From: a virus
Lineage: Duplodnaviria; Caudoviricetes
Reading direction: 5' to 3' (one strand)
Virus record (IMG/VR): IMGVR_UViG_3300037963_002236
Location: 1 to 38,459 of that record
Length of the DNA: 38,459 nucleotides
Part shown: positions 1-38,459 of the stretch, piece by piece
Layout of the letters: each line of letters opens with the position of its first letter
Numbering within the stretch: position 1 is the first letter of the stretch
Notes under the pieces: generated by a model
Told to the model about the DNA's origin: nothing
Database searches by the model: none
Seen by the model: only the letters and a program-made list of their open reading frames with translations
Translations under genes and position numbers: made by a program

Positions 1-2230
1 AAAGCTCTTCTACCTATTGCAGTATTGTCTGTTCCACCATTTAATGCTAATAATGCATTACTACCAATAGCAGTATTACTAGCTCCAGTTGTATTTGCTA
101 CTAATGCTTGATATCCAACCGAAGTATTATGACCAGCATTTGTGTTTGCTTTACTAGCTTCATATCCTATATAAGTTCCACCTTCTGCACCAGCGTGATT
201 AACTGATGAACCAGCACTATGCCCAACTGCAGTCATATTATTTGTAGTTGTTAAAGCATCTAAACTATAAGAACCTATAGAAACATTATTATGACCAGTT
301 GTAACTTGGTAAAGAGCATCTGAACCTAGAGCAACATTTCCATACCCTTGAGTAATTGTAGTACCTGACCTATTACCAATCATTGTATTATTACTACCAG
401 TTGTAATAGCATACATACTCTGATATCCAATACTAACATTATTATAAATATTTACATTTGATGAACCACTACCATTCATTGCACTATTACCAATAGCAAT
501 ATTATTTACTATTGCTTGGTCTGCTGGAATTGATCCCATAGCTCCACTACCTATACCAACATTTCTACTGCCAGTAGTTAATGCTGCCATTACACCTCTG
601 CCAATAGCTGTATTTTGACTACCAGTAGTTGTATTTTTTAACGCTTGATACCCAAAAGCATCATTTGTTCCTGAAGTCAAAGAAGTGAGAGCCTGATAAC
701 CTATAGCAACTGTGCCATGTATTCCAGTAGTAGTAGAACTACCTCCAGTTAAAGCTAATCTTCCTATAGCAACACAACTCGAAACTGCTTGATCTGCTTG
801 TATGCTTTGCATTGCACTAACACCGATTGCGGTATTGCTACTAGCAGTATTTGCTGTGCTTAAGGCGGTATATCCTATAGCTACATTATCTGCTCCAGTT
901 GTTAAAGCATCCCCAGCTAGGCTTCCTACCGCTACATTACTACCTCCAGTAGTAACTCCTTTTAATGCACTATGACCAACGCCAACATTATTACCAGCAT
1001 TTGTAGAACCACTTACACCTTGTCCAGCTTCAAAACCTATATATGTATTATCAGCTACATTTCCATTTCTACCAGCATTCCTACCTATTAAAACATTTTC
1101 AGCTCCGCTAGTGATTTGAAGCCCAGCAGTACTACCAACTGCGACATTATTATCAGCAGTAGTAACTGCTGTTAAACTTTGATATCCAATTGCTACACTA
1201 TTATCAGCATTGTTTCCAGTTGAACCACCCTTCATAGCTTCATAACCAATAGATACACTATTTACTGTGTCATCCATATATCTACCTGAAGATGAACCTA
1301 CATAAACATTATACTGAGCAGAAGCGGTTGCAGTATCTGCTATTGCACCTGAGTTGTGACCAATCATTACATTGTGGTCGCCATCTGTGAGAGCGTTTCC
1401 TGCATCTGTTCCAATTAAAATATTGTATCTACCTTCTGTGAGAGCTGAACCTACTGAATTACCAATTCCAACATTATCATCACCAGTAGTATAAGATTCA
1501 AATGCTCCAGCCCCTATAGCAACTGTATCGTGTCCAGTAGTGACTGCAAATAAACTACGATAACCTACACCAGTATTATTTGAATTAGATTCTCCACTTG
1601 AACCAAGACCACTTCCTGAACCTATGTAGGTATTATTAATACCAGTTACATTAAAAAACCCAGCATTATATCCAACGCCTACATTACCAGTATCTCCATT
1701 TACTGTTCCATGTAACTGAGAATACATTGCTTTATAACCCATAGCGGTTGAGTAACTGCCATGTTGTTCGCTATATAAGGATTGATACCCAACTGCACTA
1801 TTATATCTTCCAAGTTGTAGTCCACCACCAGCATGAGTGCCAAGAAGTGAATTGTCTTGCCCACTTGCAATTGAATCACCAGCAAATGCACCTACTGCTA
1901 CATTATTTGCTCCAGTTGTAACCGCAAGTAAACTGGCATGTCCTACTGCTGTATTAGTTGAATGACTATTACCTGATGAACCAAGCAGTGCAGTATTACC
2001 AACAGCAGTATTGTGAATTCCAGTTTGATTATGTCCATCTGCATAATATCCAAGAGAAGTATTTTCCGTTCCTGTCGTTAATGCACCGCCAGTATATGTG
2101 CCTAAGAAAGTGTTTTGGTCGCCAGTTGTTAATGATATACCAGCACTTCTACCAATTAAAGTATTGTAATTACCACCACTAGCAACAGCTTTACCAGCTT
2201 CCATTCCAAAAATTGTATTATCTGTACCAC
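1..2230 (-). repeat. Tandem short N-(T/V)-A-(I/V)-G-x-x-A repeats (YadA/Hep-Hag-like beta-roll region of the fibre)
   Basis: Dozens of NTAIG/NVAVG/NTLIG-type motifs in the translation. Confidence 0.75.
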
Positions 2231-4718
2231 TATCATTATTAGCTAGACTAATGCGAGAGTTACCATCGAGTTTAAATCTTTTTCCTGAATTGACATCAAA
2301 AGACATATGTCCACTATCGCCATCGATGTGAGTAGAACCGCCACCAAGTTGTAATTGCTGACCGCTATCTAATCTTATTGCACCACTAGCAACATGGAAC
2401 TTAGTGCTAGGAGAAGTAGTCCCAATACCAATTTTTCCATCGCTAGTAACATTTAATCTATTTGTATTACTTGTCATCAAGTGTACGCTACCACGAGTAT
2501 TGTTAGCATCAGCATTTAATGCTACTGAATGTTGATTAGTTTGTATATAGTGATTAGCACCACCGCTATTAGTTAAATGTATATAGTTTAAAACATTGTT
2601 TGTGGAAAATCTTGCAGTCATACTACCATCATTATGAACATGTAATTTTTGAGTAGGCGAAGTTGTACCAATACCAACTCGCTGACTACTATCAATTCTA
2701 ATTGCATCAGTAGAACCAGTTTGAATTTGTATATAACTTGACTGTCCGATTATTCTTGTACCACCACTCCATACAAGATAATTATTATCAGCTAATCTAA
2801 GATTTCCATTTACATGAAGTTTTTCACTAGGCGAATCTATTCCAATTCCCACCTCACCAGTCTTTAAACTAGCATGGACAATATTACCAGCATTATAATG
2901 AACAAACTTATTACCAGTATGTGTCATTTGGTAATTAACTGGTGTACCTGAGTCATCAGCCATAAATTGTATACTAAATGACTCTCCAGTTGATTCAAAT
3001 CTTGCTAAATCTCCAGTTCCAGTTTGAGAAACATGAAGCGTTTTTTGAGGAGAATTTGTACCAATACCAAAATTCCCAGTATTAGTAAGTCTTGCTTTTT
3101 CAGCATTGTTTGTTTTAAAGATTACATGACCTGAAGCACCTTCACTACTAGCATGACCACCACCTACTTCTATACTAGATTGCCACGCTCCAGTAATTCC
3201 ACCGATATTTGTTATACTATTACCAGTATAGCCACTTAAAGTACCATCTCCTTGTAAATCCCATAATAAACCATTGCCATTATATACTCTAAATAATTTG
3301 TCATTATTAGTAGTAGTGTTTTTATAAATTTCTAGAGTAGCACTAGGTGAGGATGTGCCTATACCAATCTTTGCATCATGTGTAATAGTCATTCTTGTAG
3401 TACTGTTAGTACCAAGAAAAATTTTACCATTACCTTCGTTATTCCACACATACGCATCAAGTCCATTAAATCCAAATTGTCCACCAGTAGAAGCACCACT
3501 ATTTGTAAATCTTATTAAAGAAGTTGTAGCACCACTTTCATTTATATGTAGGCTTGAGTTAGGTGCAGTTGTGCCAATGCCAACTTTGCCTTCATAAGTA
3601 ATAGCCATTTTAGTATTAGCAACCCAGTCAGCATCTACATTAGAAGTACTAGCATTACCATCTAAAGCTATTCCAATATAGCCTCGATTAGCAGTGGATT
3701 CAGTCCTATTAAAATAAATACCGCCTTTTCTATATGTTGATTCAGATTGATTACTAAATGCTATACCGCCTGATGCTCCAGTTCCTGAAGTTGTTTCTGT
3801 TATAGTAAGTAAAGGATTTGAAGATGCAGTAATTGATAAATTACCTTGAGGCGAAGTTGTACCGATGCCCAATCTACCTGAATCGGTTAGCCTCATAGTT
3901 TCAGTACTTCCACCCTCAAAAAATCTTAAATCTCTTGCAGTTGAGCTAGTTGTATGTCCATACATTATAAACCCACTTGCTCCATCTGCACCTAGTTTGA
4001 CATAATTACCATCTTTTTGTGCTTGTATACTGCTTGTACCACCACTTGAATTAACTAATAACGATTTATTCGATCCACCACTAATTTCTAAAGAATTAGT
4101 AGGAGAAGATGTTCCAATTCCTACTGCCGTACCATCTCTTTTTAAAGTAATTACTGGTATGTCATCACTTACTGTTGTACCAGTAGCATTATGCGTTCCC
4201 ATAATAAACACATTACTTGAACCATCATATTTTATGAAACCACCTTGAAATCCATCTTCAGCCATTCTAATAAAAGTGCTATTATTAACACTAGCTGATT
4301 GCAATAAAATAGTTCCATCATTAGCAGAAATAGTCAGCTTTTCACTAGGCGAATTAGTGCCGATGCCAACTTTATTATTATGTGCAATGGTCATAACATC
4401 AGATGTGCTAGAGCCATCTCTTAAATTAAATCGTAAATCTTTCCCCGATGTTTGAACACGAATTCTTGAAATAGTACCACTAGTTAAATCGGGATTTAAA
4501 TCTAGTGTAGGTATGTTAGAGCCAGTTCCAGTAGCAGTTATAACTCTGTTTGTAACAGATGCAATTGTGCCATTATCACTAAATGCACCTCCAGCATCAT
4601 CTGCCCATTCTAATCCAGTACCATTAGAGGAGACCTTAAGCACCTTCCCCGAACTTGGGGAAGATGCTATGTCACTAGCTGGAGGATTCTCTACTAAGAG
4701 TTTTTTCCAATCAGCCAT
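1..4718 (-). CDS. Long tail fibre / receptor-binding protein, 3' end beyond the window (>1570 aa)
   Basis: Not in the ORF track, consistent with no stop inside the window. ATG at 4718 (MADWKKLLVENPP...); the same frame reads ...DNTAIGRRA at the left edge; GIGTxSP and NxAxG repeat blocks. Confidence 0.9.
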   Translation of the reverse strand, partial: MADWKKLLVENPPASDIASSPSSGKVLKVSSNGTGLEWADDAGGAFSDNGTIASVTNRVITATGTGSNIPTLDLNPDLTSGTISRIRVQTSGKDLRFNLRDGSSTSDVMTIAHNNKVGIGTNSPSEKLTISANDGTILLQSASVNNSTFIRMAEDGFQGGFIKYDGSSNVFIMGTHNATGTTVSDDIPVITLKRDGTAVGIGTSSPTNSLEISGGSNKSLLVNSSGGTSSIQAQKDGNYVKLGADGASGFIMYGHTTSSTARDLRFFEGGSTETMRLTDSGRLGIGTTSPQGNLSITASSNPLLTITETTSGTGASGGIAFSNQSESTYRKGGIYFNRTESTANRGYIGIALDGNASTSNVDADWVANTKMAITYEGKVGIGTTAPNSSLHINESGATTSLIRFTNSGASTGGQFGFNGLDAYVWNNEGNGKIFLGTNSTTRMTITHDAKIGIGTSSPSATLEIYKNTTTNNDKLFRVYNGNGLLWDLQGDGTLSGYTGNSITNIGGITGAWQSSIEVGGGHASSEGASGHVIFKTNNAEKARLTNTGNFGIGTNSPQKTLHVSQTGTGDLARFESTGESFSIQFMADDSGTPVNYQMTHTGNKFVHYNAGNIVHASLKTGEVGIGIDSPSEKLHVNGNLRLADNNYLVWSGGTRIIGQSSYIQIQTGSTDAIRIDSSQRVGIGTTSPTQKLHVHNDGSMTARFSTNNVLNYIHLTNSGGANHYIQTNQHSVALNADANNTRGSVHLMTSNTNRLNVTSDGKIGIGTTSPSTKFHVASGAIRLDSGQQLQLGGGSTHIDGDSGHMSFDVNSGKRFKLDGNSRISLANNDSGTDNTIFGMEAGKAVASGGNYNTLIGRSAGISLTTGDQNTFLGTYTGGALTTGTENTSLGYYADGHNQTGIHNTAVGNTALLGSSGNSHSTNTAVGHASLLAVTTGANNVAVGAFAGDSIASGQDNSLLGTHAGGGLQLGRYNSAVGYQSLYSEQHGSYSTAMGYKAMYSQLHGTVNGDTGNVGVGYNAGFFNVTGINNTYIGSGSGLGSSGESNSNNTGVGYRSLFAVTTGHDTVAIGAGAFESYTTGDDNVGIGNSVGSALTEGRYNILIGTDAGNALTDGDHNVMIGHNSGAIADTATASAQYNVYVGSSSGRYMDDTVNSVSIGYEAMKGGSTGNNADNSVAIGYQSLTAVTTADNNVAVGSTAGLQITSGAENVLIGRNAGRNGNVADNTYIGFEAGQGVSGSTNAGNNVGVGHSALKGVTTGGSNVAVGSLAGDALTTGADNVAIGYTALSTANTASSNTAIGVSAMQSIQADQAVSSCVAIGRLALTGGSSTTTGIHGTVAIGYQALTSLTSGTNDAFGYQALKNTTTGSQNTAIGRGVMAALTTGSRNVGIGSGAMGSIPADQAIVNNIAIGNSAMNGSGSSNVNIYNNVSIGYQSMYAITTGSNNTMIGNRSGTTITQGYGNVALGSDALYQVTTGHNNVSIGSYSLDALTTTNNMTAVGHSAGSSVNHAGAEGGTYIGYEASKANTNAGHNTSVGYQALVANTTGASNTAIGSNALLALNGGTDNTAIGRRA
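2410..4370 (-). repeat. Nine protein-level (V/I/L/F)GIGTxxP tail-fibre repeat units
   Basis: GIG(T/I)x(S/A)P motifs near 4360, 4115, 3865, 3575, 3360, 3062, 2842, 2670 and 2422, with divergent spacers. Confidence 0.8.
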
Positions 4719-4720
4719 AA

Positions 4721-4915
4721 TTAAGCACTCACTTGTGCTGAGTTCGCTTTACCAGCCTTCTTATTGTTCTTGTCAGAAGACTTGATCATCTCTTGATAAG
4801 ATGAGCCAAGTTTCTCAAGAACACCTTGAGCAAATGCAGAATCCTTTGCTTGGATACTTGTATTTGCTATAGCCTGAATTACGAACTCCATCTCTTGTTG
4901 AGTTAGCTTATCCAT
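4721..4915 (-). CDS. Small hypothetical protein (possible fibre assembly factor)
   Basis: 64 aa, AGGAG upstream, located between two fibre genes. Confidence 0.7.
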   Translation of the reverse strand: MDKLTQQEMEFVIQAIANTSIQAKDSAFAQGVLEKLGSSYQEMIKSSDKNNKKAGKANSAQVSA

Positions 4916-4941
4916 TATGCATTCTCCTATTGTTATTTACA

Positions 4942-5940
4942 TTATGGTACATATACCACAAATCCTTTTACTGAGTCGTAAGCAATATCACCAGCTACCG
5001 CATTACCAGCGTTTTTTATTGCAGTTAATTCTGCCGTAGTCTTTGCTTTATATTTTAAAACCCCAGTGTCTTTTACCACAAATTTGGTGTCACCAGCTTT
5101 ACTTTTAAATGTAGCTTCACCATCTTCCTCAACTTTTAAAATTTCTTTATCTGTACCGCTATCATCTACGGTTAATGATATTTTAGAAGTATTATCTAAT
5201 TTTACTTTTGGAGAGTTACTTGCACTTGATGACACAACTCCCCCAGTAGTTTTTACTGCTTCACATACAATAATATCATTTGTGTCAATTCTACCATCTT
5301 GCGATATGCTTAATCCGCTTCCACTTCCACTAGTAACGAAACCACCTCCTATATGCATATCATTACAAGTAACTCTTGAGTCTGTTAATACATTTCCACT
5401 TGCATCTATTGTTGTTCCGCTATTTCCTAAACCACCACCAATTTGTACATTATCAGCAACAATTCTATCGTCAGATGTTATTGTGCCATTTGTTTGAATA
5501 TTTCCAGCGGATGAAATTGTTGCACCAGTACTACCATAACCACCGCCTATGATTGCACTACCAGCATCTATAGCACTTTGAGTTTCAATATTATCTTGAG
5601 CAATAAGTTTAGCACTAGACTGAATATTTCCTCCAGCAACTATAGTACCTGAAACATCCATCCTTGCACCGCTTATTAAATCTGTGACTGTTAAATCATC
5701 TCCTACTGCTAAATCACCAGTTAATGTTGCATTTACAGAATTAAGTGTACCAGCTATTTCTAAAGTTTTACCAGCTGGTATTTTTAAGGTAGTAGTAGAC
5801 AGCTGAATCGCTGATTCTACACCTTCACCATCAGATACTGTTTTTAATGATGATTCCAGGCCCTGATTATCAGTACCTGAATTCACAGTTAATAAATCTT
5901 TAAAAGTTTCTGCTGGTGTTTTGTTATTTAATGATGCCAT
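4942..5940 (-). CDS. Short tail fibre/spike-like structural protein
   Basis: 332 aa, Gly/Ser/Thr/Asp-rich, three IGGGxGxxGxxIxxxGxIxT-like repeats; GGAG upstream. Confidence 0.65.
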   Translation of the reverse strand: MASLNNKTPAETFKDLLTVNSGTDNQGLESSLKTVSDGEGVESAIQLSTTTLKIPAGKTLEIAGTLNSVNATLTGDLAVGDDLTVTDLISGARMDVSGTIVAGGNIQSSAKLIAQDNIETQSAIDAGSAIIGGGYGSTGATISSAGNIQTNGTITSDDRIVADNVQIGGGLGNSGTTIDASGNVLTDSRVTCNDMHIGGGFVTSGSGSGLSISQDGRIDTNDIIVCEAVKTTGGVVSSSASNSPKVKLDNTSKISLTVDDSGTDKEILKVEEDGEATFKSKAGDTKFVVKDTGVLKYKAKTTAELTAIKNAGNAVAGDIAYDSVKGFVVYVP

Positions 5941-5991
5941 AATTACTCCGAATTTTTAATAATATGCAGAAGTATTAAACATATTTGAGCG

Positions 5992-8900
5992 TTATTTTTC
6001 ATATTCATCTTGATTCCTAAGAAACCTATCCACCCTATTATTAATAGCATCTTCTTGTTCTTGGGTTAATTGTGGGTTTTTATCAAGATAAGATTCAGCA
6101 TATCTAACAAGCTTATTTACTTCAGCCTCTGTATAATTTTTTCTTTTAGAATTCTTAAACATGTTATACATATATCCCAGTTCTGAATTCTTTCTAAACT
6201 CGCCAAAAAAGTTTCTTATTAAAGGGATTTCATCTGGCTTAAGATTACCTTTATATAAATCAATTGGTGCGCTAATTAACCTGGCTACACTTTTACCTAA
6301 TCCACCAGATAGATATTCAGTAAAGTACTCTAAAGTTTCAGGGCTTACATCACCAAAACCATCTAAAGGACCATGTTCAGCACCAACAATCTCACCATCT
6401 TCATCATATATAAATTTATTTCCAGTCAAAGCATACCAAAATTCAGCAGATTCTTTATATGCGGCTGGTGTGTTTTCCCATGCTAATTGAACATCAGCTG
6501 GTGCTTCTTGATATACTTGTGGATATATTGGCCCACCATAAAAATTCTTATTTGAACCTAATTGTATAAATGGCTTTACAATTGTAGGTGTTATCATTTG
6601 TTCTATAGGTGAATCACCTAATGGATTAAATGAAGCATTTATAGCTGTTAATAGCCTAAATAACTGGTCTGATTTATCAATTGGCTGTCCACTATGTGCG
6701 GCCCATGCAAAGTCTCCAGTAATATTACCTACAACTTTAAATACGTTAAATCCATATGGTAATCTAAATTTTAAATATTTGTCACCTTCACCATATCTTG
6801 CTACGAAATAATTATCTTTTACAAAATTACCTAACTTATCATATTCTTCATCATCGTCAGCCATGTGATTTACAAAAGATTCCATAAATCCCATTGCTAC
6901 TAATGTAGCTACAGCTTGTTGTGCTTTTTTAGATTTACCAACGACTGTCATTATTCTGTAACTACCTTGCAATCCAGCATTAGCAAATAACCATAAACTA
7001 TTTATTAATGGTCCCCATTCACCTTTCCTATTAAAGTTTATAGTTACATTTTTTGCCGCTGATGCCGCTTTTGCATCTGAATAACCAGCATCTATCATAG
7101 CTTTGAATAATGTAAGTCTTACAGAAGATTCTGTTGCTTCGTTTAATGACTCAACAAATCCTAATATATTTTTACCAGCATCTTTAATTGTTTTCTTGTC
7201 TTGACCTACTTTATTTAAACTTTTCTCTAATCCATCTAATTTTTGTTCTATGCTTTGTATATCAAAAAATCCAGTCTTACCACCAGCGAGTCTCATTCTA
7301 TTGTATAAGTCACCCCACTCAGAATCAACTTCATCATTTTGAACAATATCATAAACAGCTTTCCAACTATTTTTCAAGTTTGTAGGAGATAAAGCCTGAC
7401 TTCTTATTTCACCACCTTGCTCAGCACTTATATTTATACCAGCTGTTTGAATGTCTCTAACAAAATTTGAAAATATAAATTCTACATTCCATATAGTATT
7501 TACATATCTTAGATATGTGTTAAAATTATTTAAAATAGGTACAGCTTTTGATACGCCTATACCTCGTAATGCTTTTGCTATTCTAGTACCTTTTGGTCCC
7601 TTAAAAATAATTCTCTTAGTCTTACCATCTACTTTAACATTTAAAACATTATCCTGGTCTACTTTATTACCTTCACTATCTTTTGCAGATAGTGGTGTCA
7701 TATATTCAATTTCACCATTGTCATTATACACTGGCTTATGACTAATTCCTTTAACCTCAAATGCATCACTTGGATACGCCTGGACCAAAGCTAATACTTT
7801 TTTATTTACCTCATTCTTTTCCGCTCTAATAATAGCATTATGCATCCTCTCAGCCGCACTAACGATAATATTCTTTACTGGCTTTTTACTGCCTTTCGCT
7901 CTAGCATATTCCCTACCGCCAAAGATATTAAAACCCTTGCCTTTATCCATACCTATATAACCGCTAGAATTCACTAAATTATCAGAGTCATCCATCTCTC
8001 TAAATAATGGCACATAATTTTTAAATACTCCATCTTTTAGACTATCATAATCCTTTTGACTTAACAAACCAGCATCTAATCTCACCTTTAGTTCTGGCTC
8101 AATAAATATTTGTCTAAACTCCTTAGTGTATGCTCTTAAATTTTTTAAGCCATACTTTTTATTTAGTTCAGCTTTTATCCTTTTAGCTTCACTATTTGAC
8201 ATACCACTACCACCATCTTTATATTTAGATTTAGGTAATCCAGCTATGTAAGCATTTCTTTCTGCGGCATGTTGAGCATGTAAATACCTACTAAAATCGT
8301 CAATAGATATACCAACATTTTTTATTAGTCTATTTACAAAACTATTTTGTTTATGACCATTTATAGCTATGTCATTAAAATCAGATATTCTTTCTGGCAT
8401 TCTACCAACAGCTAATTCTGCGGCTAATACAACATCTCGTTCTTCAGTGACTTTATTATTCTCTAAAAATTGACTTTCAATATCCTCTTGCCAGGTTATT
8501 ATAGGCGTAAGAGCATCAATAATTTTTCTTCTTACAACACCAGAGATACTTTCATCTGATAATTCTAATGGGGCGTTTTTTGTAGCCGACTTTATTTGTG
8601 CGGCTAAATTAGGATTGGGTCCTAGCTGGTAGGTTAACTGGTCTTGTTTGGCTTTCTTTTCAAGCGCCTCTCGAATTTGTTGTTCGACTTGAGGTCCATA
8701 ATGATTGTCGAGCCTTTTTTGTATATCGGGTCCGAAGCTTTCGGAAAGTTTATTTCGATACCGCTGTCCAGCACTATCTTTTTTCCAGTTGTTATTTGTT
8801 CTTTCATGATTGATTCCTATTCCTTCTAAATTTAACTCTAAACCAACTTCTTTCATAACTCTTTTCATTGCTGTGTTAAGCTGTGTACTATAATCATTTA

Positions 8901-11900
8901 GTTCTCTTTGCATAACACTAGTAGGTATCATTAGAGCGCCATCATCAAAATATATTGATGGCATAAATTTTTTCGGTAATTCTTCCATTAAAATTGATAT
9001 GACAGCATCTTTATTGGCTTGTGTATTTAATTTAGGATGAGTAATTCTTATACCTAGTTTATTACTATTTGCATTTGGCCTAGTAAATGCTACGTTTTCT
9101 TTTTGTGTAAGTAGCCCAATAGAATGCATTAACCCTTTTACAGCTTGAGAACTGCCACGAACTTTAATATTTCTACCATCTGTTTTAATAACTTTTAAGC
9201 CCATTTCTTTAGCTAGTTTTTTAATTGGGCCATTTAGTATCTTCTTATTTAATGACTCTTTTTGTCTTGGTCTAAGTCTTTCAAATGCATCACCATACTG
9301 CCTATACAAAGGACTGTTCTTGTCCATATCTAGCTTAAAAGATATTTGCGGCTTTACTAATTCCATTGCATCTGGTATTGACTGCCCATCAGATGTTTCT
9401 GACATTCTAGCTATAGCTGTCCACCCAATAGCCTGGACCTGATGTGGTTTTAAGTTGCCACCTAAATATCCCATTTCATTTAGTTTATCTGTCAACTCAT
9501 TCATATAACGACTAGCATATTCATACTGAGTTTCTGAAGGACCAGCACCTTCCTGGTCAATAACTAACCCCTTCAAATCATTTTTATTTACAGCTAGTCT
9601 TTTTAGAATATTCATAAGCTTACCATCTATATAACCAGCATCTCTAAATGTATGCCTATCAATAGCAACTGGCGCTAATCCAAATGGGTCATCCATCATT
9701 ACAGTTCTTGTAGACTTGCCTAATGCACTATCTAAAAAGTCATATAATTTTGCCCCAGCACCTTCTACAACTCTTTTACCTTTTAAAGCTGATTTTATGT
9801 TTGTAGCAACAGATTCAGTTCCAGGTGTTTTAAATGATGGTAATGCGGCTTTTAATTGTTCACCAGCTAAGAATGTATTAGATAATGCTTGTAATGGACT
9901 AGCCTGGACATTACCAAGTAACCATGCAACCATATAATTAACTGCATCCTTTTCTCCAAACTCTTCAACAAAACTAGGATATGCTTCTTCATACCATACA
10001 GCGGCTTTCATCACCTCTTCATCATTTAAAGTGCTTTCTACTTGACGTATCCAATCTTCTGGGGTTTTATTTCTACCCAGAATCATTACACCACCATTTT
10101 TAAGTTTGATTTCTACTCTTTTATTAGTTTGCTGACCTACACCCTTGGCCCTCTTTTTAGCCTTAGATACTCTATTGGCTCTTTCTTTATCACCAACAAC
10201 ATCAGGATATAAACCAACAGCTTTTTCAACAACAGATGATTCTAACTGAAATGTTATATCATTGTTTCTAGGGTCAAATGTTCCTCTGTTAAATTGTGAT
10301 TTTATCTGATTAGGTTCAAAAGCAACTACATGCATTGCTGGACCCATAATAGGGCTAAACATGCCTGAGTATCTATCATTTGCATTGTTTAATACTATAC
10401 CATCAAATCCAGCCGCTTCAATAACTCTTCTGATAAACTCATTACCCATTAGCTTACCATCTTCATTTTCAATATCTGCTACAATATCAGAATCTTTCAT
10501 TATCTTCATAAATTCTGACCCAGTTAATGACATATCAACTGCACTATTAAAAATCAATTGCTGTATTTCACGAACAGAATCTTCATCGTATCTATAATTC
10601 AAATCAGCAAAAATGTCTGGTACTGCATCTATCATATCTACTACTGGACCAGTTTCATCTATTACCTCTCCAGTCTCTTCATCTAATTCATATTCATACT
10701 CTAAATATGTATCTGGTGTCATATCACCATCTTTAGAACCTAATACAAATGGATTCTGTATGGATAAATACACTGGCATAACATTGCCTTTATTTTCCAT
10801 AAACTCATCCATTATAAATTTATCATATACCTGGTCTTGTCTCGCTGACCTACCATACTTATCTCCAAATAAATCTTGTGCAGATTTTTTACTTTTAATT
10901 AGTAAATCTGGACTGCCTTCTGTTGCATAACTACGATTGACATCATTTATATTGCTAGAGAAATAAAATCCACTACCAAAATCTGATTCATGAAATGTTT
11001 CAGCTATATCAAATGTTTGAAAGTTTCTTGTTGTACCATGAAACATTCTTAATGGTGCGCTAGTGTCATCATCCCTGGTTATTTTAGATTCTTTAAACCA
11101 GTTACGAAATTCTGGTGTGTCTATACTTGGTTGTAATTCTTTATTACGAGTGTTATGCCAATTCTGAAAATTAGGGTCATCATCTAACCTATCTAGTAGC
11201 TGATAGGATTTTGGGGCTTTAGGATTCTTTTTAGTTGGTGGTGGATTCTGAAATTGTTCCAAATAGTCTTCACCATACAAAAATATATCTTCATCAACAG
11301 CTGTAGCAAATTCCTGATTTACTTCAATGCCTTCCGTTGGTCCGCGCATCTTATCAAAAACTAGCGTTCCATCACTCATTTGGCCCATTTTTTCGATAAA
11401 TTCGCTAGAAATGTCCTCTGGAATGTAAATTGCATCCTGAAATTCTTTTGATATCGTTTTAAAGCCGCCTATGGTGTATAAAATCGCATCTGAGAATAAC
11501 TCAAGGTTACCATCACCTTCCTCTGTAAAACGAAGATTATACCCTATTTCTGAAGCAAGTTTTCTGACGGACCTTGCCCAAATTTCGATTTTATCCGCTA
11601 AGGCTTTTTCTTCGGCGTTTTTTGAGTTTCTAAGCTGTTTGAGTCTTGCTTCGACTGCTTCTTCAAGAAGTGTGCTTCTATCCGCTCTGCTGGTGAGCGA
11701 TATATTGCCTTGAATATCATTCGTGCCTCTTGCAGTGACTGCGAATTGTCTTTCTCCATCTTTGGATTCGACTTCTGAGAATCCATTGCTTTCTGGGTCA
11801 TAACCTAACTCCCTTATTCTACTTTCTGAAAAAACTCTATCCCCATTATCATCTGCATTGTATTCTATCTTTAATGGGTTTGCTTCATCATCGTTAATTT

Positions 11901-13128
11901 CTTTTGCTGTTGTTTCTATTGTAATAGCATCTCTTTGCTGTACTTCAGCATCTACTTCATCTTCTCCTGGGTTCATATCCTCATTTGTGGCCATGATACC
12001 ATTTACTACGCTCTGCGCTGTAGATGGTCCATATTCCGCAGTAACATCCACCGCCATTCTACCACCTTGTATTGGTAGTAAACCAGCGGCTGTTTGTTTT
12101 GCAGTCTCCCACGCTTCATCTACCATACTTTGCCAGGTCCTTGTAGGTACACCTTCTAGCACAGCACCAACTTCTGTTGTTAGAAATTCTATACCTAACT
12201 GCAATTCTTCTTCTGCTATTTGTGTTGCCCAATCCTTACCATATTGCTTTGCCCACCTTCCAACTAAATCACTAGTAGACTTCGCTATAACATCATTGGC
12301 TTTCTTCTGTAAAGACTTAGGTATAATCTTACCAATCTGTGCTTGTTCTACTAAACCATAAAATAATCCACCAGTACTAGCAAGTAAACTAGCTGTTACT
12401 GGGTCCACATCTCTACTTAACATATTTTTAAGCATATTACCAGCGCCTTGTCTGGCAAAGTAATAAGTACTACCTACAGCAAATCCAGTAGCGCCAGAAA
12501 TAGGAACTGTTGCAACCTCTTCTGGTACTAATGCTAATGGTGATAAATTTCCAACTATTGCCGCTCCAGTCATACCAGCCGCCGCTGATGGTATACCAGC
12601 TTCTAATCCTTTTGACATAGAACCAGCTAATTGACCAGATGCCCTAGCTACATACTCTAAAAAGTTATCAGCCTCAATTGGGTCATTTTGTGCCATTGTT
12701 TCATACTGTTCATATGCTTTTTTTAAATCTTCAAAATTTCCGCTACCAGGCACATTATAAAATGTATCATGAAATGCCACATCAAAATCCGCAACTTTTC
12801 TAGACCTTTTAAATGACTTCTTAAATGTACCAATAACACCTAAATCTGGTTTTGTAGATACTGGTTTCTTCTGTTCTTCTTTTTGCGCCTCCATTGCTTC
12901 AAAGATTCTTTCATTGTCAAAACCATCTTTGCGAAGTTTTTGTATCTGATTTAGTTCTTTAGGTGTCTTATACTTGTCCTCTGGCTCAACAGCAAAATTG
13001 GGGTCATCACCTAATTCTAAAATTTTATCAACTATAGTTTGATTAGATGTATCTGTAGTATCCTTGCTGGGCTGTATAGGACCAGACTTATTATGATAAT
13101 ATTGTCGTAAAAAATCTAAATCAGACAT
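5992..13128 (-). CDS. Large polyvalent internal virion/ejection protein (degenerate zincin-like, ART-PolyVal-like ADP-ribosyltransferase, HhH-like and LPD38-like regions)
   Basis: 2378 aa. FRNWFKESK..MFHGT..GFYFS..VMPVYLSIQNP..GFDGIV..VAFEPNQIKS (ART-PolyVal pattern); NVTINFNRKG..LFANAGLQG (LPD38-like); position after the ejection genes. Confidence 0.8.
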   Translation of the reverse strand: MSDLDFLRQYYHNKSGPIQPSKDTTDTSNQTIVDKILELGDDPNFAVEPEDKYKTPKELNQIQKLRKDGFDNERIFEAMEAQKEEQKKPVSTKPDLGVIGTFKKSFKRSRKVADFDVAFHDTFYNVPGSGNFEDLKKAYEQYETMAQNDPIEADNFLEYVARASGQLAGSMSKGLEAGIPSAAAGMTGAAIVGNLSPLALVPEEVATVPISGATGFAVGSTYYFARQGAGNMLKNMLSRDVDPVTASLLASTGGLFYGLVEQAQIGKIIPKSLQKKANDVIAKSTSDLVGRWAKQYGKDWATQIAEEELQLGIEFLTTEVGAVLEGVPTRTWQSMVDEAWETAKQTAAGLLPIQGGRMAVDVTAEYGPSTAQSVVNGIMATNEDMNPGEDEVDAEVQQRDAITIETTAKEINDDEANPLKIEYNADDNGDRVFSESRIRELGYDPESNGFSEVESKDGERQFAVTARGTNDIQGNISLTSRADRSTLLEEAVEARLKQLRNSKNAEEKALADKIEIWARSVRKLASEIGYNLRFTEEGDGNLELFSDAILYTIGGFKTISKEFQDAIYIPEDISSEFIEKMGQMSDGTLVFDKMRGPTEGIEVNQEFATAVDEDIFLYGEDYLEQFQNPPPTKKNPKAPKSYQLLDRLDDDPNFQNWHNTRNKELQPSIDTPEFRNWFKESKITRDDDTSAPLRMFHGTTRNFQTFDIAETFHESDFGSGFYFSSNINDVNRSYATEGSPDLLIKSKKSAQDLFGDKYGRSARQDQVYDKFIMDEFMENKGNVMPVYLSIQNPFVLGSKDGDMTPDTYLEYEYELDEETGEVIDETGPVVDMIDAVPDIFADLNYRYDEDSVREIQQLIFNSAVDMSLTGSEFMKIMKDSDIVADIENEDGKLMGNEFIRRVIEAAGFDGIVLNNANDRYSGMFSPIMGPAMHVVAFEPNQIKSQFNRGTFDPRNNDITFQLESSVVEKAVGLYPDVVGDKERANRVSKAKKRAKGVGQQTNKRVEIKLKNGGVMILGRNKTPEDWIRQVESTLNDEEVMKAAVWYEEAYPSFVEEFGEKDAVNYMVAWLLGNVQASPLQALSNTFLAGEQLKAALPSFKTPGTESVATNIKSALKGKRVVEGAGAKLYDFLDSALGKSTRTVMMDDPFGLAPVAIDRHTFRDAGYIDGKLMNILKRLAVNKNDLKGLVIDQEGAGPSETQYEYASRYMNELTDKLNEMGYLGGNLKPHQVQAIGWTAIARMSETSDGQSIPDAMELVKPQISFKLDMDKNSPLYRQYGDAFERLRPRQKESLNKKILNGPIKKLAKEMGLKVIKTDGRNIKVRGSSQAVKGLMHSIGLLTQKENVAFTRPNANSNKLGIRITHPKLNTQANKDAVISILMEELPKKFMPSIYFDDGALMIPTSVMQRELNDYSTQLNTAMKRVMKEVGLELNLEGIGINHERTNNNWKKDSAGQRYRNKLSESFGPDIQKRLDNHYGPQVEQQIREALEKKAKQDQLTYQLGPNPNLAAQIKSATKNAPLELSDESISGVVRRKIIDALTPIITWQEDIESQFLENNKVTEERDVVLAAELAVGRMPERISDFNDIAINGHKQNSFVNRLIKNVGISIDDFSRYLHAQHAAERNAYIAGLPKSKYKDGGSGMSNSEAKRIKAELNKKYGLKNLRAYTKEFRQIFIEPELKVRLDAGLLSQKDYDSLKDGVFKNYVPLFREMDDSDNLVNSSGYIGMDKGKGFNIFGGREYARAKGSKKPVKNIIVSAAERMHNAIIRAEKNEVNKKVLALVQAYPSDAFEVKGISHKPVYNDNGEIEYMTPLSAKDSEGNKVDQDNVLNVKVDGKTKRIIFKGPKGTRIAKALRGIGVSKAVPILNNFNTYLRYVNTIWNVEFIFSNFVRDIQTAGINISAEQGGEIRSQALSPTNLKNSWKAVYDIVQNDEVDSEWGDLYNRMRLAGGKTGFFDIQSIEQKLDGLEKSLNKVGQDKKTIKDAGKNILGFVESLNEATESSVRLTLFKAMIDAGYSDAKAASAAKNVTINFNRKGEWGPLINSLWLFANAGLQGSYRIMTVVGKSKKAQQAVATLVAMGFMESFVNHMADDDEEYDKLGNFVKDNYFVARYGEGDKYLKFRLPYGFNVFKVVGNITGDFAWAAHSGQPIDKSDQLFRLLTAINASFNPLGDSPIEQMITPTIVKPFIQLGSNKNFYGGPIYPQVYQEAPADVQLAWENTPAAYKESAEFWYALTGNKFIYDEDGEIVGAEHGPLDGFGDVSPETLEYFTEYLSGGLGKSVARLISAPIDLYKGNLKPDEIPLIRNFFGEFRKNSELGYMYNMFKNSKRKNYTEAEVNKLVRYAESYLDKNPQLTQEQEDAINNRVDRFLRNQDEYEK

Positions 13129-13129
13129 A

Positions 13130-13876
13130 CTATTGGTTCATACTTTGAATAAATGCATCGTATTCAGCTTTTAAACCAGCGCGTGTAAATTCTGCCTCAA
13201 CTTTGGCCATATCTCTATTGTACTTTCTTACAGCCGCTAATACTAATTCTTCCATATCAAATCTTAATTCTCTATCTCTCTTCTGAATAGCTAATCGTCT
13301 TTTTTCTGTCAACTCTTTAAGTTCTGCTTCTTTTTCTTTTCTCTCTTTTCTTCGTAATGTTTTGACATTTTTATCAGCCATACTTGGGCGTTTTAGTGCC
13401 TCGTATTTATCATCTAACCCATCTATTTGTCTTTGTATGGTATCTATCTCATCATTACTTTGTGCTAGTTTGCGCTTGTATGGAACAAACTCTAATTTTA
13501 TCTTATCTCTCTCACTTTGAACTTTATCTATTTTTTTCTTTTCTGCTTTTGCTACAGCTTCTTCATCTTTTTTCTGTTTACTTTTAATTTTTTCTTTTAA
13601 ATCAGATTGGGCTTTAAGATTGGCTTGAGTTCTTTTATCTTGCCTAGCTTTACCTTCTTGAAATTTTTGTGCATCTGTTTTTTGTTTAAGCTTAGCTTCA
13701 TTTAATAATTTCGCTCTTTGTTCTTCGCTAAGTTGTCTCCATAAATCAAACCTAGCTTTATCTTCACCTGGGTCAGGCATTTCTGTTTGACCTATATTTG
13801 TCTCTACGTTACCAGAACTACCTCTATTAACTTTAGTAGAGGTCCTCAATAAACTATCCATATAACCTTGTGCCAT
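13130..13876 (-). CDS. Coiled-coil putative ejection (internal virion) protein
   Basis: 248 aa, K/E/Q-rich and helical; lies between the nozzle and the giant internal protein. Confidence 0.55.
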   Translation of the reverse strand: MAQGYMDSLLRTSTKVNRGSSGNVETNIGQTEMPDPGEDKARFDLWRQLSEEQRAKLLNEAKLKQKTDAQKFQEGKARQDKRTQANLKAQSDLKEKIKSKQKKDEEAVAKAEKKKIDKVQSERDKIKLEFVPYKRKLAQSNDEIDTIQRQIDGLDDKYEALKRPSMADKNVKTLRRKERKEKEAELKELTEKRRLAIQKRDRELRFDMEELVLAAVRKYNRDMAKVEAEFTRAGLKAEYDAFIQSMNQ

Positions 13877-13885
13877 AATTAAATC

Positions 13886-14545
13886 CTATCGAGTTAAAAT
13901 ATCAAAATTGTTAATTATCCAATCTAACAGATTAGCTTTCTTTTCTTTGGCCATTTTCGTTTTTTCTTCAGGTTTTATACCTTTTTCATCTTTATCAGAT
14001 GTACCAAATAAATATTCATCTAGCGCTGATGTTCTTGCTTGGTCAAAATAATCACCTATACCAGTTGTTGCCGCATCAAAGAAATCATCAGTTATACTGT
14101 CACCTCTTTGCAACCTTGCTAATGCATTATTATAATCAATATTTTCTATACCCTGACCAATTCTAGCCGCTTCCTCTAAACCCTTTAACTTACTCTCTTC
14201 ATTTGCTTGTGCTATTTGCTTTGCTATCTTTGCAATTTCTAAAGTAGTTCTACCACCTTGTTTCAACATTTGCTCTGCTGGGATACCACTATTTTCCAAA
14301 CCTTGTTTAATGGCTAAGTTTGCTATATTTTGCCGACCTTCTTTTTGGGTTTGTTTTATGTCAGTAAAAATTTCATTTTTTACATCTTGACCATAAAGAC
14401 CTTCTTTACCAATTTGTCTTTGCTTATTTAGTAATGCAGTTGTATCACTTGATACTTTTTGTTGTGGGGCTGGTCTAAAAAGTTTACTTAAACCTTTTAC
14501 TACTCCAGGGGCCGCCGCTAATAATCCTCTTGTATATGGGTCCAT
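13886..14545 (-). CDS. Putative ejection protein (P22 gp7-like position)
   Basis: 219 aa; MDP..GLLAAAPGVVKGL hydrophobic Gly/Ala N-terminus followed by Q/A-rich helices. Confidence 0.55.
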   Translation of the reverse strand: MDPYTRGLLAAAPGVVKGLSKLFRPAPQQKVSSDTTALLNKQRQIGKEGLYGQDVKNEIFTDIKQTQKEGRQNIANLAIKQGLENSGIPAEQMLKQGGRTTLEIAKIAKQIAQANEESKLKGLEEAARIGQGIENIDYNNALARLQRGDSITDDFFDAATTGIGDYFDQARTSALDEYLFGTSDKDEKGIKPEEKTKMAKEKKANLLDWIINNFDILTR

Positions 14546-14547
14546 AC

Positions 14548-14805
14548 TTAACTCACTTTCGTTCCAGTAAACATGAAGGTGTTACCCTCACTATCTTTAA
14601 AATAAATTCTTGATTGGTCAGTCGGTGGTTCACTTGGACCAATCTGCCCTTTTTTAATTGAAGTAAAAACAAACTGGTTCTCTTTTATCTGATTTGGTTT
14701 TACCTCACCAGTTGTTACCTTGGTCATTGTTTCTTTTTTCCTAGTCTGTGTTACTTGTTGTACACCTTTATCGACCTTCTCATCGGCAAATTTTATTCTA
14801 GCCAT
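14548..14805 (-). CDS. Hypothetical structural-region protein
   Basis: 85 aa, overlaps the upstream gene. Confidence 0.6.
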   Translation of the reverse strand: MARIKFADEKVDKGVQQVTQTRKKETMTKVTTGEVKPNQIKENQFVFTSIKKGQIGPSEPPTDQSRIYFKDSEGNTFMFTGTKVS

Positions 14806-15160
14806 CTATTTCTATCTCCAATTTTCTGATAACTGCACTGTTGTTATCATTCGCTGTTTCTAATAATATTGATATTGCTTTTGCTCTACCTCCAACTGTT
14901 GGCCTTCTACTTACAATTTTATCTCCACTGCTATTAGCTGGAAATGTAATTGTAAATAATGCAGTGCCACTTAACTCACCATCTGCAAAAGCTTTACATG
15001 TTATGGCAGATGCACTATCATAATGCAAATTTATTCTTCGTACAATATTTGCTCTATCATACTTACCACTAATATCTATAATACCAGTTTGATAACTACC
15101 CTTAATGGTTTCAGTACTGCCATTAACATGCATTTCTCTTATTTGTGTAACTAATGCCAT
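14798..15160 (-). CDS. Tail protein, possibly the C-terminal domain of the nozzle encoded separately
   Basis: 120 aa, beta-rich, YQTGIID motif; TAATG-coupled to the 751-aa gene. Confidence 0.55.
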   Translation of the reverse strand: MALVTQIREMHVNGSTETIKGSYQTGIIDISGKYDRANIVRRINLHYDSASAITCKAFADGELSGTALFTITFPANSSGDKIVSRRPTVGGRAKAISILLETANDNNSAVIRKLEIEIDG

Positions 15161-17415
15161 TATGGACTCGGATTGTTATCGTAAACATCTACAGTAAATA
15201 AGTCTAAATCATCATTTACTGTAAAAAAGTTTGCTGTTCTAAAACTAGTATCATCAAAATTTAGCTTGGTCCACTCCTGATTTATTAAATCATACATAAA
15301 AATATTAGTATGGTCATTGCCCAGTGTGCAAATGAGCCTATCTCTTTTGATGTCATAAATTATTTTAGAGGATGATATGTTAGTTATCCCCTGGTATGTA
15401 TCTTCTATAGATTTAGATATTGGGATAAATGTAAAGTCAGGCCTGATTTGATATATATTATCTTTAGAACAGAAAAATAAATTATCTTGTGCATTGACAA
15501 TACTTTCAGATGCAACACAGCCAATACCAGTATTTACCTCTAAAAGAGTAAATAAAGATGGTTCACCTGAAGATACATCTAACCTGAAAATCCCTCGTGT
15601 CATAAATACAACCAGGTTGTTTAGTATTCTATTCATACCAATAATAGAACCACCTTGCTGGTCAAGTATTCTTATAAAATTTGTACTTGGTATAATATCA
15701 GGTTGTCCTGATTCGCTAAACATAACAAAATCAGGATGGTCTTCAGGGTTACCATTTGGGTCTAGTTTTACATTCCCGACAAAATGCATGTCCCCAATCA
15801 TCTGACTATATTTATATCTTGTATCTACAGTAGCATCTGTACCTAAAAATGGTGCTAAAAAGCTATTAGGATATCCAATGTCATAAAAATGAGCAACTGT
15901 ATGCGTACTATCTCGTGTGATAACATAATCTTTATAAAGGTCAACAGAATCACTATCACTATAAGCACTAATGTTATCTAGCCTTACTGCTTTACCTACA
16001 GATTCTAAAACAACTCTTTGGCCATCACTTGCATTTACAGCAATGTATCCATTAGCACCATTAATACCAAATCTGTCCGAATCAGGTATGTCATATATTA
16101 AGGCCTTGTCATGATAAACTGTATTTGATATATCAGCTGTTTTATTAGGCGTAATTTCTATTACCCCAAGATTAGTAACTACGACTCTAACAATTTTACT
16201 TGTTCTGTTAAAAAAATAATTAGGGTCTGGTGCTTGAGCAGTTACAGCAACTATACCTTTTTGTAAGAGTGATGTAAATGTTGAATCATTTCTTGGTGCA
16301 TCGTTAGAGTCAGCTACCCAATCTGTTCCATTGGAACTAGTTAAGTTTACAGTAAATATTCTAGGGCTGTTGTTTAAAGAGTTTATTGCATCATCTGTGC
16401 CATCATCATTTTCGCCTAGAATACAATATAATAATTGTACAGCAGATTTAACACCGCTAGATGTATAATTTATTACATCAAGTACACCACCTGATGCTGT
16501 TAAAGAAGCATACTCATCTATAAAAGTATTACTAAATACATGACCATTACCCTCATACACTGTTTTGTTTTTAAATACAATATTGTCAGTATCGTTCTTA
16601 GTATTTATTGGGACCTCACCAACTTGATAATAATTATCATCGTTACCAGTCTCCCTATAAATTTTTACACTGGTAATCCTAGGATTAAAAGCATACGTTT
16701 TATTCGGTTCAGTACCGCTACCTGATTGATTAGGAAATCTTATAGAAATTTTATTACACTTATTTGCATCCCCAGTAGTGACAGTTCTAAATGTAGATGG
16801 CAATGGTAGTTCTTGAGAGCCGTCAAATATCGGACTTAGTTTATAGTTGTAAGTGTTATTTGCTAATGTTAATCCAGTATTAGCACCCAAGTTAACTGCT
16901 GTTAATAATTGAAAATCCATCTCAGCTGTTGTTGGGTGTACTGGAGTTGCATTTTGCACAACATATTCATTTACTGTATCATTACCTTCAAAAAACTTTC
17001 TACTTATATGTTGTAAAATTTTTGGTGGGTTTACTAGATTGTCTGTTGCTATCCTAAAATCTTGCCCATGGTCATTAAGGTCCGCAACATTAGTAGCTGT
17101 AACTGCACTACCTAAATCTGTAGGACTAGTAAAATTATTATTTAATCTTTTTATTTTATTGTTTGTAGCATCAAGCCCCACCCACACAGCTGGTATCTCA
17201 GCATTGTTTATATCGAGGTTTGATGGTGACCAGTATTGTAATTGAGATATTTGTATACCTGATAAATCAGTATGACTTCCTCTACCTTTTTGTTTTGTAA
17301 GTGTTCCTAAAGTATCAAGACTAAAATTTGTATTAACACGAGAAAATTCTAAACCAATATCAGAAGGGTCTGCGGCTGTAGCTACACCTTTAAATTCTTT
17401 AACCTCTATAATCAT
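15160..17415 (-). CDS. Tail nozzle / tubular protein B-like (beta-propeller)
   Basis: 751 aa; N-terminal FKGV..ADPSD; C-terminal FSE..QPD, LVVF..GIFRL and GIGCVA..SIV..LFF motifs; located after the adaptors. Confidence 0.65.
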   Translation of the reverse strand: MIIEVKEFKGVATAADPSDIGLEFSRVNTNFSLDTLGTLTKQKGRGSHTDLSGIQISQLQYWSPSNLDINNAEIPAVWVGLDATNNKIKRLNNNFTSPTDLGSAVTATNVADLNDHGQDFRIATDNLVNPPKILQHISRKFFEGNDTVNEYVVQNATPVHPTTAEMDFQLLTAVNLGANTGLTLANNTYNYKLSPIFDGSQELPLPSTFRTVTTGDANKCNKISIRFPNQSGSGTEPNKTYAFNPRITSVKIYRETGNDDNYYQVGEVPINTKNDTDNIVFKNKTVYEGNGHVFSNTFIDEYASLTASGGVLDVINYTSSGVKSAVQLLYCILGENDDGTDDAINSLNNSPRIFTVNLTSSNGTDWVADSNDAPRNDSTFTSLLQKGIVAVTAQAPDPNYFFNRTSKIVRVVVTNLGVIEITPNKTADISNTVYHDKALIYDIPDSDRFGINGANGYIAVNASDGQRVVLESVGKAVRLDNISAYSDSDSVDLYKDYVITRDSTHTVAHFYDIGYPNSFLAPFLGTDATVDTRYKYSQMIGDMHFVGNVKLDPNGNPEDHPDFVMFSESGQPDIIPSTNFIRILDQQGGSIIGMNRILNNLVVFMTRGIFRLDVSSGEPSLFTLLEVNTGIGCVASESIVNAQDNLFFCSKDNIYQIRPDFTFIPISKSIEDTYQGITNISSSKIIYDIKRDRLICTLGNDHTNIFMYDLINQEWTKLNFDDTSFRTANFFTVNDDLDLFTVDVYDNNPSP

Positions 17416-18374
17416 TAGTAGCTTCCAATACCTAGCCTATCAGCTACAAAACTCATACCCCCCTGGTCTTTATTAGCAACTACACTTCTAGCTTTCTCTC
17501 TATTTGTAATATATAAAGTGTAATGATTTTGATATTCCTTATTATTGCCAATATCTTGATGTATCATTGCTTTTGCATAATCAACTAGATAATGATGATA
17601 TACGTCAGGGATTTGTGGTTCTGTATCTGAAAAATCAAACTGAACACCTTTTGTTCTTGCTAATCCACCAATACCGAGAACATTCCAAGTTTCAATAAAC
17701 TGATTCCAATTTGTGCCGTAGCTACTAACATATTGGTCAGCTTCACCGCCACTAGCAAAAAAATCTTCATTATCATTTGTAAAACCATTAGTAATGTTTG
17801 ATATCACAACATGACCTTCCAATGCATCCATATATTCTATACGCTGTACTGTAGCCGTAGTAGTAGTACTATTACTAGCGCCTACCCTAGATTTTATTAC
17901 ATCACCAACCCTAAAATATTCTGATACTACAGTATCAAACCTGAACCTTTTCATACCAGTTAAAGTTCTTAAGCTTTTAGGTACAGCTACATATGTAATG
18001 GTAAGTACACCACTTTTTGGCGGCCTAGGTATAAGATACAATCTATTATCTTCTATGTAATACTCACATGGCTCTGATATTCGTACCAAATTCGTGTCTA
18101 AGCTTCGTTTATAATCAAAACTATTGCTCATTGCTTTTCTTAACACATTTGACCTAAAAATGGGTTTATCAGCTAACTCTATAAAATCATTAGGTAAAGT
18201 AACATGTGACTTTTCTTTGTAATAATAAATATTAATTTTTTTTACAAAACATCTAGTATATAAACTAAAATCTTCCTGGGCCTCATCTAGATATAATCCA
18301 GCCCTCTTATCTAACTGTCCAATCCTTCCTTCAAATGGCACTAAGGCCCTTGCTATAAGCTTATCCCATGTCAT
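17415..18374 (-). CDS. Head-tail adaptor-like protein with a central insertion
   Basis: 319 aa; LPNDF, PCEYY..LYLIPRP..ITY..P and EPQIP..HHYLVDYA motifs. Confidence 0.6.
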   Translation of the reverse strand: MTWDKLIARALVPFEGRIGQLDKRAGLYLDEAQEDFSLYTRCFVKKINIYYYKEKSHVTLPNDFIELADKPIFRSNVLRKAMSNSFDYKRSLDTNLVRISEPCEYYIEDNRLYLIPRPPKSGVLTITYVAVPKSLRTLTGMKRFRFDTVVSEYFRVGDVIKSRVGASNSTTTTATVQRIEYMDALEGHVVISNITNGFTNDNEDFFASGGEADQYVSSYGTNWNQFIETWNVLGIGGLARTKGVQFDFSDTEPQIPDVYHHYLVDYAKAMIHQDIGNNKEYQNHYTLYITNREKARSVVANKDQGGMSFVADRLGIGSY

Positions 18375-19014
18375 GCCCTACTCCAGTTGGTTGTTCATTA
18401 GTATATCTATCATTTAACATTTTTATCTGTTCCATTGCAGAAGCTTTAGCTAATTGTGACCTATCTGCTTTATTGTCCATTCTCCACAGTTCTGCTTCTG
18501 CTAAATCAATCATTATGTCATGCAATGCAGAATTAAGTATTGGTTCTACACCACTAGCTATATCTGTTGGGGTTTTTAAATAATATAAAACTGCGCTTGT
18601 AAAACCACCTACTTGTGCATTTGGCCTAATGGTTACATTATTACCAAACACCCAATACACTGGATTAACAGAATCAGCACCTAGATATTCATTTTCGAGT
18701 TTCTTTACATCTGAGAGTTGAATTCTAATTGCATATTTTGTACCTAGTTGAACTGCACGAATACTATTACGAATTGGCACTGCACTAGAATTGTTTGCAC
18801 CACCAGCACCACCTAATGTAATTAATCCACCAGTCCCATTTATAGTAACAGAATCCTTAAACTCTAATTCAGTTAAATAAGCCTCATGTAAAAAATTAGC
18901 TACCATTCTCTGTGCGCTATTTAAAGCACTATCTTTGGTAGCTGTATTAAAATTGTTTTCGCCAGTATCCTCTAAACGAAGACCTAGCTTTGTGTGCATT
19001 TGCGCTCTTGTCAT
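18361..19014 (-). CDS. Head-tail adaptor / tail tubular protein A-like
   Basis: Likely start ATG 19014 (MTRAQM); ALNSAQ, PVYW..IRP..YYLKTP and EPIL..HDIMIDLA motifs. Confidence 0.65.
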   Translation of the reverse strand: MTRAQMHTKLGLRLEDTGENNFNTATKDSALNSAQRMVANFLHEAYLTELEFKDSVTINGTGGLITLGGAGGANNSSAVPIRNSIRAVQLGTKYAIRIQLSDVKKLENEYLGADSVNPVYWVFGNNVTIRPNAQVGGFTSAVLYYLKTPTDIASGVEPILNSALHDIMIDLAEAELWRMDNKADRSQLAKASAMEQIKMLNDRYTNEQPTGVGHDMG

Positions 19015-19023
19015 GTGTTTCAA

Positions 19024-19060
19024 GAGTTCCCTGGTCCAAACCAGGACCAGGGATTAACTC
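19024..19060 (-). promoter_or_regulatory. Strong intergenic hairpin between head and neck genes (mRNA step-down or stabiliser)
   Basis: TCCCTGGTCC-aaacca-GGACCAGGGA perfect 10-bp stem, extended by GAGT/ACTC; no good U-tract. Confidence 0.6.
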
Positions 19061-19078
19061 TATCTCTTTATTTAACTA

Positions 19079-19345
19079 TTAAGATTCGATTGAACCAATT
19101 ATAGCCCATGTTACACTCGCATCAGCCGCTGAAGTCTTAATATAAGGCTTACCAGCAGTTGAGTCTATGTACAATGAACCTTTAGGACTTGCTTTAAGGT
19201 CACCAGAAGCACCAGTTGCTGGTGCGCCACCGCCGACACAAAAATCAACTCCACCCATTTCAATTACGAAAATTTCGCCAACCTTCTTCTTTGCAACGCC
19301 TACAGCTTTACCCTTTTGGTCTTGATTCTGACTAATTGCCATCAT
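19079..19345 (-). CDS. Putative capsid decoration/head-fibre protein
   Basis: 88 aa directly after the capsid gene; GAP..KGSLYID..G..YIK..W motif; GGAGG SD. Confidence 0.6.
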   Translation of the reverse strand: MMAISQNQDQKGKAVGVAKKKVGEIFVIEMGGVDFCVGGGAPATGASGDLKASPKGSLYIDSTAGKPYIKTSAADASVTWAIIGSIES

Positions 19346-19353
19346 TAACCTCC

Positions 19354-20355
19354 TTAACTATAGGAAGAAGCTAAGTCAAATACACGACCTAACATTCTTG
19401 GGTTACTGCAAGTCAAAGCGCCTAACCAGTAAATGTGTGCTACAGAAGCATCTTGGTTCACTGGCTTATTAAAGCCCTGGAATGCAAAGTTACGAGAAGC
19501 GTGATGTCTAAATTTTAAATATTTAGAATTTAGGAAAAACATTTCCCCATCAGGACAATGGTCATCAACAACGATTGGTGTACCACGATATAATAGATTC
19601 TGGAAACCAGCGTCAGCCAAAGACTGAGAACTAGCACCAAATCTCTTTTGCGCTTGTAAAGATTCTTCATAAGCATCAAAGATAACTTGAGTAGTTACAA
19701 TTATATCAGGTGCATCATTGTCAATAGTACACTGACCATACATTTCTCTGATTATTTTCTGAATATATGCGGCATTAGATGAATCAACCATATTTGCATA
19801 GGTTACACTAGAACCAGCATCTTTCACATTAGCATCCCACCAAGTGTAAGTAGTAGAATCAATTCCACCCAAACTTCTATCAACATTAATGATATGCTTA
19901 AGACCCAAGAATCCACTTGCTTCTGCATCTGATGGTGTAGTGACAGCACTGCCAGTATTATCAGAATATAGCTGTGAACCAAAAAGGTCCTTTAGTGATT
20001 TTTCTGCATTTTTAACCTTTGCAGAGATAAGGTCTACTACGCGTTCACCACCAGAGTTCAACGCTTCTTCCCTACCAGAGTAAGTAATAGAAGCATGACA
20101 CTGAACCCAATCGTAAGAAGCATCAGTAAACAACTCTTGTGGAGAAGTATCTAATACATCATAACCATTGTAAAAACCTTTAGCACCTGACTTAGCATAT
20201 TCAATAGGCTGAAGTACTTTATTACCACTGGCTGTTGGTTCAGAGTTTTGCAACATTTTAAAAGTCAAAATGTTTGACTTGAAAATGTTATCAACAAGAA
20301 CTGGGATGAATTTATCACGCGTAACAGCTGTTAAACTATCAATTGAAAGTGACAT
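19354..20355 (-). CDS. Major capsid protein
   Basis: 333 aa after the scaffold; LVDNIF, GYDVLD, GFQNL.Y.G.PIV.D..CP..FLN and G.LTCSNP motifs of podovirus-type capsid proteins. Confidence 0.9.
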   Translation of the reverse strand: MSLSIDSLTAVTRDKFIPVLVDNIFKSNILTFKMLQNSEPTASGNKVLQPIEYAKSGAKGFYNGYDVLDTSPQELFTDASYDWVQCHASITYSGREEALNSGGERVVDLISAKVKNAEKSLKDLFGSQLYSDNTGSAVTTPSDAEASGFLGLKHIINVDRSLGGIDSTTYTWWDANVKDAGSSVTYANMVDSSNAAYIQKIIREMYGQCTIDNDAPDIIVTTQVIFDAYEESLQAQKRFGASSQSLADAGFQNLLYRGTPIVVDDHCPDGEMFFLNSKYLKFRHHASRNFAFQGFNKPVNQDASVAHIYWLGALTCSNPRMLGRVFDLASSYS

Positions 20356-20376
20356 TTTTCATTTTCCCTTAATTAA

Positions 20377-21261
20377 TTATTCAAAAAAATTATAGTTCTT
20401 TAATGCATCGGCCCTGGCAGACTTGTAATCCTTTGGTTTGCTAACTGGCTCTTCATGTAACCCTTTAACTGCACCTTCAGGTTCAGGTATGCTTTTCATG
20501 GCTTTTGCATTTCTAGCCCTATTTACTGCGGTCTTAAAAGCACTATCCTCAGATGATGAATGATAGGTTAAAACAAATGCATCTTGTAAACCATCAAGTC
20601 CAGTAAAGCCTTTTTCAATGGCAGTCGTAATGACCTCATCCATTAAATTTTGGTCTTCTAGTTCAGGATGCTTTTGTTTGAGTTCAGTAAGGTCCTGGAG
20701 AACTTGCTTATCGGCTTCTTGAATTGCTTGTTCTTCTTCTTTCTCTCGCTGTAACTCGTTTAATCTATCTTCCAACTCCTGGACCCTATCTGGGTCCTTT
20801 GTGTCCTGATTTTGTATCTCTTCCGCTTTGCTAGGATTAAAGATGGGATGGTCATCATCTAATACACTCCGTAAGGCTTCTATTGCATCTTCATCATTTC
20901 GCAAGTCTTTCCATACTTTACTTTCAGCTTCAAAAGCTTTACGTTCAGCAGATATTTCTTGCGCTTTTTCCGTATTCGACTTCTGCCATTCATTTTTATT
21001 ATTAAATGCTTCAAGTGCTTGGCTAATCGTTTCCATATCGTATTCATTACCATCTAATTCCAAACTCTCGATTTCCACGCCATCATCCTGGCCTTCTGTT
21101 ACCACCTCTTCTACTTGAGTTGATTGGTCCACAACGACATCTTCAAGTGGGGCTGTTGGTTCCACCCCTTGCTCAATAGGTGACCCATCAGTTGATAAAC
21201 TAGCCAATTCATCATTTGTTATAGTAACACCTGAATAACTAGTTTTATATTCTTCTGACAT
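20377..21261 (-). CDS. Capsid scaffolding protein
   Basis: 294 aa, very acidic with coiled coil, immediately upstream of the capsid gene; AGGAG SD. Confidence 0.8.
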   Translation of the reverse strand: MSEEYKTSYSGVTITNDELASLSTDGSPIEQGVEPTAPLEDVVVDQSTQVEEVVTEGQDDGVEIESLELDGNEYDMETISQALEAFNNKNEWQKSNTEKAQEISAERKAFEAESKVWKDLRNDEDAIEALRSVLDDDHPIFNPSKAEEIQNQDTKDPDRVQELEDRLNELQREKEEEQAIQEADKQVLQDLTELKQKHPELEDQNLMDEVITTAIEKGFTGLDGLQDAFVLTYHSSSEDSAFKTAVNRARNAKAMKSIPEPEGAVKGLHEEPVSKPKDYKSARADALKNYNFFE

Positions 21262-21316
21262 AGATTCTCCTATTTTATGTTAAAATCTTTGTTATTTTTA
21301 CAGAAGCATCAAACCA

Positions 21317-21451
21317 TCAATATGATGATTTAGAAGGTTTTTTATATTTAACCTTAGCTTTCTTCTTATGCTTCTTGACTTTGACTTTTTTCTTAGATGT
21401 CTTTGATGTTTCCATTACACCTACAACTGTCTTACCTTTTTTATTTTTCAT
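21317..21451 (-). CDS. Tiny Lys-rich basic protein (44 aa, not in ORF track)
   Basis: MKNKKGKTVVGVMETSKTSKKKVKVKKHKKKAKVKYKKPSKSSY; starts 2 nt after the upstream stop. Confidence 0.7.
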   Translation of the reverse strand: MKNKKGKTVVGVMETSKTSKKKVKVKKHKKKAKVKYKKPSKSSY

Positions 21452-21453
21452 GA

Positions 21454-21741
21454 TTAGTATCCGCGCTTTTTATTAATCTTATCTACTACTTTGTTATACA
21501 ACTTAGGACCTTGTTTCATAATAGCTTCTGTCAACGCTTGTGCGCCCATCATCTGACCCAAGATTTTTACCCTTGGTTTCATAGACTTACCTTTCATAGC
21601 GTGTGCTTGTGCTACCAGTGTTGAAGCTACCTGACCAGCTAATTTCTGAGAAGGGTAGTCAGCTATATATTTCATTTTCTTTAATTTTTTCTTTTTCTTT
21701 TTCTTTTTTGCTAAAGAGTTCATGTATTTTTCTTTATCCAT
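21454..21741 (-). CDS. Small basic protein with a poly-Lys tract
   Basis: 95 aa, K8 run, TAATG-coupled to the upstream ORF. Confidence 0.75.
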   Translation of the reverse strand: MDKEKYMNSLAKKKKKKKKLKKMKYIADYPSQKLAGQVASTLVAQAHAMKGKSMKPRVKILGQMMGAQALTEAIMKQGPKLYNKVVDKINKKRGY

Positions 21742-21890
21742 TATTTCCCCACTTGCTTCATTGCAGTTTTATGTGCTTTGTCAAATGACATACCACGATT
21801 AATTAATGCTTTCATCACTTTCATATGCTTAGAAGTATGATGCTTCCTATGCTTTTTAAGCATTTCCATATATTTCTCTTTATTATGCAT
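21741..21890 (-). CDS. Tiny His/Lys/Met-rich basic protein (49 aa, not in ORF track)
   Basis: MHNKEKYMEMLKKHRKHHTSKHMKVMKALINRGMSFDKAHKTAMKQVGK; overlaps both neighbours. Confidence 0.75.
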   Translation of the reverse strand: MHNKEKYMEMLKKHRKHHTSKHMKVMKALINRGMSFDKAHKTAMKQVGK

Positions 21891-22098
21891 AGCTAGTTCC
21901 GCTTTTCTTTTTTTTCTTCTTTTTCTTCTTCTTTTCTAAAGATGCTAAATATTTTTCATCTTTACTTGTTTGCGATTCTTTTAAAGCTTTAGCAGTGGGC
22001 GCACCTTCTTCACCAGGCTTTCTCATTCTCTCACCGCTACCTTGTGCTATTCTTTTTCTTTTAGCCCATATATTGGCCCATAAACCTCTTTTAGCCAC
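21883..22098 (-). CDS. Small basic protein with a K10 tract
   Basis: 71 aa; GLWANI..KRKRI..GSGE.MRKPG..GAPT motif, recognisable from other phage head modules. Confidence 0.8.
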   Translation of the reverse strand: MAKRGLWANIWAKRKRIAQGSGERMRKPGEEGAPTAKALKESQTSKDEKYLASLEKKKKKKKKKKSGTSYA

Positions 22099-22360
22099 AC
22101 TTACATCTCCATTTTCTTAATGCTTTATTTATTCTACTGTTAGGGTCCCTAGCTGTTTTAGCTGATGTTAACCTCTTTTTCATTCCGCACATTCTAGCGC
22201 AAAAACTTTTTCTTCTTTTCTTAGCATCACCTTTGGGATTCTTCTTTGTTACTGGTGCTTTTAGATTACCCCCAGTGGCACGATTATAACTGGCACGACC
22301 TTTAGCATTTAGGCCACCTGATTCAGATTGACCTTCTTTTTTAGTCCATGCTTGGCTCAT
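22091..22360 (-). CDS. Small basic protein (DUF6321-like)
   Basis: Likely start ATG 22360; GGLNAKGR..LKAP..RRKSFCARM..DPNSR..ALRKWRC. Confidence 0.75.
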   Translation of the reverse strand: MSQAWTKKEGQSESGGLNAKGRASYNRATGGNLKAPVTKKNPKGDAKKRRKSFCARMCGMKKRLTSAKTARDPNSRINKALRKWRCKCG

Positions 22361-24125
22361 TACCAACCCCTTGTATGTTTTGCGCTAAGCCTGGATTTGA
22401 TTGTAACTGTTGAAATATTTCATCTTCTGACATCCCTTCAAACATTGATGGGTCCATTTGTTGTTGCCCTTCTTGTTGTTTAGCAATCAACCTTTCTATA
22501 CCAGGCAGTCTCATATTTTCTAAAATATATTGTGGGTCTTGTATTAAACCAGCTTGAGCCAATGATAATATCTTTTCTTCTACATAAGCCCTATTATCAG
22601 GTAACATACTTCCTACTCTAGCGCGTACCATAGTATCGATTTCATTAAATTCCATACCCATGTAGTTTATTTGCATATCTTGACCTTCTGCATCTGTTGT
22701 AGCTAAAGTATGTATGGATGTACCCATATTTTTAATCATAGCTATCCACATCTGACCGAGTATTTGCATAGCGGCATCTAACTGTCTAGCTTTAAAATCA
22801 ATCTTACTTGTTGCCGCGCTTCTGTATACTTGCGCTTGAACACCACTAGTTACATTTGGTTCTTGTTTACCCATTGTAGCTTTATTTACCCCTGAGACAG
22901 TCTCAAACATATCTACTAATAGTTGGTAGAAGTTAAAAACGTATCCTGGGATTGAAGCTGGTTGTAACATCTGCACTTGTCCAGGACCTCGCTTACGAAT
23001 CACAGAACCAGGTTTATTATTGATTTGGTCTTGTACATCTGCTGTTTCATCTACAACAAACATTGGGTTAGCAATTAGATGTACATTATCCATTACCTGA
23101 GATGCTATTCGGTCCAGTGCAAGATTTATACTCTTTAGTCTTTTCGGTTCGGGTTTACCCCAGAACGAATGTGCGCTACCACCATTCTTCATAACAACGT
23201 AAGGAAATGGATAAGGACATCTATTCATTTTATCCAGGAACTGATACTTACTAGGCCCATCGTATAGTATGATGTCGTTTGCCATGCACACCTTTCGTAG
23301 CCCACCTGGATATTTTGGTTTGCCAACCTTACCATCTTTATCAGACTCTTCCTGGGTATATTCGACACTTCCATCTCTCATATACACTTCAACCAGTAAG
23401 GCTCGTTCTTCCAAGTTTTGCATAGCCTCAGTTTCACCTTCAAAGTAATTAGTCTCTGTCCCATGTGAATCAGTTACCTGGATAAGTGATTTATCACCTT
23501 GTTTAACTTCGGTAATCTTTAATGCCTCATATTCATTTAACTTACCCATAGGCTTTACTAAATGCCCCTTTTCAGGAAATAATTCTTTTATTTCATATAA
23601 TGGCCTAGGCGCCATATGAATAATCCATTGTGCATTTTCTAACTTTGTAGCACTAGGATTAACATAAAAACTAAATGGGTCCACAATGTCACAATCAGGT
23701 AAATCATCATGCATGTTCCAATTTAGCTTTACAATACCAGTACCATAGACAAGATAGTCAGTAAGCCACTCAGGAACTAATGTTGCCATATCGCGCATAT
23801 ACCACAAATCATCTATTTGCGCTTGTAAAGTTTTAGCAACAAACTTCGATTCATCAGAGGCACCCACTGGTATTACATCTATCTTCGGAGGCTGAGATGA
23901 CATAATCGGTATCTGGGTATCAATAACATTTGCTATCATGTCTAAGGTTAACTGGTTCTTAAATTCAGGCATGGACATACCTTCCCAATGTTCGCCCATA
24001 TATAACTTTTCTGATTCGCGCCACAAATGACCAGTTTTTCTCCTGGCTCTCTTTGCGCTATCCATCATAGCATTAATTTTTTTTACTAATTCTTTTTCTT
24101 CGTGGGTAGGTTTGTATTCTTGCAT
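22341..24125 (-). CDS. Portal protein (P22-like)
   Basis: 594 aa after terL; Y.G.HW, YGTGIVK..W, VDPFSFYVNP.A, P.PYV and SGV..A..G..TSGV motifs; Q-rich tail. Confidence 0.88.
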   Translation of the reverse strand: MQEYKPTHEEKELVKKINAMMDSAKRARRKTGHLWRESEKLYMGEHWEGMSMPEFKNQLTLDMIANVIDTQIPIMSSQPPKIDVIPVGASDESKFVAKTLQAQIDDLWYMRDMATLVPEWLTDYLVYGTGIVKLNWNMHDDLPDCDIVDPFSFYVNPSATKLENAQWIIHMAPRPLYEIKELFPEKGHLVKPMGKLNEYEALKITEVKQGDKSLIQVTDSHGTETNYFEGETEAMQNLEERALLVEVYMRDGSVEYTQEESDKDGKVGKPKYPGGLRKVCMANDIILYDGPSKYQFLDKMNRCPYPFPYVVMKNGGSAHSFWGKPEPKRLKSINLALDRIASQVMDNVHLIANPMFVVDETADVQDQINNKPGSVIRKRGPGQVQMLQPASIPGYVFNFYQLLVDMFETVSGVNKATMGKQEPNVTSGVQAQVYRSAATSKIDFKARQLDAAMQILGQMWIAMIKNMGTSIHTLATTDAEGQDMQINYMGMEFNEIDTMVRARVGSMLPDNRAYVEEKILSLAQAGLIQDPQYILENMRLPGIERLIAKQQEGQQQMDPSMFEGMSEDEIFQQLQSNPGLAQNIQGVGNEPSMD

Positions 24126-24347
24126 TTAATCTCCAATAATAGGATACTCACTTAAACCACTTGCAGTGGTAATAATATCCATATATGCTTCACGAACATC
24201 AGGAGCCATCTCATTAAGTTCGTCATCTTCTGTAATTTCAACTCTAAACCATTCATGAGTTTCAAAATCATATCTTTCAACTACCCTCTTAGTCCTGGGA
24301 CTTCTGTTTTGTTTGCTTCGAACTTCTGCATCAGTTTTTGTATCCAT
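24126..24347 (-). CDS. Small acidic hypothetical protein
   Basis: 73 aa filling the terL-portal gap; start uncertain because it overlaps terL. Confidence 0.5.
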   Translation of the reverse strand: MDTKTDAEVRSKQNRSPRTKRVVERYDFETHEWFRVEITEDDELNEMAPDVREAYMDIITTASGLSEYPIIGD

Positions 24348-25642
24348 GGTTTAGCTTCTTCTTCTTCTGGTTTACCTATGGCCATCATTTGATATCTAAC
24401 ACTATCAAGTAAATGGTCAGGTCCAGTCGTATCTAAATCTTCAGGCCGCTTAATATCGTGAACAAGCATTGGTATCGTTTCAATAAACTTCCTACAAGTC
24501 TTGAAAACAAAGAACTTAGGCGGTGTATTTTCATCCCATTTTAGATACTCGCGCAGAAGGTTCCAACCATTCAAGCGGTTATTATTAGCTTTTATTGCAT
24601 TTATTCCACCTTTTCGTAATAAATCTGCTATTGCTTGGTGGGAACCAGCTGGTATATCAGAACGATTTGAATTCATGGGGTTACGAATCCACATACTAGG
24701 GTCACCTAGAGTCATTCTATATTCCTCGCCTTCACTTAATGCATTAATTGCATCAATGTGACCACTTAATTCCATTTCAGCTACATAATACTCCTTGTAT
24801 AGATAGCAATCACCACTGGGACTTACCGCTATCCAACTAACAGCAAAAGGTGCCTTATAACCATAATCTATGCCGCGAAACCTATACCATGTACTAGGTA
24901 TCCTAAATGGTTCTACTACATGCACATCATAACGCCATTGACTAAAATATTGTCCGTAGTAAACATCCCAGTCACCATCAAGCCATGCGCGGCGCAATTC
25001 TTCTGGTAAACCTTTTAACATTTCCATATATCCTGGGTCCTCTTTCATTAAGGTAGGATTGTCATGTATTTTACTTGGTATGAATATTCTAGTCCTGGAT
25101 GTTACTGGGTCATAATATGTTTTTTCTGGTTCATTTGATAAAAATCTTGATTTAAACCAATTATGTCCAGGTCCACCAGGATTACATGTTAAAAATATTT
25201 GGGGGGATAGCCCAATTGTGCTACGACAACTAGAAATAAGCTTTAAGTAATCTTCTTCATCACCTATCAATGTAGCTTCCTCAATACCCATTTTATGGTA
25301 TTCGTGACCCTGGTATTTCTGATAGGCTTGTTTATCCATTAAGTGGCCAGTTCTGATAATTGCACCAGTGGGGAATCTAAATTCTGCTGGATTACCAACC
25401 ACATCTACATCTAGGTGTTTATACATCTGTGTAGCCCTATCTATGTAATCGCGTAAGTCATCGTAGTTACGGCGTATAATAAGGCCTCTATAAAGTGAAT
25501 TATTAATATATTCAGGTTCTACCATCCAGGCCATTAGACAGCTGGATTTACCCCCACCTCTCGCACCACCAAATGCTATTTCAAATTCTTGTCTTGCGAG
25601 TGCAAATGCTTGTCTTGGATGCGGTTCCCAATGTATTTGCAT
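24281..25642 (-). CDS. terL: Terminase large subunit
   Basis: Walker A GGARGGGKS, Walker B-like MGIEEA, TCNPGG coupling motif, RNase H-like nuclease GIDYG..DH..D..RY. Confidence 0.95.
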   Translation of the reverse strand: MQIHWEPHPRQAFALARQEFEIAFGGARGGGKSSCLMAWMVEPEYINNSLYRGLIIRRNYDDLRDYIDRATQMYKHLDVDVVGNPAEFRFPTGAIIRTGHLMDKQAYQKYQGHEYHKMGIEEATLIGDEEDYLKLISSCRSTIGLSPQIFLTCNPGGPGHNWFKSRFLSNEPEKTYYDPVTSRTRIFIPSKIHDNPTLMKEDPGYMEMLKGLPEELRRAWLDGDWDVYYGQYFSQWRYDVHVVEPFRIPSTWYRFRGIDYGYKAPFAVSWIAVSPSGDCYLYKEYYVAEMELSGHIDAINALSEGEEYRMTLGDPSMWIRNPMNSNRSDIPAGSHQAIADLLRKGGINAIKANNNRLNGWNLLREYLKWDENTPPKFFVFKTCRKFIETIPMLVHDIKRPEDLDTTGPDHLLDSVRYQMMAIGKPEEEEAKPWIQKLMQKFEANKTEVPGLRG

Positions 25643-25644
25643 TT

Positions 25645-25860
25645 TTACGACCCCCAGTATGTGTTTTTTCTGTACTTGGTTTGTTCGTACTTAGTCATAT
25701 CCTTCCAGCATTTAGGTAGGTATTCAGCACGACTATCACAACCACTTGCTAATCCGCAGTATGTGTATGTTTCCTTATCGACTACGCCACTATGTATGTT
25801 ATAATTTGATTTAGTAGCGAAAGCGCATTTACGATTTATCTTCGGGCATACATCAAACAT
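25645..25860 (-). CDS. Small Cys-rich hypothetical protein
   Basis: 71 aa with 5 Cys; purine-rich SD-like AAGGGAAG upstream. Confidence 0.6.
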   Translation of the reverse strand: MFDVCPKINRKCAFATKSNYNIHSGVVDKETYTYCGLASGCDSRAEYLPKCWKDMTKYEQTKYRKNTYWGS

Positions 25861-26090
25861 ATTCTTCCCTTGGTTTTATTGGTTGTCTTTACGACTATAA
25901 AAAGTTTTTTCATATTCTGTCTGGGACTCCTACATGATATTCGGGCCGATGGGACCCGACCAATGGGATGGCCCCCCTCGCAAATAATTTAATCGGTGTC
26001 GATGCACATTATAAATATTTTCACAAGGCAAAGCGACCCAGCCCATTACAATAACATGCAGACCTCCTCGGTACAGCATCATCTGGCTCA

Positions 26091-26456
26091 CTATTGGCTC
26101 ACCTCTGGCCCAGGGTCACCAACGTCACCAGGGGACTCGGTAGGCAAAAAAGTTTCGCTCACAGCCTGGCCAGTCGTACTTATTTTAGGTGGGTCAAGCG
26201 GTGCCTTCTCAGGCAGAACAATCACCCCAGTTATACCTTTCTGTTCCACTTCCAATTGCATTGCTTTTAAATCTGGGACCAGTTTGGGCAGTAGGATACG
26301 CCACGCTGATACCTGGCGCTTATCATCATCATTCATAGCTACATCAAATAGCTTTTGTATTAATTCGTTCTTCTGTGGGTGGTTACGAACCAGGTCCTTC
26401 ACTGACGTTTTAGGCCTCCCAGTGGGATTACCTGACTCTCCTTTTATAAATGGCAT
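26091..26456 (-). CDS. terS: Terminase small subunit
   Basis: N-terminal PFIKGESGNPTGRPK motif; first gene of the late operon, upstream of terL. Confidence 0.8.
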   Translation of the reverse strand: MPFIKGESGNPTGRPKTSVKDLVRNHPQKNELIQKLFDVAMNDDDKRQVSAWRILLPKLVPDLKAMQLEVEQKGITGVIVLPEKAPLDPPKISTTGQAVSETFLPTESPGDVGDPGPEVSQ

Positions 26457-26486
26457 TCTATTGTTTTTACATTGTTAATTAACCTG

Positions 26487-26516
26487 ATTATATGGTAGGC
26501 AGATGTACGCTTTCAA
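26487..26516 (-). promoter_or_regulatory. Sigma70-type promoter for the terS/late operon
   Basis: TTGAAA-N18-TATAAT on the - strand, about 30 nt upstream of the terS ATG. Confidence 0.6.
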
Positions 26517-26545
26517 CACATAATTATATTATTTTTAAATATTAC

Positions 26546-26575
26546 TTGCATAGTATAGTGTTGCAGTGTTACACT
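26546..26575 (+). promoter_or_regulatory. Sigma70-type promoter for the early operon
   Basis: TTGCAT-N18-TACACT with an extended -10 TG. Confidence 0.55.
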
Positions 26576-26620
26576 CTTGCCACACAAACAACCAAGAAAG
26601 AAACAAAACAAGGAGATTAT

Positions 26621-26962
26621 ATGTTTTACGTCACAGATTATAAAGTTAAAACCAACGTCACAACTGAGTCATTTAAGGAAGTTGTTAAGAGGGCTATCGA
26701 CATGGATGTATTTGTCAGCTTAGACCAGGGTGTTATGAAATTTACTGTCGATTATGTTGTCAATAAGCAACTAGGAGACAAAGATGCTAGATATGCTATC
26801 TGGAACTGGATGGGTACACTCAGACTAATTGATTATAGCGACCCAAATGCATACTCAAAAAAGTCAGGTGAGTGGCCAATTATTACTGACATTATGTGGT
26901 CCAAAGAACTCAGCAATACAATCTACATTGAAACTACTATTGATAGTTCTGAAGAAGAGTAG
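26621..26962 (+). CDS. Early hypothetical protein (113 aa)
   Basis: AAGGAG SD before ATG 26621; the ORF-track start at 26492 lies upstream of the promoter. Confidence 0.75.
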   Translation: MFYVTDYKVKTNVTTESFKEVVKRAIDMDVFVSLDQGVMKFTVDYVVNKQLGDKDARYAIWNWMGTLRLIDYSDPNAYSKKSGEWPIITDIMWSKELSNTIYIETTIDSSEEE

Positions 26963-26965
26963 CAT

Positions 26966-27025
26966 CCATACTGATGATGGCCCAGGTGGTTCCTGGGCCG
27001 AAACACTAAGTGTCTATGGTAACCA
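26966..27025 (+). ncRNA. Type I hammerhead ribozyme
   Basis: Stem I CCAUA/UAUGG; core CUGAUGA plus an extra U; stem II GGCCCAGG/CCUGGGCC; GAA; stem III ACAC/GUGU; GUC cleavage triplet (cut after 27014); loop II UGGUU complementary to the 3' tail AACCA (27021-27025). Confidence 0.9.
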
Positions 27026-27048
27026 AAAATAAAACAAGGACAGCAATC

Positions 27049-27642
27049 ATGAACATAAATCAAAAAGAAACTTTTAAAAATAGGACTCTAACCCAAATAG
27101 CGCTTAACACCGCCATTAGATACTTCATGGATTTTGCATACAATAGATTACAAGATATGTGGAAGATGAAGAAGGATGGTACTTTCTACAAACAAACCCA
27201 GGATGTGATTGATGCATACATCAAGTTAATTCTGGAATGTACCAGTGACCATATGGCTACAGTTTATGGCGCAGATATCAAGGGTTTGAATGCATACATA
27301 GGAAATGGCTATAAAGGCCCAGGAAACAATCAAAAGTTTAACTTTAAGGTTAGTGCTAGGTATTGTGATACAACTTGTGATGAGCCGCAATGGCTAACCC
27401 AGGGCAACTATATGTACGTTGGTAAGAGTGCGCCAGAGTGGCTTAATGCAGATGACTATGAAGAGAATAATAAGAAATTCATCCAGGACCAAAAAGACAA
27501 GTATCCTATCGTATCTGTAAAGGATGCTATGACAGCACAACGACATTACATGAGGCTTAAAAAAGCTATCGATGATGCAAGACAAGCAAGGCGCGATTTT
27601 GCATACGATTTTGGTTCAGAATATTTATCAAACAATCTTTAG
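27049..27642 (+). CDS. Early hypothetical protein
   Basis: AAGGA SD, ATG 27049 (MNINQKETF). Confidence 0.8.
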   Translation: MNINQKETFKNRTLTQIALNTAIRYFMDFAYNRLQDMWKMKKDGTFYKQTQDVIDAYIKLILECTSDHMATVYGADIKGLNAYIGNGYKGPGNNQKFNFKVSARYCDTTCDEPQWLTQGNYMYVGKSAPEWLNADDYEENNKKFIQDQKDKYPIVSVKDAMTAQRHYMRLKKAIDDARQARRDFAYDFGSEYLSNNL

Positions 27643-27656
27643 AAAAGAACAGCAAT

Positions 27657-27815
27657 ATGAAACATATAATATCAAAAAATAATTTTCACAAATTAAGGAA
27701 TGAAATTGCTAATTGCTTTAATGTTTGTTCGGATGATGATTTTATGGCTTTAGATGACGAATTACCAAGGATATTAGAAGAGCAATTAAATGTAAAAGTA
27801 AATTGGGATTTATAA
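27657..27815 (+). CDS. Small early hypothetical protein (52 aa, not in ORF track)
   Basis: MKHIISKNNFHKLRNEIANCFNVCSDDDF...; fills the gap and carries the shared leader motif. Confidence 0.7.
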   Translation: MKHIISKNNFHKLRNEIANCFNVCSDDDFMALDDELPRILEEQLNVKVNWDL

Positions 27816-27835
27816 CTAAAACAAGGAACAGCGAC

Positions 27836-28018
27836 ATGAAAACAGTTAAACAATACTTTAGAATTGATTATACAGATTATCAATGGTATCAATTAATGAT
27901 AAAGAATAACCAAAATTTGCCAATTAGATATGAAGATTGCTTTGATGAGTGTGGAGAATTGAAGGATAAATACTGGGACATTTTTTTGGTAGATATATTT
28001 CAAACTAATCATAACTAG
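27836..28018 (+). CDS. Small early hypothetical protein (60 aa)
   Basis: AAGGA SD, ATG 27836 (MKTVKQYF). Confidence 0.7.
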   Translation: MKTVKQYFRIDYTDYQWYQLMIKNNQNLPIRYEDCFDECGELKDKYWDIFLVDIFQTNHN

Positions 28019-28032
28019 AAAGGGACAGCGCA

Positions 28033-28743
28033 TTGAAGAAAGTATATATAAATAGAAACCCAGAGAGTAGCACTGAACAAGGCAGTGTAGATTTGAAAGT
28101 ACGTTTAGACTTTCCACCAATCCAGCGTGACTTTTTTAATAGATGCTTTGATGATTTAAAGAAACGTATCCAACGCATGACCAATAATCGCAAGATTGGA
28201 ATCCATCATGACGTTCAATGGAATCCATTATGGTCCTGGAATTGGGAATTGAAATATCTACCACTTACAAGGTTAGAGGCTTGGCGTTATGATGAGTATA
28301 GTATGGACCTAATTAAAGGCTATACCAAAGATAGTAAATGGGGCTATAAACATACGTTAAAAGACCCTAATAAAACTTTTAGGGTAGCGAAGAACAAACA
28401 TGATAAAAAATGGCCAGTATTTATGGATTTTAACGCCCATAAATCACCAGAGATTTATGTGTCATTTAGCATATATGACCTGGATTATATCAATGTAGAT
28501 GGTGAGATATTTATAAGTCAGAAGGAAGTATGGAACTTAGAAAAGGCTTTGAAAAGGGTTCATAAAAACTGGCTTAAAGCTTGGGAAAGTTGTTTTGCTG
28601 AGGCACAAAGCATAGTAGATGAAATCAAGGGTGAAGGTGACTTTAAAAATTCTCCAGGATGCTATGAAGAAGGTGGTAGTATGTATGAATGGTTTGGTAA
28701 GCATGAGATTATTAAGTGGGAGAAAAGTAGGGGTTTAGTATGA
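28033..28743 (+). CDS. Early hypothetical protein (Trp-rich)
   Basis: 236 aa, TTG start after AAGGGA; ATGA-coupled to the integrase. Confidence 0.75.
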   Translation: MKKVYINRNPESSTEQGSVDLKVRLDFPPIQRDFFNRCFDDLKKRIQRMTNNRKIGIHHDVQWNPLWSWNWELKYLPLTRLEAWRYDEYSMDLIKGYTKDSKWGYKHTLKDPNKTFRVAKNKHDKKWPVFMDFNAHKSPEIYVSFSIYDLDYINVDGEIFISQKEVWNLEKALKRVHKNWLKAWESCFAEAQSIVDEIKGEGDFKNSPGCYEEGGSMYEWFGKHEIIKWEKSRGLV

Positions 28744-29846
28744 GTAAGTTACCAAATCTGTATGCTAAAAAGAGAGGCGGCTATGTTTCGTATTACTATC
28801 GTTATAAAAAGCATGGCCGCACTCAGCCTATGATACCGCTAGGAAATTCCAGGAAAAATACAATGACCCAGATTAAAGCCAGGTATGTTGAAGCCCAGAC
28901 CAAAGTATGGAATATGATGCATGGAATTGTGACAGAAGCCCCAATTTCTCAAGTAGAAAAGCAAGTTTTGTTTCGTGAAATATATCCCAGATTTATAGCT
29001 GAAGTAGCGCCGCATCATGGTAAGACATTCTTAAGAGATACATACAATATGAAAGCTTTTATAGAGTTCTTTGGTGATGTTAATCACTGGACCAGTAACC
29101 CTAAGACTGGTGGAAAAGTGTCCAGGGATTGTAAAATAGATTTAGCTAAGATAACTACAGCTGACATAAATAATTTTTATGCTAGTGACATCAGTGGTAA
29201 GTCTACATCTACTAAGAAATCCAGGAACATATACCTAAAGCCATTGTGGGAATGGTTAGTAGTCAATGAATTAGTTGAAAAGGATGTATACGCGCTTAAG
29301 CATAAATTAGGTAAGCAAGGTAAGAAGTCTAAGCCTCACCAAGTTATCAAGCGTGAAGATATCTTAAAGATTATAGACTTGACTAACTCTCATAAGCATA
29401 AAGTATTCTGGACCATAATGGCCTACACTGGCTTGGCACCAGTCGATGCTGGTAGCCTGACCAAAGATGATATAGTTCTAAATGGCACCTTCGAATGCAT
29501 TATAAAGTCCAGGAATAAAACTGACATTACAGCACAGATTCCAATTGTAGGTAAACTCAAAAAGATAAGGAACTTCATTACAAATCTTAACATGTCTAAA
29601 AGTGAGCGTGATGCCGCAAATGCTGAGTTTGTAACCTTAGCTAACCAAATAGGAATAAAACAGCGTGAAGGGCATATTTTAGCCCAGTATTGCTTACGTC
29701 ATAGCCTTGCTACATTCTTAAGAACATATCTTACTGACAATGAGATACAAATGTACATGGGACATACAAACACTAAACAACAACAAACATACATTAGCCT
29801 GGAAGCATCTAAGCTTCATGATAAAATGGCTGATGCACTAAAATAG
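28740..29846 (+). CDS. int: Tyrosine recombinase/integrase
   Basis: Lambda-Int-like N-terminal arm-binding segment (LPNLY..YYYRY..LG); YTGLAPVD, RNKT, YCLRHS and MGHTN..TY catalytic boxes. Confidence 0.88.
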   Translation: MSKLPNLYAKKRGGYVSYYYRYKKHGRTQPMIPLGNSRKNTMTQIKARYVEAQTKVWNMMHGIVTEAPISQVEKQVLFREIYPRFIAEVAPHHGKTFLRDTYNMKAFIEFFGDVNHWTSNPKTGGKVSRDCKIDLAKITTADINNFYASDISGKSTSTKKSRNIYLKPLWEWLVVNELVEKDVYALKHKLGKQGKKSKPHQVIKREDILKIIDLTNSHKHKVFWTIMAYTGLAPVDAGSLTKDDIVLNGTFECIIKSRNKTDITAQIPIVGKLKKIRNFITNLNMSKSERDAANAEFVTLANQIGIKQREGHILAQYCLRHSLATFLRTYLTDNEIQMYMGHTNTKQQQTYISLEASKLHDKMADALK

Positions 29847-29858
29847 GAGAAGTAAACA

Positions 29859-30089
29859 ATGACAGTAATAAAAAAGGAATCCAGTAAAACAGTTAGAATT
29901 TATGGACCATCCATAGATGCTAAATGGAATGCTTTTGTCACTCATGCCAGGATGCAATATAAACAACCAGGGCATTTACTTGGCGAGATATTCAATAAGT
30001 ACTTTACTGATAACTTAGAACAAATAACAGCTGACTGCACAAGGGAATTAGAAGAAGCAGATTTAGCATACAAAAGAAACGAGGATTAA
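29859..30089 (+). CDS. Small protein, possible ribbon-helix-helix DNA-binding regulator
   Basis: 76 aa; KTVRIY strand followed by two amphipathic helices; AGGAG SD. Confidence 0.5.
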   Translation: MTVIKKESSKTVRIYGPSIDAKWNAFVTHARMQYKQPGHLLGEIFNKYFTDNLEQITADCTRELEEADLAYKRNED

Positions 30090-30090
30090 A

Positions 30091-30339
30091 ATGAACATAG
30101 GAACAGCGAATAAAAAATTACCAGATGTTGTAAAGTGTAACGCTTGTGGATGTATGGAAGAAAGACTACCATTCAACGCGCAGATACCTACCAACAGACC
30201 ATTTAGAGTAGATTACAAAAGAGAAGTTAAATGGGCTGATATGCCAAGTAATTACAATGGTCCATACAGACTAGGAATGTGTAGAGCATGTGTCATTGCC
30301 TTTGGTGGTGGTGATGGTTACATTAAAATAGAATATTAG
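30091..30339 (+). CDS. Putative Zn-binding protein
   Basis: 82 aa; CNAC...CRAC. Confidence 0.65.
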   Translation: MNIGTANKKLPDVVKCNACGCMEERLPFNAQIPTNRPFRVDYKREVKWADMPSNYNGPYRLGMCRACVIAFGGGDGYIKIEY

Positions 30340-30348
30340 GAGAGAAAA

Positions 30349-30618
30349 ATGAAGAAAGCACTTAACATAGAAAAATATGCAAATGGTCAATTTTACATAA
30401 ATAGTACTCCAGCAATAATACAGAAGTCTCATCCATGGATATTGACCTATTTATTTTTAAAATATCCTGATATGAAAGAATTAGCATTTAACTCTATTCG
30501 CTTAGGTAGAACACCAGCATTTGAAAAAACGCTAAAAGAAGCTAAAGTTGAATTAAAAAATAAAAACTTGACTATTGAGGATTTAAAAAAGTCACCAATA
30601 AACATAATAGAATATTAG
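30349..30618 (+). CDS. Hypothetical protein
   Basis: 89 aa; AGGAG SD. Confidence 0.7.
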   Translation: MKKALNIEKYANGQFYINSTPAIIQKSHPWILTYLFLKYPDMKELAFNSIRLGRTPAFEKTLKEAKVELKNKNLTIEDLKKSPINIIEY

Positions 30619-30641
30619 ATAGCCCCTAATTCATAAGGGAG

Positions 30642-30669
30642 AAAAAGGCCCCAGCAATGGGGCTTTTTT
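30642..30669 (+). terminator. Intrinsic (probably bidirectional) terminator of the early operon
   Basis: AAAAAG-GCCCCA-gcaa-TGGGGC-TTTTTT. Confidence 0.85.
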
Positions 30670-30682
30670 ATTATATTAAGAT

Positions 30683-30826
30683 ATGGATTGTAGCATTTGC
30701 AAGAAAGAAATCCCTGATTATGACCACAACGCTCAACCAGTTAACGATGGTAGATGTTGTACAAAATGCAATGTGGAAGTTGTTATACCAGCTAGGTTAA
30801 AACTATCGCATTCTAATCATCCATAG
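30683..30826 (+). CDS. Small Zn-finger protein (47 aa, not in ORF track)
   Basis: MDCSICKK..HNAQPVNDGRCCTKCNVEVVIPARL; no SD, TATATT 5 nt before the ATG (possibly leaderless). Confidence 0.7.
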   Translation: MDCSICKKEIPDYDHNAQPVNDGRCCTKCNVEVVIPARLKLSHSNHP

Positions 30827-30953
30827 TATATCTTCTTATTAACTCCTGGCGGCGCTGAATTCTATTATAAAACTGCCTATCTTCATATGCCGTTGCAATC
30901 CAGTATATAAAGCCCATTCCTAAAACTATTAAAATCAATATCGTTCCTATCAT
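30813..30953 (-). CDS. Small single-TM protein (46 aa, not in ORF track)
   Basis: MIGTILILIVLGMGFIYWIATAYEDRQF...; ATGA-coupled to the upstream gene. Confidence 0.6.
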   Translation of the reverse strand: MIGTILILIVLGMGFIYWIATAYEDRQFYNRIQRRQELIRRYTMDD

Positions 30954-31327
30954 GATTCATCCTCTTTAAATGTGTAATGAATACTTTGTTCAACATCACT
31001 GGTATATTGCTTGTCACGCTTTTCTTCAATACAAGCATAAGTAAGTTCCAGGTATTGTATGAGGTCCATTATTCTCCCATCTATCTTTTCACTGCTATAC
31101 GTTTTACCAGTCTTGATGTAGTTAATAATACTGGACCAATGTTTCTTCATGAATATGCCCAGTACTTGCAATGGGTCTAAGTTAAGGTCCTTTCCAGTAG
31201 CTTTAAAGTTTTCTAAAACATCATGGTCACCCCTGGATTCAGTATACTCTACCCTTTTCATTTTCGCTTGTGCATCACCTCGGTCCCTAAATTTCACAAT
31301 CAACTCTTCATATGTTTTAATATCCAT
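30950..31327 (-). CDS. All-alpha nucleotide pyrophosphatase-like protein (DUF1599/Nmad1-like)
   Basis: K..EY..D...NF..KH..E.IDGRI.D.I.YL motif. Confidence 0.55.
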   Translation of the reverse strand: MDIKTYEELIVKFRDRGDAQAKMKRVEYTESRGDHDVLENFKATGKDLNLDPLQVLGIFMKKHWSSIINYIKTGKTYSSEKIDGRIMDLIQYLELTYACIEEKRDKQYTSDVEQSIHYTFKEDES

Positions 31328-31475
31328 TCTTTTCCCTCATGATTTTATTGTATTGATTTTGTAGTTGTATGTATCTGCCATATCCAGCGCTTCCCTTTTC
31401 AAGTACACCCTTACGATGTAATTTTTTATAGAAGTTCACCATTTGTCTTAGAGTCATGTAATTTATTAGTTGCAT
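31317..31475 (-). CDS. Small hypothetical protein (52 aa, not in ORF track)
   Basis: AAGGA SD; MQLINYMTLRQMVNFYKKL...; fills the operon gap. Confidence 0.6.
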   Translation of the reverse strand: MQLINYMTLRQMVNFYKKLHRKGVLEKGSAGYGRYIQLQNQYNKIMREKNGY

Positions 31476-31487
31476 TATTATCCTTTC

Positions 31488-31871
31488 CTAAATGAAATCC
31501 ATGTATTCATAGAACCATTTACGTTTTTTGTTTTGACAATTCTTAGCCCTTTTAAGTGCTAACATAATTGAAGCCTCACCATTGTAGGGGATGTATGCAC
31601 AAAGCTTTTCTTCTGTAAGATATACAGCCAAATAATCAATATTATCTACATTCTTAATATGCTTATGCATTTTAACTTCTACACTGCTTTTAGTTTTAAG
31701 CTTGGTAATGGTCTTTATTTGTACGCGCTTGTATGTACCATTAGAAAAAGCAATTAAATCACAATTGTTATTATCATTTGCTGGTAGCCAACATTCTATG
31801 TTTTGACTAAGTAAATCTGAAACAATTGCAAATTCGCCTTGTTTACCAATAGTGCATGTATCTAATTGCAT
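31488..31871 (-). CDS. PD-(D/E)XK endonuclease (group I intron-associated PD-(D/E)XK-like)
   Basis: IG..GE...L....P......DLI........VQIKT. Confidence 0.75.
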   Translation of the reverse strand: MQLDTCTIGKQGEFAIVSDLLSQNIECWLPANDNNNCDLIAFSNGTYKRVQIKTITKLKTKSSVEVKMHKHIKNVDNIDYLAVYLTEEKLCAYIPYNGEASIMLALKRAKNCQNKKRKWFYEYMDFI

Positions 31872-32056
31872 TTAGGGCAGTTCTTCTTTTCTAGGCCATA
31901 TTTTGGGAAATCTTCATAGCATTTTATAGCCCCTTTGAAATACTCCCAGACCAACTTGCATGATGTGCAATTATATAATGTTTTTGCATTGATATAATTC
32001 TTGTTAGTTATTCTATATTTATCAGAATAGCTTCTACTTTTTTCAATCTGATTCAT
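31862..32056 (-). CDS. Small Zn-ribbon protein
   Basis: CTSCKLVWE...CPKC; likely start ATG 32056. Confidence 0.6.
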   Translation of the reverse strand: MNQIEKSRSYSDKYRITNKNYINAKTLYNCTSCKLVWEYFKGAIKCYEDFPKYGLEKKNCPKCN

Positions 32057-32429
32057 TACCCAGTTTACCCCCCATGATTTCTTTGACATTGATACCAGCC
32101 TCAATCGCTTCACCGATTAATCTTGCAACTGGTCCAAGTGGTAACGATACAAAAGGCGGCATTCGGTCACCACGATAGACAACACCCACTTCAGTTTTCT
32201 CAGGAACCAACCAACTGGGTATCCTAGAACGTCTTTTGCAACCAAGCCACCAGCCATTAACTTCAACATCACCTTTTTCATGGTTAGCGCCCCCTCGGTC
32301 CCGATTGAAACATTCCACTGAATATGTCTTGAAGGCTTTCACCACTTCCCTCTGTAGTTCCGCTCCTCGTTGTCGATTTCTCCGACCACGCTTGACGTTC
32401 TTGGGGTTCTTTTGTTTTACTAGTTTCAT
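32043..32429 (-). CDS. Hjc-type Holliday junction resolvase-like protein
   Basis: NRQRG..LQRE..GDV..LGCKRR..W pattern; GAGG SD. Confidence 0.65.
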   Translation of the reverse strand: MKLVKQKNPKNVKRGRRNRQRGAELQREVVKAFKTYSVECFNRDRGGANHEKGDVEVNGWWLGCKRRSRIPSWLVPEKTEVGVVYRGDRMPPFVSLPLGPVARLIGEAIEAGINVKEIMGGKLGNESD

Positions 32430-33333
32430 GTATTACCTCTTTCTTCTTTGGCCTTTCTGATTTATAGTCATGTCCACATTTACATCCCTTCTTTACATCC
32501 CATTCATTATTAGCGAATTGTGTATCACCATATGACTGGCATTTAGAATTGTGGCAGTATACCAGGATGTCACCGAATGGACCCTTTTTAAATTCTACGG
32601 CATTGTTAAATTTTTTAGGCTGGTCCTTAATTCTACGTTTCCAATTTGCCGCGGCCATTCTCCAATTCTTTATCTTTGTCTTACCACTGAACCATCCAGT
32701 CATCTCATAGTAATTCCAAAATGTTTCAGCTTCTTCTATTGGAATGTCTTTTTCTAAAAAGTAATCTTTTACCATCTGCAAATCTTTAGGCTTTGCAGTA
32801 TACTTTTTTACCCTACTACCAACCCCAATATTGGATTTTTTTAAAGGTTTTGTATAAATATTAGAATTATTACTTGTATTAGTATTCTTATCTATATTAT
32901 TATTATTAATAATATTATAATTATTACTATTATTACTATTAGTACGCCCCCCAAGGAAGGAATCATACAATGAATCATCATTGATGCGAGTTTGAGTCAA
33001 GTTTGAGTCAGTGGTGTCTGCTTTCACGAGGAGAGAAACACGAGTCATTCTTGATTCAGTTTTGATTCGTATTTGATTCAAGGTAACCAGTTTTTTTAAA
33101 AATCTACTGACGGCTGATTGGGTCCAATTTATTGATTCAGCAATCTTACGCTGTGGCATGATAAATTCATTATCCTTCAGTGTTATCATATTGCCATGAA
33201 TAAACTTGGTATCCCCACCCATATCAACCGCCCATTTGTAGAATTGTATATAGGCCTGGGCTTCGCTATATGGTTTGTCATTGTTCCATATAGGGCCGTT
33301 TAAAAGGTCCATTGGTACCTTTAATATCTTCAA
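32284..33333 (-). CDS. Replication initiator (lambda O-like organisation)
   Basis: N-terminal HTH (QRKIAESINWTQSAVSRFLKKL), internal iteron and AT-rich region, C-terminal FWNYY...GW..GK.KIKNW..AA.NW domain. Confidence 0.75.
   Translation of the reverse strand: MKILKVPMDLLNGPIWNNDKPYSEAQAYIQFYKWAVDMGGDTKFIHGNMITLKDNEFIMPQRKIAESINWTQSAVSRFLKKLVTLNQIRIKTESRMTRVSLLVKADTTDSNLTQTRINDDSLYDSFLGGRTNSNNSNNYNIINNNNIDKNTNTSNNSNIYTKPLKKSNIGVGSRVKKYTAKPKDLQMVKDYFLEKDIPIEEAETFWNYYEMTGWFSGKTKIKNWRMAAANWKRRIKDQPKKFNNAVEFKKGPFGDILVYCHNSKCQSYGDTQFANNEWDVKKGCKCGHDYKSERPKKKEVIHETSKTKEPQERQAWSEKSTTRSGTTEGSGESLQDIFSGMFQSGPRGR
32850..33140. promoter_or_regulatory. Putative replication origin: phased TTGA(G/T)TCA iterons plus an AT-rich unwinding element
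   Basis: Copies at 32991, 33002, 33041, 33051, 33061, 33072 and 33132 (10-11 bp spacing within clusters) next to a very AT-rich tract at 32850-32942. Confidence 0.7.
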
Positions 33334-33761
33334 CCCTTAAACACCTCGCTTATGGGTACAATGACTAATTTAGAAGTATTATTATCGCCGCCCATTCTAA
33401 TTCTATTCTGATGTAAATATTTATTAGCGATTTGGCGTAAGCGCTCAAGCGGCACAATGATTAGTAATGGGTCCTTATGTGGTATTTGTATATTAAATAT
33501 CCACCACTTTGCCTCACTAGTTTGTATGCCACTAGGCTTACCTCGACTTTCAATCTCTATAGCAATATTGTTTGTCTTATAAGCCTGAAAATCTGTTTTA
33601 ACCTCAATCTTACCAGCTAATATATCTAATATCTCAGCTTCACCATTAATACCTCTTAAAAGGTCTATATCCCAGTTTTCCGCTGTGTACTTGCCGTATT
33701 TAAGCTGTTCTAGTATTGAATCAATCTGACTTGTATTTAAATCTAATTTTAGTTGTGGCAT
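33330..33761 (-). CDS. PD-(D/E)XK-like nuclease family protein
   Basis: DL..G..GE..KIEVKTD..NIAIE..RGKPSGI..SEA.WW; likely start ATG 33761 (MPQLKL). Confidence 0.6.
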   Translation of the reverse strand: MPQLKLDLNTSQIDSILEQLKYGKYTAENWDIDLLRGINGEAEILDILAGKIEVKTDFQAYKTNNIAIEIESRGKPSGIQTSEAKWWIFNIQIPHKDPLLIIVPLERLRQIANKYLHQNRIRMGGDNNTSKLVIVPISEVFKG

Positions 33762-33777
33762 AAGGTATGTGGTTTGG

Positions 33778-33840
33778 TAAGAGGCGAAGGGGAAGCATGG
33801 CAAACAAGAAAGAAAAACAAACCATACTTACCCCCTCTTA
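33778..33840 (-). ncRNA. Long hairpin with a 21-nt U-rich loop (candidate antisense element)
   Basis: UAAGAGG/CCUCUUA, GGG/CCC and AAGUAUGG/CCAUGCUU; the G-U pair forms only on the - strand; loop UUUGUUUUUCUUUCUUGUUUG. Confidence 0.55.
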
Positions 33841-34121
33841 TCAGCAGAAACATCGATTTTGGTAGATGTGGAAAGGACTGATGCCTCTGCCCTATTAAGC
33901 AAATTTTGAATTACGGCTGTATTATTTATTTGATATGAATCCCATATCCGCATGGACATATCTGAATCATAGCCTTCAATATTTTCTAAAAATTTTATAA
34001 CACAATGTGAATCGACATACCCTTCAACTAGCGAAGTGCAATTGTCTTGTATGTGCGCGGTCACTTTTGGAAATACATCCGCGCAGATGTTGTCAAAGAG
34101 TATGTCGAATTCGGTTATCAT
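33828..34121 (-). CDS. Hypothetical protein
   Basis: 97 aa within the replication operon. Confidence 0.65.
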   Translation of the reverse strand: MITEFDILFDNICADVFPKVTAHIQDNCTSLVEGYVDSHCVIKFLENIEGYDSDMSMRIWDSYQINNTAVIQNLLNRAEASVLSTSTKIDVSADKRG

Positions 34122-34135
34122 GACGTTAAATAACC

Positions 34136-34429
34136 TTAAAAAGGCACCTTATCATCTTTCCCTGGAAAAAGGTCATCAGACTTTTTAGCAACTTTAATAT
34201 TTAAAGTCACATTGCCATCCTTGCCCTGATTTTTCCATAAGCTAACAGAAAGTTTTCTATCGCTAGGTATCTTAGACCAGTCAATACTTTTTTTACCATC
34301 AGAACCAGTAGTTGTTACCCTTTGAATGTCTTCAGTGGTACAAACTTGTCCTTTAAAATCAGGCGCACCTGGGCTTGTTTTTTCTTCATTAGCCCATAGC
34401 TTACCTTGATGTGTATCTACATATGCCAT
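34136..34429 (-). CDS. Putative single-stranded DNA-binding protein
   Basis: G.LW.N..PDFKG..SLWKN motif and an acidic DDKVPF C-terminus. Confidence 0.65.
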   Translation of the reverse strand: MAYVDTHQGKLWANEEKTSPGAPDFKGQVCTTEDIQRVTTTGSDGKKSIDWSKIPSDRKLSVSLWKNQGKDGNVTLNIKVAKKSDDLFPGKDDKVPF

Positions 34430-34433
34430 ATGT

Positions 34434-35291
34434 TTATTTTTCTCCTTTTATGTTTAATGAAAACTTTTTTGGTAATGGTCTTTTTTTATTAGGCTGTGCT
34501 GGATTGTTAGCCTGGAATAAATCAACAAGCTTTACAACTTTGTCCATAAGCTTATTTGCATCCTCTGTAAACTCTCCAGCCTTATTACGGATAACCTTTA
34601 CCTTCATTTTGCCTGGCTTTGGTTCTCCCTTGTATCTACCTTGGCAATACAAAGAACCAACTGCACCAACCTTTACATTATAAATTTTTTCAAGCAGTAT
34701 TGCATAAGCCATACACTGAACAAAATGCTTATCACTTTCATTCCCAGTTTTTAAATCTCCAACCATAAGAATATCCTGGTTTTGTTTTTTATTATGTATC
34801 ATCATAATTAAATCAGCAGTTCCAGCATATGGCACATCAGGATGCCACATCATGATTTCAGATTTTAAAATTGTAGGCTGATGTTCCTCATGCCATAAAA
34901 TAAATTGCATAACACATTTTTTTATTTCTTCTATCATCTGCCATTTACTGCCGTTCATCTTCCATTTTATATCTTCATGGTTTTCTAAATAATCAGTAAA
35001 AAATGCATCGTCTATTGTTTCACCATCTATCATTAGTTCAACAGCGTTGTGCGCTCCAGTACCTTTTGTGGTGGCCCAACTTGTAAGAACATCAGCATAA
35101 TATCCATGTTGCTGTTTCCAGGCCGCTAAACCAGGACTAGCTTCAACACTAGCTAAATTTGTCCAAGATGGTCTAAGTGGATTCTCAAATTGGTTATATG
35201 TGGTAATATCTACTGGGCCATAGTATCTGCCGCCCTCAGTAGCATACCTTCTTGATTTTATACAATCATCCCAATTAATTGTTTGTGACAT
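34434..35291 (-). CDS. PD-(D/E)XK exonuclease (RecB/Cas4-like fold)
   Basis: PSWT, KGTGAH, YAGTADL, GDLKTG, Q..AY. Confidence 0.8.
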   Translation of the reverse strand: MSQTINWDDCIKSRRYATEGGRYYGPVDITTYNQFENPLRPSWTNLASVEASPGLAAWKQQHGYYADVLTSWATTKGTGAHNAVELMIDGETIDDAFFTDYLENHEDIKWKMNGSKWQMIEEIKKCVMQFILWHEEHQPTILKSEIMMWHPDVPYAGTADLIMMIHNKKQNQDILMVGDLKTGNESDKHFVQCMAYAILLEKIYNVKVGAVGSLYCQGRYKGEPKPGKMKVKVIRNKAGEFTEDANKLMDKVVKLVDLFQANNPAQPNKKRPLPKKFSLNIKGEK

Positions 35292-35469
35292 AAGACTCCT
35301 TCAACCACTTTTCAAATTCTTCGACCCTCACCCTAATGGTCTTTTGACCAATTTTATAGTGAGGTATTTCACCACTAGTTATTCTTTTGGCTATTAATCG
35401 ATAATCAGTATTAAGTATTTCGGATATGTCTCTTATAGTATAGAATTGTGCTGTCTGTTTTTGTCTCAT
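35275..35469 (-). CDS. Excisionase-like winged-HTH protein (Xis/Cox/Cro-equivalent)
   Basis: YTIRDISEIL...I..GEIP..KIG...RV..EE...WL; first gene divergent from the repressor. Confidence 0.8.
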   Translation of the reverse strand: MRQKQTAQFYTIRDISEILNTDYRLIAKRITSGEIPHYKIGQKTIRVRVEEFEKWLKESYVTNN

Positions 35470-35513
35470 TGATATGTGGTATGTGTTTAAATATTATCAT
35501 TATATGATGCAGT

Positions 35514-35615
35514 AACATAAAAGTATTATTATACTATTGTCAACACATATTATACGTTTTTATAACATTTTTTAATATTATTGTACTATTTATTAATATA
35601 TGTAGTATATTATAC
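35514..35615. promoter_or_regulatory. Divergent genetic-switch region: leftward promoter and candidate operators
   Basis: TTGACA-N18-TATGTT on the - strand (35543-35514); TATTATAC three times (35527, 35548, 35608); palindromes AGTAT-N4-ATACT and GTATA-T-TATAC. Confidence 0.55.
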
Positions 35616-35655
35616 CATATTTAAATGTAGGTATACTTAGGAAAGGGCTATCTAT

Positions 35656-36387
35656 ATGAGGTTTTCAGAACAATTAAAATTCGTTAGATTTAAAAAAAAG
35701 CTTACACAAAAAGAATTAGCAAGTATTTTAGAAATAAGTCCAGGTGCTATATATAAGTATGAGAATGAACTTATGAGTCCTGGCTATAAAATTATTAAAA
35801 AATTTGAGAGTTATTTAACAAGTAATAGTGCAGAATTATCAATGCCTTTACTGGATGATATTTCTGAGGACAGCGAATATGGGGAAGTAACCCCTGGAAA
35901 GGAAATAAATATGCAAGTCAGTGATTATATAAATAGTCAAAAACGAACAATACAGTTGTTAGAAAATGAAATAGTGAGGCTTGAAGATAAAATTAAGTAT
36001 TTAAAAATAAAAGGTAATCATAGCAAACCAGCGTATCATTTTAAAATGGTTAGCACATACAAAGCAGAAACCGATGAATGGCTTGACACTGATATATTTG
36101 GTGATTTTAGTATGACTGGATTTACATACGAAGAAATGGTTCCATTAATGAATGAAGAAAATGATAATAATTCCTGGATTGACCGCTACCACCCAGATTC
36201 TAAAGTAAGGCTAGATAAACATACATTAAAAAATATTAAAACTGATTATCATTATTTAAAGTGGGACCATATGATGTGGAAAGCTAAAAATGGTAAATAT
36301 GAATGTTACAACATTGATTTATTATATATAAGAGCAGAAGAAAAAGTAACAAGTATGTTTTATTGGGTAAATGGAGATAAAGAATAG
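35656..36387 (+). CDS. Phage repressor-like protein: XRE HTH + coiled coil + PAS-like domain
   Basis: LKFVR..KKLTQKELA..L.IS...IYKYE....P HTH; C-terminal F..TGFT.EE..W....HPD..W..KNG.Y; no S24 peptidase motifs seen. Confidence 0.8.
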   Translation: MRFSEQLKFVRFKKKLTQKELASILEISPGAIYKYENELMSPGYKIIKKFESYLTSNSAELSMPLLDDISEDSEYGEVTPGKEINMQVSDYINSQKRTIQLLENEIVRLEDKIKYLKIKGNHSKPAYHFKMVSTYKAETDEWLDTDIFGDFSMTGFTYEEMVPLMNEENDNNSWIDRYHPDSKVRLDKHTLKNIKTDYHYLKWDHMMWKAKNGKYECYNIDLLYIRAEEKVTSMFYWVNGDKE

Positions 36388-36391
36388 CAAG

Positions 36392-36412
36392 GGTGAGCCA
36401 AAAGTGAGCCAA
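36392..36412 (+). repeat. Direct repeat copy 1 (candidate integrase arm sites, 2x GTGAGCCAA)
   Basis: GGTGAGCCAAAAGTGAGCCAA, identical to 36618-36638; 11-bp internal period. Confidence 0.85.
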
Positions 36413-36427
36413 CTTAATTTGAGTGGT

Positions 36428-36461
36428 AAAAAAAGAGGGGTCAGAAACGACCCCTTTTTTT
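36428..36461. terminator. Bidirectional intrinsic terminator (repressor on +, reconstituted tRNA on -)
   Basis: A7-GAGGGGTC-agaaac-GACCCC-T7. Confidence 0.85.
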
Positions 36462-36476
36462 GTGTTTTGTCGTCAG

Positions 36477-36531
36477 TGGAGAGAGAGGGATTCGAACCCT
36501 CGAAACGCCTAAACGTTTACACGCTTTCCAA
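36477..36531 (-). tRNA. 3' half of tRNA-Ser(GGA) = att core homology (not a complete tRNA)
   Basis: TTGGAAA anticodon loop, GCGTG stem, long variable arm AAACG/CGTTT, GAGGG-TTCGAAT-CCCTC T arm, TCTCTCC acceptor strand; 5' half absent. Confidence 0.9.
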
Positions 36532-36617
36532 ATATGCATTCTATCCTCGGTAAAACATGTCACCCTCTAATAATCATTACATTTTAATACATTATATAGC
36601 ATATAAATACCTATTAA

Positions 36618-36638
36618 GGTGAGCCAAAAGTGAGCCAA
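36618..36638 (+). repeat. Direct repeat copy 2 (candidate integrase arm sites)
   Basis: GGTGAGCCAAAAGTGAGCCAA. Confidence 0.85.
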
Positions 36639-36682
36639 AAAAAGCCCAAGGAGAGGACAGCGAATCACAAACTCCCTGGGCT
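36637..36682 (-). terminator. Late/lysis operon terminator with an unusually large 18-nt loop (candidate antisense RNA)
   Basis: AGCCCAGGGAG-UUUGUGAUUCGCUGUCCU-CUCCUUGGGCU-U6 beginning at the endolysin stop codon; the G-U pair forms only on the - strand. Confidence 0.8.
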
Positions 36683-37166
36683 ATCTTTCAAGTGTTGATA
36701 TCAACGATTTGAATTTAGCTACGCTACCTTTTCCTTTGCTAGTATTATATGTAGCTTTCCAGAAACTTCCAGCTTCATCAATTGTTTTAGGTAGCGGCGT
36801 AGGTGAGCGCCAGTATTTTAATCTAGCCATTATAATTGCTACAGCCATGTTATGTTCTAGGACCCATGACCATACGTTAGGGTCCTCACTTTCCCATAAT
36901 AGTGGATTAGTAACAGTGGCAACAGCGCATTTTTCTCTAACTACTTTTCTATACTTTAAATAGTTTTTAACACAAGACACAGCACTTTCAGGTTCAAACT
37001 GCCAAAAGCTTTTAGCTGGGCCATCGTTTAATTGTTGTGTGTACTCATATCTAGATTCAACGTATCCAGTCCAAAATAGTAGGTTTACAGCGTTTTTATT
37101 GTTGTACTTATGCCCTAACCTTTTAAGAGTGCCTTTTATTAAGCTTTTAACTTGTTTATGATTCAC
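36681..37166 (-). CDS. Endolysin (lysozyme-like fold)
   Basis: LL..T..VES....Q...GPA..WQFEP..ARLKYWR.P.PLP..WK..YNT..GKG; last gene of the membrane-protein cluster. Confidence 0.7.
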   Translation of the reverse strand: MNHKQVKSLIKGTLKRLGHKYNNKNAVNLLFWTGYVESRYEYTQQLNDGPAKSFWQFEPESAVSCVKNYLKYRKVVREKCAVATVTNPLLWESEDPNVWSWVLEHNMAVAIIMARLKYWRSPTPLPKTIDEAGSFWKATYNTSKGKGSVAKFKSLISTLER

Positions 37167-37405
37167 TTTTTATCGCCAAGTAGTCCAGCAACAATATCAG
37201 TAACAACATCTACAAAGTCACGAAAGAGTTCAGATTCTCGCTCATCACTAGTAAATGGTATGTTTATTTTAGCATCTAATTTTTCAGCTAAAGCAATCTC
37301 AAATTCTTCAGATTGTATATGTTCAATGAACTTTGCTTTTACATCTTCAGCTTGTTTTTCAGCAATATTCATTGCAGATGCTATGATTAGTTTTGTCATA
37401 TTCAT
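37163..37405 (-). CDS. Hypothetical lysis-region protein
   Basis: 80 aa, acidic, INIPF..E..E motif; coupled to the endolysin. Confidence 0.65.
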   Translation of the reverse strand: MNMTKLIIASAMNIAEKQAEDVKAKFIEHIQSEEFEIALAEKLDAKINIPFTSDERESELFRDFVDVVTDIVAGLLGDKK

Positions 37406-37627
37406 TTAGAGTATCCTCATGATTAGGTTTACGATTATTGGTAATGCTATCAGGCCTATAGCTCCATAAGTCTGTATAACAATTATGTCTTTCTCGTGTT
37501 TGTCTACCTTCCCATTAATTCTATCTAAATGTCTCTCAATTTTATTTATTGATTTAAACAATGTAAATTGTCTTTCACTAAGTTGTGTAAGGTGTGCAAT
37601 TATTTCTGTGTGTTTTTCTTCACTCAT
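37406..37627 (-). CDS. Holin-like membrane protein (coiled coil + C-terminal TM)
   Basis: 73 aa with a hydrophobic C-terminus. Confidence 0.55.
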   Translation of the reverse strand: MSEEKHTEIIAHLTQLSERQFTLFKSINKIERHLDRINGKVDKHEKDIIVIQTYGAIGLIALPIIVNLIMRIL

Positions 37628-37947
37628 TTCTTTTTTCTTTTCTTCCAGGAAAAAGGATTTAGGTTTAGTTCTCGCTCAAAGAAACTTATACGTTCTTCCA
37701 TTGCCTCACGCTCTCTTTGTTCTTGTAGCATATTTTTATCAACCAATTCTAGTATCCTAGTGTCAGCAAGTTCCATTCTGCGCTCAAGTTCTGCAATTCT
37801 ATTTTCAATTTGTAAGTACGAATAAACAAGTCCAGCGACAAGTGCAAGGACCTGAAAAGCCCACTTAAGATTAATAGATACGATAGCGTTGTCATTGAGA
37901 ATGGTTCCACGATACGACCTTGCCGTTTTAGGTTTGCCATCACTCAT
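37624..37947 (-). CDS. Single-TM coiled-coil membrane protein (possible spanin subunit)
   Basis: 107 aa; TM WAFQVLALVAGLVYSYL followed by heptads. Confidence 0.55.
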   Translation of the reverse strand: MSDGKPKTARSYRGTILNDNAIVSINLKWAFQVLALVAGLVYSYLQIENRIAELERRMELADTRILELVDKNMLQEQREREAMEERISFFERELNLNPFSWKKRKKK

Positions 37948-38060
37948 ACCTCATGCCCAGCTATGGACCAACCGCTATCACACGCTACAAATATTAACAA
38001 AACAAATACAATGGTCACCCATGCAACCACAGTAAGTACGTCTTTCATATCTTCGTTCAT
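37944..38060 (-). CDS. Tiny membrane protein/lipoprotein (38 aa, not in ORF track)
   Basis: MNEDMKDVLTVVAWVTIVFVLLIFVACDSGWSIAGHEV; TAATG and ATGA overlaps with both neighbours. Confidence 0.65.
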   Translation of the reverse strand: MNEDMKDVLTVVAWVTIVFVLLIFVACDSGWSIAGHEV

Positions 38061-38386
38061 TAATGTCTTCCATTTATACGACTCAAACTTCCCATCACTT
38101 CTGATAAATCATTATTTATTGTTGACAATTCTCTTCTTAAATCGTCTACTTTGCGGTCAAGTTTATCGTCTGATTTATCCATTCTTGACAATAACTTGAG
38201 TAATATAGATTCTACATTATTTGCTGTTTCTTCAGCTTTTGCCTGGGATACTGCTAATCTATCTAGGGTTTCATTCTGTGTGTTCTGACTTTTTATAATA
38301 TTTGCAATCATAAAACCGAATAATACGGCCATTACTCCAGTTACACCTAATGTACCCCAGGCTTCTATTAATGTTGATGAGTCCAA
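38060..38386 (-). CDS. Holin-like protein (N-terminal TM + coiled coil)
   Basis: 108 aa, TTG start after GAGG; TM LGVTGVMAVLFGFMIANII. Confidence 0.6.
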   Translation of the reverse strand: MDSSTLIEAWGTLGVTGVMAVLFGFMIANIIKSQNTQNETLDRLAVSQAKAEETANNVESILLKLLSRMDKSDDKLDRKVDDLRRELSTINNDLSEVMGSLSRINGRH

Positions 38387-38455
38387 TTATGCCTCTACTG
38401 CTTTTTTAACTTCAGCCATTTCAGCAACAAGTTCAGCTTTTCTATCAGCTAGTCT
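38387..38455 (-). CDS. Possible C-terminal fragment of an upstream gene
   Basis: ...RLADRKAELVAEMAEVKKAVEA-stop abuts the next start; the reading at the very edge of the window is uncertain. Confidence 0.35.
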   Translation of the reverse strand, partial: RLADRKAELVAEMAEVKKAVEA

Positions 38456-38459
38456 TTTA

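Follow-up and report, generated by a model that had tools for sequence, protein, structure and literature searches.

Genome setting of the hairpin

The window, by which we mean the whole virus record of 38,459 bases, carries portal, terminase, capsid and integrase genes and a gene for a repressor-like HTH_3 protein (Table 1). A long late operon runs along the minus strand. Its last gene, ORF 36681-37166, is followed by a hairpin (P2) and tandem repeats, then by the 3' part of tRNA-Ser(GGA) with a terminator and more repeats after it, and finally by the convergent repressor gene.

Table 1. Positions of the genes, RNA elements and candidate target sites in the window.
Feature	Position	Strand	Comment
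Likely early-operon promoter (TTGCAT...TACACT) with palindromic operator-like GTTGCAGTGTTAC	26546..26575	+	Putative function
Type I hammerhead-like ribozyme (CUGAUGA, GAAA, GUC)	26966..27019	+	Cleavage predicted after 27014; the 27037 site is 22 nt downstream
Target site over SD and AUG of ORF 27049-27642	27037..27053	+	-17.4 kcal/mol
Weak or degenerate site before ORF 27657-27815	27646..27661	+	-4.7 kcal/mol
Target site, AGGAACAGCG type, one bulge, over SD of ORF 27836-28018	27824..27840	+	-13.2 kcal/mol
Target site over SD of ORF 28033-28743	28022..28035	+	-12.2 kcal/mol
Tyrosine integrase	28740..29846	+	No direct loop site in the pairing model (-0.8)
Target site, codons 3-7 of ORF 30091-30339	30099..30111	+	-12.3 kcal/mol; kept in L094
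HTH_3 repressor-like gene	35656..36387	+	Convergent with the late operon across attP
13-nt site inside repressor gene, +211, D-S codons of linker	35866..35878	+	-17.3 kcal/mol
Second GTGAGCCAA repeat pair	36393..36412		Arm-type-like
Bidirectional terminator ending repressor gene	36430..36461		
Putative attP core, 3' part of tRNA-Ser(GGA)	36476..36531	-	Identical to tRNA gene of two bacterial MAGs
Tandem GTGAGCCAA repeats, arm-type-like	36619..36638	+	Directly behind U tract; role suggested by position around core
P2 terminator-like hairpin	36637..36682	-	Kept in 19 related loci
P2 5' arm	36672..36682	-	
P2 loop, 18 nt	36654..36671	-	
P2 3' arm	36643..36653	-	
P2 U tract	36637..36642	-	
P1 small hairpin directly 5' of P2	36694..36705	-	Overlaps ORF end; 4 bp in window, 6-9 bp in most relatives
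Last late-operon gene, putative lysozyme-fold endolysin, 161 aa	36681..37166	-	TAG overlaps hairpin stem

The product of the last late gene had been labelled an endolysin in an earlier note on this DNA. It has no Pfam match and its PHROG match is unnamed, while the nearest named Atlas clusters are of the lysozyme fold (scores 0.84-0.85). Because these clusters are its nearest neighbours and it falls in no named family, the endolysin role is likely and is best taken as a lead. Among GenBank phages no integrase match was found and the lysin matches were below 40%, the best 15 all annotated as 'hypothetical'; a scan of genome contigs with the integrase found no relative.

The tRNA part is identical to a tRNA gene of bacterial MAGs, and one host MAG (L277 601-743) holds an att junction in which a phage-like terminator and repeats follow the tRNA, with 83 identical bases. 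We therefore read the tRNA-Ser region as a probable attP, which the hairpin adjoins. The tRNA that ARAGORN called at 36478-36565 is not intact, its 5' half being different from that of the host gene. The attP region (36393-36638) lies far from the integrase gene. A third, inverted arm-like repeat pair is found at 26084-26104 on the minus strand, at the end of a small-terminase-like gene ~10 kb from attP, and inverted pairs are also seen at ~11260-11280 of L003 and ~11275-11295 of L011; each matches the repeat sequence of its own phage.

In the early operon, the ATG of the integrase gene is overlapped by the stop of ORF 28033-28743. The promoter element with its palindrome, GTWGCAnTGYTAC, is similar in most of 8 relatives compared, G001 not being one of these. 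A conserved 76-aa ORF after the integrase (29859-30089) might, as a guess, encode the protein that binds the palindrome.

A conserved hairpin at the end of the late operon

The stem of P2 begins within the TAG stop of ORF 36681-37166. The minus-strand fold has 11 bp in the stem, one of them G-U, with a loop of 18 nt and a U tract behind. Its energy is -23.8 kcal/mol (z -3.1) and 2/200 shuffles were as good, as against a z of -1.4 for the plus strand. The fold, the G-U pair and the U tract bear out the minus-strand assignment of the earlier note, and the coordinates and sequences it gave for the hairpin and for six target sites are as it wrote them. With a stop codon, a GC-rich stem and a U tract in succession, P2 has the layout of an intrinsic terminator and is a predicted one; it is absent from a consensus terminator scan because its loop is too long. 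The loop, which holds the candidate antisense seed UCGCUGUCCU, costs 2.1 kcal/mol to open.

To see how widely the feature occurs among relatives, the loop core was sought within 75 nt of the stop codon in 100 distinct loci with a lysin-like gene. It is present in 20, the window and 19 relatives with 45-88% protein identity. These 20 include all loci above 52% identity except L095, and the other 79 loci, which lack the core, are at 50% identity or less. In L095 (61-62% identity) both the hairpin and the first repeats are apparently missing after the stop (L095 1105-1168; the contig ends 64 nt later). The stems differ among the relatives (AGCCC/GGGCU, AGGCC/GGCCU, AACCC/GGGUU, ACCCC/GGGGG) and the loop core GYYGU(U)CCU is retained. 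In 18/20 loci the better fold is that of the lysis strand, on which the G-U pairs and U tracts lie (2 of the 20 rows were mis-parsed). A consensus fold made by RNAalifold from a MAFFT alignment missed the structure, giving four pairs, none of them compensatory, because stems of unequal length were misaligned; the evidence for the stem therefore comes from folds of the individual sequences. A table of stem pairs (108/114 cells paired) was not relied on, since 4 of its 19 rows were mis-anchored. The hairpin is a real feature of this family of uncultured phages with an integrase, and is under selection.

P1 is found in most relatives with its arms changed but still paired, and lies outside the ORF in G003. 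Together P1 and P2 look like a two-hairpin RNA of ~75 nt, of which P1 is possibly the 5' end.

Outside the family, an exact 16-mer scan of viral contigs gave seven matches, none with the P2 hairpin, and a scan based on P1 returned four loci already known and three unrelated matches. One 16-mer match (L005 ~1450-1540, L006 1-100) belongs to an unrelated phage with two adjacent hairpins, one formed from GGACAGCGA/TCGCTGTCC. Across 54 host-family genomes the lysin profile gave two weak partial matches and no intact prophage, and the hairpin pattern eight matches in six genomes; the six matches inspected all lie inside coding sequence. A phage family of 56-58% GC that is unrelated to these phages, and a few other elements, also have the inner hairpin GGAUUGCCGUCC within a GC stem. 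In the high-GC family it lies upstream of a gene on the opposite strand, with no dispersed start-site copies in the 8 loci inspected. The same inner hairpin thus exists there without the start-site tags described below, so the loop sequence can exist for another reason. No Rfam match was found in the GC-stem loci scanned. The GC-stem loci are L213, L228, L244 and L276 with ~35 further matches, and L229, L243 and L251.

Sites complementary to the loop in the window

The loop was scored against 45 regions of the window with a pairing model that includes opening costs. The sites at 27037, 35866, 27824, 30099 and 28022 are the best five of the 45 regions, and all are stronger than the best of 34 minus-strand starts under the same model (-9.7 kcal/mol). 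The six sites listed in the earlier note are all present and five are top-ranked, but the one at 27646 is weak, its energy after opening costs falling in the background range. The target sites are single, linear and cheap to open (1.4-3.1 kcal/mol). With the 27037 site the loop forms 17 bp with one bulged loop base, and the sites at 27824 and 30099 pair only with a bulged A. The 13-mer at 35866, which covers 12 loop bases and one stem base, is the sole match of at least 11 nt to the hairpin in the window, where ~0.005 would be expected by chance. The short motif G[GA]ACAGC has 11 copies outside the hairpin, five of them in the 4-kb plus-strand early operon, which is 5.3% of the sequence space (p 1.5e-4).

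The mean duplex energy of the loop on nine early starts of the window is -12.9, compared with -9.2 for shuffled loops; 4/1000 shuffles were as good, or 7/1000 with UCCU held fixed. A test of contiguous pairing did not place the real loop above its shuffles in the window (202/300), because two of the sites carry an extra A, and a rank test of early against other starts gave p 0.077. The signal in this genome alone is moderate. Among the 11 phages that gave both a loop and early-operon leaders, the early leaders beat 300 loop shuffles in eight (0-7/300), also with UCCU held fixed, the exceptions in the contiguous test being the window, L094 (98/300) and L103 (49/300). The window is the weakest member of the family in this test. 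Enrichment over shuffled loops, which the earlier note had put forward as a check, is therefore found in 8/11 phages in the contiguous test and for duplex energy in the window, but not for contiguous pairing in the window.

The repressor had also been named as a target. Of 10 repressor genes, six have good sites, one a weak site and three none. The sites lie in the leader at -31 in L003, -32 in L092 and -14 in L011, and at the same aligned Asp-Ser codons in the window, L094 and L106; L090 and G008 also have leader sites at the repressor. Given this mixed presence, repressor targeting is frequent but optional, and the earlier claim holds as a common feature, not as a universal one.

Loop and leader tags change together

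Covariation of the loop with the leader motif in related phages, the other check that had been proposed, is found: three loop variants each have matching leaders in their own early operon. The loop GCUGUUCCU of L003 and L092 goes with AGGAACAGC in 8/8 exact start-associated cores, the integrase leader included. Under the loop GCCGUCCU of G004 four leaders read AGGACGGC (twice), AGGATGGC and AGGAACGGC, and none AGGACAGC. The loop of G001, CGUCCUUUC, goes with GAAAGGAC[AG] in four leaders, none of which contains CAGC. The loop GCUGUCCU (G002, G003, G005, G010 and L103) has leaders of the form AGGA[CT]AG[CT], plus one AGGACGGC. G002 is a possible intermediate, with a AGGACGGC leader held by a G-U pair under its GCUGUCC loop. 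A 1-nt insertion and a register shift are both matched between loop and leaders. By our own arithmetic, the chance of three variants matching among ~8 lineages is ~1/336. Direct loop sites at the integrase are present in L003, L092 and G001. Two phages with identical loops, L209 (G010) and L178/L179 (G005), have different leaders: three in G010 read AGGATAGC and those of G005 mostly AGGACAGC, that is, repeated C-to-U changes opposite a loop G.

There are 38 distinct start-associated sites with at most one change from their cognate core, of which 23 are exact, 11 G-U-compatible and four mismatched, sites of close relatives in this count not being independent. Thus 11/15 single changes in the targets still pair as G-U, and 3/4 of the mismatched sites are at the last position in G001. 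The excess of G-U pairs has p 2e-5 against all substitutions and is not significant against a null of transitions only (p 0.28).

When every loop was set against every set of leaders, the cognate loop was best or tied in only 4/11 columns, since a long U-rich loop finds pairing in any A-rich leader; loops B, C and D were best on the leaders of their own phages. The exonuclease places the window among the GCUGUUCCU phages, while its integrase and hairpin match L094. A mosaic origin of the genome is probable and would account for its mixed tags. The relatives, rather than the window alone, are the decisive evidence. Since loop and tags change together across them, it is likely that the hairpin switches early messages off by base pairing, and a trans-acting antisense loop directed in some form against early-operon leaders appears highly probable from these comparisons. 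The trans-antisense reading of the earlier note thus stands on the shuffle and covariation tests, but two of its supporting arguments concern features that are not common to the whole family. A YUNR U-turn motif occurs somewhere in 10/11 loops at varying positions (UUCG/UUUG at the apical loop in 8/11) and is lacking in G001, and the anti-SD arm CUCCUU of the stem is present only in the window and L094.

Mosaicism offers another origin for the tags, as remnants of a shuffled gene-cassette leader homogenised by recombination, with the hairpin a mere terminator carrying a copied loop. The early genes are indeed mosaic, with a common leader context and hammerhead cassettes, and in the window tags of two types occur with a single loop. 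Against such copying, the loop shares only ~9-13 nt with the tags and none of their A-rich flanks, which would be short for gene conversion; the loop persists where its surrounding stem has been replaced; and a terminator has no need of a loop of 18-24 nt. We consider this origin very improbable.

Host signals and a possible protein reader

The tag AGG(A)ACAGC might have been an extended host Shine-Dalgarno sequence. This was rejected: the 16S ends of the host family are normal, CACCUCCUUU (two family 16S genes), and AGGACAGCG occurs once per host MAG of ~2 Mb each. Neither Hfq nor CsrA was found in any of 54 host-family genomes (MAGs that are incomplete or unrated), and the reading of the hairpin as a CsrA decoy is accordingly unsupported.

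A phage protein could nevertheless read the tag, either as stoperator-like DNA or as the RNA site of a translational repressor, with the hairpin copy a further site or a decoy and no pairing between RNAs. Binders may exist among the early ORFs of no known function, some repressor sites lie ~30 nt above the start or inside the ORF, and the sites are asymmetric, in one orientation and over starts, like the SAS of cluster K mycobacteriophages in extracts from their description (PMC3203893). What the hairpin exposes, however, is the complement of the tag, and it does so on the strand that bears the G-U pairs and the U tract; a protein would have to follow both the 1-nt insertion and the register shift that are matched in loop and leaders. 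The tolerated changes are mostly G-U-compatible, no CsrA was found in the 54 genomes, and the early promoter has a separate palindromic operator-like site. It would therefore seem distinctly unlikely that a protein is the reader of the tag.

Comparison with known RNA elements

Among bacterial small RNAs, OppZ and CarZ derive from 3' UTRs, and LhrC is an anti-SD RNA with a loop seed. They resemble the action proposed for the hairpin in that a terminator-bearing mRNA 3' end pairs with ribosome-binding sites, but they are host RNAs and mostly associated with Hfq, which was not found in the host family here. The targets here, unlike theirs, are another temporal class of phage genes.

The closest phage counterpart is the c4 antisense RNA of P1 and P7 (PMC12197685; Rfam RF01695, PMC2864571). 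As described in extracts from PMC12197685, c4 is encoded by the phage, acts in trans through loop complementarity, pairs near a phage ribosome-binding site and blocks translation, all of which is predicted here, and its specificity can differ between phages. According to the same extracts c4 acts on one message, ant, in immunity, whereas here one loop faces up to six dispersed leaders, often with the repressor, and unlike c4 the hairpin sits in a late-operon terminator next to attP. The c4 covariance model had no match in Rfam scans of the window (E<=1), of 8 other loci or of a 171-nt region (E<=10), and P2 itself had no Rfam match. In the c4-a1b1 layout two hairpins, a1 and b1, precede the antirepressor operon; the targets here are single linear sites. 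With no Rfam match and a different target layout, the hairpin works like c4 but is not a c4 member.

The SAS elements, in extracts from PMC3203893, are likewise asymmetric motifs private to the phage that lie over the Shine-Dalgarno sequence of a subset of genes and extend beyond 16S pairing, and their partner, RNA or protein, was left undetermined there. Sequence and host differ, the tags AGG(A)ACAGC do not follow the 13-bp consensus GGGATAGGAGCCC, and here a complementary, covarying RNA loop is present. The GUCCY-hairpin was also considered and rejected: as outlined in PMC2864571, that motif has GUC and CY on either side of a short hairpin, where P2 has GUCCU within a large loop, and only the name is in common. 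Titles and the opening lines of abstracts contained no report of the present element (subscription journals, bioRxiv supplements and supplementary phage-RNA catalogues lay outside this search).

Proposed mode and timing of action

Pairing between loop and tags is well supported. We propose that the two-hairpin 3' end of the late (lysis) transcript would accumulate and act whole or as a processed RNA of ~75 nt. Through its open loop it would base-pair with the tags that cover the ribosome-binding sites of the early/integrase operon, and often with the repressor message, nucleating at the apical UCGCU and zipping to 9-17 bp over the Shine-Dalgarno sequence and start codon, and initiation would be blocked. 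Integrase and repressor would then not be made while genomes are packaged. That a chaperone-free antisense RNA from the late-transcript 3' end blocks translation of these messages late in infection seems to us reasonably probable. The late timing, and with it the 'locking in lysis' of the earlier note, we infer from three points: the position of the hairpin at the end of the late operon, a search for an internal promoter that gave no conserved one, and the presence of integrase and repressor among the targets. This timing is the weakest step of the proposal. Four metatranscriptome runs contain contigs of a close relative (small word shares) that extend ~130 nt or more past the hairpin, assembled contigs carrying no information on ends, strand or level.

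The main rival places the start of the RNA elsewhere. P1 and P2 would form a stand-alone small RNA transcribed from a promoter within the last part of the lysin gene, acting in the lysogen or in early infection and silencing the early/integrase operon as a c4-like RNA immunity. A 5' hairpin followed by a terminator is the layout of a small-RNA gene, and P1 lies outside the ORF in G003. The unit stays intact at the prophage end after integration, and the loop types would confer phage-specific immunity. In the clade of the window TAA[AG]TT stands 6 nt above P1, at the spacing of a -10 box; it falls, however, on Lys-Phe codons, is not kept in the other clade and has no visible -35 element. TATAAT at YN codons of the lysin gene is no commoner with the hairpin (9/20) than without it (31/80). 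If pairing represses, the repressor sites fit lysogeny poorly. Synonymous conservation of the lysin gene is only slightly higher at its 3' end (0.53-0.68 vs 0.40-0.55). An own promoter with action in the lysogen is in our view unlikely, and late shut-off from the end of the lysis transcript is the reading that we carry forward.

Hammerhead-like ribozymes above the tags

The element at 26966-27019 has the features of a type I hammerhead, as modelled: a CUGANGA and GAAA core, a NUH cut site and three stems, with stem I open. Its alignment with the Rfam RAGATH-1-hammerhead is weak, at 18.4 bits against a cut-off of 56.3. In the loci scanned there are 18 hammerhead-like copies with a paired stem I in early operons. 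By our reading of the rows, in 14/18 the predicted cut is followed at 12-26 nt by a ribosome-binding site, which carries the tag in 12 of these 14. Hammerheads near prophage integrase genes are already known; in extracts from PMC3088659 they share the CUGANGA/GAAA/NUH core and the position between genes of the integrase operon, often in several copies, and a link to antisense targets does not appear in those extracts, whereas here the copies are linked to tags.

In late shut-off by the lysis-terminator loop, the early message would be cleaved by the hammerheads that precede many of the tags, and the resulting pieces would start with a short A-rich leader and the tag. This leads to a more speculative proposal, which we put forward tentatively as a possibility, of a late-to-early switch made of RNA throughout. 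Hammerheads would cut the early/integrase message into tagged units, the loop would read the tags and silence integrase and repressor with no protein chaperone, each loop-tag type would serve as a code specific to its phage, and a similar reader may exist for start-associated motifs in other phages. If late shut-off holds, a whole temporal class of genes would be coordinated by one short RNA loop and a private Shine-Dalgarno extension, and commitment to lysis would be tied to production of the late transcript. It would also point to a reader, open to test, for start-associated motifs such as the mycobacteriophage SAS, and suggest a function for the hammerheads so often found near integrase genes of prophages. 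Four natural loop-tag pairs are available that could be swapped in a laboratory reporter.

The hammerhead-like copies lie between early genes, up to four per genome, in the window, L003, L170, L173, L174 and L181, with further loci in L182, L184, L189, L194, L197 and L208, all below the Rfam cut-off. Their stem I is CCAUA/UAUGG or GUUAA/UUAAC.
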